This document shows, in pieces, positions 1 to 64,000 of a DNA stretch of 64,000 nucleotides. Within the stretch, counting starts at the first letter, position 1. Every line of letters starts with the position of its first letter. The stretch lies in the NCBI GenBank assembly GCA_963663165.1, contig OY760175.1:6112001-6176000 (forward strand). Reading direction: 5' to 3'. Source of the stretch: an uncultured Desulfospira sp. GTDB taxonomy: Bacteria; Desulfobacterota; Desulfobacteria; Desulfobacterales; Desulfobacteraceae. The translations under genes and the position numbers were made by a program. The notes under the pieces are model-generated. The model had not been told where the DNA came from, did not search any database, and was given only the letters and a program-made list of their open reading frames with translations.

Positions 1-2
1 TA

Positions 3-3000
3 GAGATCGCTGAACCCGATTATATCATTACCATTGACGCTGTGCCCGATGACACCGAGTTTGAACAGCTCTGGGCCCTGGAAAATACCGGCCAGGAAGT
101 GGACGAAGAAACCGGCACCGCCGGGGCCGACATTTCAGCCCCGGCGGCCTGGGACCGGTTAAGCGATTCCGACGCAACGGTCATTGTGGCGGTCATCGAT
201 ACCGGCGTGGATTATACCCACGAAGAGATTGCCGCCAATATGTGGACCAATGATGCCGAACTCAACGGCACCGCCGGTGTGGATGACGACGACAACGGGT
301 ACGTGGATGACATCTACGGCATCGACACCTGTAACGGCGACGGCGACCCCTATGACGACCACTACCACGGCACCCACGTGGCCGGCACCATTGCCGCCGT
401 CACAGACAACGGGACCGGCATTGCCGGCATCACCTGGAACCGGGCCAAGGTCATGGCCCTGAAATTCCTGTCCGCCAGCGGTTCCGGGGCCACCTCTGCA
501 GCTGTTGAATGTATTGAATACCTGCTGGAAATGAATGACAGAGAAGAAAACAACATTGTGGTCATGAATGCGTCCTGGGGCAGTGATTCCCCCAGCGACA
601 CCCTCAAGGCGGTTCTGGAAACCGCAGCGGACGCCGGCATCATCCTTGCGGCCGCGTCCGGAAATGATACCAGGGATTGCGACGGAGAGCAGAAACATTA
701 CCCCAGTTCCCTGGATGTGGCCAATATCATCTCCGTGGCCGCCACCAATCAGAACGACCGTCTGGCCTATTTTTCCAGCTACGGGGCCTCTGAGGTGGAC
801 ATTGCGGCCCCGGGCACCAACATCTTAAGCGCCATCCCCGGCGGGGGGTATACCGCCGTTTCCACGGACCCGTTCTACGACGGCATGGAAGACGGTGACG
901 GCCTCTGGGATATGGACGCCAGCACCGGCCAGTGGGCCATCAGCGACGAGAAGGTGTTTGATGATACTTATGCCTGGAGCGACAGCCCCGGAGGCGATTA
1001 TGAGTACGGCGAGATGGGGGTGGAAAAAAACTGGTGCCTGGTGAGCAAACCCATTGACCTGTCGGCCGAAGCGGACAAGAACCTCATGCTTGGCTTTGTC
1101 CTTTATAAGGACCTGCTCCCCGACAGCACGGCCTGCGGGAAAAAAGACACTTTTTATGTGGAAGTCTCCGGCGATGACGGGGACACCTGGACCACCCTGG
1201 CCGGCCACAGCGGATCAGACCCGGACTGGAAAACCTACTCCTATGCCATCCCGGCAGACCTGGTTACCGAAACCTTCCGGATCCGTTTCCGCTTGGACAT
1301 CTGGCCCAACGGATCTGCCGACGGCATCTACCTGGATGAAGTCGGCATTGGTGAGGCCAATGCCATGGGCGCGTTTAAATTTGCCAACGGCACCTCCATG
1401 GCAACCCCCCATATCAGCGGCGCCATTGCCCTGATGGCCGCTCTTTTCCCTGACGAGGGCATGGATGAACGGATCAGCCGTCTGCTGAACAGCAGTGACC
1501 GGCTGGACATCCTGAAAGGAAACCTGGCCAGTGACGGGCGGCTAAATCTGGATGCGGCTCTGGACCCGGATCTGCCGCTCAGCCCCGTGGTCAAAACCTT
1601 TGAGCTGACCGGCGACCGCACGATATCCATTGAAGGCCGCTTTTTCGGCGACGAGTCCGGCCGGATCATGTTTCACGATGCGTCTGACCCGGACAACGGC
1701 CTGGACGGCCAGGTCACCGCCTGGAGCGATACGGCCGTTACCGTGGAAAAACCGGCTTATTCCGGCGGGTATTTTTACGTGATCGACAGTGACGGCAACC
1801 GTTCCGGCCGCCGCCCCATGAAGGTGAGCCTGTGGGGTGATAAAAACGAGGCTCAGAACAAAAGGGATTCGGGCACGGCCTGCCTGGTGGACGGAAAAAT
1901 CTACAGTTTCGGCGGATTTGCCGGGGGCAACAATGCCCTGCGCAGCTGGGAGGTGTATACCCCTCAGACCGATACCTGGGAATACCCTTACGGCAACTGG
2001 ATGCTCAAAAACCGGGCCCACCTGACCTCAACGGTACTGGACGGCAAAATCTACATCATTGGCGGCTATACCACTGTGGGGGACGGCGGGAACGTGGACC
2101 TGGTCAGCGTGTTCGATGCTCAAGAAAGAAGCTTTACCCAGGTTGAGAGCCTGCCCGAGGCCATCTGTCTTGCCTGGGCGGTGACGGCCAATGACAAAAT
2201 TTACCTGACCGGCGGCATAGATGATGATGACAATGCCCTTGCCACCATCTACACCTTTGACCCCGATGCCGGCGAGGGCACCAAATGGCAGGCCCTGTCA
2301 ACGGCCATGACCACGCCGCGTTTTGCCCATGGTGCCGTGGCCCTGGAAGATAAAATTTATATCTTCGGCGGCCTGGAAGACTGGGAGGATGAGGAGGTCT
2401 ACCTGTCCACCGGTGAAATCCTTGACCTGTCCACAGGGACCGTGAGCGCCATGGCCGACATGCCCATTGCCTTAGCCCGGTTTGGCGTGGCCTGCGACGG
2501 CCGGTATATCTATGCGGTAGGGGGGACCAACAACGATTTCTGGTATACCCCCAAAGATGTGGTGCTGCGCTATGACACAAAGACCGATACCTGGTCCTCG
2601 CTGCCGGACCGCCAGCTTACCCAGGGCAAGCTGGCCGCCCCGGCCGTCTTTATTGAGGACCTCGGGTTGTTCAGCATCACCGGCGGCATCAACGCCACAG
2701 CCACGGGCACCAGCATTTCCAGCTCCAGCTTTGCCGCCACCAAGGCGGTCTCTTTCCTGGATGTATGGGCCGTCACCGACGATGACGCGGACCTGATCCC
2801 GGATACGGACGACAACTGCCGGCAGACCGCCAATGCGGCCCAGCTGGATACGGATGAGGACGGCTACGGCAATGCCTGCGACTGCGATCTGGACAATGAC
2901 GGCCGGGTTAACCGCAGCGATTATATCATCTTCCGGACCTACTATAACTCGAATGAGGCCCTGGCCGATTTCAACGGCGACGGCAGTGTCAACCGCTCAG

Positions 3001-3050
3001 ATTATATGATCCTTCGCAGCCGCTGGAATACATCGGCACCGTTTGAATAA
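3..3050 (+). CDS. Multidomain S8 subtilisin-like serine protease (5' end outside the window): catalytic domain with a large insertion, IPT/TIG-like segment, Kelch repeats, thrombospondin type-3-like repeats and a dockerin-like C-terminus
   Basis: Triad motifs VIDTG, HGTHVAG and GTSMATP, plus AASGN. Kelch repeats (GKIYSFGG, GKIYIIGG, KIYLTGG, KIYIFGG, YIYAVGG). DADLIPDTDDNC/DTDEDGYGNACD, and a duplicated DxNxDGxVNRSDY. The frame is open back to nt 3 (EIAEPDYIITIDAVPDD), so the true start is upstream. Confidence 0.9.
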   Translation, partial: EIAEPDYIITIDAVPDDTEFEQLWALENTGQEVDEETGTAGADISAPAAWDRLSDSDATVIVAVIDTGVDYTHEEIAANMWTNDAELNGTAGVDDDDNGYVDDIYGIDTCNGDGDPYDDHYHGTHVAGTIAAVTDNGTGIAGITWNRAKVMALKFLSASGSGATSAAVECIEYLLEMNDREENNIVVMNASWGSDSPSDTLKAVLETAADAGIILAAASGNDTRDCDGEQKHYPSSLDVANIISVAATNQNDRLAYFSSYGASEVDIAAPGTNILSAIPGGGYTAVSTDPFYDGMEDGDGLWDMDASTGQWAISDEKVFDDTYAWSDSPGGDYEYGEMGVEKNWCLVSKPIDLSAEADKNLMLGFVLYKDLLPDSTACGKKDTFYVEVSGDDGDTWTTLAGHSGSDPDWKTYSYAIPADLVTETFRIRFRLDIWPNGSADGIYLDEVGIGEANAMGAFKFANGTSMATPHISGAIALMAALFPDEGMDERISRLLNSSDRLDILKGNLASDGRLNLDAALDPDLPLSPVVKTFELTGDRTISIEGRFFGDESGRIMFHDASDPDNGLDGQVTAWSDTAVTVEKPAYSGGYFYVIDSDGNRSGRRPMKVSLWGDKNEAQNKRDSGTACLVDGKIYSFGGFAGGNNALRSWEVYTPQTDTWEYPYGNWMLKNRAHLTSTVLDGKIYIIGGYTTVGDGGNVDLVSVFDAQERSFTQVESLPEAICLAWAVTANDKIYLTGGIDDDDNALATIYTFDPDAGEGTKWQALSTAMTTPRFAHGAVALEDKIYIFGGLEDWEDEEVYLSTGEILDLSTGTVSAMADMPIALARFGVACDGRYIYAVGGTNNDFWYTPKDVVLRYDTKTDTWSSLPDRQLTQGKLAAPAVFIEDLGLFSITGGINATATGTSISSSSFAATKAVSFLDVWAVTDDDADLIPDTDDNCRQTANAAQLDTDEDGYGNACDCDLDNDGRVNRSDYIIFRTYYNSNEALADFNGDGSVNRSDYMILRSRWNTSAPFE

Positions 3051-3079
3051 CGGCCACGGGCCGTCTTGGTTATCCAACC
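3048..3079. repeat. REP-like family A (TAACGGCCACGGGCCGYCTTGGTT...), copy 1
   Basis: Related copies at ~23108-23142 and ~35737-35771 (inverted), a full palindromic pair at 51668-51719, and variants with an inserted segment at 31546-31583 and 33442-33493. Confidence 0.8.
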
Positions 3080-3114
3080 GGGCACCGGTCCACAACCCCT
3101 TCCAAAAAACAGCG

Positions 3115-3152
3115 GGCCGGACACCCTTGGCGGTGTCCGGCCTGGTTTTTTT
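3115..3152 (+). terminator. Rho-independent terminator downstream of the S8 protease gene
   Basis: 11-bp stem GGCCGGACACC/GGTGTCCGGCC followed by TGG and a T-run. Confidence 0.7.
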
Positions 3153-3180
3153 ATTGTACAGCACAAAAATAGAGGTGCCA

Positions 3181-3271
3181 GGAAACAAGAAACTGGAAAC
3201 AAGAAACAAGAAACAGGAAACAAAAAACTGGAAACAAGAAACAGGAAACAAGAAACTGGAAACAAGAAAGG
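3181..3271 (+). repeat. Heptamer tandem array (RGAAACW)n, about 13 units
   Basis: ggaaaca agaaact ggaaaca agaaaca agaaaca ggaaaca aaaaact ... read directly from the sequence. Confidence 0.9.
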
Positions 3272-3431
3272 AGTCGAAGCCCCTCTGTGGTGTTTGGCGA
3301 AATCCAAACCTCTGTGCCCTCGGTGATTTAAAAATATGAAATCCCAAAGGGATTGAAAGGTTCTTCTTTAGCCTTTCGGTTTTTATAAATTGTGGGCTTC
3401 GCCCACGCTTTAAATTTAACCACAGAGGGGC

Positions 3432-3497
3432 ACAGAGCGGCAAAGCCGCAACCAAAAGATGTGTTTTTTGCTGGTAAATTTAATGTATAAAATGGGG
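3432..3497 (+). repeat. ~65-bp dispersed repeat (GCGGCAAAGCCGCAACCAAAA...AAATTTAATGTA), second copy at ~51523-51588
   Basis: Near-identical sequence at both loci. Confidence 0.75.
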
Positions 3498-3565
3498 ACT
3501 TGGGATATGGGACTTGGGTAGGCCGTGGATACTGCAATCCCCAAGTCCCATATCCCAAGTCCCAA
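3493..3565. repeat. Palindromic heptamer cassette (GGGACTT/GGGATAT ... ATATCCC/AAGTCCC), second copy at ~5860-5944
   Basis: Inverted heptamer arrays flank the same spacer GGCCGTGGATACNGCAAT in both copies. Confidence 0.85.
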
Positions 3566-3681
3566 GGTTGGAGCGATAGATGTCGGATGCCGGGTTCCTT
3601 TGGAGGGCTCATCCGGTCTCCTTCTTCCGGTTTCCGGTCTCCCTATGTTTTATTTCTCCCAGGATAATCTTAATAAAATTT

Positions 3682-3833
3682 GTAACTATTCAGCTAATGC
3701 TGAAAACTATGCAAAACCAGGGTCCGTAACTGTTCATCAGTGCTTCATATTTGTTTAGTCAGGACTTCGTAGCATACTTTTGCTATGTGAGAAGGCCTGA
3801 ATGAGCGAAGATGGGGCACTGCCGAATAGTTGC
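3682..3833. mobile_element. MITE family 1, copy 1 (152 bp)
   Basis: TIR GTAACTATTCAGC / GCCGAATAGTTGC. 8-bp TSD TAAAATTT at 3674-3681 and 3834-3841. Near-identical copies occur elsewhere in the window. Confidence 0.9.
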
Positions 3834-4090
3834 TAAAATTTTAAGCTTTTGGAGCTGAGTAGCACAGAGTTTCAGTCGGAGGCGGGTGGGCAAAAGCGCA
3901 GCGTTGCCCACCATTGGGCGTATAGCATATAGTTTTTTAAGGATAAATTAAATGGTTTTACGGCAACCGGTGGGCACAAAAAGCGTGCCACCGACTACCG
4001 ACTGGTGATGTCGATTTCGATGATAATGACAATGTATAAAAGGTAGACCGAATACGGCAAGTTCCCTGACAACCGGCTTTGTTTTATGGC

Positions 4091-5731
4091 TCAGCTTTTT
4101 GCCCAGGTGGCCGAAAGGGTGTCGGTGATAAACCGGTCTGAAATGCACAGGGCTGAAAAAGAAAATAAAAATTCAATGAGTTCCGGCACGGATATGGGCT
4201 GGTTAAACCCCCCTAAGTGGGGACCGGTGAGCAGCAGGATTTCCTCTTTTCCCCGGGTATACGGGCTGGTATCTTCAATTCCCCGCTCCTTGAGAAACAG
4301 GGAAAAGGCGTCATCGTCCATGTTTTCCTGGTCTTCTATCCGGAGCCGCTCTGCCATGTGTTCATCTATGCCCATCTGCTCAATCAGCCGGCGGACCAGG
4401 TGGTCCACGGGCAGTTCCAGGGAGGGGGGGCGGCCGGTCAGGGCATGGTGAAAAGCTCTGGCCGTTTCCCGGATCAGCCCGGCAAAAAGGCCGGGATCAA
4501 AAAGGTGCCTGGCATCAACGGGTTTTCCCTGGCTGTCCAGCCCCCGCAGGGAAGGCGCTTTGTTCCGGAACCAGGAGCCTGCCACAAGGATCAGGCTTAA
4601 GATGTACTCCCCAATGGTGTGGGCCAGCTGCCGGCTGTTCTCCAAAACCGTCAGATGTTCAAAATCCCTGACCCCTGAGGTGCTGAAGTTGGGGTACTCG
4701 CAGGATTCAAGCCACTGGTCCAGCCGTCCGGCATGCTCCCACAGGTAGACCCCCTGATCCTGGCGCCGGTCCTGCTGGACCCGGTTGTGGAACAAGGGGA
4801 TAAGGGCCGTATGGATGATGCCCATCCGGCCTAACCGGCCCAGGATGCCGGCGGTTTGGGAGAATATTTGTCGGATTTCTTCCGGGTCTTTTAAATCCTT
4901 GGGGTCGTTGGGATAGTCAAAATAGGCCTCATGGACAGTGTAGGCAATGGCCATGGGCAATACGGATTTATTTTTTAAAAGGTCCTTTGGGATCTGGTCA
5001 ATCTCAAGGAGGCGGCGTTGCTGGATCAGCACCGGTTCGGGCAAAAGAAAACGGGTTTCAGGGCAGGGGGTATGTTCTGAAAACCAGGTCATCCAACGGC
5101 TTTCGCCGGCCAACTGCGGAACATTTTCCATAGAATTGGCAAATTTAATAACGCCCACAAGGTTGGTGCCGGCCATGGGGCAGACAATGCTCCGGCCTTT
5201 GGGGTTCAGGCGGCCCGGCCTGGCCCCGGTGATCCGTGAAAATTGAGACAAAACCTCATCAAAGGGTATGGCCACCGTTTTCTGGACAGGGATATCCGGG
5301 ATGTCCGGCATATTCAGCCGGATGGGAAGGTGGCTTAAACTCTCCGAGGCCGCCCGGTTCCGTTTCCCGGTTGAACCGATCATGATTTGCTGGATCCGGG
5401 GAATGATCTCCTGGCACAGGGCCTGGTCCGGGACATTTAAAACCATACTGACCAGGGCTTCAAATGCCTTCCGGTAAAGAAAAAGAATCTGCTTCTGGGT
5501 TTCAAACCGGTCGGATTCGACAAGGACAAAAAGGGCGGTACAGGTTTGCCGGGTAATGGTTTCCGGGACGGTTTCGATCTGGTCGGCTATATATTGAATG
5601 CCCATATAGGCACCGGAAAAATCAAGGGCCTGCTCGAGCATCTGCCGTTCGGTCCTTATCCGGCTCCCAGGACCGGCTTTATGGGGGGCTTCCTGAAGGG
5701 GGGACAGGGTTTTTTCAAGTTGGGCATTCAT
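4091..5731 (-). CDS. SidJ-related pseudokinase (putative protein glutamylase-like)
   Basis: Motifs GRS...GVIKF, HTALIPLFHNR...R..QGVYLW..GRLDQW....YPNF..SGVRDFEH and GPHLGGFN resemble the kinase-like core of Legionella SidJ. Confidence 0.8.
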   Translation of the reverse strand: MNAQLEKTLSPLQEAPHKAGPGSRIRTERQMLEQALDFSGAYMGIQYIADQIETVPETITRQTCTALFVLVESDRFETQKQILFLYRKAFEALVSMVLNVPDQALCQEIIPRIQQIMIGSTGKRNRAASESLSHLPIRLNMPDIPDIPVQKTVAIPFDEVLSQFSRITGARPGRLNPKGRSIVCPMAGTNLVGVIKFANSMENVPQLAGESRWMTWFSEHTPCPETRFLLPEPVLIQQRRLLEIDQIPKDLLKNKSVLPMAIAYTVHEAYFDYPNDPKDLKDPEEIRQIFSQTAGILGRLGRMGIIHTALIPLFHNRVQQDRRQDQGVYLWEHAGRLDQWLESCEYPNFSTSGVRDFEHLTVLENSRQLAHTIGEYILSLILVAGSWFRNKAPSLRGLDSQGKPVDARHLFDPGLFAGLIRETARAFHHALTGRPPSLELPVDHLVRRLIEQMGIDEHMAERLRIEDQENMDDDAFSLFLKERGIEDTSPYTRGKEEILLLTGPHLGGFNQPISVPELIEFLFSFSALCISDRFITDTLSATWAKS

Positions 5732-6138
5732 ACTGTCGTGTCCATATATAAAGGAACCCCAAGTTTGTAAAGGGGTTTTTATAAAGGAGACAGGGGGATC
5801 TCATGTAACTTGCCTTCCGGTGATGTGAATTTTGATGATAAGGATAATAATGTATAAAATGGGGACTTGGGATATGGGATATGGGACTTGGGGAGGCCGT
5901 GGATACGGCAATCCCCAAGTCCCATATCCCATATCCCAAGTCCAATTTTTTGAAGTTATGTTGCGAGCGGTCCTGAAGCCTTGATTGACGGTGGTTTGGG
6001 CGCCGTAATGCCGTAAGTCAAAATCGTTCAAATAAACAGTGGGTTATCAAGGGTATGACAAATTTGCAACAAATCACTAAACATAATAAACAGCTACAGT
6101 TTGCCCTGAGGAGTGCTGGTGATGAAGTCTGTAAGGAT

Positions 6139-7158
6139 CTATAGACTATCCAGCCACTCAAGAACGTTTTGCTTGTTTTCCCACTGGATCAACTCCTCAA
6201 TCTTCGGATCAGATTTCAGGTGCTGTTTGGTGAACTGGATGAAGTTCTCTTGTAAATGTCGCTTCTGGCCTAGATCAAGCTTTAAGTAAACCATTGTGGA
6301 TTTGACATTAGAATGCCCCAAGCGATTCTTAATTTCAGATAAAGGCCGATCCTCTGAGAGCATTCGAACGGCACACGAATGACGGAAGCTATGGACGGGG
6401 TGCATGGTCGCTGTCCGCTTTGCCGGTAAAGCCTGTTCAAGGTAGTTTTTACAGATCCGGTTGATACCGTGGCGGGTCAAGCTTGTTCCTCTTTGGTTGA
6501 TGAACAGCCTTTTTTTAAACGGATGGATTGGCGTATTGCGATGTTCTTCAATATACTGATGCATAAGCTCTACTGTTTTCCCAAGCAACTGAACTTGTCG
6601 ATATCGGTTACCCTTCCCAAGAATCGCCAGAGTTTGATTTTCATAATCAAAATAATCCATCTCAAGGGTAGCGATTTCCGTTGCCCTGGCACCGGTATCA
6701 TATAATAGATACAGAAGGGTATAATCTCGGAACCCGTCCTTTCTTTTAAGTTGGACCGCATTAAGGATTTGATTGATCTCCTGGGGATACAAAAATCCGA
6801 TCAACTTGTGTTGGCTTCGTTTCCGGGGAATATCAAGGATCGCATTGGTCAGTTTTTGTTGCTCGGGATAAATAAAACGGATCATTTTGGCAAAAGACTT
6901 TAAAACGGCCAGGCGCTGGTTCCGGGTTTTAGCCGTGTTGGACCGTTTGGATTCAAGCTCATTGAGAAACTGCAAAATTAATTCTACCGTGATATGTTCC
7001 AGATTGAGCGAACTGACCTTTACGCTGTGGTACTCGGCAGCAAACGGTAAAAAAAAGCGCATGGTATCCCGGTAACTTTTGATCGTATTGGGGCGGCACC
7101 CTTTGACATAAGGCAGGTATTGGTCAAAAAATTGAACAACGCAACGGGTCAGGTTCAT
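6139..7158 (-). CDS. Tyrosine recombinase, RIT subunit C-like
   Basis: TGARATE, GKGNRYR, HSFRHSCA, LGHSNVKSTMVY. The C-terminal LEWLDSL is typical of RIT C. Confidence 0.92.
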   Translation of the reverse strand: MNLTRCVVQFFDQYLPYVKGCRPNTIKSYRDTMRFFLPFAAEYHSVKVSSLNLEHITVELILQFLNELESKRSNTAKTRNQRLAVLKSFAKMIRFIYPEQQKLTNAILDIPRKRSQHKLIGFLYPQEINQILNAVQLKRKDGFRDYTLLYLLYDTGARATEIATLEMDYFDYENQTLAILGKGNRYRQVQLLGKTVELMHQYIEEHRNTPIHPFKKRLFINQRGTSLTRHGINRICKNYLEQALPAKRTATMHPVHSFRHSCAVRMLSEDRPLSEIKNRLGHSNVKSTMVYLKLDLGQKRHLQENFIQFTKQHLKSDPKIEELIQWENKQNVLEWLDSL

Positions 7159-8129
7159 GATTCATCCCTTCTGCCGGTGGTAAATTTGAACAGGCTGTCG
7201 CGGCTTTCAGCATCAACTGCTTTCAAATATTCCATGGTGTATTTATACTCAACATGACCCATATAGCCGGCAAGCACCGGCAGCACATTCCGGGGTGATT
7301 GTTTCCGGGCAATGGCTGCCTTCAAGGTGTTAATGGCAAAAGAGTGCCGTAAACAGTGCGGAGTGGGCTTCCCAAAGGTCGTGTCGCCGATAATTTTCCT
7401 TGGGCGGCGGATCCCGATTTGACGCACAGCATCGTGAAAAACAGAGCGAATACGGTTATCGTTCAAGCCGTTTTCCCCTATCCCCATGAACAGGTAGGGA
7501 TTCATATCGTTTTCAATTAAAGCGGCCCTGGTTAAAAGATAGTTGTCAATCTGCATGGCAGTTGATTTTGGAATAGGGATAAGACGGTCCTTTTTGAACT
7601 TGGTTTTCTCTATGTAAATCGTCTTTTCATCCGGCCGGTAATTTTTCAATCTCAGGCGCAAGGGTTCATTCATCCTCAGCCCACAGCGGGCAAGCAGAAG
7701 GATCACCAGATATTCACTGTAATCTTTAAGGAACCGCATAGGGGTTTGCCGGATCCGTCCGCATACCACCCCCAGTAACATTTCTACCTGCTCCGGTGAG
7801 AATATAAAGGGGATGAAGGTGCGTCGGGCCGGAGCGGTCACATCTTTCAAAGGGTTATCAAGATTTATCCGCTGCCGTTTCAGATAATCAAAAAAGCCTC
7901 GAACTACATTTAGAATGCTGGCTACGCCGGAGGGCTCAAGGCCAATCTCATTTTTAAAGGTGATATAAAAATGGGGCATCCAAATGTCTGAGAGATCCGG
8001 CTGCCTCATTAAAAAATCGTCAAAGGTAAGCAAGGCCCACCGGAGCATATGGCAACTGTATCCCAGTCCTTGCCGGTAAACAATAAAGTTTTCCATCTCT
8101 GTGGCCAAAAAGCTTTTAAACGGTTTCAT
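7155..8129 (-). CDS. Tyrosine recombinase, RIT subunit B-like
   Basis: CGLRMNEP, KTKFKKDRLIP, HCLRHSFA, LAGYMGH...TMEYL. Confidence 0.92.
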   Translation of the reverse strand: MKPFKSFLATEMENFIVYRQGLGYSCHMLRWALLTFDDFLMRQPDLSDIWMPHFYITFKNEIGLEPSGVASILNVVRGFFDYLKRQRINLDNPLKDVTAPARRTFIPFIFSPEQVEMLLGVVCGRIRQTPMRFLKDYSEYLVILLLARCGLRMNEPLRLRLKNYRPDEKTIYIEKTKFKKDRLIPIPKSTAMQIDNYLLTRAALIENDMNPYLFMGIGENGLNDNRIRSVFHDAVRQIGIRRPRKIIGDTTFGKPTPHCLRHSFAINTLKAAIARKQSPRNVLPVLAGYMGHVEYKYTMEYLKAVDAESRDSLFKFTTGRRDES

Positions 8130-9033
8130 CGAACAACACCCGGCGCATCAATTCCTTGTGGATACTTAGATATACTTTTGTGGAATCAATGATGGAATGC
8201 CCCATCATTTCTTTGATTTCAAAAATGCCGGCACCTGCTTCCAGCATGTTTTGTGCAAAGGTGTGGCGCAGCCAATATCCTGTACCGGGAAGACCGGCAG
8301 CCCGCAACGCCTTTGTTAAATCGTGCCTGGTGAGCCAGGCACTTACAGCTCTGTAAGGTGGGCAATGGCTGGTTAAAAAAAGAGAGCGAGACTGACTTTT
8401 AGGCCTGCCTCCAACGATATAAGCGGTGATTGCTTTGATAACTTCATCGGGAATGGGCAATTGAAGGGGCTTTGCATTTTTTGTGTTTTCCAGGTTTAGC
8501 AGTCCTTTGGCAAAACAGATATCGTCCAGAGTAAGGCGGCTGATTTCAATGGGGCGCAATCCAAGATAATAAGCCAGGTGAACCTGTGCATAGACACGAA
8601 GCTCTTTGGATGTTGCACAGGGCAAATGATCAAATAACTGACGGACTTCACCGGGTCTTAAAAATTTAGGAGGCTTGACTTGAGCAAACATTGGCGGACC
8701 GGTCACAAGCGGGGCTAAATTCTGTTGGATCAAATGCCGTTCATTATACAGGTAGTGCAAAAAGCCTCGAAAACAGGAACGGTATACCCCCTGGGTACTC
8801 TTTGCATATGGGGCATTGAACCTTGCCAGAAAATCATCAACATGCCCTATGTTTATATTGACCAGTGAGACTCCCGATGTTTGCAGATAACTGTCAAACG
8901 CTTTGATAATTTTGGTCCTGCAACAGGTTTGAGAAGGAGAGCTTTCCTTGATTTTAAGCATATGGTCCAGATAATCCCGGCGGATCTGATCCAGATCATA
9001 ACCGGGCGGACTTTTGGGTGTCTGCTCAACCAT
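8116..9033 (-). CDS. Tyrosine recombinase, RIT subunit A-like
   Basis: GLRPIEI, YWLRHTFA, MGHSIIDSTKVY. Overlaps both neighbouring genes. Confidence 0.88.
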   Translation of the reverse strand: MVEQTPKSPPGYDLDQIRRDYLDHMLKIKESSPSQTCCRTKIIKAFDSYLQTSGVSLVNINIGHVDDFLARFNAPYAKSTQGVYRSCFRGFLHYLYNERHLIQQNLAPLVTGPPMFAQVKPPKFLRPGEVRQLFDHLPCATSKELRVYAQVHLAYYLGLRPIEISRLTLDDICFAKGLLNLENTKNAKPLQLPIPDEVIKAITAYIVGGRPKSQSRSLFLTSHCPPYRAVSAWLTRHDLTKALRAAGLPGTGYWLRHTFAQNMLEAGAGIFEIKEMMGHSIIDSTKVYLSIHKELMRRVLFDETV

Positions 9034-9466
9034 GATCGGCCTCCATAACCAGTTTGCTCAAAATTTTTCCAACTGATTCAGGTTGACGGCTGTTCAGGGA
9101 AGATTTTTTTTGTACAGCAGATTGTATAAGGTTGGCCGGTAAGGAAAGCACCTGGTAAATGGTGCCGTCAAAGGCAATCAGATCATTTTCCATCAATCCA
9201 TCCCGAGCTTCAATGTACTGGTCCAGTTGCATTTTTAGCAGGGTGCATATTTTATCATAACTGTAAAAACTTAATCCGTTGCGGTCACCGGCCAGAACCA
9301 GGAAAAAATACAATAACAACTCGTCCCGGCTTAATGCTCGCAAAAATCCACCCGTAAGAAACCGATGGGGGATAAAACTAAATCCTCCTTTGATACAACG
9401 CACCCTTGAAGGGTTCAGGATTTCTTTTTTTACCATGCCGCGCCTCCAGTTTTTACGTTTATCCAT
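9026..9466 (-). CDS. Small winged-helix-like accessory protein of the element
   Basis: RVRCIKGGFSFIPHRFL...LLYFFLVLAGDRNGLSFY...ICTLL...ARDGL.ENDLIAF, which resembles replication-initiator-type HTH proteins. Overlaps both adjacent genes. Confidence 0.7.
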   Translation of the reverse strand: MDKRKNWRRGMVKKEILNPSRVRCIKGGFSFIPHRFLTGGFLRALSRDELLLYFFLVLAGDRNGLSFYSYDKICTLLKMQLDQYIEARDGLMENDLIAFDGTIYQVLSLPANLIQSAVQKKSSLNSRQPESVGKILSKLVMEADHG

Positions 9467-9845
9467 ATCCCCGCCGGGGAAATTGTGTGACGACTTGACC
9501 TGAAGAGCCGCAGAACTGACAATATGGTTTGATTGGAAGGCCCTGAATCTGAAACAAAATCCACAATATTATTGTCCTACACCAAGCAGGCAGCACTGTG
9601 GAAGCTGTATCATCCATGTTTTTTGTCTCTTGAATTTTTTTTCGATGCCGACGCCGGTTCTCGGCTTCCCGATGCCGTCTTTTCCCCTTCTCGGTCTGGC
9701 GGTATCGTCGCTGTGCTTCTCTTTTGTTTCTGAGGATTCCGGCCTTACGGCAGTCCCTGCAACAATAGGCCTGCCCTCTCCAGCAGAACCTGCAAACAAA
9801 AAATACGAAATGGCACCATCGGCATGTATTTGGAATTAAAAGCAT
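9459..9845 (-). CDS. Cys-rich (putative Zn-binding), basic accessory protein
   Basis: CxxC...CxxCxRGQxYCCxxC, an Arg/Lys-rich helix and a C-terminal CxxC. The stop overlaps the next gene's start. Confidence 0.7.
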   Translation of the reverse strand: MLLIPNTCRWCHFVFFVCRFCWRGQAYCCRDCRKAGILRNKREAQRRYRQTEKGKRRHREAENRRRHRKKIQETKNMDDTASTVLPAWCRTIILWILFQIQGLPIKPYCQFCGSSGQVVTQFPRRGYG

Positions 9846-9852
9846 TTTAGAT

Positions 9853-9970
9853 TTTTCCGGTATTGCAGATAACCGGAAAATGATATAGAAATATAACTGT
9901 GTGTGTGGGCTTCTCCGGCTATCGACGGGAGTTCACAATCAAAGCCCGGAGGGGCTACTCCGGGCTTTTT
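9853..9970. promoter_or_regulatory. Cluster of three hairpins in the leader of the five-gene RIT-like operon
   Basis: TTTTCCGGT/ACCGGAAAA (9853-9880), an imperfect stem at ~9905-9936, and AAAGCCCGGAG/CTCCGGGCTTT (9941-9968). Confidence 0.5.
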
Positions 9971-10232
9971 CTATGCATATGATTTGGAATTATACGAATA
10001 AAATGAAAGATTTGAAAAATCTTTTTGAATAAAAATGAATAAAACTCACAACATAATCAAACACGCTACATAATTGGAGATTATCCTTATTTTCAATTCC
10101 GGAAGGGTGCAATCCCATTTAGTGGCATGAACTGACATGTATCCAATTTTTCCGTTTTTCATGCTGCATTGAATACTCTGCCCTCCCAAAAAAAGCTGGA
10201 CTCCTGGCTCATGAAAGGTTATATAGATTTGC

Positions 10233-11105
10233 ATGAGCAGGACTTTAACCATTCAAGGACGTGAATTTTCAGAAGTTGATATACAAACGATACGCCATTT
10301 GATTAACGACAATCCCGCCTGGCACCGCACTCGTTTATCCAAAGAATTGTGTGCTCGCTGGGATTGGCGCACGGAAAAAGGTCTGCTCAAGGACATGGCC
10401 TGTCGAAGCATGCTGAGAAAACTTGAGCAAAAAGGGATGGTCACACTTCCCGTTGCCCGTCATAGCGGTAACCGTCAGCGGCGTATTCCCGATGTCCCCC
10501 ATGATTGTAAGCCGATAGAAACCACTTTGCGTAAGATCCGCCCGATACAATTGATACCGGTATCGGGCCGTGGAGATATTGATGATTTATTCCATTGCCT
10601 TATGGATCGACATCATTACCTTGGGTGTAAAGGGTATGTCGGAGAACATATGAAGTATATGGCTTTTGATCGCAATTCTCGTCCGGTTGCCTGCCTGCTT
10701 TTTGGCTCAGCAGCATGGAAAACGGCCCCTCGTGACCGATTCATCGGTTGGGATAGGTCGGCTCGTCGCAGGAACCTGCATATGACGACCAACAATACCC
10801 GATTTTTGATTTTGCCATGGATTCGAATTCCCCATCTTGCCAGTCATATTCTGGGTTCATGTCTTAGGCGGCTGAGCCGGGACTGGACAGCTAAATATGG
10901 TCACGATATCTGTCTGGTAGAAACTTTCGTGGATCGATCACGCTTTGCCGGAACTTGCTACCAGGCGGCAAATTGGCAAAAAATTGGTCAAAGCAAAGGG
11001 CGAAGCCGTCAAGACAGGCACCACAGACTTCAGGTGCCGATAAAAGACATCTATGTATACCCGTTGACTTCCAATTATAAAAAGCAGCTATGCACACAAA
11101 CTTGA
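10233..11105 (+). CDS. DUF4338 (DruA-like) domain protein carried inside the IS
   Basis: HHYLG, GSAAW..APRDRFIGW, NNTRFLILPW..IPHLASHIL, ETFVD..RFAGTCYQAANW...G...GR.R.D and KDIYVYPL. Confidence 0.85.
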   Translation: MSRTLTIQGREFSEVDIQTIRHLINDNPAWHRTRLSKELCARWDWRTEKGLLKDMACRSMLRKLEQKGMVTLPVARHSGNRQRRIPDVPHDCKPIETTLRKIRPIQLIPVSGRGDIDDLFHCLMDRHHYLGCKGYVGEHMKYMAFDRNSRPVACLLFGSAAWKTAPRDRFIGWDRSARRRNLHMTTNNTRFLILPWIRIPHLASHILGSCLRRLSRDWTAKYGHDICLVETFVDRSRFAGTCYQAANWQKIGQSKGRSRQDRHHRLQVPIKDIYVYPLTSNYKKQLCTQT

Positions 11106-11162
11106 GGGTTTCAGTCATCGAAATGACAGGTAATTTTTCAACCTGCAATTCGAGGACTGATC

Positions 11163-12563
11163 ATGAAACTTGCTTCCACTATAAGGGATATTCGAACCCT
11201 TCTAACAAAAGCCGTAGCTGATTTCCAAAACCATCAAAATGCTAATATCCTGTGTGAGCAGGTACGGAACGGCCTCTTCATTATTGTGGAAGCATTTCTG
11301 GTTCCCGTCATTGAAAAGGCACTGTCTGACCCGGATCTTTTATCTGAACTGAAAATTGGTGCCGGTAAAAAGGGACTGCGTTTCAACGGATACCGCCCCA
11401 GCAGCATTCGATTATTGACAGGAACTACCCTGAGCATCCGATCCCCTTACTTTTCAAAAGTTGTTTCCAAACAACGGCCAGGCCCTAAAACAAAAAAACG
11501 ACAAAAGGGGACAGGCCGCCATTTTGGGCTTGATTACCTTGGTTTTATCGGCAGGTGTTCAACGCTGTTCGCTTCGTCGGTGGTCCATGCAGCATTGCTC
11601 TGCCCCTCTTTTGAAATTGCCCGAAGATCCCTGGAAAACCATGCAATCAACTTAAATGTCAAAACCATACGCCGCATAACAATGAATCTTGCACAGGAAG
11701 CTATGCCCCTGCGTGGCCGGGTATCTTTTGGAGATACTGATCGCGTTGGTGGCAAAACGGTTCTGGTTTGTATCGACGGCGGTCGCCTTCGAGAACGGAG
11801 GCCAAAACGGGGACGTAAATCAAAAGGCCAAAAGCGGCAGGGATATCATACTGAATGGAAAGAACCCATTCAGTTTGTCATACATATTGTCGATCCGGAC
11901 GGCACAATATCCAAAAAACACTTGCCGGTTTATGATGCCACAATGGGCGGTATTGATGCCGCTTTTGATATTCTTGAGATCTACTTGCGTGAATTAGATA
12001 TTCCCAAAGCCAAGCGTGTTGTTTTCTGCTGTGACGGTGCACGTAGCTATTGGAAGCGAACAGGCCCGCTGGCCAAACGGCTTGAAATCGAATCCTATTA
12101 TGAGGTAATCGACTACACCCATGCAAAACAGAATTTACATGAAATCGTGGACAAATTGCCAAAGAGAATCCCTATAAAAGAAAGAAACCGGATAGCAGAA
12201 TCTTGGAAGAACCTCCTTTGGGATGGCAGATTCAAAGACCTTAGAAAAGAAATTGTAAAACACATTACGTACCCTAAAAGGCGCATAGAAGCACTATCCA
12301 AATTTAAAAGTTACTTCGTGAAAAATCGAAACAGAATGCAGTATCGCCAGTTCCGCAGCCTGAAAATACCTACTGGCAGCGGCTGTGTTGAAAGTGCAAT
12401 ACGTCGGGTTATAAATCTCAGAATGAAATCACCGGGTATATTCTGGAAACCGGAAACATCCGAATCAATGTTGTTCTTAAGGAGTCAGCTCCTTTCCGGG
12501 AGGTGGAACATCTTGACTGACAATATCTTCATACAAATTCGGTCACTTTGCTTAGGCCACTAA
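11163..12563 (+). CDS. DDE transposase, ISKra4/ISLre2-like
   Basis: VCIDGGRL (D), FCCDGARSYW (D), IDYTHA (DxxH) and GSGCVESAIR (E). The stop codon lies inside the right TIR. Confidence 0.88.
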   Translation: MKLASTIRDIRTLLTKAVADFQNHQNANILCEQVRNGLFIIVEAFLVPVIEKALSDPDLLSELKIGAGKKGLRFNGYRPSSIRLLTGTTLSIRSPYFSKVVSKQRPGPKTKKRQKGTGRHFGLDYLGFIGRCSTLFASSVVHAALLCPSFEIARRSLENHAINLNVKTIRRITMNLAQEAMPLRGRVSFGDTDRVGGKTVLVCIDGGRLRERRPKRGRKSKGQKRQGYHTEWKEPIQFVIHIVDPDGTISKKHLPVYDATMGGIDAAFDILEIYLRELDIPKAKRVVFCCDGARSYWKRTGPLAKRLEIESYYEVIDYTHAKQNLHEIVDKLPKRIPIKERNRIAESWKNLLWDGRFKDLRKEIVKHITYPKRRIEALSKFKSYFVKNRNRMQYRQFRSLKIPTGSGCVESAIRRVINLRMKSPGIFWKPETSESMLFLRSQLLSGRWNILTDNIFIQIRSLCLGH

Positions 12564-12850
12564 ATGGGAATGCACCCATTCCGGAATAGATGGCTTTCTT
12601 TTACAGGCGATTGCCCTGACCATGTCCACTAGGTCCACAAGGGGAACAAAAGCCAACAGTCATGATGGATTCTTCTCATGGGGCCCAGACCTTTGACTCG
12701 AAATCGCTATCGACCTCAAGAACCGTTCGATAGCGATCCCGATCGCGACAGTGAGGGGAGTCCCCGATATTTTTAATGGTATAGATTGATCAAGCGGTAA
12801 TTGTTTGACGTTCGCCTGTCCTACCGACCCGGCACAGGTTCACCACACAG

Positions 12851-12894
12851 AAAAAATACGGGTTCGAACCCACCGCCCGGGGATTCGAACCCGT
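12851..12894 (-). terminator. Rho-independent terminator of the 12924..13310 gene
   Basis: Stem ACGGGTTCGAA/TTCGAACCCGT, followed on the minus strand by T6. Confidence 0.65.
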
Positions 12895-12923
12895 CCGTAC
12901 TTGTTAAAAAAATCTAAAAGGGT

Positions 12924-13310
12924 TTATATTTTAAAATCCTTTCCCATGCATATCAGGCCCACGCATCGCCAATCCTTGGGATGGGCTGTGTGCCCGGGCA
13001 AAATTTTATGTTCCAGGACCCCGGCATTCATTTTTTCATAAACCAGGAAACATTTGTCTTCAATGGGCCGGATATTTTTCCCGGAAACCAGCAACGCGGA
13101 TGTGCCTGAAAAATTTTTTCTTAACAGCTTCCCCTTTCTTGAGAACTCCTTGTAACTGCCGTTGCCGTTTTGAATGTACTTATGCCCTGTCTTCACATCA
13201 ACATAGCTTAAGGCCGTTGCCCGAAGGGTTTCTTCCTGGCCGGCCCATGAACTGAAAGCCGGGATAATAACCAGTGCTACAATGATCATTCGGATAAGCT
13301 TTGCCATCAT
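12924..13310 (-). CDS. Hypothetical exported protein
   Basis: Signal-peptide-like N-terminus (..ALVIIPAFSSWA), with RBS AGGAG upstream. Confidence 0.65.
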   Translation of the reverse strand: MMAKLIRMIIVALVIIPAFSSWAGQEETLRATALSYVDVKTGHKYIQNGNGSYKEFSRKGKLLRKNFSGTSALLVSGKNIRPIEDKCFLVYEKMNAGVLEHKILPGHTAHPKDWRCVGLICMGKDFKI

Positions 13311-13431
13311 TTTTCTCCTTTGTTTTTGAAAGAACCTTTAATCGCCGTAAATTCTTTCATTGTCTGTTGCGGGCAGATCCTGGTTTAACCACCAGGCCGG
13401 CCCGGATTCGGCCCTTCAGGGAACGGCCGTT

Positions 13432-14184
13432 TTACGAATTTATGTTCTGCCCAATTTTTATTTCGCCGGATTCCAAAGCCTTGTAATATGATTTGAGCAA
13501 GCGGACATCCATGGGAACGGTAAATACCCGGACCCCTATGAAACCAGGCTTGAGATGATATCTATAAAGGGCGCCTTCCCGGAAAACGACGATATCGGCG
13601 GATGTTCCAATGCTGTCTTTTTTAACCTGGGCGATCAGGGCTCTGGCATGAATGATTCTGCGGCCCTTATAGGTAATGATGATGTCATCGGGTTCAAGTC
13701 CGGCGTGCTCTGCCTGGGTCTCTTTCATTACGGAGCTGATCTCCACGGCGGTCCCTTTAAATCGCAAAGGAACCGTGGAATCTGAAACAACCGGGATTTC
13801 GGGCGCCGGATCCGGCCCCACTGGTGTTACCACCGGAAAAACAGCCACCCGGGTTAAGCGGTCCCGGTGAAAGGTGAACGCGCAGTTTTGTATGTGGGCG
13901 GTTTTGAGAAGTTTCTGGATAATATCGGGCACAGATCCTGAGCAGGACAGGGAAACCCGTTTTTCCATTTGATCATCAAATCCAGTGAACGTAACGGCAA
14001 ACCGGCTTTTTAATTCAAGCAGAACCTGGGCAAGACAGGCATTGTCTGCCTTAAGGCGAACTGCCGGGGCTTTTCCGGATAACGAAACCCCATTTGAAAG
14101 CACGGTGTTGGCTTCGGTGATGCGGCCGCCAAAGACCCCTGTTCCGATCAGGGCAAATAAAAGAATACATTTAGATGAATTCAT
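13432..14184 (-). CDS. Exported PDZ-domain protein
   Basis: Signal peptide; VEISSVMKETQAEHAGLEPDDIIITYKG...VVFREG; RBS GGAGG. Confidence 0.75.
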   Translation of the reverse strand: MNSSKCILLFALIGTGVFGGRITEANTVLSNGVSLSGKAPAVRLKADNACLAQVLLELKSRFAVTFTGFDDQMEKRVSLSCSGSVPDIIQKLLKTAHIQNCAFTFHRDRLTRVAVFPVVTPVGPDPAPEIPVVSDSTVPLRFKGTAVEISSVMKETQAEHAGLEPDDIIITYKGRRIIHARALIAQVKKDSIGTSADIVVFREGALYRYHLKPGFIGVRVFTVPMDVRLLKSYYKALESGEIKIGQNINS

Positions 14185-14428
14185 TTTTCCCTCCTGGTGT
14201 CGTCATTTACAAACATAGACGGGAGGGCTCAGGATTTCTTACAAACCAGGCCGGTTTTTTCTCAAAGGGTATATATCTGTTGCTGGAATTTTAAAGCGGC
14301 CGGGTGCTGGAAGGCCCGGGCGTGAAGAATTGGACCAACCGCTTAAAGAAAAACCGGCTGGCGTCTTATGGCGGAAAGGGTGCTGCTGGGTTTAAATCCG
14401 GACTGGCATACGGCAGCTGATCTAAAAT

Positions 14429-16149
14429 TTAAACAGGCCGTTGAAAGGCCTTAAGATCCTGCCGGTCCAGTTTCTGAAGTTCGCTTTTGGCATAGGCATA
14501 TCCTGCCTGAATAATGGCCTCCATGCTTTTGAACTCAAAAAAGCCAAACTCATGCACCGGGGGGCAAAAATACAGGTCAGCCTCCTTTTTAACCTGTTCC
14601 TTTTTGTAAAGGCTGGCAAGCATGGTGGACCGGACAAGAATGTCCAGGATGGTGGGATCACCCGAAGTGTTGGCAAAGGGTGAAATTTTTTGTAATGCCG
14701 TACGCCACGGGGATATCACCTGAGGGGTTACGGCCATGTTGTCACTCAGGCTCACATCTACGGCGATGAGTTCCCCATGGTTTATTCGTTTCATGATATC
14801 CCCTGGCAGATTGTTCAAGACCGCACCATCCACCAGTAAATCTGAATCTTTAAGCCAGGGGCGGAAAATACCGGGCAAAGAGCCGCTGGCCCGTAACGCT
14901 TTCCACAAAAGACCGGTCTGGTGGATCAACGGACAGGCCTGGGTCAGGTTGCTGGACACACAAAAGAAATTAATGGGCAAATCTTCAATGGTTTGAGCGC
15001 CAAAAACGTTTCTGGAGTTTCTGTTCACCCGGTTCCCGCTTAACAGGGAATAAACAGGAAGCGTGTAATCGTTTAAAGGCCGGGTCTGGATCCAGGCGGC
15101 CCGGTTTTTTTCAATAATGGTGTTAATATCCCACCCCATGGCATACTGGGCCGAAATAATGGCCCCAAAACTGGTTCCCCCCACAATGTCAATGGGAATC
15201 CCGGCCTCCTGCATGGCCTGGATGACCCCAATATGGGCAAGCCCCTTTGCCCCTCCGCCGCCCAGCACCAGTCCCACGGCGCTGTCAGTGATAAACCGGG
15301 CCAGCCGTTCCATATCCCCCTTTTTTTCAGGGCAGATATGATGGTGCCGGCTTACTGTCCGGTTGGCAAGCCAGTCCCTGGTTTTTTCAGGACGCTGCCC
15401 GGTTTCATGAAAAAGAACCAGGGTCTGATCAACCAGGGCCTCTTTTTTGCGTTTATCCTGAAAAGCCAGTTCAATGGGACCAGGTTCGCAGGGCCCGCCT
15501 GCCGGGGCCACCCAGATAATATGATCGGCCCTGTTCATCACCCGACGGGTCCATGGGGAAAATTCAAGGTCTGTTTCAAAAAGAATAAACTGATGTATGG
15601 CCTCTTGTTTTTCAAGCCATGCATCCAGACTCAAAGACCGGGGATCGGTCCGGCCGGCTTCGGAGATCCCCCGGGCACCGAGCAGGTCATCTACTCTTGG
15701 GCTTGAAAGATGAAGCACCGGGCCAAAGGGGTCTAAATATGCTGAAAGGCTTTTAACAAAGGAAGAAATGGGAAAAGGCGTTCCCGCCGGGGCTAGGCCA
15801 CCTTTTTAATCCGTCTGGCAGGTGTCGGGCATAAGCTTTGATTTTGAAGGCGTTTGATCAATACCTTCATCAGTCTTCGATTGACAATGGGGTACTTGTC
15901 CATGATGGTGAGAAAATCATTTTTTGTAAACCGGACCAGAAGGCTGTCCTGAATTGAAAATACCCCGGCTGAGCGGCATTCTTCTGAAATGACACCCATT
16001 TCCCCGATACAGTCTCCCCGGACAATTTTCCGCAAAAAGATTTTTCCGGGGATAAACACCTCAAGCCGTCCTTGTTTGACAATAAAAATGCGGTCTGCCG
16101 GATCTCCCTGGTTGAAAAGGATTTCCCCTTCTTTGAGGGTAATTTTCCT
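14429..16149 (-). pseudogene. cNMP-binding + patatin (NTE/RssA-like) phospholipase, frameshifted at ~15795 and lacking a start codon
   Basis: Patatin motifs GGGGAKG, GTSFG and DGA in 14429..15718. cNMP domain LKEGEILFNQGD...IGEMG..RSA in ~15793..16149. Adding one base at ~15795 restores KKVALAPAGTPFP continuity. An in-frame TAA precedes the cNMP domain. Confidence 0.75.
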
Positions 16150-16334
16150 TTATGTACAAATAGTTACGTGATTTTTTTGCTCTATCTTGAAGGAAATTTA
16201 TTGTCAAGGAATTACTTTAGGGGATTTAAATTTTAATTGCCGCTTAACAATTGTAGAAAATTTAAAATTATGGTTATTATACCGCGGTATCATTCGAATT
16301 TTGCAGGAAAACTGATGGGCATTAAAAGGAACTG

Positions 16335-17072
16335 ATGATGGACTATGACAGCCTTCTTGAACTGGTACAAAAAAGACGAAGTATCCGCCGGTTTAAACCG
16401 GATGTGATCCCCGATGAACAGATTGAACAAATTATTGAAGTTGCCCGATGGGCACCCTCGGGATACAACATGCAGCCATGGGAATTCGTGGTTGTCAAAA
16501 AAAAGGAATTAAAAGATAAAATTGTCGAAAACATTAATTTTTATCTGTCCCAGATTCCTGAAATGGAAAAATGGCGTGAGCCCTGGCAGGGAAGGCCCTG
16601 GAAGGCAAGCGGCCTCATCAATGCGGAAGGGGATTATTCTGTGGCCCCGGTATTCATTATCCTTTACGGTGATCTGCGCACCCGGGCCGGCCTTCCCATG
16701 GGGGTCCGCTATGAAAAGCAGCGCCAGGATCTTATTTTTACATCCAGCCTTGCCAACGCGTTCATGTATATGCATCTTGCCGCAACCACCCTGGGCCTTG
16801 CCTCACAATGGATATCCGGTATTCAGAACGCCTATGCCAACATTGCCGTCAGGGGGCTGTTGGGCATTCCGCCTGAAATGGTCATATTTGATATGATGGC
16901 GCTGGGGCAGCCCGCATTGAAACCCAGTGAAAAATTTATGAGGGACCGTCGCGAGATCGTCCACTATGATGACTGCGGCACCGATGATTTCCGGTCTGAT
17001 GAGCAGGTCAGGGAATTTGTCAAAAAAGCCAGAAGCTGGAATATCGGGGTGCATCAACGGAAAAAAGGGTAG
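16335..17072 (+). CDS. Nitroreductase family protein
   Basis: RRSIRRF, ARWAPSGYNMQPWEF, LAATTLGLASQW. Confidence 0.92.
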   Translation: MMDYDSLLELVQKRRSIRRFKPDVIPDEQIEQIIEVARWAPSGYNMQPWEFVVVKKKELKDKIVENINFYLSQIPEMEKWREPWQGRPWKASGLINAEGDYSVAPVFIILYGDLRTRAGLPMGVRYEKQRQDLIFTSSLANAFMYMHLAATTLGLASQWISGIQNAYANIAVRGLLGIPPEMVIFDMMALGQPALKPSEKFMRDRREIVHYDDCGTDDFRSDEQVREFVKKARSWNIGVHQRKKG

Positions 17073-17075
17073 AAA

Positions 17076-17125
17076 CGGAGACCGGAAGACGGGAGACTGG
17101 AAGAAAGGAGACCGGAGACCGGAAA
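17076..17125 (+). repeat. Heptamer (GGAGACN)n array; related arrays at ~3612-3642 (-), 37209-37241, 42136-42166 (-), 48816-48845, 50054-50086 and 63775-63805
   Basis: Repeated ggagacc/ggagact/ggagacg units, mostly just after stop codons. Confidence 0.75.
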
Positions 17126-17230
17126 TGGCGAGTCCTTTGTTTTATTTTCATGCTCTTGCTCAAATTCGATAGAACAAGATTAAGAGCAAGAGCATGGGCA
17201 AGATGGGGGGGAGACGGCCAGCGGTTTAAT

Positions 17231-20200
17231 TTAATTGGCCGCAATATAGGTTTCAAAAATTTTTTCATGGGAAATGTATTTTTCCCGCTTAACGTCCTGA
17301 AGATAGAACCTTATGGCGTTGACCCGCTTGAGAATTTCGTCTTCGGCCCGTTTTCGCATGATTTTTTTGGTCTCGATGATATCTTCTTTCAGATGCGGGG
17401 CTTTATCGGCATCGTAATATTTTTCGGTCTTGTATTTGATTCGTTTTTCAATTAACTCTTCGCGCAGCTTGTTGTGGGCGTCATCTAAGAACAGCACCTC
17501 GGGCATGAGATCGGCAAAGTGGGTTACGGCAATAATATCCTTGTCCCGCTGCCAGTAGCCGATCAGAAATTCAGGTTCAAGATCCTGGTAGTTCAGCAAG
17601 GGCATGTACATCCGCCGCAGATAGAGCAGCACTTTTTCAGTTTTTTTCCGGTGCCCGCCGATGATGACCGACCCGCCGATTTCATCTTTTCTAACCCCTT
17701 TGGTCCAGGGGGCGCCGGTAATGCCGAAATCAATGCAAAGGGGAATCTGCAACAGGGCCGACATGGTATTCAGGGCCAGGGCATATCCGGCAGAGGGGCC
17801 GCCGACATTGTATGATGCGGACAGCAGCTGGTGGTGGATGGAATACCGCTTAAGAAAATCCCCGAACAGCCAGGGAATGCTGACATCCGGGCACAGGCCC
17901 TGGATATAGTTTTTCACCATGGTCAGGGCCTCCTGGGCCGACTGCTTGGTCATTTGGACGGCCATGTCCATCTGGGCGGTCTGGGCCGAGGCCGTGGCCA
18001 CTGCCCCGGTGACAATGATGGGGGCATTCTCAACCCGGCCGGTGAGGCTGGTGGCAATGGGCATAAGCATGCCGGTCATGTCGTTGGCCCCCACGCCAAT
18101 GATAAATCCCACCTGGGGCTCCTTGCTCAGCTCGGTTTCCAAAAATTCGTTGAGCTGGACAGATCCCTTGCGCACCGGACTCTGGGAGATCTCCCTCCGG
18201 GCCGATTCCAGATGGTCCACCACAATGGGATACTCTTCCTCCCGGGTGATGTGATCCACACTCTCCAGTATCCGGTCATAATGCTCCACAAAGTTTTTCA
18301 GGTCGTTTTTGATTTTGGATTTGATCAGGGGCGGGGCTTTAAGGGCGTCGAGAATGCCCAGGACGGTTTTAAAGTTAAGCTTGACAAAGTTGTACTTTTC
18401 ATCCCGGGTTGAGGATTTAAGGTCCCGAAGCTTGAGCAGGACTTTAAATTCCGTGCTGCAAAGGGCAATGGCCTTTTCCGTAAACGAGGTATAGTCGGCC
18501 GGGGTGTTGCAGATTCCCTGGGCGGTTTCAATGATTTTTTCAACTTCGAATTCCCGATTGTGGGGAACATTTTTGAATTGTTTTTTGATAATTTCAAAAA
18601 TATCTTTTTGTCGCATATGCCCTGATATTTCAAGGGTTTTCAGCCGCTTTGACCGGATCAGGGCCGGGTCCAGGATATCCAGGCGGTTGGTGGTCAGCAC
18701 GGTAAAGACCTTGTTTAACGGGATCTCGCCGTCAATGATGTTTAAAAATTTGTTGGTCAGGGCGTCTGACGGCTGGCCCCCGGTGCCGCTTCGTTTGGGG
18801 GCCAAGGCATCCCCCTCGTCAAAGAAGATCACCGTGGGGGCGATCATTTTGGCAATGTCATACACCTTTTCAAGATTGGAGACGGCGCCGTGAACCGGAC
18901 TTGACGGGTCCTGAAGGGCCGAGGGGCTGGTGGCGATATCATGGACCTTGGTATTAGAGGAGAGCCAGGTCCTGACCAGATAGGTCTTGCCTGATCCCGG
19001 GGGACCGGTCAGTACCACGCCCTTGTCTTCACTGACCCCGTAGTGGAAGCAGTTGTTGGCCATCTCGGAGAACTTGTCCTTGATATCGCCCACATACTCC
19101 TCCCAGTTCAGTTTCCGGTCCATCCGGTCCACCACCTTGTCGTACAATTCTCCGTATACGTTTTTGGCCACTAACTGGAAGGCGTTTCTGATCAGGACGG
19201 GATCATCTAAAAACTCAAGGACAAAATCCCCCTGGATGGTGATGACCGATTCAATGAGTTTTCGTACATAGGCCGGGCTGATCTTCAGGCTTCTTTCTTT
19301 AAAAACAGCATAGATTTTATCGGCGGCCTGGTCGAGCTTTTCCGAGTCAGGCTTAAACCGGGTGGGGATCTGGTGGCGCCGGGTTTCAAGGATAATGATT
19401 TTTTTTAGGTTTTCCCGGTTCATCCAGTATTTGGAGATGTCGATGATCACGCCTTTTTCCACGAACCGCCGGTAAATGGCAGAGTCAAATCGGTGGGTCT
19501 GGTCGCTGGTGGCAATCACAAAGCAGTCCCGCCGGCCGTCGATGATCTCATCTAAGACAATATTGGAGGTGTCGATGAGGGTTCGCTGCTGTTTTTCCGT
19601 TCCCCCGCTGCCGGCCCCGGATTCAGATTTTCCAAAGGCCGAGTGGGCCTCTTCAATGTGGCGGATGGACGTGACCTTGGGGTGGCCCATGGCCCGTTTA
19701 AAATAGTTGCCCGGCTCTCCGGACAGGGCGGTCTGGTAATCGTTGGGGGTGATGACGGACATGTCTACGGAAAGCCCTAAATCTTCAAAATCCGTCAGGT
19801 TGCTCATGATCCGTTTTCTGAAGATCCGTTTAAGGATGGGAATTTTGGCCAGGCGCCGGTAAAAGTCGGTTTTCTTTTTTTTGGCGATCTGCATGGCAAA
19901 TTCCGGGTCCACATCTTCAAGCTGGGTGAGCAGGCTGTGGCCCCCTAAAATTTCGTCCCGTTTTTTGCGCCAGTCCACTGTGGGGATCACCTCGTTTCTG
20001 AACACCACCTTTTCAAGGGCTTCCCTTGCCGTGGCGCTTTTCCCCGAGCCCGAAGTCCCTTCAATGAGGACGATGGGGGCTTTGGGAACGTTGGGGTCTT
20101 CCAAATGCTCTTTTCGGATATGAACCCGGTAAATTTTTTCAAAAATCTCCTCTAGCTCCATGGGCACGTGAAGGTCGGTCAGTTCCCTGTCCAGTACCGC

Positions 20201-20548
20201 GATAAGGTAGAGGTATTCCGCCTTGGTCAGTTCTTTTTCAATGATCCGGTTCCAGGAGGCGGCCGGGTTAATTTCCCCTGAATATAAAAATCGTTTTTTC
20301 CAGTCGGTTAAGATCTGGGGGTTGTTGAGAACATTCATCTGCTTTTGCCGTTTTTTCATGAAAAAAACGACGAAGAAAAGATTTTTCACCCAGGCAATGA
20401 ACCGGTTGGGCGGTTTATACTGGTTCAGGCGGGACCTGACAAAGGCCTTGGTGTCATAGGTCCAGGTTTCCACCATGGATTCAATTTTTGCAATGGCCTC
20501 TTCAGGCAGGGTAATGTATCTTTTTTCCTTTGTGGGTCGTTTGGCCAT
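17231..20548 (-). CDS. Tandem AAA+ ATPase fused to a C-terminal Lon-type (S16) protease domain
   Basis: D1: GTSGSGKS / IRHIEEAH / TSDQTHRFDSAIYRRF. D2: GPPGSGKT / IFFDEGD / TTNRLDILDPALIRSKRL. Lon-C: EPQVGFIIGV, IVTG, KQSAQEAL, IHHQ....GGPSAG, ITG, IGGHRKK. Likely ATG start at 20548. Confidence 0.85.
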   Translation of the reverse strand: MAKRPTKEKRYITLPEEAIAKIESMVETWTYDTKAFVRSRLNQYKPPNRFIAWVKNLFFVVFFMKKRQKQMNVLNNPQILTDWKKRFLYSGEINPAASWNRIIEKELTKAEYLYLIAVLDRELTDLHVPMELEEIFEKIYRVHIRKEHLEDPNVPKAPIVLIEGTSGSGKSATAREALEKVVFRNEVIPTVDWRKKRDEILGGHSLLTQLEDVDPEFAMQIAKKKKTDFYRRLAKIPILKRIFRKRIMSNLTDFEDLGLSVDMSVITPNDYQTALSGEPGNYFKRAMGHPKVTSIRHIEEAHSAFGKSESGAGSGGTEKQQRTLIDTSNIVLDEIIDGRRDCFVIATSDQTHRFDSAIYRRFVEKGVIIDISKYWMNRENLKKIIILETRRHQIPTRFKPDSEKLDQAADKIYAVFKERSLKISPAYVRKLIESVITIQGDFVLEFLDDPVLIRNAFQLVAKNVYGELYDKVVDRMDRKLNWEEYVGDIKDKFSEMANNCFHYGVSEDKGVVLTGPPGSGKTYLVRTWLSSNTKVHDIATSPSALQDPSSPVHGAVSNLEKVYDIAKMIAPTVIFFDEGDALAPKRSGTGGQPSDALTNKFLNIIDGEIPLNKVFTVLTTNRLDILDPALIRSKRLKTLEISGHMRQKDIFEIIKKQFKNVPHNREFEVEKIIETAQGICNTPADYTSFTEKAIALCSTEFKVLLKLRDLKSSTRDEKYNFVKLNFKTVLGILDALKAPPLIKSKIKNDLKNFVEHYDRILESVDHITREEEYPIVVDHLESARREISQSPVRKGSVQLNEFLETELSKEPQVGFIIGVGANDMTGMLMPIATSLTGRVENAPIIVTGAVATASAQTAQMDMAVQMTKQSAQEALTMVKNYIQGLCPDVSIPWLFGDFLKRYSIHHQLLSASYNVGGPSAGYALALNTMSALLQIPLCIDFGITGAPWTKGVRKDEIGGSVIIGGHRKKTEKVLLYLRRMYMPLLNYQDLEPEFLIGYWQRDKDIIAVTHFADLMPEVLFLDDAHNKLREELIEKRIKYKTEKYYDADKAPHLKEDIIETKKIMRKRAEDEILKRVNAIRFYLQDVKREKYISHEKIFETYIAAN

Positions 20549-20651
20549 CTGTCTTTCCTTCAAGCATGGGTTAGAAGTTCTTCCGAATCGGTTCCGGCCC
20601 CTTCATGAAACGCGTTTTTGCGTCCTTAAGGAAATGATATCCGGGGCGTTT

Positions 20652-21620
20652 TTAATTGCCGGCCTGTTGTTCGGTCCCGGAAGCGGTAACGCCGGGAGTG
20701 CCGGTGGCCGGGGAGGGCAGGGTGAGTGCCGGTGACTTCCCGCTGTCATGGAGGACAAAGGTTTTCTGGTTTGATTCGGTCTTCTCATAGGCGGTGGCCC
20801 ATTTTTGCTGGGATAAAAATTCAAACAGATTCGGGTTGACCTGACGGCCTTGTTGTCCGCCTAAGGCCAGGTGGAGGGCCTGGATGCCGTCAAGGTAGGC
20901 CTTGTATAGTTTTTTGATTCGCTGGGCTTCCTGGTCCGCCGCATAGTTATCCGCCTCTGCGATGAGCTGGCGCCGTTTTTTCTCTTCCGTGGCTTCCACT
21001 AACTTATCGCCGAACCGTGTTTCGTTGAGTACAAAACTGACCACCTCAATGCCGTACTTTCCCTCAAGGGTGGGGCCGTTCTGGTTGATGGGCCGGTTTT
21101 TCAGGGCATGGAAGATTTCTTCTTTAATGGTTTCCCTGTCCGAGATCAGCCGGTTGACCTCTTTGCCCTGTAAAATATCCTTGGCAATGCCGTCGTAATC
21201 GCCCTGGAGAAGGATCTCAGGGGATAGATTCTCAATGCCCCAGACCTTAAGGTCCTTGATCCGGAAAGTCATCAGCGCAGAGGTCCACAGGGCCACATTT
21301 TCCCGGGAAATGATCTTAATGGGGTCAGTGGCACCGCCAATGTACATGTTCTGGTTCATCAAGGGGACCTCTTTTTCCAGCCGGGTAAAAAACGGAAGCC
21401 TGAAATGCCAGCCCACATCGGTGACCGCCTGCCGTTTCCCCCCAAACTGTTCAAGGATCACCGCGTAGTTGAACTTGACTTTATAGATCACCTGGGTGGA
21501 ATACACCACGGCGGCCATGGAATAAATCAGGGCAAGGCTGACCAGTAAAAAAGCGAGTCTTCTCACCATGGTGAAAACCCGGGCCCGCTGCAGAAAAACT
21601 TCAGGTTGCTGTTCTTTCAT
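20652..21620 (-). CDS. SPFH (Band 7/prohibitin) domain membrane protein
   Basis: N-terminal TM segment, YAVILEQFGG...VGWHFRLPF, ISRENVAL, YGIEVVSF and an AEA coiled-coil; RBS GGAG. Confidence 0.88.
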   Translation of the reverse strand: MKEQQPEVFLQRARVFTMVRRLAFLLVSLALIYSMAAVVYSTQVIYKVKFNYAVILEQFGGKRQAVTDVGWHFRLPFFTRLEKEVPLMNQNMYIGGATDPIKIISRENVALWTSALMTFRIKDLKVWGIENLSPEILLQGDYDGIAKDILQGKEVNRLISDRETIKEEIFHALKNRPINQNGPTLEGKYGIEVVSFVLNETRFGDKLVEATEEKKRRQLIAEADNYAADQEAQRIKKLYKAYLDGIQALHLALGGQQGRQVNPNLFEFLSQQKWATAYEKTESNQKTFVLHDSGKSPALTLPSPATGTPGVTASGTEQQAGN

Positions 21621-22312
21621 ACCTGCTCCTTTGGTGTAAAGATAAATGTCGGGGTGCCGTTATAACCGGCGAAAAAAAACGTTTAAATGGGTAGATCTTC
21701 AACTTCAGGACGCGAACGAAGAGAAGCTGGTTTAATTAGGAAATTCAAGAATATAAAAAGTATACATGAAGAGTTGGTAATGGTCAAAACATATTTGTGT
21801 TCTCAACGTTAACCGTTGATTCCGGCCATGGCGGCACCGCATGGAAAAGTACAGGATGGGCGGTATACGGGTTAATTCCCCTGTCCTTCAGGTATGCCCG
21901 CGATCAAGATAAATGAGATAACTGAAGTCATATTCAGATGCCGGTTATTTGAACTGAATGTGAAATATTTTTCACAGGTTATTACCTTTTTTACCCAAAG
22001 TGTCCAAATTTTTTCTCTATAAAAAAGTTCATAAAAAATGCTTAAATCCCTTCTGTAAAGGGGAATAAACTTTTTGAGATTTGGTCTGATTTTTGCATAT
22101 TTATCCATTGATTATCCCAAAAAATGGTTTCCGGTCTATGGTAAATTTGCTTTTTTTACAGGCCGGTCATAGAAGAACATGAATGAAGAAATTTAAAAAA
22201 CGCTGTATTTGGAACGAGCTTTAAGATCGCTTTTCATATTGTGTCTCAGGTGTTCATGCAACAGGGCGGAAGGTTCGCCTTGTGTAACCATATAATCATA
22301 ATGGAGGAAATC

Positions 22313-22864
22313 ATGAAAATCAGGTTTTGGACGGTTTCTTTACTTTTTCTTCTTGTGGTAACAGTAAATCAAGCCGGGGCAGCTACATTTTTGACATCTG
22401 GGGACAGCGATTATTGGTTTAACGCTGTTCTCGGGTTAGAAACCACCGTGGGGACTTATAATATAGAAATAAGTTATATGATCGGCAGGGACTATGGCGG
22501 GAGCGTTGATGTTAATGAAACGGTGGCTTTGGCTATTGCCAGCGCACTTGTGAATGAGCTCAATTCCAATGCAATGGTTTACAGTTATGACGACTCATCC
22601 GTCGGCGCCGGTACCGGGACCACAAGCAGTTTTCTTCTGATCGGGTATAACTATCATCGCAATGATACTGGTGATACGGTGGACGTTGTCAAAATTTACA
22701 GGGCTGACGCGGCGCAGGCCAGTTCCTGGGCCTCAACCATTGTGAATAATTATGCAGGAGGAGCTTACACCAATTATGGAAGGGTTGCCCCGGTACCCGT
22801 GCCCGGAACGATTTTACTCTTTGGGATTTCTTTGCTCGGCATTGCCCGGATAAAACGGGCATAG
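22313..22864 (+). CDS. PEP-CTERM/VPxPx-CTERM sorting-domain surface protein
   Basis: Signal peptide after RBS GGAGG. C-terminus PVPVPGTILLFGISLLGIARIKRA. Confidence 0.8.
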   Translation: MKIRFWTVSLLFLLVVTVNQAGAATFLTSGDSDYWFNAVLGLETTVGTYNIEISYMIGRDYGGSVDVNETVALAIASALVNELNSNAMVYSYDDSSVGAGTGTTSSFLLIGYNYHRNDTGDTVDVVKIYRADAAQASSWASTIVNNYAGGAYTNYGRVAPVPVPGTILLFGISLLGIARIKRA

Positions 22865-22990
22865 GGGACTATCCTTCACTATGGGTCCGTTCCGGGGCCA
22901 CCTGGCAGCGGATGAAAAATTTGACTGCGCTCAGGGCCCTTGCCGCTTAAAGCGCCTGTTTTGGCCGGATGGTTATCATATGGGCCTGGT

Positions 22991-23142
22991 TTTTTATAAG
23001 AAACTGGAGACAAGAAACAAGAGACAAGAGGGCGAAGCACCTGCGGTGCCCAATTTATAGGCTACCGTTGCTGGTATCTTCAGTTTCATTATTCGTTGTG
23101 GGCTGTTCTTGGTTGGATAACCAAGACGGCCCGTGGCCGTTA
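22991..23142 (+). repeat. ~151-bp composite intergenic repeat, copy 1 (copy 2 at 35621-35771)
   Basis: The first 110 bp differ at only 2 positions from copy 2. It ends in a family A REP. Confidence 0.9.
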
Positions 23143-23196
23143 GTAGGGAAAATAATTCCTATCAAAAAGCCGTATTTGCCAAAGTGGAGAACCAGG

Positions 23197-24045
23197 CTAT
23201 TCGGCTTTTCCAAGGCCATAGTCCGTGGTGTATGCTTTCCAGGCCGCCAGGAGGGCTTTGGTTTTATCTCCGGGTTTTTTGTCCCGGATAACCAGGTCGT
23301 CCACCTGGATGACGGGGACGATTTCCTTGTTGGATGCGGTGATGAATACCTCATCCATGTGGTGTAATTCTGTCAGCGGAATGTGGTCCAGGGCAATATC
23401 ATAGGTGCCCTCGAGCAGTTCGATGACAGCGCCCCTGGTGACCCCGGGCAGGATCCGGTCCGGCGGCGTGATGACGGTGTTTCCCTTAAAGCAGAAGATA
23501 TTGGTGGTGGTGCCTTCAAGAAGTTGCCCGGCCTGGTTTTTGTAAATGGCTTCCACAGCCCCCTCCTTGCGGGCTTTCTGCTGGGCAAAAACCGCTGACA
23601 GGTAGTTGAGGCTTTTGGCTGTGGGGATGAACCGGTCCATGTCAACGGTGATGAGCTTGACGCCGTCGGTATACCACCATTCGGGCAGCTCATGCTTTGG
23701 CGTGACAAGGACCATGAGAATCCCGTTGCCCTGGGGGGTGACCCCGTCCGGGCTGATGCCGCCGGTGTAAACCATGCGGACATTGGATTCCCTGTGATGG
23801 GGGTTTTTGTCAAGGGTCTCCATGACAATGTCACAGATCTGGCTGTTGGAATGGTTCAGGGTCAGCCCGATTTCCCGGGCCGAGTTTTCCAGCCGGGCCA
23901 CGTGCTGTTTGAGACGGAACGGACGCCTGTTATAGGTGAGCAGAAAGTCAAACACGCCATACCCTCTCAATACCGTGATATCTTTTACCGAAAGTGCGGC
24001 CTTGTCTTCAGGTACAAATTCTCCGTCAATATAATAGGTGTCCAT
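23197..24045 (-). CDS. PLP-dependent aminotransferase class IV (branched-chain/D-amino-acid type)
   Basis: RGYGVFD, H..RL, AKSLNY, EGTTTNIF, ILPGVTR, DEVFITAS. ATG at 24045 follows an RBS. Confidence 0.92.
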   Translation of the reverse strand: MDTYYIDGEFVPEDKAALSVKDITVLRGYGVFDFLLTYNRRPFRLKQHVARLENSAREIGLTLNHSNSQICDIVMETLDKNPHHRESNVRMVYTGGISPDGVTPQGNGILMVLVTPKHELPEWWYTDGVKLITVDMDRFIPTAKSLNYLSAVFAQQKARKEGAVEAIYKNQAGQLLEGTTTNIFCFKGNTVITPPDRILPGVTRGAVIELLEGTYDIALDHIPLTELHHMDEVFITASNKEIVPVIQVDDLVIRDKKPGDKTKALLAAWKAYTTDYGLGKAE

Positions 24046-24268
24046 TTTATGTCCTTCCTTTATTGGTGAGTGCCGTTTGGTGCCCGGGCCCGGCCCGGAT
24101 ACGGCATTCGTCCTAACCATATCTGATATAGCAACAATGGCTCTGAGTCAAGGGGGGATTACGATTAATGGATAATAATTGTATTTTGATATGGAAAACA
24201 CATAAACAATAGCTAAAAATTGCGTTTTACATTATTTTTGCCGTCCTTTTTCCAGGCCGGCACAAGGG

Positions 24269-25441
24269 TTAATCCGGATAATACGACTTTGGGACAATGT
24301 CAAACCGGGTAAATGCCTGGATCATCTCCTTGATGGCGGCGGCGGTCCCCCTTTTTTCAAAGGGGGGGGTCATTTCCTGAATGGACCGGGAAAATTCAGG
24401 GGACAATGCCTTTAATACAGCCGACAGGATCCCGGATGCTTCCATGGCACAGTTGATGACGCTCAGGGGATGGGAAAGTTCCTTTAAACGGGTCCCGATA
24501 TTGACGGCCGGTGTTCCGGCGCTGGCACCTTCAATAAAGGCCGAAGCACTGTTCCCCGCCATGGCGGAACAATAGATAATAGCTCCCTTGGTATCCATGG
24601 GGCTCATTTGGGCCGGTTTAATGACCCTTCCGGGGATTTTGGGGGCAAAGGCATCAATTTTTTGATTGATCAGCCTGCCGATTCCCCGGTCCGGGGCTTT
24701 GGGGATGATATATTTATATGCCTCAAGGCTGGTGTCGGACAAGGCCTCAAATATTGAGTTCACCAGGGCGTCATTCCGGGACCCCAAGGCCTGGTCCGGC
24801 GACAGGTTGACCAGCATAAACCGGTCCCGGGGATCAAGCCCCATCTGGGCGCAGAATACCTCTTTGGGCAAAACCGCCTGCCGTTGAAAGGCCTCAACCG
24901 ATAGCGCACCGACATTGTAGACCCGGTCCGGATGTTCCCCAAAGTCAATCACCCGCTGCCGGTCCATTTCCGATGGGGTAAAGTGAAGGTTGCACAACTT
25001 GCTGATCCCATAGGTGAAGGTCTGTTCAAAAAGCCGTTCCGGCGGGTTGCCGGTCCGGATATGGGCCACCGGGATATCCAGGACCAGGGAACCGGCCATG
25101 GCGGCGGCAAAGGTATCGCAGGAAATGCCGGAAACCAGAAGGATGTCCGGTTGGATCTGCCTTAGAAGTTCACTGTATGCCAGGTACCGGGTGCTCAGGG
25201 AATGGTCCTTTCCGGAACTCAGGGACGGGGAAATGCAGACCGATGGTGTTAAGTGAATCGGGGCCTGTTCCATAAACCGGCAGGAAAAATCAAGCCCGCC
25301 GTCCCATACCCGGGTACCGGACAGGACGGTCAGGTCAAGGAATCCGTCTTCCCGGATGTCATCAATCAACGGGGTTAAAGTGTTTAATTCATCGGTATTG
25401 GCCGGGGCGATACAGATTCTTTTCATGGTCATCCTCTCCAT
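24269..25441 (-). CDS. UDP-N-acetylglucosamine 2-epimerase family protein (NeuC-like, divergent)
   Basis: PDILLV, IPVAHI, ISKL..LHF, GEHPDRVYNVGA, GNSAS..IEG....TPAVNIGTR. Confidence 0.75.
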   Translation of the reverse strand: MERMTMKRICIAPANTDELNTLTPLIDDIREDGFLDLTVLSGTRVWDGGLDFSCRFMEQAPIHLTPSVCISPSLSSGKDHSLSTRYLAYSELLRQIQPDILLVSGISCDTFAAAMAGSLVLDIPVAHIRTGNPPERLFEQTFTYGISKLCNLHFTPSEMDRQRVIDFGEHPDRVYNVGALSVEAFQRQAVLPKEVFCAQMGLDPRDRFMLVNLSPDQALGSRNDALVNSIFEALSDTSLEAYKYIIPKAPDRGIGRLINQKIDAFAPKIPGRVIKPAQMSPMDTKGAIIYCSAMAGNSASAFIEGASAGTPAVNIGTRLKELSHPLSVINCAMEASGILSAVLKALSPEFSRSIQEMTPPFEKRGTAAAIKEMIQAFTRFDIVPKSYYPD

Positions 25442-25713
25442 GGATTCCGGCGGCTCAAATCAAAGGTTAATTAAAGTTTTTCCACCGGGGAAATTTTTTC
25501 CTGGTTTTTCCTTTAAAAGAGGATTGTTGCATGAACCGTGCCGATTTAATTCTATTGGTTGCACAACTTGCAACTTGAAGGCCGTTGATTTATAATCCTG
25601 CTTCTTTGAATAGATTGTGAAGGGGCTGCCGCCGGCGGCCCGGTTTACGACGGGGGAAAGCCTGACCCCCTTGGGGCCCACATTTACAACCCTTTGGCTT
25701 TGGAATATGCCGT

Positions 25714-26178
25714 ATGACACTCATGGACAGCAACCTGGACGACCTGGAAGTAAAAATTGTCCAGGCCCTGCAAAAAGACGCCCGGAAATCTTTTAAAAGC
25801 ATTGCCGCAGATCTCAATGTGTCTGAAGGCACCATCAGCAACCGGGTCAACCGACTGATACAAAAGGACATCCTCAAGCTTGAGGCCAGAATCAATCCCT
25901 TTAACCTGACCAATAAGATTGCCGCCCTTCTAGGGCTTACCCTGGACCGCCGCTCCCATAACCAGACCCTCAAGGAAATACAAAAGCTGCCCAATGTCAA
26001 TGCGGTCTGGGTGACCACAGGCAAATACGATATCTTTGTGGAAGTCCTGGCCGATTCCATCAACGACTTAAATGATTTTATTTTCAACGGCGGGCTGAGC
26101 GAGATCGAAAACATCACCTCTACGGAAACCCATATCATGCTCCATTCGGATACCAAATTTTTCAGGATAAAGGACTGA
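25714..26178 (+). CDS. Lrp/AsnC family transcriptional regulator
   Basis: LQKDARKSFKSIA..LNVSEGTISNRV..L; VTTGKYDI; STETHI. Confidence 0.92.
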   Translation: MTLMDSNLDDLEVKIVQALQKDARKSFKSIAADLNVSEGTISNRVNRLIQKDILKLEARINPFNLTNKIAALLGLTLDRRSHNQTLKEIQKLPNVNAVWVTTGKYDIFVEVLADSINDLNDFIFNGGLSEIENITSTETHIMLHSDTKFFRIKD

Positions 26179-26364
26179 TCCCTGACAAACCGCCCGGGGT
26201 TTTCCTGCAACCCTTCTTTTGCAAAGTCAAGGTTGCATTTGTGCCTCTGCAGGGTCTTGGAAATACCCCGCCCGACACGGCCCCCTTGGGGTTGCTGCTT
26301 TCTCTGGTTTTATAACTATCCAGAATAAAAACATATATAAATGTCTGTTCTGCTCAAAATGGTG

Positions 26365-26380
26365 TGGCATGTTCCTTGCT
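26365..26380 (+). promoter_or_regulatory. Putative sigma-54 promoter upstream of the tmc operon
   Basis: TGGCAT-GTTCC-TTGCT matches the -24/-12 consensus TGGCAC-N5-TTGCW. Confidence 0.6.
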
Positions 26381-26685
26381 GTTCTTTACCAACCGGTCAC
26401 CAATCGGTGTCTGTCGATGCCAGGGCAACGGCGGCCGGAATGCGTCACCGGCCATGGCCGGCAGGCATTCAACAACAGGACCTGGAACCGGCGGTATACG
26501 GTTTGCCTGCCGGTGATGAATCTGTTTTAGAATTTGAATGTTTATTAAAAAAATGGTAGGGTATGGGAAAACAAACTGTATTTTAGCTAACCATTTGTTA
26601 TTACATATAAATATTTCAATTTTTAATAAGGCCGGACAGGATGCGGGGCATCAATTAATTTTTCTATATTCATTCGGAGAAAAAT

Positions 26686-27927
26686 ATGGAAGACAAACAA
26701 TCGTGGGACTGGCATACGGATCTCAAAGAAATCCCGGTTAAAGAGTGGGAATCTCAGTATAACTGGGCACAGGATCATATGATCAGTCCTGACGGAGAGC
26801 GGGTTGCCGTCATTGCTAATGTGGATGACATGGGTTTCAGCATTTGTGAAAATGGTGAACTCTGGGACCTGGAATATGAAAAAATCTGGAACCTGAAACC
26901 GCTTCCTTCCAATGGATTTGCGGCCTGTGTCTGTCAGGATGATGAATGGACCCTGGCGGTAAACGGCCAGGAGTGGGAGAATAAATTTGATTTTATCTGG
27001 GACCTTCAGGTGAGCCTGGACGGATCCTTTATCGGTGCGGCGGTGCAGACCGACTCGGAATACGGCATGGTGGTCAATGACGAACCCTGGGATGACCTGT
27101 ATGAAAATATCACCGGCATGGTCATGGGAGAAAAAGGGGCTACTGCCGGGGTTGTCCAGGTGGAATCCATGGCCGCAGCTGACGTGGAAACCTTTAAAAA
27201 AGGCATTTTTTCCGTTGCCCTTAATGGCCAGTCCTTTGAAAATAAGTATCTGAATATCTGGGATTTAAGTTTTGATCCGGAGAACCAGCACCTTTGCTGG
27301 GGGGTCCGGCTGGACAGGGAAACCTATTCCATTGCGGTCAACGATCAGCTCTGGTCCAGCCGGTTCGGGTCGGTCTGGCGGCCGGTGTTCTCCCCTGAAG
27401 GCGCGGTGCTGGCCCCGGTAAGGCATGAGGGGAAATGGCGGCTGTTCAAGGATGACGCCCTGTTTTGGAAAACCGGATACGAACAGCTCTGGCACCTTTG
27501 CCTTTGTCCTGACAAAGAAAAAATTGCCGCCATCGTGGCCCCGGTTTACGGAAAGTGGAGCGTGGCGGAAAACGATTCGGTCTGGCCCCTTTCCATTGAT
27601 ACCATGATCCGGGAGATCCGGTATTCTGCTGACGGGTCATCCCTGGTGGCCGTGGTCAAGGACAATGGATACTGGACCCTGGCCAGGGATGGGAAAAAAT
27701 GGCATCTTCCCTGTGACAAGGTCTTTAACCCTGTTTTAAGCGCCGACGGTTCTGTGGCCGCAGCCGTGGTTGAACAGAAAGGCCATTTTTTCACGGCGGT
27801 TAACGGCGAGCTGTTGACCGGGCCCTATGACATTATGTCTGATCCGGTGATCAGCCCTGACGGCACAAAAATACTGGTCAAGGGAATTGAAAAGGGCGTT
27901 TATAAACGCCGGGTGATTGCCCTTTAG
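26686..27927 (+). CDS. tmcD: Tmc redox complex subunit TmcD (Trp-rich)
   Basis: Trp-rich repeated FSPDG-like protein; first gene before the TmcC/B/A homologues. Confidence 0.82.
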   Translation: MEDKQSWDWHTDLKEIPVKEWESQYNWAQDHMISPDGERVAVIANVDDMGFSICENGELWDLEYEKIWNLKPLPSNGFAACVCQDDEWTLAVNGQEWENKFDFIWDLQVSLDGSFIGAAVQTDSEYGMVVNDEPWDDLYENITGMVMGEKGATAGVVQVESMAAADVETFKKGIFSVALNGQSFENKYLNIWDLSFDPENQHLCWGVRLDRETYSIAVNDQLWSSRFGSVWRPVFSPEGAVLAPVRHEGKWRLFKDDALFWKTGYEQLWHLCLCPDKEKIAAIVAPVYGKWSVAENDSVWPLSIDTMIREIRYSADGSSLVAVVKDNGYWTLARDGKKWHLPCDKVFNPVLSADGSVAAAVVEQKGHFFTAVNGELLTGPYDIMSDPVISPDGTKILVKGIEKGVYKRRVIAL

Positions 27928-28003
27928 CAAGCTGATAGCTCACAGCTGACAGCCGGCAGGTTTAGACAATACACATAAAGAAAAAGGATAAGAGGAGCCG
28001 CTG

Positions 28004-28663
28004 ATGAACGCTTTTATTGATTTTATCATGGGGCCTATGGTCTGGATATCGGTACTGGTTTTTCTGTTTGGGCTGGCATTTAAATTTTTCAGAATTTATG
28101 CCCAGATGAAACAAAAGGAAAACTTTGTGTTTTCCTATCTGTCATTGAAGTACAGCCTTCGGTCCATCGGGGCCTGGCTGATCCCGTTTTTTCCCAAAAG
28201 CACCCGGAACCAGCCGGTTTTCTGGGGGGTCACCTACGGCTTTCACATCCTGCTGTTTCTGGTGCCCCTGTTTTTATCGGCCCATGCCGTCCTTTTTGAC
28301 GAGGCCTTTGAAATCCCATGGCCGGCGTTGAATGACAGCCTGGCCGACCTGTGTACGGTGCTGGTTATCCTGGCCCTGATTTTTTTAGGGATTAGAAGAA
28401 TGGTGGTGCCTGAAGTCAAATACCTGACTTCATATAAGGATTATCTGCTGCTGGCCATTGTCCTGCTTCCCTTTTTAACCGGATTTATAGCCTATCACCA
28501 GGCATTTGCATACCAGTGGATGGTCATTGTCCATATTTTGTCCGGGGAACTCATGCTCATTGTGATTCCTTTTTCACGGTTTTCCCACATGCTGACCGCC
28601 CCCCTGACCCGGGCCTATACCGGATCGGAATTCGGCAACGTCAGGCATGCAAGGGACTGGTAG
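28004..28663 (+). CDS. tmcC: Tmc membrane cytochrome b subunit TmcC
   Basis: NarI-like TM protein with conserved His residues (FH, AH, VH, FSRFSH). Confidence 0.85.
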   Translation: MNAFIDFIMGPMVWISVLVFLFGLAFKFFRIYAQMKQKENFVFSYLSLKYSLRSIGAWLIPFFPKSTRNQPVFWGVTYGFHILLFLVPLFLSAHAVLFDEAFEIPWPALNDSLADLCTVLVILALIFLGIRRMVVPEVKYLTSYKDYLLLAIVLLPFLTGFIAYHQAFAYQWMVIVHILSGELMLIVIPFSRFSHMLTAPLTRAYTGSEFGNVRHARDW

Positions 28664-28675
28664 ACGGTAAAGGAG

Positions 28676-30025
28676 ATGAAAATGGAGAGTGTTCAAGCAG
28701 TAACTGAAGTTGAAAAAAATACAGATCAGGCCATTGAAAGCGGTCTTGAAAAACTGACCCCTGAAAGAATCGAATCCGTGATTAACCAGGTCCTGAACAA
28801 GGAAACCGGCCCACGGTTCAAGGCCTATGTGGACACCTGCATGCGGTGCGGCCTTTGCAGCGATGCCTGTGCTTATTTTCTGTCCAACGACCGAAATCCC
28901 AGGTTTTCCCCGGCCGCCAAGGTCAAAGACACGGTCTGGGAGATGCTGGAGAAAAAGGGAAAGGTGTCAAAGGACTTTTTAAGGCGGGCCGTTCGCATCT
29001 GCCATCTGGAGTGCAATGTCTGCAAGCGATGTTCCATGTATTGTCCCTTTGGCATTGATGTGGCCTATATGATGCTGCTGGTCCGCCGGATCTGCCATAA
29101 GCTTGAGATTACCCCCCTTTATATCCAGGATACGGTGAACTCCCACTCCGCCACCATGAACCAGATGTGGGTCAAGGAGGACGAGTGGATTGACACCCTT
29201 CAGTGGCAGGAGGAAGACGCCAGAGAGGAATTTGAGGATTTAAGAATCCCTTTGGACAAAGAAGGGGCGGACATCATGTACTCGGTGATTGCACCGGAAC
29301 CCAAGTTCCAGGCGGGCCTTATCTACCAGGCGGCCATCATGATGCATGCGGCCGGGGTCAACTGGACCATGCCGAGCCTGCCGGGGTGGGACAACTCCAA
29401 CATGGCCATGTATACCGGGGACAACGAAATTTCAGGACGGATTGCCCGGGCCTTTTACGAGGCGGCGGCCAAATTAAAGGTCAACCGGATTGTCATGGGA
29501 GAATGCGGCCATGCCTTCCGCTCCATCTATGATATGGGAAACCGGTGGATTTCCTGGGCCATGCCGCCCTTTGAGGTGGTCCATGCCCTGGAGTTCTACA
29601 ATGAACTGATCACATCCGGAAGGATCAAAATCAAGGAAAAATACAAGGCAAAGGTCACCCTTCACGATCCCTGCAACGTGGTCCGGGGCCGGGGACTTCA
29701 TGAAAAGGCCAGAGAGGTGGTCAACATGGTCTGTGAAGACTTTGTCGAGATGACCCCGAACAGGGAGCATAACTATTGCTGCGGTGCCGGGGGCGGGGTG
29801 ATCAACTGCGGCCCTCCCTATAAAACCGAACGGATGGTCAACAACCGGGTAAAGGCCGAACAGCTCAAGGCAACGGGTGCCGAAGTCCTGATTGCCCCCT
29901 GCCACAACTGCCACAGCGGCCTGGAAGATATTGTCCACCACTACGGGCTTGGCATGGAAGTCAAGTTCCTCGGGGATATCATTTATGAAACCATGGAAAA
30001 AAAAGTCTATAAGCCGGGGGAATAA
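28676..30025 (+). CDS. tmcB: Tmc Fe-S/CCG-domain subunit TmcB
   Basis: CMRCGLCSDAC, CNVCKRCSMYCP, GECGH, HDPCN, CCGAGGG, PCHNC. Confidence 0.88.
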   Translation: MKMESVQAVTEVEKNTDQAIESGLEKLTPERIESVINQVLNKETGPRFKAYVDTCMRCGLCSDACAYFLSNDRNPRFSPAAKVKDTVWEMLEKKGKVSKDFLRRAVRICHLECNVCKRCSMYCPFGIDVAYMMLLVRRICHKLEITPLYIQDTVNSHSATMNQMWVKEDEWIDTLQWQEEDAREEFEDLRIPLDKEGADIMYSVIAPEPKFQAGLIYQAAIMMHAAGVNWTMPSLPGWDNSNMAMYTGDNEISGRIARAFYEAAAKLKVNRIVMGECGHAFRSIYDMGNRWISWAMPPFEVVHALEFYNELITSGRIKIKEKYKAKVTLHDPCNVVRGRGLHEKAREVVNMVCEDFVEMTPNREHNYCCGAGGGVINCGPPYKTERMVNNRVKAEQLKATGAEVLIAPCHNCHSGLEDIVHHYGLGMEVKFLGDIIYETMEKKVYKPGE

Positions 30026-30026
30026 C

Positions 30027-30413
30027 ATGAAACTCAAACTCATTTCGCTGACCATGATCGGGATTTGTGCCGTGGCTTTGGCGGTCTGTTGCGCCGGTGA
30101 GGACATAGAACGCATGAACACATCGGCCTTTGAAAACCCAAGACGGCCCGGTGCCGTGTTCAGCCACGACGACCATAATGAGGCTGCCGGCTTGGAAGAC
30201 AATTGCGCTGTCTGCCACCATGTATATGAAAACGGCAAGCTGGTTGAGGACGAATCCAGTGAGGACAGCCCCTGTTCTGACTGCCACGCTGTTAACCCCG
30301 GACCGGACAACAAGATGTCACTGGTCAATGCGTATCATCAACGGTGCCGGGACTGCCACGTTGAGACCGGCAAAGGGCCGCTGCTTTGCGGCCAGTGCCA
30401 CAAGAAAGAATAA
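30027..30413 (+). CDS. tmcA: Acidic tetraheme type II cytochrome c3 TmcA
   Basis: Signal peptide and four CxxCH motifs (CAVCH, CSDCH, CRDCH, CGQCH). Confidence 0.88.
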   Translation: MKLKLISLTMIGICAVALAVCCAGEDIERMNTSAFENPRRPGAVFSHDDHNEAAGLEDNCAVCHHVYENGKLVEDESSEDSPCSDCHAVNPGPDNKMSLVNAYHQRCRDCHVETGKGPLLCGQCHKKE

Positions 30414-30424
30414 GGAGGCCTGTG

Positions 30425-30775
30425 ATGACCAAAAAGATTATGATCGTTGATGACGATCCTTCCATTACCAAATACCTGGACGCCTTGTTCCGGGACAACG
30501 GATATGAGACCTGTATTGCCGAAGACGGCAAAAAAGCCATGGACGTATATGAGGCCAACTCACCGGATCTGATTACCCTTGACCTTGAAATGCCCGAAGA
30601 GTGGGGTCCCCGGTTTTTCAGGAAACTGTCCAAAAAAGGATATTCAACCCCGGTGATCGTGGTGTCAGGACTGTCCGGCCGGAAATATGCCATTCCCAAA
30701 TCCGTGGCTTATTTTGCCAAGCCTTTTGATGCCCAGGAACTTTTGGATAAGGTTGGTGAGGTGCTTGGGGCGTGA
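30425..30775 (+). CDS. Single-domain response regulator of the tmc cluster
   Basis: IVDDD, ITLDLEMPEEWGPRF, VSG, KPF; RBS GGAGG. Confidence 0.9.
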   Translation: MTKKIMIVDDDPSITKYLDALFRDNGYETCIAEDGKKAMDVYEANSPDLITLDLEMPEEWGPRFFRKLSKKGYSTPVIVVSGLSGRKYAIPKSVAYFAKPFDAQELLDKVGEVLGA

Positions 30776-30840
30776 GGAAGTGGGAAAGTGGGAAAGTGGG
30801 CCGGTGGGAAAGTGGGAAAGTGAGCCGGTGAGCCGGTGAG
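30775..30840 (+). repeat. Octamer tandem array (GAAAGTGG/GCCGGTGR)
   Basis: About 8 units, lying between convergent genes. Confidence 0.8.
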
Positions 30841-30845
30841 GGCGG

Positions 30846-31367
30846 CTACCACCAGTACCGGTATGGCCAGGGGCCCGGGGGATGGTGCGGGGGAGGGCCA
30901 AACGGGGGGTCCTGAAGGGGCGGCCACAGATGAATTTCTTTTATCGAAATGAGCGGATAGGTGTACTCGATTTCGTCCAGGGGCTGGGCCCGGCTGCCCT
31001 TTATTACACCTGCCACGGTAACGGCCCGGCCCTTTGCGTAAATCTCTCCATCCAGGAATCCATCATAAAGGGCCAGGAACCTTCCGCCGGAACGATCACC
31101 CCGCCACGGCTTTTTTCCCCTGTCCAGGGGTTTTTGAACCACCTCTATAAGGGTCCCTTCTTTCAGGTTCCTGGTTGACACAATATCACCTCCCCAGAGA
31201 ATGGTGATTCCTTTAACCAGCTCAGGGTCATCAAATGCCTTTTCAAATGTGACAGACGGGTCTATCTGCTGCATCAGGTTATTTGAAATCACCGGGGCGC
31301 AGCCTGATGCGGTTCCTAAGATAAGCGACAGGATCAGGCTGATGGCAGCCATGTTTAAACGGTTCAT
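30846..31367 (-). CDS. Slp family outer-membrane lipoprotein
   Basis: Lipobox ASGC; WGGDIV..RN....T.IEV...PL; GRFLA...GFLD..IY..GR.VTV.G. Confidence 0.88.
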   Translation of the reverse strand: MNRLNMAAISLILSLILGTASGCAPVISNNLMQQIDPSVTFEKAFDDPELVKGITILWGGDIVSTRNLKEGTLIEVVQKPLDRGKKPWRGDRSGGRFLALYDGFLDGEIYAKGRAVTVAGVIKGSRAQPLDEIEYTYPLISIKEIHLWPPLQDPPFGPPPHHPPGPWPYRYWW

Positions 31368-31402
31368 AATCTGCTCCATAGTATGCTGGTACCGGTACCC
31401 CA

Positions 31403-31526
31403 TGTTTGGGGCAAAAGTTGCCCATATGCAAGGTGCACAAAAAAATGGCGGCCTTAAGCAACCTCTCGGTTGTGGGGATTGCCATTTTTTGTGCAACGCA
31501 GCAGATGGGTAGCTTTCCGTTCAACC
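31403..31526. repeat. MITE/REP-like family 2, copy 1 (inverted relative to 47721-47864)
   Basis: Shares AAAAGTTGCCCANATGCAAGG ... GCAACGCAGCAGATGGGT with the second copy. Confidence 0.7.
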
Positions 31527-31580
31527 ATTTATATGAAAGTCTCACTAACGGCCATACCCTAAAGGGCAGAAACCGGGCCG

Positions 31581-32105
31581 TTAGTTCGTAAAATCGTAGG
31601 TGACCATTTCCTCATACCGGCTGTTGAATGCGGATAAAAACAGCAGGGCCGTGTCATATAAAATTACCAAGCAGAAGACAAACATGGCCAGGGCTTCCAC
31701 ATAATAGAAAGGATACAGCGGAATGAGCAGAACGCAGGTAACCGCTCCCTTGGTCATGGCCGACTGTGCCTGGATAATTGCGGCGTAAGCTACGGCAAGG
31801 GCGGTGGCCGCTGACAGCAGTTCCATTAAGCCGAACATAAAATACTTGAGAAACCGGGGAAAAACCCGGACGATCAAGGTGATGTTGATATGGGTTTTCT
31901 TGGACTGGCCATAGGCAAAGGAAGCCATCACCGTACACAGCAGCAGTACTTCCGATATTTCATAAGCCCCGGTAAAAGACCGGTTAAGGGTTTTGGTCAT
32001 CAGCACATCAATCACATTGAGCAGCATGATGGCAATGACCCCCCCGTAACTTACAAGGCTTACGATAAACGTTATTTTATTTATTATTTTTCCAATGTTT
32101 TTCAA
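31581..32105 (-). CDS. TRAP transporter small permease (DctQ)
   Basis: Four TM segments, GAYEISE and HINI motif. Confidence 0.9.
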   Translation of the reverse strand: MKNIGKIINKITFIVSLVSYGGVIAIMLLNVIDVLMTKTLNRSFTGAYEISEVLLLCTVMASFAYGQSKKTHINITLIVRVFPRFLKYFMFGLMELLSAATALAVAYAAIIQAQSAMTKGAVTCVLLIPLYPFYYVEALAMFVFCLVILYDTALLFLSAFNSRYEEMVTYDFTN

Positions 32106-32119
32106 AGCTTATCATCCCC

Positions 32120-33418
32120 TTACATGTGGTTCGGAAGATACATTACAATCTCGGGGAACACATAAATAATCCCCACCCCTGCCAGCAGCGTGATAACAAA
32201 GGGAAAGGCGCCTTTGTATATGGTCCCCAAGGGGATATCCTTTGCCACGCCTTGAATAATAAAGCAGTTGAGCCCGACAGGGGGAAGGATGGCCCCCATT
32301 TCCATCACCAGGATGATATAAATGCCGAACCAGACAAAATCAATGCCGTAGCTTTGAACGATGGGCAGGAATATGGGGACGGTCAGCAGAATCATGGGCA
32401 GTTCATCCATGAGCATCCCTAAGACAATGTAGATCAACGTCATGCAGATAAGGATGACAAAAAAAGATACATCCATGGCCTGAAGGCTGTGGGCCAGCAT
32501 CATGGGGATCTTGGTGACGGTCAGAAAATTGCTGAACACGCTGGCCCCGATGATAATCAAAAATGTCATGGAAAAGGTGACCACGGTGTCCTTTAAGGCC
32601 CCTGTAAACTCGCCCCATGTCAGGTTGCCTTTTATGGCCATCAGGATCAGTGCTAAAAAAGCGCCCACCGCAGCCGACTGGTTGACCGAGAAAAATCCGG
32701 AGAACATGCCGCCAAGTACCGCAGCGAACAGCACCACCACGCCGATCAGCCCTTTGAGGGAGGAAAACCGCTCCTTCCAGGAACATGTTGTCGGGGGCGG
32801 TGCGCTGCCCGGTTCCATTTTGATCAACAGGACAATGGTGGCAATACTCAGCACCGCCATCATGATTCCGGGGAGTATGCCGGCAATAAACATCTTGCCG
32901 ATGGACTCCTCTGCCATGATACAGTAGATGATCATGGGGGTACTCGGCGGTATGAGAATGCCTAGGGTGCCGCCCATGGCTATGGAGCCCGTGGAAAGCC
33001 TGTCCGTATAATTATATTTGCGCATTTCAGGCAAGGCAATGGTGCTCATGGTGGCGCAGGTGGCCGCACATGAACCGCAAATGGCGCCGAACCCGGCGCT
33101 GGCAGCCACCGTGCCGCAGGCAATATTACCGGGAAGCCATGAGAACCATCGGTTCCCCGCCTTGTACAGGGCACCGGACAACCCGGCCCGGAACGCAAAG
33201 TTGCCCATGAGGATAAACAAGGGAATGACCATGAAGGTATAGGTACTTGCCTGGGTCGCCGGAACCTTCCGCAAAAGGCCGATGGCGGCTGCCGGGTTGA
33301 TCACGACGGCATACCCTACCGCTCCCGTGAGCAATAATGAAAGACCAATGTTCATGCCAAGGAATATCAGGACAAGAAAAACGACAATGCCCAAAACACC
33401 AATGGTTGCAGCAGACAT
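32120..33418 (-). CDS. TRAP transporter large permease (DctM)
   Basis: IPLFILMG, GAICGS, GGTLGILIPPS, PPVGLN. Confidence 0.93.
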   Translation of the reverse strand: MSAATIGVLGIVVFLVLIFLGMNIGLSLLLTGAVGYAVVINPAAAIGLLRKVPATQASTYTFMVIPLFILMGNFAFRAGLSGALYKAGNRWFSWLPGNIACGTVAASAGFGAICGSCAATCATMSTIALPEMRKYNYTDRLSTGSIAMGGTLGILIPPSTPMIIYCIMAEESIGKMFIAGILPGIMMAVLSIATIVLLIKMEPGSAPPPTTCSWKERFSSLKGLIGVVVLFAAVLGGMFSGFFSVNQSAAVGAFLALILMAIKGNLTWGEFTGALKDTVVTFSMTFLIIIGASVFSNFLTVTKIPMMLAHSLQAMDVSFFVILICMTLIYIVLGMLMDELPMILLTVPIFLPIVQSYGIDFVWFGIYIILVMEMGAILPPVGLNCFIIQGVAKDIPLGTIYKGAFPFVITLLAGVGIIYVFPEIVMYLPNHM

Positions 33419-33515
33419 AAGAAATACTACAGTCCTTTCAATAACGATCTTACCCTAAAGGGCAGAATCCAGACCGTCTTTAATTATCCAGCCAGGTATC
33501 GGCTTACAATAAAAA

Positions 33516-33660
33516 GTAACTATTCAGCTAATGCTGAAAACTAAGCAAAACAAGGGTTGTTCATCAGTGCTTCATATTTGTTTAGTCAGGCCTTCGTAGC
33601 ATACTGTTGCTATGTGAGAAGGCCTGAATGAGCGAAGATGGGGCACTGCTGAACAGTTAC
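33516..33660. mobile_element. MITE family 1, copy 2 (145 bp)
   Basis: TIR GTAACTATTCAGC / GCTGAACAGTTAC. TSD AATAAAAA at 33508-33515 and 33661-33668. Confidence 0.9.
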
Positions 33661-33757
33661 AATAAAAAATGAAAGTCTTTTCAGGATGCTGGTAAGACTT
33701 CCATGATAAAGTGCCCAATGAATTGAATAACAACTGTCAGCGGCGCTGACATCAATA

Positions 33758-33792
33758 TTCCTGCCTGGATGATAAATCAATCCAGGCAGGAA
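33758..33792 (-). terminator. Strong hairpin downstream of dctP (terminator or mRNA-stabilising stem)
   Basis: 13-bp stem TTCCTGCCTGGAT/ATCCAGGCAGGAA. Confidence 0.55.
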
Positions 33793-33807
33793 GTCATGTC
33801 AAACCGC

Positions 33808-34932
33808 TTACTGCTGGCTGTATTTTTCAGCCAGGGAAATGGCATCCTTCATATAAGCTTGTGCATCAAAATTTGGCACCTTTACAGTGGCGGGCCATCC
33901 CGCGATGACTTCATCCGCAGCCTTCTGGAATTCTGCCTTGGCTTCGTCGGTTACGGTCACCCACTGAACACCGGCGTCTGCCATGACCTGATGAGAGGCA
34001 GTTGCGGCGTCGGAAAAATTCTTTGCAGCGGCCAGTGACCCCATTTTCTGGGTGGTCTCTTCAAATACTTTCTGATACTCGGGCGGCAGTGAATTCCACT
34101 TGTCCCAATTCATGATCAGGCCAAAGGCACCGTCATACAACGGCATATCCGTGACATACTTGGTCACTTCCTGGAGCTTGAAGTTGGTGATACCGGCAGG
34201 CTCAAATACATACCCGTTGATGTTGTTTTTCTGCAAGGCTTCATACATATGGGGCGGTGCCATTACCACAGGGCTTGCGCCCAAGTTGGTCACCAGGGTG
34301 GTGATGGGGCCGGCAGGTGTCCGCATGGTCAGCCCTTTAAGGTCTTCGGGGGTTTCCACCGGGCCCCTGTTGCTGGCAAACAGCATCCCGGGGTTGCCGT
34401 AAAGATTGAGAACCTTATAGTTTTTCCACTCGGCCCTAAGTTCTTCGTATTTTTCGTACAGATCCCACAGCACTTTGGTGCTGGTGTCGGAATCACCAAA
34501 CCCGACCATGGGCAGGGTAGTGACATCGGTGAGGGGGAACTGGCCGGCATAAAAAGAAGTAAACAGCCAGCCGATGTCCACGCCGCCGGTTTCCACCATC
34601 TCTCCTACGTCGGGAGCGGCGGCAAGGGAACTGGAGCCGTAAATGGTGATGGTCACATGGCCGTCAGTGGCCTCATGGATTTTGTCGGCCCAGGCCTGAT
34701 AGAATTTTCCGTTGTTGGAGGTTACAGGGTCGTGCATGGACAAAGAAAATTCAAACGTGCCCAGGTCTTTTGCCGGTTTGGCTGCTGAATCAGCAGCGGC
34801 TTTGGGTGGCGGGGGTGCCGGGGTATTACTGCCCGAACTGCTCGGCTCATCCGACCCGCAGGCGGTGAGGGCAAAGGTCAGGGCAAACATCATGAACACC
34901 TGAAAAACGGAACGTATTACTTTGAACTTCAT
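33808..34932 (-). CDS. TRAP transporter substrate-binding lipoprotein (DctP)
   Basis: Lipobox LTAC, GGVDIGW, EDLKGLTMR, MYEALQ, MNWDKWNSLP. RBS GGAGG before ATG 34932. Confidence 0.92.
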   Translation of the reverse strand: MKFKVIRSVFQVFMMFALTFALTACGSDEPSSSGSNTPAPPPPKAAADSAAKPAKDLGTFEFSLSMHDPVTSNNGKFYQAWADKIHEATDGHVTITIYGSSSLAAAPDVGEMVETGGVDIGWLFTSFYAGQFPLTDVTTLPMVGFGDSDTSTKVLWDLYEKYEELRAEWKNYKVLNLYGNPGMLFASNRGPVETPEDLKGLTMRTPAGPITTLVTNLGASPVVMAPPHMYEALQKNNINGYVFEPAGITNFKLQEVTKYVTDMPLYDGAFGLIMNWDKWNSLPPEYQKVFEETTQKMGSLAAAKNFSDAATASHQVMADAGVQWVTVTDEAKAEFQKAADEVIAGWPATVKVPNFDAQAYMKDAISLAEKYSQQ

Positions 34933-35053
34933 AACATTATCCTCCTTGGTTACCATAATTTTTGGGTCTGGCTCATGGTGAAATCTTTTGTGCCGGCTAT
35001 TGCAGTTATGTACCGCCTCAAAACGGCGGCTTCCCAATCCTGTTAATGGCATC

Positions 35054-35069
35054 AGCAATAAACATGCCA
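35054..35069 (-). promoter_or_regulatory. Putative sigma-54 promoter of the TRAP operon
   Basis: Minus strand TGGCAT-GTTTA-TTGCT, about 120 bp upstream of dctP. Confidence 0.65.
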
Positions 35070-35620
35070 GTTGACCCCTATGGTTTTGATCTCCCGTCGG
35101 GGACGTTGGTTCAAAGCGTTTGCGCATATGCAACAGGGTCTGCACGGGCCTGGTTTTCTGATGGCGAAAGAAGCAGGTGTCAGCATTTCTTACTGGGTGT
35201 AAAAAAAGCTGTTTTTCGTCTGTCAGGTTCCTGATTGACTAGGGCAAGGGTAAAACAACAAGCCGACGGTTGTGAAACCATTATAGGGGGCCACAATCCG
35301 TTTTTACACAACGGGTTTCACCTGAAAATTCCAGAAGTGGTATGTTGGTTGTTCCCACCGGATTGGTCCGGCGAAGGGTTCCTTTGACAACTTAAAAAAA
35401 AGGTTGCCGGTTATGGTCAAACTGCTGAAGCTTTTGGTTCTCATTCAACCTCCACGGTACATATCGTTTTGCTTAACTGACAAAGTCGATACCATCTGTA
35501 AGGGAAAAAATCCAGCCTGAATGGAAATTATTTTCTGAATATCGGTCACCATATCCTTCCGAGAATTTCATGTGTCTGGTTTGAATCGGTTTAAGAAAAC
35601 CGGTTTCTCCTGGTGGATGA

Positions 35621-35771
35621 TTTTTATAAGAAACTGGAGACAAGAAACAAGAGACAAGAGGGCGAAGCACCTGCGGTGCCCAATTTATAGTCTACCGTTG
35701 CTGGTATCTTCAGTTTCATTATCCGTTGTGGCGATGCTTGGTTGGATAACCCAGGCGGTCCGTGGCCGTTA
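35621..35771 (+). repeat. ~151-bp composite intergenic repeat, copy 2
   Basis: Near-identical to 22991-23142. Confidence 0.9.
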
Positions 35772-35929
35772 TTAGCGATACTGAATCGCTGCAAAAAAGA
35801 TCTTTTCTTTTTAACCGCCAGTTGATATCAATAATCAGCTTCCCCCTCTTTTGTATTTCTTTCCATTGTGAGGGGCAGCCTTTAACAAAAAAATCCTGAT
35901 TCTAATGGTATGGACAATCTATGATGATC

Positions 35930-36081
35930 GTAACTATTCAGCTAATGCTGAAAACTAAGCAAAACCAGGGTCCGTAACTGTTCATCAGTGCTTCATATTT
36001 GTTTAGTCAGGACTTCGTAGCATACTTTTGCTATGTGAGAAGGCCTGAATGAGCGAAGATGGGGCACTGCTGAACAGTTAC
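35930..36081. mobile_element. MITE family 1, copy 3 (152 bp)
   Basis: Same TIRs. TSD TGATGATC at 35922-35929 and 36082-36089. Confidence 0.92.
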
Positions 36082-36131
36082 TGATGATCTAAGTTGGACA
36101 GAAAGGTGCCTTTAATGCTCAGAAAATCCTT

Positions 36132-37205
36132 AATCTTTTGTCTGTGATCATTGGATATTCCGGGTTGCTTCTGGCCAATGACCCCAAATTGATCGAAAGG
36201 CCCCAGGCCGCAGAGGAAATTCTCAAGGCCGGAAAACAGGCCAGGGACCTGATCACCCAGATTCTGGCCTTTAGCCGGAAAATGGACCCGGTCCTTACGC
36301 CCGTGGACCTGAATCAGGTGGTTGGGGAAACCAAAAGAATGCTGGCCCGCACCATCCCCAAAATGACGGACATCACCTATTCACTGTCCCCGGAAAAGAC
36401 GATGATCAATGCCGATGCCGGCAATATGACCCAGGTGCTGATGAACCTTTGCGCCAATGCCCAGGACGCCATGCCTGACGGGGGGCGAATAGAAATTAAA
36501 ACCGCCGGGGTGACCCTGGATGAGAACTTTTCAGCCCGCCATACCGGCATTGAGCCGGGGGACTTTGTTCTTTTAAGCGTTACCGATACCGGCACCGGTA
36601 TGGACCAGGACACCATGGAGCATATCTTTGATCCGTTCTTTACCAGCAAAGAAATCGGTAAGGGAACCGGACTGGGGCTGTCCACCGTATACGGCATTGT
36701 CAAAAGCCACGGCGGTCATATCATTTGTGACAGTGAACCGGGAAAGGGGACCACTTTCAGGATTTACCTGCCGGCCATGGCCGCCGTGACTCCCGCTGAA
36801 GACCAGTTTGAAATGCCCATGCTTGAAGACGCACAGGGAAACGGTGAAGTCATACTGATTGTGGATGATGAACGGTTGATCCGGGACATCGGTGAGAAAA
36901 TACTGACCTTCAAGGGATATCGGGTGATAGAGGCTGTCAGCGGGGAAGATGCCTTGCAGATTTACCGTGAACGCGGCAAAGAGATTGATCTGGTCATCCT
37001 GGATATCAGTATGCCGGGCATGGGCGGGGAAAAGTGCCTTGATGAACTGTTTGTGCTGGATCCCATGATCAAGGTGATTCTGGCCAGCGGATATTTCAGT
37101 GACGGGATGAGCCGTACCGCCACCGATAAAATTCTGGCATACCTGCAAAAACCGTTTACCATCAATACCATGGTGAGAACCATCCGGGAGGTGCTGGATC
37201 GGTAA
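36132..37205 (+). pseudogene. 5'-truncated hybrid histidine kinase (partial HisKA, HATPase, receiver)
   Basis: Begins NLLSVIIGYS, just after where AHDFN should be. N/G1/F/G2 boxes and REC are intact. In-frame TAA at 36090. Confidence 0.7.
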
Positions 37206-37333
37206 AACTGGAGACCGGAAAAAGGGAGACCGGAGACCGGATGTCAAACCCGGGGGAATTCCCCCATCATCAATCCAAATGAATCCGAACTGCACCTTGC
37301 TATAAATAATAATTCGAGAAAAAATAATCCGGC

Positions 37334-37380
37334 TGGAGCGGGCCATGCCCGCGATTCAATCGCGGGCATGGCCCGCTCCA
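37334..37380. repeat. Perfect 23-bp inverted repeat (REP-like doublet)
   Basis: TGGAGCGGGCCATGCCCGCGATT-C-AATCGCGGGCATGGCCCGCTCCA. Confidence 0.85.
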
Positions 37381-37553
37381 ACCGAATAATCCAAGAGAAT
37401 CGCTACATCCGGCCTCCCCATCTCCATTTTCAATCCGCCCCCCAAACAAACAACTGTGGCCCAAAATTTGCTACCTTTAAATTTGTATTCACCAACGCCT
37501 GTTGTGAGTGGCATAAAATGATACAGTTTACGTCTTAAAAGGAGAATCATATC

Positions 37554-38945
37554 ATGTATTTTAATCAGATCGCGGTCAAGGGCCTCGGATGTCTGTCTTA
37601 CTGCATCGGTTGTCCGGCCGCAAAGCAAATGATGGTGGTTGACCCCAAACGGGACATCCAGGATTACCTGGATATTGCCCATCAGGAAGGCATGCGCATC
37701 ACCCATATTGTGAATACCCATCTTCATGCGGATCATATATCCGGGGACCAGGAACTCAGTGCCGCTACCGGTGCGGATATCTACATCAACGACAGTGTGG
37801 ACATCCATTATCCCCATAAAAATATCGGCCAGGGGGACGTGTTTACACTGGGCGCAGCCAAAATTGAAGCGCTGCACACCCCGGGCCACACGCCCAATTC
37901 AATTTCACTGGTGGTAACGGATACGGGACGTTCCGGCAATCCTGAAATGATTCTGACCGGGGACCTGCTGTTTGTGGGCGATGTGGGGCGGCCGGACCTT
38001 CCCGGTGCCGAGATCCTTGATGAGCAGATCGAAAACCTTTACAACAGCCTGTACAAAACCCTTGCGGTCTATCCCGATTACCTTGAGGTCTATCCGGCCC
38101 ATGGAGAGGGGTCATTGTGCGGCCGGGGCATGAGCGCTAAAAAAAGCTCCACACTCGGGTATGAACGAAAGGCCAACCATATGCTTCAGTTCGATTCCTT
38201 TGAGGCATTTAAAGATGACATTACATCGGCATTCCCGGCCCGGCCAAAGAGCTTTTCCTACATTATTGCCACCAACCGGAAAGGTGCTGATCTGCTGGAT
38301 GCCTGCACCCTGGACAAACGGTTGACGCCCAAGCTGTTTGAAGAGCTGATGAAAGATGAAAACACCCTGGTGATGGACACCCGGGACAGTGCGGCATACG
38401 GTGGATTCCACATTCCCGGCAGCATCAATATCGGCTTTGAAAAGCAACTGGCCAACTGGGTGGGAATGGTGATTGATCCGGGCAGGGAACTGCTGCTGGT
38501 GGTGGACAACCGGCAGGCCTATGACCGGATGCTCACAGAGCTGCACCGTATCGGATATGACGCTGTCTTGGGATATCTTTCCGGCGGTATCAATGCCTGG
38601 CTGATGAGCGGCCGGCCAGTGGATCAGCTGGCTCAGATTTCCCCGTTGCAGCTTTATGGAAAAATAGGTCAAGATCCCTCCGCAGCGCCCCTTATCCTTG
38701 ACGTCCGCACCCTGGCAGAGTGGCATTCAGGCCATATTTCCCAGGCGGTCCACTGTCCCCTGAGCGACATCCTTGACCAGAACATGCCAAAGGTCGATAA
38801 AGACCGGGAAATTATTTTGCAGTGCGGCAGTGGATACCGCTCCAATATTGCCGCCGGTTTCTTTAAAGAAAATGGGTTTGACAACGTAAAATCCCTGGCA
38901 GGGGGGATATTTGCCTGGTCCAACGCAGATCTGCCCCTGGTGTAA
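37554..38945 (+). CDS. MBL-fold metallo-hydrolase with two rhodanese domains (persulfide dioxygenase/CstB-like)
   Basis: THLHADHISG, HTPGHT, TGD.LFVGDVGRPDL, PAHG.GSLCG, DTR...HIPGS, CGSGYRS. Confidence 0.92.
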   Translation: MYFNQIAVKGLGCLSYCIGCPAAKQMMVVDPKRDIQDYLDIAHQEGMRITHIVNTHLHADHISGDQELSAATGADIYINDSVDIHYPHKNIGQGDVFTLGAAKIEALHTPGHTPNSISLVVTDTGRSGNPEMILTGDLLFVGDVGRPDLPGAEILDEQIENLYNSLYKTLAVYPDYLEVYPAHGEGSLCGRGMSAKKSSTLGYERKANHMLQFDSFEAFKDDITSAFPARPKSFSYIIATNRKGADLLDACTLDKRLTPKLFEELMKDENTLVMDTRDSAAYGGFHIPGSINIGFEKQLANWVGMVIDPGRELLLVVDNRQAYDRMLTELHRIGYDAVLGYLSGGINAWLMSGRPVDQLAQISPLQLYGKIGQDPSAAPLILDVRTLAEWHSGHISQAVHCPLSDILDQNMPKVDKDREIILQCGSGYRSNIAAGFFKENGFDNVKSLAGGIFAWSNADLPLV

Positions 38946-39104
38946 CGGCCTGTAATTGGAAAATGGCCGGATTTTTGCCCGAAACAGATGGACAGTCTTG
39001 TCTCACAGGTACAGTGTTGCTTTTTTTGAGACAGGCAGCCGTAACCCGGCCAAGGGTTTGGCCCCGTTTTTTATGCAAACAACCCAAGCACAAAGGAGAG
39101 AACC

Positions 39105-39671
39105 ATGAATGATAAATTAAAAATTTTGGTCATTGTCGGCACCGTCCGTGAAGGACGGGTGGGCCGCAAGATTGCCGACTGGTATCTTAAACAGGCCAAA
39201 GAAGCTGCCCCTGAAACCGAGTTTGAAATTTTAGATCCCCGTGAACTGAACCTGCCGTTGTTTAATGAACCTGAGCCGCCCCTGTCCGGCAACTATTCAC
39301 CGATTCAAAAAACCGTGGCTGAAAAAATCGCATCTGCGGACGCTTACGTGTTTGTCACCGGCGAATATAACCATTCCATTCCCGGCAGTCTTAAAAATCT
39401 GCTGGACTATGTGGCTGCCGAGTGGGGCCGCAAAGCGGCCGCTTTCGTGGGATACAGCGGTACCGGTGCCATTCGGTCCATTGAACATCTCATTCAGATC
39501 TGCAATGCCTTTGGGGTGGCAACGACCCGGGGCCATATTACCATCAATGCCGTGTGGGAGGCCCTTGATGAAACAGGCACCCCTAAAGACGGATACCTTT
39601 TCGGCAATGTTAAAGATCAGTTAACGGATCTGATGTGGTGGGCCGGCGCGCTTAAGGCCGCCCGGGATTAG
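39105..39671 (+). CDS. NADPH-dependent FMN reductase family protein
   Basis: GTVREGRVG, ADAYVFVTGEYNHSIPGSLKN.LD. Confidence 0.9.
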   Translation: MNDKLKILVIVGTVREGRVGRKIADWYLKQAKEAAPETEFEILDPRELNLPLFNEPEPPLSGNYSPIQKTVAEKIASADAYVFVTGEYNHSIPGSLKNLLDYVAAEWGRKAAAFVGYSGTGAIRSIEHLIQICNAFGVATTRGHITINAVWEALDETGTPKDGYLFGNVKDQLTDLMWWAGALKAARD

Positions 39672-41116
39672 GTTTTTTTCTGCCCTTTATACGCCTGTTT
39701 CACCAGGTCGCCAAGGCAGGCAATCCCCTGTTCCATTTTAGGGCCCCACTTGATCCCGCAGTTGAGCCTCAGGCAGTTTTTGTACCGGTTCGATGACGAG
39801 CAGATCAGGCCCGGCAGGATGGATATGTTTTTTTCATGGGCCTTATGGAAAATGTCCATGGTGTTGATGTCGGGGTCAAGAACCACCCAAAGGAACATGC
39901 CGCCTTTGGGAAAGGTCATCCGGATGTCCCTTGGAAAGTGGTTGTGAAGGGCCATGGAAAGGGCAGATGCCTGGTTTTTCAGATGGTTGCGCAATGTTCG
40001 CAGGTGCCGGTCATAGGCCCCGGTGGTGATGAACCGGGCCGTTACTTCCTGGTTGATGCCGGCATTTGAAACCGTGGTGGCGGTCTTGGAGCGGATCACC
40101 CGCTCCCTGAACTTTCCCGGAATAACCCATCCGGTTCGAAGGCCCGGGGCCAGGGTCTTGGAAACCGACGAACAGTAAAGAACCATGCCCTTGGGGTCCA
40201 TGCTTTTATAAGTGGACGGCCGGGGACCGGTAAAGTATAAATCCCCGTAGATATCATCTTCGATAATGGGGATATCCTGTTTTAGGGCCATCTCCAGGAT
40301 AGCCCGCTTATTTTCCCGTGACATCCGGTATCCCAGGGGGTTGTGAAAGTTGGAGTTCAACAGGCAGGCCGCCACTTGACCCGAGTCAACCGACTTTTTA
40401 AAATCCTGGGGAAAAATTCCTTTTTCCGGGCATGCCGGAATCTCTATCACCCGCATGTTCAGGTCTTCGATCAGCTGGAGAAAACAGTGAAAAACCGGGG
40501 ATTCCACCAAGATGGCGTCCCCGGGACCGGCCACCGCCCGAAGGCAGAGGCTGACCGCCTCTAAGCAGCCGTTGGTGGTGATGATATCGTCATGGGTGAT
40601 GCTGCCGGCCTGTCCGGCCATGCGTCCGGCAATGGCCCGGCGCAGGCTCTGGTTTCCGGCACAGGTTTCATAGTTGGACATAAAATCCCCCAGTGTGGCT
40701 GACGGGATGGACTTCATGATCCGGGTGAGCTGCTTTAGGGGCATGAGTTCCTTTGAATAGACGGCCGCGCCAAGCTGAAGGATATCCTCACGCTCAAGTT
40801 CCGAAATAATGGTCTGGGCCAGGGAGTTGATGTTCACCGAACTGGGGCCGGAACGGGTTTTGGCATGTTGGGGAAGGGCCCGGGGTGCGGCACTCAAGGG
40901 CCGGACATAAAACCCAGATTTTTCCCTGGCCTCCACCTGCCCCCGCTTTTCAAGTTCAATATAGGCCTGGTGGACCGTGGTAATGCTCAGGCCGAGCCGG
41001 GTGTGGAGTTTGCGCAGGGACGGCAGCCGGTCTCCGGGCCTGAACATACCGCCGGCAATGTTTTCCTGGATCTGGTCGGCCAGGGTAACGTACCTGAAAT
41101 TGGGGGACGTACTCAT
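39668..41116 (-). CDS. MocR/GabR family regulator (GntR HTH + PLP aminotransferase domain)
   Basis: GDRLPSLR...SITTVHQAY..LE; IIEDDIYG; SVSKTLAPGLRTGW. Confidence 0.93.
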   Translation of the reverse strand: MSTSPNFRYVTLADQIQENIAGGMFRPGDRLPSLRKLHTRLGLSITTVHQAYIELEKRGQVEAREKSGFYVRPLSAAPRALPQHAKTRSGPSSVNINSLAQTIISELEREDILQLGAAVYSKELMPLKQLTRIMKSIPSATLGDFMSNYETCAGNQSLRRAIAGRMAGQAGSITHDDIITTNGCLEAVSLCLRAVAGPGDAILVESPVFHCFLQLIEDLNMRVIEIPACPEKGIFPQDFKKSVDSGQVAACLLNSNFHNPLGYRMSRENKRAILEMALKQDIPIIEDDIYGDLYFTGPRPSTYKSMDPKGMVLYCSSVSKTLAPGLRTGWVIPGKFRERVIRSKTATTVSNAGINQEVTARFITTGAYDRHLRTLRNHLKNQASALSMALHNHFPRDIRMTFPKGGMFLWVVLDPDINTMDIFHKAHEKNISILPGLICSSSNRYKNCLRLNCGIKWGPKMEQGIACLGDLVKQAYKGQKKT

Positions 41117-41232
41117 GTTTTGTTATGGTTGGGTGTCTTTTTATCTGCAACTGTTTTTGTTGTTGATTTAGACCATCCTTTCCTGTAAATCAAGATGTTT
41201 TACACCAACCAGGCAATAAAAAGAAATTAAAG

Positions 41233-42117
41233 ATGAAAAATATAGGGCTTTACCTTCTCACCATCATGATCTGGGGCACCTCCTGGATTGGGATCAAATA
41301 TCAGTTGGGCGTCGTGGACCCCATGGTATCCGTGGTTTACCGGTTCGGTCTGGCCACGGTAATGCTGGGGGTGTTCTGCCGGCTCCGGGGCATGCGCTTT
41401 AAATTTTCATTAAAAACCCATTTATCCATCTGTGGTATGGGGCTTTGTTTGTTTTCCATCAATTACTGGCTGATGTACCGGGCCGAAGAAACCCTGACCT
41501 CGGGATTAATGGCGGTACTGTTTTCTTCCCTTGTGTTTATCAACATGATTAACGGGGCCTTGTTTTTAAAGGCCCGCATGGAATGGAAAATGATTGCCGG
41601 CGGCCTGATCGGGATTGCCGGCATTATCCTGATCTTTCTGCCGGAGATCCGGTCCTTTGATGCGGGCCATGGGGGGCTCACGGGGATCTGTTTCGGCATG
41701 ACCGCCGTTTTTTTGTGTTCTTTTGGCAACATTGTGTCTGCCTCCAATTCAAAACAAAACATTCCCGTGATCCAGGCCAATGCCCTGGGCATGCTGTACG
41801 GGACCCTGGTCCTTTTTCTGGTCGCCCTGTTCATGGGAAAAGAGTTTACCTTTTCCCCGACCCCCATTTATGTCGGGTCTTTGGTTTATCTGGCCTTGTT
41901 TGCGTCCATCTTTGCCTTTGGGGCTTTTCTAACCCTTGTGGGCAACATCGGGCCTGACAAGGCCGCCTACGCCATCATGGTCGTCCCGGTGGTGGCCCTG
42001 CTGGTTTCAACGGTCATGGAAGGGTATTCATGGACCCCTCTGGCCATCTGCGGCCTGGTCCTGGTGGTGGCCGGCAATTTTTTGGCCCTGCATAAGCCTT
42101 CTGCTCCCACCTCATAA
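41233..42117 (+). CDS. EamA/DMT family transporter
   Basis: IWGTSW, about 10 TM segments, divergent from the MocR regulator. Confidence 0.92.
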   Translation: MKNIGLYLLTIMIWGTSWIGIKYQLGVVDPMVSVVYRFGLATVMLGVFCRLRGMRFKFSLKTHLSICGMGLCLFSINYWLMYRAEETLTSGLMAVLFSSLVFINMINGALFLKARMEWKMIAGGLIGIAGIILIFLPEIRSFDAGHGGLTGICFGMTAVFLCSFGNIVSASNSKQNIPVIQANALGMLYGTLVLFLVALFMGKEFTFSPTPIYVGSLVYLALFASIFAFGAFLTLVGNIGPDKAAYAIMVVPVVALLVSTVMEGYSWTPLAICGLVLVVAGNFLALHKPSAPTS

Positions 42118-42219
42118 CCCGAAGGAACCACAACATCCGGTCTTCGGTCTCCCGTTTCCGGTCTCCTCTATTCGATTCCGGTTGCACAATATCCAGTACC
42201 TGTGCTAATTAGATGCGGT

Positions 42220-42552
42220 ATGAAACAGTATCAGATAGACGGGCTGAGGCTGGAAGACTACCATAAGCTCAAAGACTACCTGGACCGGTACCTTACGCCT
42301 GCCTCCATAGAGGGAATTTACTGGCTTGAGATTGATCCTGACCTGTTAACGCCCATCCAGGCGGATCATACAGAATGCGCTCCCCATGTGTTTGGACTCA
42401 TGCTGGAGGAGACCTGCCTTTCGTGCGAGCTTCTGGTCAGGATTAAAAAAAACATAAGGTGCGACTGCATGGGCTATGCCACCAAAGAACAGTTCACCTG
42501 GCTCATTGACCAGGTGGATGCTGTGCTGGAAAAGCTTTCCATTCGTATCTGA
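42220..42552 (+). CDS. Hypothetical protein upstream of rnj
   Basis: Compact ORF with Q..H.EC.PH...ELLVR....RCDC..YA motif, in an operon-like position. Confidence 0.75.
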   Translation: MKQYQIDGLRLEDYHKLKDYLDRYLTPASIEGIYWLEIDPDLLTPIQADHTECAPHVFGLMLEETCLSCELLVRIKKNIRCDCMGYATKEQFTWLIDQVDAVLEKLSIRI

Positions 42553-42575
42553 TTTTAATTTTCAGGACATTCATT

Positions 42576-44225
42576 ATGCTCAAACTTATTCCCCTTGGCG
42601 GTCTTGGTGAAATCGGGCTCAATATGATGGTGGTGGAATATGAAGACACCATTTTCATAATTGATGCCGGCCTCATGTTTCCCGAAGATTACATGCTCGG
42701 CGTGGACATGGTGATTCCGGCCATGGATTATCTTCGGGAAAACCGGGACAGGGTCCAGGGGATTGTGCTGACCCATGCCCATGAGGACCATATCGGTGCC
42801 CTTCCTTATTTATTAAAGGAAATCCGGATTCCAGTTTATGGGACCCGGTTTACCTTGGGGATTGTCCGAAACAAGTTGGTGGAATTTCAGCTCAACCGGT
42901 ATGTGGACCTGAATCTGGTCAATCCCGGGGAAACCCTTTCCATTGAACCCTTTGAAATCGAATTTATACGGGTGAGCCACTCCACCATTGACGGGGTGGC
43001 CCTGGCCATTAAAACCCCGGTGGGAACCGTGGTCCACACCGGGGATTTCAGGATCAGCCATGATGCCGATCCCATGAAAAATACCGATATCTCCAGTTTT
43101 GCCCGGCTTGGAGAAGAAGGCGTGCTGGCCCTGCTGTCCGACTCCACCAATGTGGAGGAGGAAGGGTATACCATGTCCGAACAGGAGGTGGCCAAGAACT
43201 TGGCCAAGGTGATTGCCCCGGCCCCGGGCCGGGTGATTGTGGCCCTGTTTTCCTCCAACGTGTTCCGAATTCAGCAGGTCATTGACATTGCCGTGAGCAA
43301 CAACCGGAAGGTGATTTTCAACGGCCGGTCCATGGAGCAGATTGTCTCCATTGCCCATGAGCTAGGGTATATTCATTATCCCCCCGACACGGTGATTGAT
43401 GTCAAGCAGATCAACACGGTTCCCGATGACCAGGTGGCCATTATCACCACGGGCAGCCAGGGAGAGCCCATGTCCGCCCTGGTCCGGATGGCCTCGGGGC
43501 TGCACAAGCAGGTTAATATCAAGAAAAAAGACACGGTGATTCTGTCCTCCAAACGGATTCCGGGCAATGAAAAGGCTATTTCCAATATTATCAACAAGCT
43601 GTACCGGAGGGGGGCGGATGTGGTTTACTCCAAGATCGCCCAGATCCATGCCTCGGGCCATGCCCACCAGGAAGAGCTTAAGCTGATGATCAACCTGACC
43701 AGGCCCAAATACTTTATTCCGGTTCACGGGGAATACCGCCATCTGGTGGTCCATGCCAGGCTTGCCGAAAAACTGGGCCTGCCACGGGATCACGTGCTGG
43801 TGGCCGAGGACGGCAAAGTCATCGCCTTTGACGAAACCGGGGGCCGGTTTGAAGGCCAGGTGAATACCGGTAGAATTTTGGTGGATGGGAAAGGCATCGG
43901 GGATGTGGGCCGGAGCGTGTTAAAAGAGCGCCGGGAGCTGTCTGAAGGCGGCCTTGTGGTGGTGACCATGATCATTGATGAGGAAACCGGGGTGGTGCTG
44001 TACGGGCCGGAACTGGTGTCCAAAGGGTTTGTATTTGATGCGGCCACCGGCTACCTGGTGGACGATGCCCAGTGTGTGATCCTGGAGATTGTTGAAGAGA
44101 TTGAAGCCGGCATCGAATCCCGGGTGGAACTGATCCGCAAAAAACTTCAAAAGGCCCTTAAGCAGTATTTTGCCTTTGCCATCAATCGAAAGCCCCTGAT
44201 TGTTCCCATTATCATTGAAGTATGA
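42576..44225 (+). CDS. rnj: Ribonuclease J
   Basis: PLGGLGEIGLN, THAHEDHIG, HTGDF, DSTN, TGSQGEP, HASGH, PVHGE. Confidence 0.96.
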   Translation: MLKLIPLGGLGEIGLNMMVVEYEDTIFIIDAGLMFPEDYMLGVDMVIPAMDYLRENRDRVQGIVLTHAHEDHIGALPYLLKEIRIPVYGTRFTLGIVRNKLVEFQLNRYVDLNLVNPGETLSIEPFEIEFIRVSHSTIDGVALAIKTPVGTVVHTGDFRISHDADPMKNTDISSFARLGEEGVLALLSDSTNVEEEGYTMSEQEVAKNLAKVIAPAPGRVIVALFSSNVFRIQQVIDIAVSNNRKVIFNGRSMEQIVSIAHELGYIHYPPDTVIDVKQINTVPDDQVAIITTGSQGEPMSALVRMASGLHKQVNIKKKDTVILSSKRIPGNEKAISNIINKLYRRGADVVYSKIAQIHASGHAHQEELKLMINLTRPKYFIPVHGEYRHLVVHARLAEKLGLPRDHVLVAEDGKVIAFDETGGRFEGQVNTGRILVDGKGIGDVGRSVLKERRELSEGGLVVVTMIIDEETGVVLYGPELVSKGFVFDAATGYLVDDAQCVILEIVEEIEAGIESRVELIRKKLQKALKQYFAFAINRKPLIVPIIIEV

Positions 44226-46561
44226 AAAAAGAACTGGCCGGCATATTTCTGTTGTTTCTTATCGTGTTATCGGCGGTGAGCCTGTTTTCCTATGATGCGG
44301 CCGACCCCTGTGTGGGGAACCATGCCTTAAGCGTCCCGGATCATATTCATAATTATTTCGGCCTGATCGGGGCACACACGGCCGGGCTTCTGGTCTTTCT
44401 TTTCGGGCTGGGGGCGTTCTGGATTCCGGCGATCCTTTCCCTGTCAAGCGTCTGGTTTCTCAAATCAAGGGCCCCCAGGATTATCTGGCTGACATTGGGC
44501 GGGGGGCTGGTCATCATGGTTTGCACCGGTTCCCTTTTGTTTCTTCATAAGGAGGCATACCCCTTTTTAGGGACCCTGGTGTCTGCCGGGGGATTTCTAG
44601 GCGCTCATCTGGCTTTGTTTTTGCTCAAGTATGCCAATATGGCCGGCTGCATCATTATCCTGATTTTTTTTCTGGTGGTGGGCGTTATCCTGGCCACCGG
44701 GATTTCCATGGCCGCCCTGGCCGAACTTATCCGGGATGCGCTCTGGAATTTAGCTGTCACCATTCGGGATGACTTTAAAGAGGGCCTTGACATCATTGCC
44801 CGCTCTTTTTCTCAGGCCAGGCAAAAATTTCTGGAGAGCCGGCAAAGGAGACGGGAAGAACAAGACCCCCTGGAGACTGTCCCGGCCGATATGCCCGAAG
44901 TTAAAACCCGGGACCTGGTCCGGATCCCGGAAACCACAATGCCCCCCGAAGATGCCGAAAAAACTGGCAGGGCCGTAAAGGCCAAAAACAGCGCACCGGA
45001 TGATGGTCCGGCCAAAGATAAGGTCGAGCCTGTGATTGTCCCTCCCAAGGAAGATGACACTCAGTATGTTTCTGAAACCGTGATTGAAGATATCCGGGAA
45101 CAGGCCGACTTTAACCTGCCGCCCCTGTCGTTTTTAGATGAAAAAATTAAGATCAAACGGGACATTGATGCGGGCCTGCTTCAGGAAAAGGCCCGGATTC
45201 TGGAGGGCAAACTAAAGGACTTTAACGTGTCCGGCGAGGTGGTTGAGATCTTGCCCGGCCCGGTGATCACCACCTTTGAATACCGGCCGGCCCCGGGCAT
45301 CAAGGTGAGCAAAATTACCGGGTTGTCAGATGACCTGGCCCTGGCCTTGAGCGCCATCAGTATCCGTATTGTGGCCCCTATCCCGGGACGGGACGTGGTG
45401 GGCATCGAGATCCCCAACGATGAGCGGGAAATGGTGTTTTTAAGGGAAATGCTGGCCTCAAAGGATTTTGTGAACTCCGATTCTTTGCTGACCTTAGGGC
45501 TTGGAAAGGATCTCATGGGCCGGCCTGTGGTTACCAAGATGGATAAGATGCCCCATTTGCTCATTGCCGGCGCTACGGGCACCGGCAAGAGTGTGGGGCT
45601 CAACTCTATGGTGATCAGCCTGCTTTACAAGGCAAGCCCGGACGAGGTCAAGCTGATCATGATTGATCCCAAACGGATCGAACTGTCCGTGTACAATGAT
45701 ATTCCCCACCTGATTTCCCCGGTGGTAACGGATATGAAAAAGGCCACCAACGCGTTGTTCTGGGCGGTCCGGGAAATGGAGCGCCGGTACGAACTGCTGG
45801 AAATGAACGGGTTTCGGAACCTGGCCCAGTACAATGACATGGTTAAAAAACAGCTTAAAAAGAAAAACCGCTCACCTGAAGAAGACTTTGAAGAGCCCCT
45901 TGAGGTGCTGCCCTATATCGTGGTGGTGGTGGATGAACTCTCGGATTTGATGATGGTGGCGTCAAAGGATGTGGAATTTGCCCTGACACGCCTGGCCCAG
46001 ATGGCCCGGGCCGCCGGCATTCATCTGATTCTGGCCACCCAGCGCCCCTCGGCCGATGTCCTGACCGGAACCATCAAGGCCAATTTCCCCACGCGGATTT
46101 CCTTTCAGGTTTCGTCCAAAATCGACGGGCGGATCATCATTGACCAGGGCGGGGCCGAAAGCCTTCTTGGAAACGGGGACATGCTGTTCTGCCCGCCGGG
46201 AACCGGCAAACTCATGCGGATCCAGGGGGCCTATATTTCTGAAACGGAAATTGCAAAGGTGACCTCCTTTTTAAAAGAGCAGCGTGAACCGGATTATAAT
46301 GCCCAGATCACCCTCGGAGATGAAGACGGTGAGGTTAAAGAGTTTGATGAATCCGAGTACGATGAAAAATACGATGAGGCCGTGGCCGTGGTGACCCAGT
46401 CGGGACAGGCGTCCATCTCCTATGTCCAGCGGCGGCTCAGGATCGGGTACAACCGGGCAGCCCGACTGATAGAGATCATGGAGCATGAGGGGATTGTCGG
46501 CCCCCAGATCGGTTCCAAACCCCGGGAAATTCTGGTGAAATCCTTTGAGGATCACCCCTGA
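44222..46561 (+). CDS. ftsK: DNA translocase FtsK
   Basis: N-terminal TMs, PHLLIAGATGTGKS, DELSDLM, LATQRPS, and gamma domain SISYVQRRLRIGYNRAAR. Confidence 0.96.
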   Translation: MKKELAGIFLLFLIVLSAVSLFSYDAADPCVGNHALSVPDHIHNYFGLIGAHTAGLLVFLFGLGAFWIPAILSLSSVWFLKSRAPRIIWLTLGGGLVIMVCTGSLLFLHKEAYPFLGTLVSAGGFLGAHLALFLLKYANMAGCIIILIFFLVVGVILATGISMAALAELIRDALWNLAVTIRDDFKEGLDIIARSFSQARQKFLESRQRRREEQDPLETVPADMPEVKTRDLVRIPETTMPPEDAEKTGRAVKAKNSAPDDGPAKDKVEPVIVPPKEDDTQYVSETVIEDIREQADFNLPPLSFLDEKIKIKRDIDAGLLQEKARILEGKLKDFNVSGEVVEILPGPVITTFEYRPAPGIKVSKITGLSDDLALALSAISIRIVAPIPGRDVVGIEIPNDEREMVFLREMLASKDFVNSDSLLTLGLGKDLMGRPVVTKMDKMPHLLIAGATGTGKSVGLNSMVISLLYKASPDEVKLIMIDPKRIELSVYNDIPHLISPVVTDMKKATNALFWAVREMERRYELLEMNGFRNLAQYNDMVKKQLKKKNRSPEEDFEEPLEVLPYIVVVVDELSDLMMVASKDVEFALTRLAQMARAAGIHLILATQRPSADVLTGTIKANFPTRISFQVSSKIDGRIIIDQGGAESLLGNGDMLFCPPGTGKLMRIQGAYISETEIAKVTSFLKEQREPDYNAQITLGDEDGEVKEFDESEYDEKYDEAVAVVTQSGQASISYVQRRLRIGYNRAARLIEIMEHEGIVGPQIGSKPREILVKSFEDHP

Positions 46562-46600
46562 AAAAGATCGGCCCGGACGGGTTGAAGGACTGTTTACCCA

Positions 46601-47212
46601 ATGATTGATTTTAATTTTTTAAATACCATTAAAGGGTTTATGGATGATGCAGAGGCCCAAAGGCTTTATGAAGAGGCCCAAAAAGCATCCCAACTAGGCC
46701 CGGTGCTGGAGATCGGCAGCTACTGCGGCAAGTCTGCCGTGATTATCGGTACGGCCTGCCGGGAAAACGATGCTATCCTCTTTTCCATTGACCACCACAG
46801 GGGGTCTGAAGAACAGCAAAAGGGGGAGGAATACTTTGACCCGGAGTTGTTTGATGAGAAGACCCACCGGGTCAACACCTTTCCATTTTTCCTGGAAACC
46901 CTTGCCAACGCAGGACTTGGGGAAACCGTGGTCCCCATTGTCACCACGTCTGCCGTGGCCGGTAAAATGTGGAACACCCCTTTGGCCATGGTCTTTATTG
47001 ACGGGGGGCATTCCCTTGAGGCGGCGCGGGAAGACTTCTTAACCTGGTCGCCCTTTTTGATGCCCAAAGGGCTGCTGGTGATTCACGATATTTTCCATGA
47101 CCCGGCCAAAGGCGGCCAGGCCCCGAGGCTGGTGTATGAACAGGCCCTGGCCACCGGGGATTATCATCCCCTTGACATGACCAAGACCCTTGGGGTTCTT
47201 GAAAAAGCGTAA
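46601..47212 (+). CDS. Class I SAM-dependent methyltransferase (Methyltransf_24-like)
   Basis: LEIGSYCGKS, SIDHHRGSEE, FIDGGH, IHD. Confidence 0.88.
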   Translation: MIDFNFLNTIKGFMDDAEAQRLYEEAQKASQLGPVLEIGSYCGKSAVIIGTACRENDAILFSIDHHRGSEEQQKGEEYFDPELFDEKTHRVNTFPFFLETLANAGLGETVVPIVTTSAVAGKMWNTPLAMVFIDGGHSLEAAREDFLTWSPFLMPKGLLVIHDIFHDPAKGGQAPRLVYEQALATGDYHPLDMTKTLGVLEKA

Positions 47213-47254
47213 TGGCAAAAGCCCCAAGGGGCGGGTAAAAAAGGAAACCTTAAG

Positions 47255-47713
47255 ATGAAAAACGATTTGCTGGATCAGATCAAAGCGTACTATCTTGAGA
47301 TGCTGCCCTTTAACAAGGTCCTGGGGATAGGAATTGATCTTCTCGACTATGACACCGGGGAGGCTGTGACAAGGTTTCCCATGGCCCCCCACCTTATCGG
47401 CAATTCAGTGGCCGGCATTCTTCACGGCGGGGTCACCGCAGCGGTCATTGACCTTACCGGGGGGCTGTCCGCCCTGATTTCCTGCGCCAAATTTAATGCC
47501 GATGCCCCGGAAGAGACCCTTTTCAACAAGTTGACGTCATCGGCCACCGTGGACATGCGGGTGGATTACTTAAAGCCGGGCAAAGGCGAAGACTTTTTGT
47601 GCCAAAGCCGGATTATTAAGGCGGGCTCACGGATTGTGGTGGCTAAGATCGACTTGTACAACGAACTTGATGACCGGATTGCATCAGGCACGGGAACCTA
47701 TCTGATCGGATGA
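47255..47713 (+). CDS. PaaI-family hotdog thioesterase
   Basis: GN...GILHGGV.A.VID..GG; TVDMRVDYLKPG. Confidence 0.9.
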   Translation: MKNDLLDQIKAYYLEMLPFNKVLGIGIDLLDYDTGEAVTRFPMAPHLIGNSVAGILHGGVTAAVIDLTGGLSALISCAKFNADAPEETLFNKLTSSATVDMRVDYLKPGKGEDFLCQSRIIKAGSRIVVAKIDLYNELDDRIASGTGTYLIG

Positions 47714-47720
47714 CCCAGTG

Positions 47721-47864
47721 GTGTTTGAACGAAAAGTCACCCATCTGCTGCGTTGCAGGGAAAGCTGCAATCCTCACAACCCTAAAGGTTGCTCCGGTTG
47801 CAACTTTCCCTGGTTTCTGACCTTTGGTTACGCCTTGCATCTGGGCAACTTTTCGTCCAAACAC
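47721..47864. mobile_element. MITE/REP-like family 2, copy 2
   Basis: 17-bp TIR GTGTTTGAACGAAAAGT / ACTTTTCGTCCAAACAC with 1 mismatch. No clear TSD. Confidence 0.7.
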
Positions 47865-48015
47865 AGAGACCCGTTCGGGCACCAATCGGGAAGTGTCTGG
47901 GTAAATATTACCCAATCAGTGGGGGGGGTAGTATGGGTAATATGGTTACAACTTTTCCCATGTTTTATCTCTTAAAAATCATGTATATTCAGTGAAACAG
48001 CTCCTTTTAGGAGGT

Positions 48016-48031
48016 TGGCATGCCCTTTGCT
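48016..48031 (+). promoter_or_regulatory. Putative sigma-54 promoter
   Basis: TGGCAT-GCCCT-TTGCT, about 100 bp upstream of 48128. Confidence 0.6.
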
Positions 48032-48127
48032 TTGTCAATGTGTTGTATCGTGGCCGTATGCGGTAGACGGCGACCAAAAGCAAAGGTTGATGCACCGTTT
48101 TGGGTTTAATTCATTCAGGAGGAAAAT

Positions 48128-48811
48128 ATGAAGACCAAACCTTTTAAATTAATAGTTCTGGCTGTTCTTTCAAGTTTTATCCTTACAGCGGTTTTTCCGG
48201 CAGGTGCCATGGCCAGACCGCCTCACGGCGGTCGGCCCGATCATCACGGCGGTCCCCATTATCCCGGGCCTGCCTTTAAACATGTGCCCCCCGGTGGCCA
48301 CCGGCTCTGGTTTGGGGATATGAATTACGTGTTTTACCGGGGATATTGCTACCGGCCGACGCCGGCCGGATATATTTATGCCCGTCCGCCGGTGGGACTG
48401 GTGGTGTACAGCCTTCCGGCTGCTGCTGTTACCATGATGGTTGCCGGCTTAACGTATTATCTGTATGACAATGTTTACTACAGGCGGGTCCCGGCAGGGT
48501 ACCAGGTGGTCACGGCCCCGGTGGGTGTGGCCACGACGGTCCAGACAACGGTACCGGTCACCTCGACTGTCGTGGTGCCGGCCAATACGGTCGCTTCGGG
48601 AACCCAGGCCGTGGTGACCATCAACAGCCTTAATGTCCGGTCCGGTCCGGGATTAAACCATAATGTTATCGGTCAGGTTTCTAAAGGCAATATCCTGTTT
48701 ATCCAGGGCAGTTCCCCTGAATGGTATTATGTCCTGCTTCCCGATAGAACCTTTGGATGGGTAATGGAACAGTTTGTTTCCGTGTCCGGCAGCAGCGGGC
48801 CGCAAGGCTAA
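48128..48811 (+). CDS. Exported Pro/Tyr-rich protein with C-terminal bacterial SH3 domain
   Basis: Signal peptide; LNVRSGPG...VIGQV.KG...WY.V.....FGWV...FV. Confidence 0.85.
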   Translation: MKTKPFKLIVLAVLSSFILTAVFPAGAMARPPHGGRPDHHGGPHYPGPAFKHVPPGGHRLWFGDMNYVFYRGYCYRPTPAGYIYARPPVGLVVYSLPAAAVTMMVAGLTYYLYDNVYYRRVPAGYQVVTAPVGVATTVQTTVPVTSTVVVPANTVASGTQAVVTINSLNVRSGPGLNHNVIGQVSKGNILFIQGSSPEWYYVLLPDRTFGWVMEQFVSVSGSSGPQG

Positions 48812-48868
48812 AAAGAAGACCGGAAGGCCGGAGACAGGAGGTCGGAAAAGCAGAATGGGACAGCTTTT

Positions 48869-49912
48869 TTACTCTTGTTTCCGGTTCTGTTTCATTTTTT
48901 CGAACATTTTTTTGAATTCTTCACAGGGGTCTTTGTAGGATACCCGCTGGGTGAACCAGAAAAAATCGGCCTGGGGAACCAGGTCAAACCCCTCAAGATC
49001 CAGGGGGGGCAGGTACTCCTCAAGGTCTGACCATTCCCGGGTGATTTCCACGATGGATAAATTTTTCTGGTCAAGGGCGCTGGACAGTTCCCTTACCCGG
49101 TCAACAACGCCCAAGCCATAATCTGTGTGGCCGGCACCCATGATGACCACCACAGGCCCTTTTTGCCCTGAAGCTTCCTGGTGGCGGTAAAGCTGGGTGA
49201 TGGACAGGGCCATCTTGTCGTTTCGGGCAAGCCAGGTGTCATAAAGCCTTTGGATCATTTTTCCATGGCCCATGCCGCAGTGGACTTCCTTGAATAAGGC
49301 TTCCATATGGGCCTGATAGACCGGATTTTTTAAATGGGTGGAAAACAGCTGCTGTTTTTCAATGTCGGAAAGTCCGGCAAGCCCTTTGCGGGTGATCCGT
49401 TTTTTCAGGGCCGAAGACAGGTCCAGGCCGGACACGGTCAGGTGGTTGTCCCTGCAGAGTTTGAGCAGGTCAAAGTAGTAGTTCCACATCTTATCGGACT
49501 GGTCCTCCCACCCGAGCTGTTTCCTCAAATGATTTTCAATAAATGCTTCCTGTTCTGTGGTGTGAGGGACCCGGCCGGATTCCATAAAATTGAGCAGATG
49601 GGGGGTATCGTCCATGGCAAAAAATTCAAACCCGACCACCGGGGCAAGCCCTTTGGCAATCATTTCCTGGATAATCCGGTGCTGGATGGCATGGTGCATG
49701 GGATTGTCGTGTTTTTCAGACAGGTAGACCACATCCGTGTCCATCAGGTGGTCCACAAGACTTGAAAAGGAAATAAACCCGGCGGTTCTGGTATCCACAA
49801 TTTTTCCGATCAGCGGATCATCCCGCATCCCAAGCTTGGGGGCCGTGGCGCAGGCATGAAACAGAACAGGAATAATGGCGCTTAAGCCGATAAAAGACAG
49901 TGCCCGGCCCAT
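48869..49912 (-). CDS. ChaN family lipoprotein
   Basis: Lipobox-like HAC; VVYLSEKHDNPMHH.IQ, GFEFF, MGAGH..YG.GV. RBS GGAG before ATG 49912. Confidence 0.82.
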   Translation of the reverse strand: MGRALSFIGLSAIIPVLFHACATAPKLGMRDDPLIGKIVDTRTAGFISFSSLVDHLMDTDVVYLSEKHDNPMHHAIQHRIIQEMIAKGLAPVVGFEFFAMDDTPHLLNFMESGRVPHTTEQEAFIENHLRKQLGWEDQSDKMWNYYFDLLKLCRDNHLTVSGLDLSSALKKRITRKGLAGLSDIEKQQLFSTHLKNPVYQAHMEALFKEVHCGMGHGKMIQRLYDTWLARNDKMALSITQLYRHQEASGQKGPVVVIMGAGHTDYGLGVVDRVRELSSALDQKNLSIVEITREWSDLEEYLPPLDLEGFDLVPQADFFWFTQRVSYKDPCEEFKKMFEKMKQNRKQE

Positions 49913-50109
49913 GTTTTTCTCCTTTGGTGATGTATGCTGATCCTGGAAATGCTCATGCCAATGTGTGGACAGCTTGCAAGATACCATTGCCGCTGCCGTT
50001 TTGCAAATGGGTGATCTTGTCGGCGGTTTGATGGCAATAGGGAGAATAAAAAAAGGAGACCGGAGAAAAGGAGACGGGAGACCGGATGAGGCGGTGCTGT
50101 TGGATCGGC

Positions 50110-50166
50110 CGTAGGGGCGATTCATGAATCGCCCTTAAACGAGGGCAATTCATGAATTGCCCCTAC
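50110..50166. repeat. GTAG-type REP doublet
   Basis: GTAGGGGCGATTCATGAATCGCCC ... GGGCAATTCATGAATTGCCCCTAC. Confidence 0.85.
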
Positions 50167-50305
50167 ACCGTCATCACATGTAATGTAAAAATCCAAGATT
50201 CAACTATTTTGAAGATTAACTTTATTTTCTGACGCGCGAGTACCGGCGTACCCGATTGTGCCGGCCTGGCAGATATTGTAAAATTGCCCCGCAAAGGAGA
50301 AAAAA

Positions 50306-51505
50306 ATGGAGTGGGTAAAAAAAGAAGACACCTATAAAGTGCCCATCAAATCCTGGTGCCGGGACCTTGAAGGCAAGGCTTTGAGCCAGGCCGAGGATCT
50401 GGCCCGGCACCCGGTAATGTTCCATCATGTAGCCCTGATGCCGGACTGCCATATGGGGTACGGTATGCCCATCGGAGGGGTGATCGCTGCAAAGGATGCG
50501 GTGATTCCCAATGCCGTGGGCGTTGATATCGGATGCGGGATGGGATCTATGAAAACAAGCCTCCAGGTTTCTGAAATCAGCAGGGAAACCATCCGTCAGA
50601 TTGTCGAACAGGTAAAGAAACGGGTTCCCTGCGGCGAGGGAAAATCCCATAAAGATGGGCAGACATGGGAAGGACTGGAGGATATAGACGCCTATGAAAA
50701 AAGAGGCTGGTTTTCATCCCATGTCAGAAACCTGGCCTTGAAGAACTTGGGAACCCTTGGCGGCGGAAACCATTTTATTGAAATCCAGGCCGGGGATGAT
50801 GGCCATGTCTGGCTGATGATCCATTCGGGATCACGGCATCTTGGCAATGTCATTGCCCGTTACTATAACGATAGGGCGGTGGGCATAAACCAGAAATGGT
50901 TGGCCGGCACCCCTAAGGATCTGGCATTCCTGCCCACGGACACGCCTGAAGGACAGGCCTATATCAAAGATATGAACTTTGCCCTCGCCTATGCCCGGGA
51001 AAACCGGAAGCGAATCATGGCCGGGTTTATGGCGGCTTTTTCCCAGGTGTTTCCGGACACCCGGTTTTCAGATGAGGTCAATATCCATCACAATTATGCC
51101 TGCCTTGAAACCCATTTCAACACGAAGGTCTGGGTTCACCGGAAGGGGGCCACCTCTGCCCAGAAAGGGGAAATCGGCATCATCCCCGGCTCCATGGGCG
51201 CCCCGTCCTACCGGGTGGAAGGTCTGGGAAACCCGGAATCCTTTATGTCCTGCTCCCATGGTGCCGGACGGGTCATGGGAAGGATGCAGGCCACCCGCAG
51301 CCTTACCCCCGAAGCGTGTGACCGGGCCATGCAGGGCATTGTCTATGACCGGTGGAACAAGGTTAGGAAAGGGAAAACAAAAGGGATGCCGGATCTTGGT
51401 GAAGCCCCCCAGGCTTATAAAAATATTGAAGATGTCATTGAGGCCCAGCGCGATCTGGTCACACCCCTTCAAAGATTTCGCCCTTTAGGCGTTGTTAAAG
51501 GATAG
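50306..51505 (+). CDS. rtcB: RtcB family RNA ligase
   Basis: MPDCHMGYG.PIGG, GVDIGCG, GTLGGGNHFIE, HSGSR, HNY, HRKGAT, PGSMG, SHGAGR, EAP.AYK. Confidence 0.95.
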   Translation: MEWVKKEDTYKVPIKSWCRDLEGKALSQAEDLARHPVMFHHVALMPDCHMGYGMPIGGVIAAKDAVIPNAVGVDIGCGMGSMKTSLQVSEISRETIRQIVEQVKKRVPCGEGKSHKDGQTWEGLEDIDAYEKRGWFSSHVRNLALKNLGTLGGGNHFIEIQAGDDGHVWLMIHSGSRHLGNVIARYYNDRAVGINQKWLAGTPKDLAFLPTDTPEGQAYIKDMNFALAYARENRKRIMAGFMAAFSQVFPDTRFSDEVNIHHNYACLETHFNTKVWVHRKGATSAQKGEIGIIPGSMGAPSYRVEGLGNPESFMSCSHGAGRVMGRMQATRSLTPEACDRAMQGIVYDRWNKVRKGKTKGMPDLGEAPQAYKNIEDVIEAQRDLVTPLQRFRPLGVVKG

Positions 51506-51588
51506 GCGGAAGACAGGCGGGTGCACAGCGCGGCAAAGCCGCAACCAAAATATGTGTTCCTTGCCGGGAAATTTAATGTAAAAAAAGG

Positions 51589-51663
51589 GTAACTATTCAG
51601 CTAATGCTGAAAACTAAGCAAAACCAGGGTCTGTAACTGTTCATCAGTCCTTCATATTTGTTT
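51589..51663. mobile_element. MITE family 1, truncated copy 4 (left half only)
   Basis: Matches the first ~75 bp of copies 1-3, then runs into a family A REP palindrome. Confidence 0.85.
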
Positions 51664-51667
51664 TTTA

Positions 51668-51719
51668 TAACGGCCACGGGCCGCCTTGGTTGGATAACCA
51701 AGGCGGCCCGTGGCCGTTA
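51668..51719. repeat. REP family A, full palindromic doublet between convergent genes
   Basis: TAACGGCCACGGGCCGCCTTGGTT-GGAT-AACCAAGGCGGCCCGTGGCCGTTA. Confidence 0.88.
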
Positions 51720-51766
51720 GTGGAGAGCAAGGGCATTATTTTTAAATCCGGTTATCCTGAGCTTAT

Positions 51767-52933
51767 TCAATCCGGATATCGGATAAACTGTTTTTCCAGC
51801 TTTACCTGGTGCAGACGGTAGATACGGGAGATGTCCCGGCCCATGGCGTCAATGGTGTGGTGTTTCTTGACATTTTCCCGGGCCGTTTTGACCCGTTCCA
51901 GAGTGGCGGCCTCATCATTAAGGGTGCTGATGATCATGCCGCACAGACCGTTCACATCCCCTGCCTCAAAGAGCAGGCCGGTTTCATCCGGGATGATGAT
52001 ATCGGTGATCCCCTGGGTTCGGGACCCGATGACCGGGCAGGCGGCGTACATGGCCTCAAGAAGGGCCTGGGGGATGCCTTCAAAAACAATGCTGTCGTGG
52101 TCCCTGGAAGCCAGGATGTGACAGTCCAGGGCCGGGTAAAAGGGCCAGATATCTTCTTTGAACCCCAGAAAATGGACCCTGCCGTCTATGCCCAGGTCCC
52201 GGGAAAGCCCAGAAAGGTGTTCTTGAAAGGCCGGCTCCCCTTTACCGGCAATGGCCAGGTGGTGGGGAATGTGGGGCATTGCTTTGGCAAAGCCCTTTAA
52301 CAGGATATCCACGCCCTTGTTCTGGCTGACCTTGCCGGCAAATCCCATGAACCGGGTGGACAAGTCAAGTCCAAGTTCATTGGCAAGGGTTTGCCTGGCC
52401 TCTTCTTTGGGGGGAAGATAGGTCGGTTCAATGATCCCCGAAGGAATGGAAAATATTTCCATGTCTGAGAGTTTGAACACTTTTTGAAGGTGGTGCCGGG
52501 TATAATCTGCCGTGGTAAAGGTATAGTGGCTTAATTTTTTGTGAAGCCGGCGGTTGTGCCAGGAATTTCTGACATGGGCACTGATGTGCCGGGACAGGAT
52601 TCTTAAGGGGATGTTGGTTTTTCTGCCGGCGGCCAGGGCAATCTTTGAATCGGCATCTCCATGGGTATTGAGGATTTGAGGCTGCTCGTTTTCAAAAATG
52701 CGGATCAGGCTTTTGTAATTGGCGATGGCGGCAAGCCGCCGGAAGGTCATGGGGTAGAGCCGGAATCCGAATCCTTTTGCCCGTTTAAACAACGGGGTGC
52801 CTTCCGGGGCAACAATGATCATCTGATGGCCTTTATCCGCCATCCACAAGGATTCGTTCAAAATTCGTTTTTCAAGCTGTCCCCACCCGGTATGGCAGGT
52901 GGTATGGATGATTTTATACAAAGATGATTTCAT
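51767..52933 (-). CDS. Glycosyltransferase family 4 (likely LPS-related)
   Basis: [33 protein letters not shown]...PVIGS..G..DII...ETGLL. Confidence 0.9.
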
Positions 52934-53130
52934 GGGATCAGGTTGTGTTTGATTTTATCTTCAATCCGTTTGATGTCTTCGGGCCCAAGGCCTGAGATAT
53001 CAGCGATAGCTGTAGAGCGCAGGGCCTGTTTATACACCCTCTGGATCATGGGTTTCCCGGCGTTCATGGCCAGCGGCTTGCCTTCAAGGCGGCTGGCCCC
53101 GTAACGGGATGGGATAGCGGCGGTGATCAT
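52930..53130 (-). pseudogene. kdsB: Internally deleted CMP-Kdo synthetase (KdsB) remnant
   Basis: [15 protein letters not shown]....[11 protein letters not shown] joined within ~10 aa to the C-terminal PEDI.RIE motif. It is 66 aa, against ~250 aa for KdsB. Confidence 0.8.
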
Positions 53131-53207
53131 CTGAAAAGAACCCCGGTTTCCAGTACCTCCTGGACCTGTTGTCTTTCTTCGTCTCCAAAAATTTCAAACC
53201 CGGGCAT
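53127..53207 (-). pseudogene. 26-aa N-terminal remnant of a KdnA-like DegT/DnrJ aminotransferase
   Basis: Strong RBS (AAGGAG), then [26 protein letters not shown], whose stop overlaps the kdsB ATG. Confidence 0.65.
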
Positions 53208-53625
53208 GCTCTCTCCTTTTAATTTCTTAACGTGTTAAAAATTAAAGTGGATATAGATATCATACCACTGGGAAAAGTTGCAAGTAAGGTTTTTGATTTA
53301 TGGTTTTGTACAGACCGCCTCCCCCCTCGCGGCTTGTAATTCATATCAGCCTTCCTAACGTTCAGTAAAAACAAATCATTGCCTTTACCGGCAGGGGCAA
53401 ATGGGATGCCTTTGAAAAGCATGGGGATGAATCGGGCGAGCCCTTGACTAGGCCGGAAAAGCTTCCTATAAGTTCTTCCATAAACAGCTTGGTTTTGTGT
53501 TTTGAAAAAAAATTTTTATCAATACGCCGGAGAAGCCTTTTATTTTATCTGTGATACGGGGGTTACGGAAATTAAGTTCAAATTAAAAAAGCCGGGTGAG
53601 GAGTTTCCGGCAGGGGGATTTTTTT

Positions 53626-56406
53626 ATGGCTGATGGTTGTGCCGGTTGCCGGGCATTGGAAGCCAGGATCCGGGAGCTGGAAAAAGAAAATGAATATTTG
53701 CAGCTGTTTAAATCCGGGATGGACAATATTTCGTCTTCCCGGTTTGCTGTTTTGAGCCGGGATCATCGTTTTGAGGCCGTCAGCCGGGGATACCTTGATG
53801 CCTATCATCGAAAATCTGAAGAGATAATCGGAAAGAAGGCAGCCGAGGTGCTGGATGCGCAGGCGTTTCACACTGTGGCTGAACCCTGTTTCGCAAAGGC
53901 TCTGGAAGGGCGGGTTGTTCACCATACCACCTGGGCTAAAATGCCTGATGCCCAGGAGCGGTTTCTGGAGTTGCATTATTTCCCAATTGCAGATCAGGGC
54001 ATCATTTACCGGGTGGCCATTCTGGTCCATGACCTGACACAGGCCAGTGGAATCCGGGGGGCGTCTGTCGAATCAACGGCCAATTTCCCCAAAGCCCGGC
54101 GGATGATGATTCCGCATATAGGCAATTGGACCTGGGATATCAAGGATGACCGGCTTTGGGGGTCAAATGAATTTTTTCGTATCCTGGGGGTTGACCATAA
54201 AGGCCTTGTCCTGAATCATGGGGGATATTCTCAGTTCATCCATCCCCAGGACCGTAATGCCTACCGCGACATGATAGTGAAAGTGATAAAAACGGGCCTG
54301 GCGTATACCCGGAAATACCGGATCATCCGGCCTGACAGGGAAATCCGTACAGTGATAGAGCAGGGCAAAGTTATCGGCGATGCCGGCGGGGCCCCGGCGA
54401 GACTGTTTGCCACCATTCAGGATGTCACGGGGCGATCCGTCCAGGCCGGAAAACAATACCAGACCATCATCCAGACCGCCATTGACGGATTTGTCATGCT
54501 GGATGAACAGGGGCGGCTGATGGATGTCAATGAGGCCTATTGCCGGATGGTGGGGTATACCAGGGAAGAGTTGCTGCACATGAACGTGTCGGATCTGGAT
54601 ATCAAGGATATTCGCCTCGGGGAAATGGTGCAATTTTTTCGGTCTGTGGCCCAAACCGGCAGCCATTATCTGGAAACCCGGCACCGGCATAAAACCGGAC
54701 GCCTGGTGGATGTGCAAATCAGCCTTCAGTGCTCGGATGCGCGAAACGGGATGTTTTTCAGTTTTGTTCAGGACATTACGGAAAAAAAACAGATCCGGGA
54801 AGCGCTGAAAAATAGTGAGGCCAAATACCATGACCTGTTTGAAAGCGCCCCCGTGATGTATGTGGTGCTTGAAAAACAACAGGACGATGCCGTACTCAAG
54901 GACTGCAACCGCCTGTTTCTGGAGACCCTGGGATATCCCCGCACAGAGGTGATCGACCGGTTCATCGGGGATTTTTATACCCCTGATTCCCTGATGAAAA
55001 TGAGGGGTGATAAGAATTTCAAGCAGATCAGGGAAAATACGTTTTCCGTTGCAGAACGGGAACTGGTTTGCCGCAGCGGGGAGATTATCCATACTCTGTT
55101 GCAGGCCAAACCCGATTTGGATGACCATGGAAAACTCATTGGCATCCGGTGCATGTACACCAATATCAGCGCCCAGAAAAAGGCTCAGGAACAACTCAAG
55201 GAGAGCAACCACCTGTTGATAATGATTCTGGACGGCATCGGCGAGCCCCTGATTATATTAGACCGGAACATGGGGGTACTGATGATGAACCGGGCGGCTG
55301 AGATTTGCACAGAAAAAGCCGGCAGCCAATGCCTGGGCCAGAAATGTCATCAGATTTTCAAGTCAGCGCCACAGCCTTGCACGGGCTGTGGCGTGGAACA
55401 AGTCCTTGGGTCCGGCGAAAAAGCACAATACGAGCGGGCCGGACTCATGAATCCGGACGTTTTGGAACGGGTTACTGTTTATCCGATTGTGGAAAAAGGC
55501 CATCAGGCATGGGCCGCCATTGTCCGGGTTTCCGACATCACCCTGGAGCGGCAGATGGAAAAGGAACTGATTCAGGCCGACAAAATGATTTCCCTTGGCA
55601 TCCTGGTTTCCGGTGTGGCCCATGAGATCAATAACCCCAATCATCTGATCATGTCCAACACGCCTTTATTAATTGAGGCCTGGAAAAGCATTGTACCAAT
55701 GCTGGACCGGTATTGCCGGGAGAATGGCGATTTCAGCCTGGCCGGGCTTCCCTACAGCCGGATGAGCGAAGAAATTCCCCAATTGTTTGAGGGAATCCTC
55801 AAGGGATCCGCCCGTATTCATCGGATCGTCAGAGATCTAAAGGATTACGCCAGAAAAGAAGATGTGGATATGGACCAGGCTGTGGACCTTAACCATGTGG
55901 TCAAAAATGCCGTGCGCATGACCCGGAACCTGATTCATGAAAGGACGGACCATTTCAGTCTGGCCTATGGCCGCAGCATGCCGCAGATTCGGGGCAACCG
56001 GCAGAAACTGGAACAGGTGGTCATCAACCTGATCCAGAACGCCTGCCAGGCGATTTCAGAAAGAGGCCAGGGCCTGGAAATCACCACATTCCCGGAGCCG
56101 GATCTCAATTGCCTTTGCGTGCGGGTCAAGGACCAGGGCGATGGAATACCGGAAAGTCTGATGGAACGGATAATGGATCCCTTTTTTACTACCCGGCGGG
56201 GGCAGGGCGGGACCGGCCTGGGGCTTGCCGTCTGTCTGAACATTGTCACAACCCACGGGGGGAAAATTGAGGTGGCCAGCAAACCGGGTCAGGGATCAGT
56301 ATTCACGGTTAATTTACCCTTGACTGCATCGCCGAAGGATTGCCTTTGTATCCGCCGGGTGCCCGGGGAATGGGCTGGGTTCGGTTTCCCGGGGACAGTT
56401 CCATGA
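53626..56406 (+). CDS. Multi-PAS sensor histidine kinase
   Basis: Several PAS/PAC motifs; GVAHEINNP, NLIQNA, DQGDG, PFFTT, GTGLGL. Confidence 0.93.
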   Translation: MADGCAGCRALEARIRELEKENEYLQLFKSGMDNISSSRFAVLSRDHRFEAVSRGYLDAYHRKSEEIIGKKAAEVLDAQAFHTVAEPCFAKALEGRVVHHTTWAKMPDAQERFLELHYFPIADQGIIYRVAILVHDLTQASGIRGASVESTANFPKARRMMIPHIGNWTWDIKDDRLWGSNEFFRILGVDHKGLVLNHGGYSQFIHPQDRNAYRDMIVKVIKTGLAYTRKYRIIRPDREIRTVIEQGKVIGDAGGAPARLFATIQDVTGRSVQAGKQYQTIIQTAIDGFVMLDEQGRLMDVNEAYCRMVGYTREELLHMNVSDLDIKDIRLGEMVQFFRSVAQTGSHYLETRHRHKTGRLVDVQISLQCSDARNGMFFSFVQDITEKKQIREALKNSEAKYHDLFESAPVMYVVLEKQQDDAVLKDCNRLFLETLGYPRTEVIDRFIGDFYTPDSLMKMRGDKNFKQIRENTFSVAERELVCRSGEIIHTLLQAKPDLDDHGKLIGIRCMYTNISAQKKAQEQLKESNHLLIMILDGIGEPLIILDRNMGVLMMNRAAEICTEKAGSQCLGQKCHQIFKSAPQPCTGCGVEQVLGSGEKAQYERAGLMNPDVLERVTVYPIVEKGHQAWAAIVRVSDITLERQMEKELIQADKMISLGILVSGVAHEINNPNHLIMSNTPLLIEAWKSIVPMLDRYCRENGDFSLAGLPYSRMSEEIPQLFEGILKGSARIHRIVRDLKDYARKEDVDMDQAVDLNHVVKNAVRMTRNLIHERTDHFSLAYGRSMPQIRGNRQKLEQVVINLIQNACQAISERGQGLEITTFPEPDLNCLCVRVKDQGDGIPESLMERIMDPFFTTRRGQGGTGLGLAVCLNIVTTHGGKIEVASKPGQGSVFTVNLPLTASPKDCLCIRRVPGEWAGFGFPGTVP

Positions 56407-57818
56407 TACCCTCGTCATTTTTCCCCCAACATCCGGTGCTGCTGGTGGATGACGATCCTGATACCCTCAAGGGATTTGAAATGATTCTGGAAAAGGCGGG
56501 GATCAACAATCTCATCCTGTGCCAAGACTCCCAAACCGTCATGCCTGTGTTGAAGGAACACCGGATTGAGGTGGTTCTTCTTGATCTGATCATGCCCAAG
56601 ATTTCAGGTGAAGACCTCCTGGCCATGATTGCGGATAATGATCCCGGCCTTCCGATTATTGTCATTACCGGAGATACCGATGTGCAACTCGCGGTAAGGT
56701 GTATGAAAAAAGGGACGTTTGACTATATGATCAAACCGGTGGAGCCGAGCCGGCTGGTCTCGGGGGTTAAGCGGGCCATTGAAATCCGAAGGCTGCAAAA
56801 AGAAAACCGGGAGCTCAAAGAGCATATCCTGTCCGGCCAGCTGAAGAATCCGGAGGCATTCCGGGAAATCAACACCCGAAACCGCGCCATGATTGGCCTG
56901 TTCCAGTATGCCGAGTCCATTGCCGCAAGCCTTCAACCCGTTCTGATCACCGGAGAAACCGGTGCGGGAAAGGAGTTGATCGCCAGGGCCGTCCACCAAC
57001 TGAGCCGCCGTAAAGGGCGCCTGGTAGCGGTCAATGCCGCCGGGATTGACGACAATACGTTTTCAGATACATTGTTCGGCCATATCAGCGGTGCGTTCAC
57101 CGGTGCGGAAAAACAGCGGCTGGGAATGGTGGAGCATGCCGCCGGCGGAACTTTGTTTCTGGACGAAATCGGCGATTTGAGCCCCGGATCTCAGGTTAAA
57201 CTGCTGCGGCTCCTTCAGGAGCGCGAATACTTCCCTTTAGGCGCGGATTTGCCCAAGATCGCAGATATCAGGATTATCGTGGTGACCAATAAAGACCTGG
57301 CGGCATTGCAGGAAACGGGGAAATTTCGCAAAGATCTTTACTACCGGCTCTGCGTTCACCATCTGGAGGTCCCGCCCCTGCGCGAACGGCTTGATGATCT
57401 GCCGCTGTTATCGCATTTTTTCCTTGAGGCTGCCGCCCGTGAAATGGGGAAGAAGAAACCGGCCCCGCCGCCGGAGCTGTTCCAGCTGCTGGCCAACTAT
57501 TCTTTTCCGGGAAACGTGCGGGAACTCAAATCCATGATTTATGATGCTGTAGCAGACCATAAATCCGGGGTCGTGTCCCTTGAACGGTTCAAAACCCACA
57601 TTAGCCAATCTGTGCCCCCCCCTGTTCCTTTATCCGGCTCTTTGCCCAAAGAAGGATACTATTGCCAGCACAATCCCCTGCCGACATTGAAAGCGGCCGT
57701 CCACTCCCTTGCCGTTGAAGCCATGAGACGGTCCGGCAACAATAAATCAATGGCAGCCCGCTTCCTGGGGATATCCCGACAGCGGCTGGGACGGTATCTA
57801 AAGGAACGCATTCCCTGA
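56403..57818 (+). CDS. NtrC-family sigma-54-dependent response regulator
   Basis: REC (VDDD, LDLIMP), GETGAGKE, GAFTGA, LFLDEIG, PGNVREL and a Fis-type HTH. ATGA overlap with the kinase. Confidence 0.95.
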   Translation: MIPSSFFPQHPVLLVDDDPDTLKGFEMILEKAGINNLILCQDSQTVMPVLKEHRIEVVLLDLIMPKISGEDLLAMIADNDPGLPIIVITGDTDVQLAVRCMKKGTFDYMIKPVEPSRLVSGVKRAIEIRRLQKENRELKEHILSGQLKNPEAFREINTRNRAMIGLFQYAESIAASLQPVLITGETGAGKELIARAVHQLSRRKGRLVAVNAAGIDDNTFSDTLFGHISGAFTGAEKQRLGMVEHAAGGTLFLDEIGDLSPGSQVKLLRLLQEREYFPLGADLPKIADIRIIVVTNKDLAALQETGKFRKDLYYRLCVHHLEVPPLRERLDDLPLLSHFFLEAAAREMGKKKPAPPPELFQLLANYSFPGNVRELKSMIYDAVADHKSGVVSLERFKTHISQSVPPPVPLSGSLPKEGYYCQHNPLPTLKAAVHSLAVEAMRRSGNNKSMAARFLGISRQRLGRYLKERIP

Positions 57819-58040
57819 TCTTTTACTTTTCACCGGTTTCATGCCTGTACCGTTTTAACCCATTGGTTTATTTTGTAACAGACGGGGACTTTCCCTTTCC
57901 CATAGGATTTATCCGCCATGGGCCGTGATTTTATGTTACAGGATATGACACCCCTTTGATCTGAAGCCGGCACGCCAATTTTATATGAATTCGAAACAAT
58001 ATCAATAGGTTGCTTTTTGATTCGGCTGTTTCGCCGATTG

Positions 58041-58056
58041 TGGCATGTTTTTAGCA
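58041..58056 (+). promoter_or_regulatory. Possible sigma-54 promoter upstream of the receiver/kinase/MCP genes
   Basis: TGGCAT-GTTTT-TAGCA has correct GG/GC spacing. Confidence 0.45.
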
Positions 58057-58262
58057 ATATTTAGTAAATTATGGCGTTTTGGGGTGCCAGTTCAGCCCTG
58101 GCGGGGAACGGGTGGAAAACAACGCAGCAGAGGGGTGGCGTTGTGTTCAGGCATAAGATGGCTGCTATGGCGGCTGTTCCTTGGAACGGGAACAGGCTTG
58201 AGTGGTGTTAATCTTAAAAAATGGGCGAATGACAGTTTGAATTAAAAAAGAAAGGATGACCA

Positions 58263-58670
58263 TTGCTGGCGGATACCCGCTCCTTAATTAAAAAATTGAA
58301 AGATCCTGTTTTGGTAATTGATGATGATCCCGGGATTCTGTTTTTCTTAAAGTTTTCCCTGTCAAGGCATGGTTTTCGGGTAGACATTGCAGACAGCGGG
58401 GACAAAGGAATCGAAAAAATTCAGGGTAAGGCTTACGACGTTATCATAACCGGCATTCGGATGGAGCCGATTTCCGGGCAGCATATTGCCGCCTTTCTTC
58501 GGCACGTCCTCAAAAAAGACACTCCCATCATTGGCATATCCGAAACCCCATGGCCTATTGATCTTGATGAGTTTGATGCTGTCTTATACAAGCCTTTTTC
58601 GACCAAGGATATCATCAGGGTATTACAAGCGGTTGCGGATACTTTTTTAGTGAAAGGAAATTGTTATTGA
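58263..58670 (+). CDS. Single-domain receiver protein with the phospho-acceptor Asp replaced
   Basis: VIDDD and KPF are present, but the sequence reads IITGIRME where IITDI.MP is expected. Confidence 0.75.
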   Translation: MLADTRSLIKKLKDPVLVIDDDPGILFFLKFSLSRHGFRVDIADSGDKGIEKIQGKAYDVIITGIRMEPISGQHIAAFLRHVLKKDTPIIGISETPWPIDLDEFDAVLYKPFSTKDIIRVLQAVADTFLVKGNCY

Positions 58671-61453
58671 AAATAGCCCATGAAAAGCAATTTGAGCCTG
58701 ATAAAAAGATCGGGCAAGCCACCCAGGCAGCCTTTATGAGAATTGTCGTTCCGCTGTTTTTAACATTTATTTCGTTTATCCTGTGCATCTTCTTTATCTT
58801 TATCCCTTCGGTGAAACAGCATCTTATAGAACAAAAAAAGGTTATGGTTCTTGAACTCAATGACAGCAACTGCAACATTACCATCAGCCTTTTGTCCGAA
58901 TACCACCAGCGGGTATTGTCCGGGGAGCTGACCCGTGAAGACGCCCAGGGCCGTGCCATGAAACGGATGCGCAATTTAAGGTACGGACCGAAAGGCCAGG
59001 GGTTTTTCTGGATCATCGACCAACACCTTCGGGTGCTCGTTCAGCCGGTGATGCCGTGGCTGGAGGGAAAGGACTCGTCCTCCCCAATTGATCCCCATGT
59101 CAAACAGCTCATTGAAGAATGTGTGGGCATCGCTGATACCCAGGGCTCCGGATATGTTGACTATCAGGGGGCGTTACCGGGCGTGACCTTTCCCCGGATT
59201 TCTTATGTCAAATTGTTCGAGCCCTGGGGGTGGATCATCGGTACCGGCATTGAAGTGGACGATGTCGAGGATCATATTGATGCCATTACTGGGCGGATAT
59301 TCCGGATTTTTATCGGGGTTTTGGCCATATTCCTGGTGCTTTGTCTTTACATTACTTTCCAATCCATCCTGAGCGAACAAAAATGGGGGCAGGCCGAGGA
59401 AGCCCACCAACTTGATATCCTGCGTTTGAAAAAACTTCGGGAGCTGAACCAAATGTCCGAAGCCTCACTTTCTGATTTGATGGAATTCTCTTTGTCAGAG
59501 GCCATTCTGCTCACCCGGAGCCGCATCGGATACCTGGTTTTTTTAACCGAAGATGAGAAGGGAATCACGCAGTATACCTGGTCAAATGATACGATTCAAA
59601 ATTGTAAGATTACGGGCCCGGGAGGCCGTTGCCATCAAAAGAAGAATAAATTATGGGCCAGGGCGGTCCAGGAGCGCAAAACGGTAATTGTTAATGATTG
59701 TCAGCAAGAAACTGAAGAAAACAGCCTCCCGGCCGGACATATCCCCATCATCCGGCACATGGATGTTCCGGTATTTGATCGCGGCCGGATCGTGGCTGTG
59801 GCCGGGGTAGGGAACAAAAGGGAAGATTATGATAATTCCGATATTCAGCAGATGAACCTGCTCATGGACGGCATGTGGAAAATTATTCAGCGCAAGGCTT
59901 CGGAGGAGGCCCTGCGGCAAAGCGAGGAGCGATACCGCCTGTTAATGGAAAACGCCGGCGATATTATCTGGACCCTTCAGCTGCCGGATATGCACTTTCT
60001 TTATGCGAGCCCGTCAGTTGAAACCATCCTGAACTATGCCCCGGAACAGCTTCAGAAGATGGCATTGAAAGATATCATTGCACCGGAATTTTTAGACCGG
60101 TTTACCGGAATGATCAGCGAAGAACTGATAAAGGAAGAAGACCCAAAAGTTAATCCCAGACGCTCCTGGGTAACCCAGCTCCAACAGGTTCGAAAAGATG
60201 GCTCTTTTGTCTGGACTGAAATAAAAGCCAGTTTTTTAAGGGATGAGGACGGCCAGGTGAACCGGATTCTTGGGGTCACCCGGGACATCACCCAGCGCCG
60301 GCGGATGGAACGTCAGCTTCAGCAGAGCCAGAAAATGGAGGCGGTCGGCACCCTGGCCGGCGGCATTGCCCATGATTTTAATAATATTCTTTCCTCAATT
60401 CTGGGGTTTACCGAGCTGGCCCGGCTGGAGTGCAAGGAGGACCCTGAGCTGATCCGGTGTCTGGACAGGATTTTTTCCGCCGGCATCAGGGCCCGGGATT
60501 TGGTTCGTCATATTCTGGTCTTCAGCCGGCAGCAGGAAATTCGGCGGGAGCCTTTGGCCATCAAGCCCCTGGTCAAGGAATGCCTCAATTTTATCCGTGC
60601 ATCCATTCCCAAGAATATCGACATTATCCAGAAACTGGAAGCTCCCGATACCACGGTGGTGGCCGACGCCTCCCAAGTCCATCAGATCATCATGAACTTG
60701 TGTACCAATGCCGCCCATGCCATGGAAGGAAAGAACGGTGTCCTGGAAGTCGGCCTCAAATCTGTCCGGATTGAAAACTGGGAAACCATACGGATCAAAG
60801 GACTGGAACCGGGCAATTATCTGGAGCTGTCCGTCGCCGATACCGGATGTGGAATCCCCGAATCGGTGAAAGAACGGATTTACGAGCCCTTTTTCACCAC
60901 CAAACCCACGGGCCAGGGAACTGGAATGGGGCTTGCCATCGTCCACGGGATTGTCAAGGACATGGGCGGCGGTATTTCGGTCTACAGCGAACCGGGCAGG
61001 GGATCTGTTTTTAAACTATACCTGCCGGCCGGTACCGGCAAAGAAGAATCAAAAGTCTTTCCGGGGTTGCCGCTGACAAAGGAGACCGGCCGGATTCTCA
61101 TGGTGGATGATGAAGAAAATATTGTTATATCCGGCCGTCTGATCCTGCAGACCATGGGGTATGAGGTAAACGCAGTGACCGACAGTCTGGAGGCATTTGA
61201 AATTTTTAAAAAAGACCCCCTGGCCTTTGACCTGGTCCTGTCTGACCTGACCATGCCCCGGATGACTGGTGTTCAGCTGATGCGTGAAATCCGTAAACTG
61301 CGCAAAGACATCCCCATTATTTTGACGACCGGGTTTAGTGATGCAGAGGCTATCGCTGAGGAGAGTGGTGTGTCTGCCGTAGTGATGAAACCCTTGATTG
61401 CCCGGGAACTGGTGGAGATGGTCCGGTCCGCCCTTAATCCTGATGCCCTGTAA
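58661..61453 (+). CDS. Hybrid sensor kinase (Cache, GAF, PAS, HisKA, HATPase, REC)
   Basis: Two TMs around a sCache-like domain (LRYG..GFFW...WGWIIGTG); VAGVGNK..DY GAF; LAGGIAHDFNN; LSDLTMP. Confidence 0.92.
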   Translation: MLLKIAHEKQFEPDKKIGQATQAAFMRIVVPLFLTFISFILCIFFIFIPSVKQHLIEQKKVMVLELNDSNCNITISLLSEYHQRVLSGELTREDAQGRAMKRMRNLRYGPKGQGFFWIIDQHLRVLVQPVMPWLEGKDSSSPIDPHVKQLIEECVGIADTQGSGYVDYQGALPGVTFPRISYVKLFEPWGWIIGTGIEVDDVEDHIDAITGRIFRIFIGVLAIFLVLCLYITFQSILSEQKWGQAEEAHQLDILRLKKLRELNQMSEASLSDLMEFSLSEAILLTRSRIGYLVFLTEDEKGITQYTWSNDTIQNCKITGPGGRCHQKKNKLWARAVQERKTVIVNDCQQETEENSLPAGHIPIIRHMDVPVFDRGRIVAVAGVGNKREDYDNSDIQQMNLLMDGMWKIIQRKASEEALRQSEERYRLLMENAGDIIWTLQLPDMHFLYASPSVETILNYAPEQLQKMALKDIIAPEFLDRFTGMISEELIKEEDPKVNPRRSWVTQLQQVRKDGSFVWTEIKASFLRDEDGQVNRILGVTRDITQRRRMERQLQQSQKMEAVGTLAGGIAHDFNNILSSILGFTELARLECKEDPELIRCLDRIFSAGIRARDLVRHILVFSRQQEIRREPLAIKPLVKECLNFIRASIPKNIDIIQKLEAPDTTVVADASQVHQIIMNLCTNAAHAMEGKNGVLEVGLKSVRIENWETIRIKGLEPGNYLELSVADTGCGIPESVKERIYEPFFTTKPTGQGTGMGLAIVHGIVKDMGGGISVYSEPGRGSVFKLYLPAGTGKEESKVFPGLPLTKETGRILMVDDEENIVISGRLILQTMGYEVNAVTDSLEAFEIFKKDPLAFDLVLSDLTMPRMTGVQLMREIRKLRKDIPIILTTGFSDAEAIAEESGVSAVVMKPLIARELVEMVRSALNPDAL

Positions 61454-61562
61454 TCACAGGCTGCTCCGGTGGTGCTATGGCAGACCGTAACCTTGCTAAT
61501 AACCCAACGCCCTGTGATAGCAGGGTCTAACCCCAATTAATATTAGGAAAGGAAATTCCAGA

Positions 61563-63557
61563 ATGAAGATGTCTTTGAAGTCGAGGTTGTTGGTCGGAGG
61601 ATTTTTGGCCTCCATGTTCCCCCTTGCCGTTAGCGGTTATTTTTCAGTAAGCAAATCCTCAGATGCGCTGGTAAATAGCAGTAAGTCCAACTCCGTTCAG
61701 GTGGCCAAAGACCTGGCGGTCATGAGCGAAGAGTTCATCAGCCAGGAAAAAAGCTTTGTCTTGTCCATCGCCCAGGCACCAATCGTTTCAAAGACAGTCT
61801 CAAAGGTATTTAATTCAGGGGCGGGGTCGGACGATGCAAAACCGGAGTTGGATTTATTGACAGAATTTTTGGCCGGTGTTTATGCTCAGGTTAAAAATAA
61901 ACATGAAAATTTAGTGGTTACAGATCAAAAAGGGATCGTCATCGCTGACAGCATTGGGGGAAAGACAAACGGGATTGATCTGTCAAAGCGGCAATATTTT
62001 ATAGACGCAAAAAAAGGGGGGCTGAGTTTAAGCGACCCCATTTTGTCAAAAGTATCCGGGGACCCGATTTTTACCATTGCCGTTCCCTTAAACCAAGAGG
62101 ACGGGGTGTTTGTCGGCGAATTGGTATCGGTAATTAAACTTAATCAGCTAAGCCACATCATTACCCAGGTTAAAGTGGGAAAAACCGGATATCCGTTTTT
62201 AGTGGACAAAAAAGGAACGTTTATTGCCCACCCCAACCCAAAGAATATTTTTAATACCAATATCACCCAGATAGACGGGATGAAAGAGGTGAGCCAGAAA
62301 ATGCTGGCCCAGCAAACCGGTGTTCACGATTATGAATTTGAAGGCGTGCGCAAAATTGCCGGATTCGCCCCGGTTAAATCCACGGGCTGGAGCCTTTGCG
62401 TTACCCAGAATGAGGAAGAGTTCCTGGCCGCGGCCAGACATATCCGGAACCTGGTTTTCATGATCGCCGTTATTTTCCTTGTGGTTATCCTGTTTGGTGT
62501 CCTCTGGTTTGTGAAAGGGGTCATGACCCAGCTCGGTGGTGAGCCGGATCAGATTGCCGGGATTGCCGACCGCATTGCCGCCGGAGATCTCACAATTGAG
62601 TTCAAGGACGATGGCAAAAAGCCGACCGGTGTTTATGCCAGTATGAAAGAAATGGCCGGGAACCTGGCGGATATGATCAAAGAGATCACCGGCGGTGTCC
62701 AGACATTAACCTCTTCTTCCACGGAATTGTCCGCCATTTCTGAACAAATGGCATCCAATGCCACTGAAACGAGTGAAAAGGCCAACAGTGTAGCCGCTGC
62801 TGCCGAAGAAATGACCGCCAACATGAACGGGGTGGCCGCTGCCACCGAACAGACCGCTGCCAATATTCAAATGATTGTGGCTGCTGCCGAAGAAATGTCT
62901 TCTACCATTTCAGAGATCGCGGCCAATACATCCAAAGGCAGCCAAACTACCCTGGACGCCGTGAGCAAGGCAGAAGAGGTTTCAGGAAAAGTCAACGAAC
63001 TCGGAGACGCGGCTTCCCAGATCAGCCGGGTAACGGAAACCATCGCCGACATCTCCGAACAGACCAACCTTCTGGCCCTCAATGCCACCATTGAAGCGGC
63101 AAGGGCCGGAGAGGCCGGAAAAGGATTTGCCGTCGTTGCGGCAGAAATTAAGGCCCTTGCCCAGCAGACAGCCGAGGCCACGGATGAGATCGGTGCAAGG
63201 ATCGGTGAGGTGCAAAAAAGTACCGGTGAATCTGTAACCGCCATTAACGAAATTGTCGGGGTGATCAATGAGATTAACACCATTGTAACCTCTGTTGCCG
63301 TTGCCATTGAAGAACAGACGGCAACGACCCAGGAAATCAGCAACAATGTGAGTCAGGCGGGTGCCGGAGTCCAGGAGGTAAACGAAAATGTCAACCAGGC
63401 CTCTGTGGTGGCTGAAGAAGTCAGCCAGGACATTCATCAGGTCGGCCGGGCTTCGGACGAAATGAAAACCGGCGGTCAGCAGGTTAATGAAAGTTCTAGA
63501 GAATTGTCCAAGCTGGCTGAGGAATTAAACGGCATGATAAAGCGGTTTAAGATATAA
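61563..63557 (+). CDS. Methyl-accepting chemotaxis protein with dCache domain
   Basis: [51 protein letters not shown]. Confidence 0.96.
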
Positions 63558-63755
63558 TGCCCCTGTAATCGGGCATGGCGTGGCCGGCATTTTTGTCGCG
63601 CTTCCTGTACCATGCGGTTGCGCCTGAGCCACAAATATCGCCTCTGCTGTCATTCCAACCAGACCCGGGCCATGGGCCTTGTTAAGACAAGGCCCATGGC
63701 TCAATAGCAGGGTGATCGCATGTAACTCGCCTGTAATTAATAGCACTTGGGGTGG

Positions 63756-63910
63756 TAAGGATAATGTAAAAAAAGGAAACCGGAGAAAAGGAGACGGGAG
63801 ACCGGATCGCGCATCCTTAGGGGTTTTCCATTCCGGTCTCCCTACGTTTTATTGGATTATCCTTATCTTTCATTCCGGGATGGACTGCTTTTTTACATGT
63901 GATTGCCCTG
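63756..63910. repeat. Intact copy of the TAAGGATAAT...ATTATCCTTA heptamer cassette plus its downstream flank, paralogous to the RIT/IS target site
   Basis: 10-bp IR at 63756-63765 and 63856-63865. The flank TTATCCTTAT...ATTCCGG.AT.GA..GCTTT...ACA...GATTGCCCTG matches 10081-10104 joined to 12587-12618. Confidence 0.7.
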
Positions 63911-64000
63911 GGTTCAACAGGCAGGTTCCTTTATTCATAATAAACCCGGCACAGGTCAACTGGACAGGATGGGGGCGATTCGTCATTTCAGCCGCCAGTA

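Follow-up and report, generated by a model that had tools for sequence, protein, structure and literature searches.

Organization of the locus

The window, i.e., the whole stretch of 64,000 nucleotides analyzed, contained a 4118-bp unit in which three tyrosine recombinase genes (RitA, RitB, and RitC types) are preceded by two small accessory genes, referred to here as slot A and slot B and, together, as the front cassette. The features of the unit and its flanks were the following:

5790..5955, resuming at 10074-10104, no strand: host REP-like palindromic repeat, the target, outside the element (repeat comparison)
5950..5955: 6-bp core, RitC end; TTGAAG in the window copy, TTGGAG in the 7 other copies
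5956..10073, minus strand: entire mobile unit (8 genomic copies and a contig of run X1)
5956..5967, plus strand: putative outer recombinase-binding site, RitC end (end motif common to relatives and canonical RITs)
6081-6086: inner ACATAA in opposite orientation, RitC end (sequence)
6139..7158, minus strand: RitC-type tyrosine recombinase, 339 aa, C-terminal extra helix, catalytic residues intact (family search and alignment)
7155..8129, minus strand: RitB-type tyrosine recombinase, 324 aa, catalytic residues intact (family search and alignment)
8116..9033, minus strand: RitA-type tyrosine recombinase, 305 aa (family search and alignment)
9026..9466, minus strand: slot B, winged-helix (wHTH) protein of HTH_36 type, 146 aa; likely start at 9436
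9459..9845, minus strand: slot A, Cys-rich Zn-finger protein, 128 aa (family, structure, and cluster searches)
9852..9880, minus strand: RBS-hiding hairpin (in relatives; GGAGG eroded in the window copy)
9863..9891, plus strand: predicted antisense promoter TTGCAG-17-TAGAAA (leader comparison)
9899..9972, plus strand: predicted antisense RNA, ~75 nt, two stem-loops (sequence prediction)
9941..9970, plus strand: predicted antisense RNA terminator (conserved hairpin showing compensatory changes; U-tract in the antisense strand)
9989..10016, minus strand: predicted operon promoter TTCAAA-16-TATAAT (consensus match alone; 3 sites vs. 1.2 expected)
10051..10073, minus strand: two tandem TTATGT sites with 17 bp spacing, accessory end (kept in relatives)
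10074..10079: 6-bp core, accessory end, TTGGAG

The initial annotation described five minus-strand ORFs, each overlapping the next (by 8, 8, 14, and 4 bp from 5' to 3' along that strand). The ORFs and three of the overlaps held, whereas the one at 9459/9466 exists only if the upstream ATG of slot B is used. An ATG at 9436 (136 aa), preceded by GGAGG 6 nt upstream, is the start in the database call and in most homologues, and leaves a 22-nt gap after the slot A gene with no overlap.

Eight copies of the unit were found in the genome, all of them with the same 4118-bp extent (5956-10073), with all five genes and with 0-6 substitutions relative to the window copy; a contig of public run X1 covered 5950-10079, stopping there. 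Comparison of the eight copies placed the true ends exactly at TTATGT (5956) and ACATAA (10068-10073), the inverted ends that had been proposed. The inverted repeat is short, with 10 of 12 terminal bases paired, TTATG sites like those at canonical RIT ends and no long inverted repeat. The annotation had reasoned that copies lacking the two accessory genes, or ending at around 9040, would mark these genes as a separate remnant; no copy ended near that point, and since all eight carry all five genes, the accessory genes are not a remnant. The unit is a recently active mobile element belonging to a clade of RIT (recombinase in trio) elements. Its mobility as a unit was supported indirectly, by the eight copies with precise ends and by the presence of empty target repeats. 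Joints skipping from 5949/5952 to 10074/10079 in public-run contigs fitted other, empty copies of the repeat. The back-joint of a circle was absent from the listing for four of the seven public runs; these consist entirely of contigs, which drop rare forms, and are thus uninformative on circles.

Recombinase trio and comparison with known elements

The recombinase genes are adjacent, in RitA-RitB-RitC order, with overlaps of 14 and 4 bp, as in RITs, and Arg, Lys, Arg, His, and Tyr were aligned in all three proteins; in RitA, which keeps these residues, Tyr replaces the first His of HxxR. The C-terminal helix of RitC aligned with those of the pHG1 and Bacillus RitC. Departures from the RIT pattern were found in RitA, which instead of two core-binding domains presents a short form without the first one (first ~100 residues; most clade relatives have 390-415 aa), and in the five genes and 4118 bp of the unit, as compared to only three genes and ~3.5 kb.

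Canonical RITs (e.g., Cupriavidus pHG1 H16_RS31805-31815; PMC3414803, PMC8138268) share with the unit three overlapping recombinases in the same order with the catalytic Tyr in all, a RitC that is 32-33% identical and bears the C-terminal helix, TTATG...CATAA end sites, and occurrence in multiple copies. In contrast, the ends of the unit also enclose two additional genes and a structured leader, and its inverted repeat is short and imperfect vs. 28-34 bp; its clade spans 4.1-4.7 kb vs. ~3.5 kb, its subclade has a short RitA, and the clade displays matching 6-bp cores at both ends, whereas none was noticed by eye in four canonical RITs inspected. Deltaproteobacterial RITs listed in Table S4 of PMC3414803 might include clade members. 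No close RitC relative was found in 72,556 plasmids, the best one reaching 33%.

Strand-biased circularizing integrative elements (SE), GInts, and Tn554, according to passages of PMC10214605 and PMC5385486, also combine several tyrosine recombinases with small accessory proteins, target specificity, and a 6-bp spacer carried between sites. The unit differs from them in its three ordinary-size catalytic recombinases, in the upstream position of the accessory genes and in the lack of cargo, and Pfam and NCBIfam scans gave no match to a large integrase, Tfp/GinC or Srap/GinD/TnpC.

The 6-bp core and the target site

A 6-bp direct core, overlooked in the first reading, was located just outside both ends. 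Each lineage had its own core at the two ends, with 16 different cores and at most one mismatch in 28 of 30 junction pairs (25 identical, three with one mismatch; the other two had five mismatches). This lineage-specific repetition points to circle-and-core integration, and we consider core-guided circle integration by the RIT clade to be likely. RitA, RitB, and RitC would generate a circle in which the core links the two TTATG ends, and this circle would integrate at a site with the same core and A/T-rich arms, occasional mismatches being tolerated. The side bearing the variant core differed between the only two informative mismatch copies, in contrast with SE, which leave a fixed footprint.

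Six of the eight copies were inserted at one position of one palindromic repeat family and two outside the repeat; core matching would yield a preference for one host palindromic repeat. Regarding a RAYT link of this repeat, no repeat copy was present at seven Y1_Tnp loci and one further region checked. Targeting had been suggested as a role of the accessory module, which could select sites, for instance, by binding the palindromic repeat; the concentration of copies at one repeat position, in a genome with 1946 TTGGAG hexamers, 124 of them A/T-flanked, and 41 core-bearing repeat ends, would fit this possibility. However, such a role is unlikely because the target follows the core and because IS21 and DDE+AAA carriers of homologous front genes insert at varied, unrelated sites with ordinary duplications. 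Furthermore, cores vary widely among RITs with this cassette type and two copies lie outside the repeat, so that we regard selection of targets by the cassette as highly improbable.

According to a passage of PMC10214605 (2023), RIT transposition still awaited laboratory reproduction at that time, and earlier RIT work had identified no convincing recombinase sites (PMC3414803). With its exact ends, a 6-bp core rule spanning 16 cores, and an abundant natural target, the clade makes the RIT mechanism directly testable. Should the core indeed set the target, it would be relevant to tools for site-specific integration.

The front genes

The slot A protein presented a long basic helix and a second CxxC, belonged to no named family and fell in unnamed Atlas clusters. 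Pfam and NCBIfam scans gave nothing over the cut-off (NinG, E 0.057), and the fold search no match above Z 4.4. Its profile link to V179-type slot A proteins was weak (38%, E 3e-4) and absent for other types, the V-type proteins being related among themselves.

For slot B, HTH_36 was found in 25 of 27 wHTH members (best member E 4.2e-8), the window protein itself remaining below the cut-off. The top PDB match in two programs was a staphylococcal RepA_N initiator (Z 8.1, rmsd 3.5, 87 aligned residues; Foldseek E 0.024), tied with generic winged helices: ordinary transcription-factor winged helices scored nearly equally (Z 7.8-7.2), with CRP/FNR and MarR regulators among the neighbors. Foldseek against PDB gave nothing under E 0.001, and a profile search of PDB sequences gave no match. 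The best named viral match was a replication initiator (E 3.8e-4); no wHTH match turned up among 50,697 phage records. Beyond the winged helix, the protein has only a short terminal helix and lacks the C-terminal primase-binding domain of RepA_N. Overall, the wHTH protein is closest to the N-terminal domains of replication initiators, tied with ordinary transcription-factor winged helices.

As a side observation, 18% of the wHTH tails reached score 5 against a profile built on the first helix of the host's DciA, vs. ~1% of controls, the window protein scoring only 0.7; this lead is weak, as any amphipathic helix may score. Passages of PMC13501899 and PMC12547741 place the DnaB binding of DciA in lasso extensions, not in the first helix.

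Both front genes (dN/dS 0.13-0.22 and 0.09-0.18 in six pairwise comparisons) were under purifying selection, as the recombinases were. A separate-remnant origin of the accessory genes was excluded by the eight complete copies, the foreign loci, and this selection.

The leader and the predicted antisense RNA

The predicted antisense promoter was found in 20 of 36 leaders vs. 3.6 expected; its -10 carried T in 35 and A in 33 of the 36, at exactly 17 nt, and T at the sixth position in only eight. No such enrichment occurred in other slot A families. The two leader hairpins presented eight pairs with two-sided change, a result obtained in none of 500 shuffles. An alternative leader helix displayed weak covariation and a predicted probability of 0.10 in the window copy, and in only 19 of 36 leaders was the RBS predicted to open when the antisense RNA is absent. 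The predicted RNA matches no Rfam family at gathering level, giving only sub-threshold matches.

RepA_N/pfam13730 initiator modules (pSK41, pPR9), as described in parts of PMC5703833, resemble the unit in the winged-helix fold class, the HTH_36 match, and an antisense RNA (predicted in the unit) of comparable length, lying upstream of a hairpin that hides the RBS; in pSK41, an antisense RNA of ~83 nt closes the RBS to control the initiator. The unit differs from these modules in lacking the C-terminal primase-binding domain, in having a Zn-finger protein as the first controlled gene, and in its Gram-negative host. Taken together, antisense control of the front cassette seems rather probable: the RNA would keep the RBS of the first gene closed, as a control of copy number. 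Antisense copy control is, however, also known from plain IS elements.

Distribution and possible role of the cassette

Among 28 foreign loci found with RitA, in a clade mostly of Desulfobacterales, 26 had a slot B gene (21 wHTH, one wHTH fused to RitA, and four CHC2) and two lay at contig ends; none of the 26 informative loci was cassette-free. Cassette-bearing trios formed one clade (32 rows vs. eight without cassette; SH-like 100, FastTree). Quick trees of the wHTH proteins indicated that they switched backbone more than once (AU p=0.002), and their deepest branches were IS21-linked under a midpoint root only.

The suggested link of the accessory proteins to IS21 proved correct. The same Zn-finger and wHTH pair heads an istA-istB element of this genome (12489-17031), and relatives head IS21 elements in Caballeronia (SBC1), Cupriavidus, and Burkholderia plasmids. 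These IS21 elements with upstream hypothetical genes share with the unit the homologous pair, 43-45% identical between the unit and the IS21 element of the same genome, and the same leader RNA. They differ from it in the DDE transposase IstA, the ATPase IstB, TG...CA ends, and target duplications at varied sites; istA, istB, and TG...CA ends were absent from the 4118-bp unit. The cassette also heads DDE+AAA elements. A DnaG-type CHC2 finger occupies slot B in a sister RIT and in a DDE+AAA element, and a RepB primase or CHC2 finger sits after the AAA ATPase in other transposons.

The five genes move together, and the cassette is common to IS21 and DDE+AAA transposons. The proposed sharing of an accessory module was borne out; a one-off hybrid was not, as a whole RIT clade has it, very probably one with a modular two-gene front cassette. 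Such a cassette in chemically unrelated transposons points to a shared unmet need. It cannot be generally required, because multi-copy canonical RITs lacking any cassette are known (PMC3414803), as was also the case in those inspected.

The cassette could be a dispensable passenger, mainly supplying a promoter and captured when a canonical RIT entered a cassette-bearing IS21 at the beginning of its istA, the RIT end then shifting upstream. Canonical trios in or beside istA (loci L246/L113, L112, and L105), the IS21-linked deepest wHTH branches, and the cassette-free canonical RITs agree with this route, whereas the foreign loci, in which slots that changed were replaced and not lost, and the purifying selection on both front genes make dispensability improbable. 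The capture route may hold as origin without the front genes being dispensable.

Our preferred reading, a tentative one held at somewhat below an even chance, is that of a helper under antisense control, which assists copy-out at its host-replication step. The cassette would act independently of the recombinase and may have been borrowed from the replication systems of plasmids or phages; the initiator-type winged helix, or the primase zinc-binding domain in sister elements, would bind element DNA and help host priming/restart machinery to complete a copy-out step needed by tyrosine recombinase and DDE elements alike.

Nearly as likely is a purely regulatory cassette that makes no contact with the replication machinery: the wHTH and Zn-finger proteins would govern operon transcription or translation, or else serve as directionality factors, and the antisense RNA would act as a brake on copy number. 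Small DNA-binding folds heading an operon and the tie in Z with CRP/FNR and MarR regulators are in accordance with it, as is the leader RNA, which accompanied the Zn-finger gene on three backbones (19 of 19 ZnF loci of the genome and nowhere else, with a profile built from these leaders); passages of PMC5385486 and PMC10214605 describe a small fourth protein needed for recombination in GInt and SE elements. In contrast, both kinds of domain found in slot B, the initiator wHTH and the primase CHC2, are of replication type, which a regulator model does not predict, and one directionality factor for tyrosine recombinase trios, IstAB, and DDE+AAA would not be expected.

A broader proposition, possible but rather doubtful as a whole, is that a mini replication module controlled by an antisense RNA serves as a common plug-in of unrelated transposons (tyrosine recombinase trios, IS21, and DDE+AAA), where it recruits or primes host replication so that transposition can be completed, and that RIT lineages inherit their choice of target via the carried 6-bp core. 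If the cassette serves replication priming, it bears on how copy-out elements engage the host replisome.

Structure and copies of the unit

The unit is a five-gene element of the recombinase-in-trio (RIT) type, in which a front cassette, formed by a Cys-rich Zn-finger gene (ZnF, slot A) and a winged-helix gene (wHTH, slot B), precedes three tyrosine recombinases (RitA, RitB and RitC). The five minus-strand ORFs of the initial annotation were found as described and three of the four overlaps claimed between them stand; the other is doubtful, the most likely start of wHTH being 9436 and not 9466. BLAST against the source genome (one contig, 6.74 Mb) returned eight copies of 4118 bp, matching window positions 5956-10073, with five genes in each and 0-6 substitutions with respect to the window copy. 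A contig from X1, a public sequencing run possibly not independent of the source sample, spanned exactly 5950-10079. The phage-integrase family was matched above cut-off by three of the five proteins, and the catalytic Tyr is kept in RitA, RitB and RitC; family matches of the Cys-rich and helix-turn-helix proteins were sub-threshold only. The unit is real and active. Purifying selection was detected on the ZnF and wHTH genes alike, and it is unlikely that the cassette is a dispensable passenger.

The left neighbour, unrelated to the unit, is a SidJ-related pseudokinase gene (window 4091-5731, minus strand; NF033874 above cut-off). A multi-copy ISKra4-like element (window 10105-12577, plus strand), whose transposase is preceded by a DruA/DUF4338 (Mom-like) gene, has inserted into what remains of the target repeat, immediately to the right of the unit.

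A clade of RITs with a front cassette

Canonical RITs from four plasmids share the RitA-RitB-RitC order of the unit but, in agreement with the initial annotation, lack the front genes, and their RitC is 32-33% identical to that of the unit. RitA searches matched 27 of 301 genomes of the class, the source genome included. In the 28 foreign RitA loci returned, slot B held wHTH (21), wHTH fused to RitA (1) or a CHC2 finger (4), and two loci stop at a contig edge. In the fusion (locus L259:1770-3362, genome G477) one 530-aa reading frame spans wHTH and RitA, reflecting either a natural fusion or a single mutation. RitB and RitC from 98 trios, thinned at 85% to 40 rows, gave a tree that split 32 cassette-clade rows from the 8 others with SH-like support of 100 (FastTree, long branch); three cassette-clade rows had been automatically labelled "none", one for a short locus, one for the fusion and one for a RitA in two pieces. 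Most named records were Desulfobacterales; those labelled as other phyla or an archaeon were mostly short MAG contigs and were given no weight. The unit is a RIT variant that defines a clade. Full-text literature searches turned up no description of RITs with extra genes, of this front cassette or of its leader.

Ends, core and target

Sites of TTATG type at the ends of the unit
Accessory end: two sites in tandem, 17 bp apart
RitC end: one outer site and one inverted inner site

The core, a 6-bp direct sequence outside both ends, was TTGGAG on both sides in six of the eight copies; the window copy has TTGAAG/TTGGAG, and another has TTGGAG/TATTAG, with a different IS and its 4-bp duplication at that copy's end. 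The insertion point within a host palindromic repeat is identical in six of the eight copies; of the ends of this repeat, 41 bear the core and six are occupied by the unit, and the hexamer TTGGAG occurs 1946 times across the genome. Among foreign loci with both ends located by script (those without both ends or the tandem site being excluded), the two cores were identical in 25 of 30 distinct pairs of junctions, differed by one mismatch in three and by five in two, and the pairs comprised 16 different cores. In one of the five-mismatch pairs (locus L153), both cores also occur individually in close relatives, a hint at how a lineage may switch core. We take the arm-6 bp-arm layout to be similar to Xer/dif sites. 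The recombinases would join the unit ends across the core into a circle, which would integrate where the core matches. A role of the cassette as a targeting factor is very improbable.

The repeat (window 5790-5955 and 10074-10104) belongs to a REP-like palindromic family with dozens of copies across the genome, none of them beside the Y1/RAYT-type genes checked. In G000:C1:5566997-5592506 of the source genome, where short repeats abound, one unit copy splits a PIN-domain-like ORF, and a 1.5-kb IS has inserted precisely at the end of that copy; the flank of another resembles, by eye, an integron attC site.

Modularity of the front cassette

Architectures in the source genome
ZnF, wHTH, trio (the unit): 8 copies
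ZnF, wHTH, ParB-like, IstA, IstB: 5 copies
ZnF, CHC2, 184-aa protein, DDE-like, AAA: 6 copies
202-aa protein, wHTH, trio: 4 copies
179-aa CxxC protein, CHC2, trio: 4 copies

The front cassette is modular. The trios of the last two architectures are 77% identical in DNA, whereas their front genes differ. As regards the RIT or IS21 neighbourhoods of the accessory genes, a matter raised by the initial annotation, both contexts were seen, RIT being commoner in the best-scoring wHTH loci: in the best 80 of 267 GTDB loci the next gene was a RIT gene in 64, IstA in 14 (nine of them copies within one genome) and neither in two. The weak-scoring loci picked were all IS21 elements (20/20). Of 457 metagenome loci with ZnF, the best 80 comprised 72 in which wHTH came next (followed by RIT in 57, IS21 in one and a contig end in 14) and eight in which none was called. 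wHTH was present in 79 of 301 genomes of the class and in 1725 clusters at 50% identity. Relatives are also found at the head of IS21 elements in betaproteobacterial plasmids.

In wHTH trees the backbone label required 6-7 changes, and strong branches impose at least two of them; RIT-linked wHTH as a monophyletic group was rejected (p-AU 0.002; thinning left 58 rows, five long-branch rows removed). In three unrelated genomes, canonical RIT trios had inserted within the istA of an IS21 element or next to it (L246/L113 in G194, L112 in G289, and L105), once nested in another RIT; a preference of RITs for istA and a route of cassette capture are possible.

Leader RNA

On each of the three backbones, a conserved 140-nt leader precedes the ZnF-type gene (36 rows). 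Two hairpins covary, with eight pairs altered on both sides (0/500 shuffles; above slid controls); the antisense strand of one bears a U-tract, and the other covers GGAGG. The antisense strand carries TTGCA and, exactly 17 nt further on, TA, whose T and A stand in 35 and 33 of the 36 rows, adjacent columns reaching 13-26. Promoter-like antisense sites scoring at least 8/12 occurred in 20 of 36 leaders (3.6 in shuffles) and were not enriched in the other slot A families.

9899-9972, plus strand: predicted antisense RNA, computed fold of two stem-loops

CCGGAAG, located in this interval, might base-pair with the anti-RBS arm and so form a switch, which the antisense RNA would close; a comparable RBS-closing switch has been proposed for pSK41 RNAI (PMC5703833). 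Covariation support for the alternative helix is weak, it is the minor form in the window copy by calculation, and only 19 of 36 leaders opened in the calculation.

Cassette proteins and proposed mechanism

The ZnF protein combines eight invariant Cys with a long basic helix, and fold comparison gave no known fold. For the wHTH model (pLDDT 73), two programs both placed a staphylococcal RepA_N initiator first among the structural matches; the N-terminal domains of DnaB and DnaD ranked nearby, and ordinary regulators scored equally well. Viral structure matches were enriched in the names replication initiator, replisome organizer and protein O (best named E 3.8e-4). HTH_36 was matched by 25 of 27 wHTH members, and is the N-terminal domain of the pPR9 initiator (PMC5703833). 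A DnaG-type CHC2 finger can occupy slot B in place of wHTH; in other transposons the ATPase is followed by a RepB primase or a CHC2 finger.

We tentatively propose core-guided circle transposition by the trio, in which an antisense-controlled helper cassette originating from a replication system would aid the host-replication step. Close behind comes a purely regulatory cassette.

A second, partial DnaB N-terminal match lies within a 533-aa frame at G000:C1:221975-222406. Three IS21 elements (L310, L311 and L312) have a CHC2 finger after istB, with tails much like helix 1 of host DciA (scores of 6-17).
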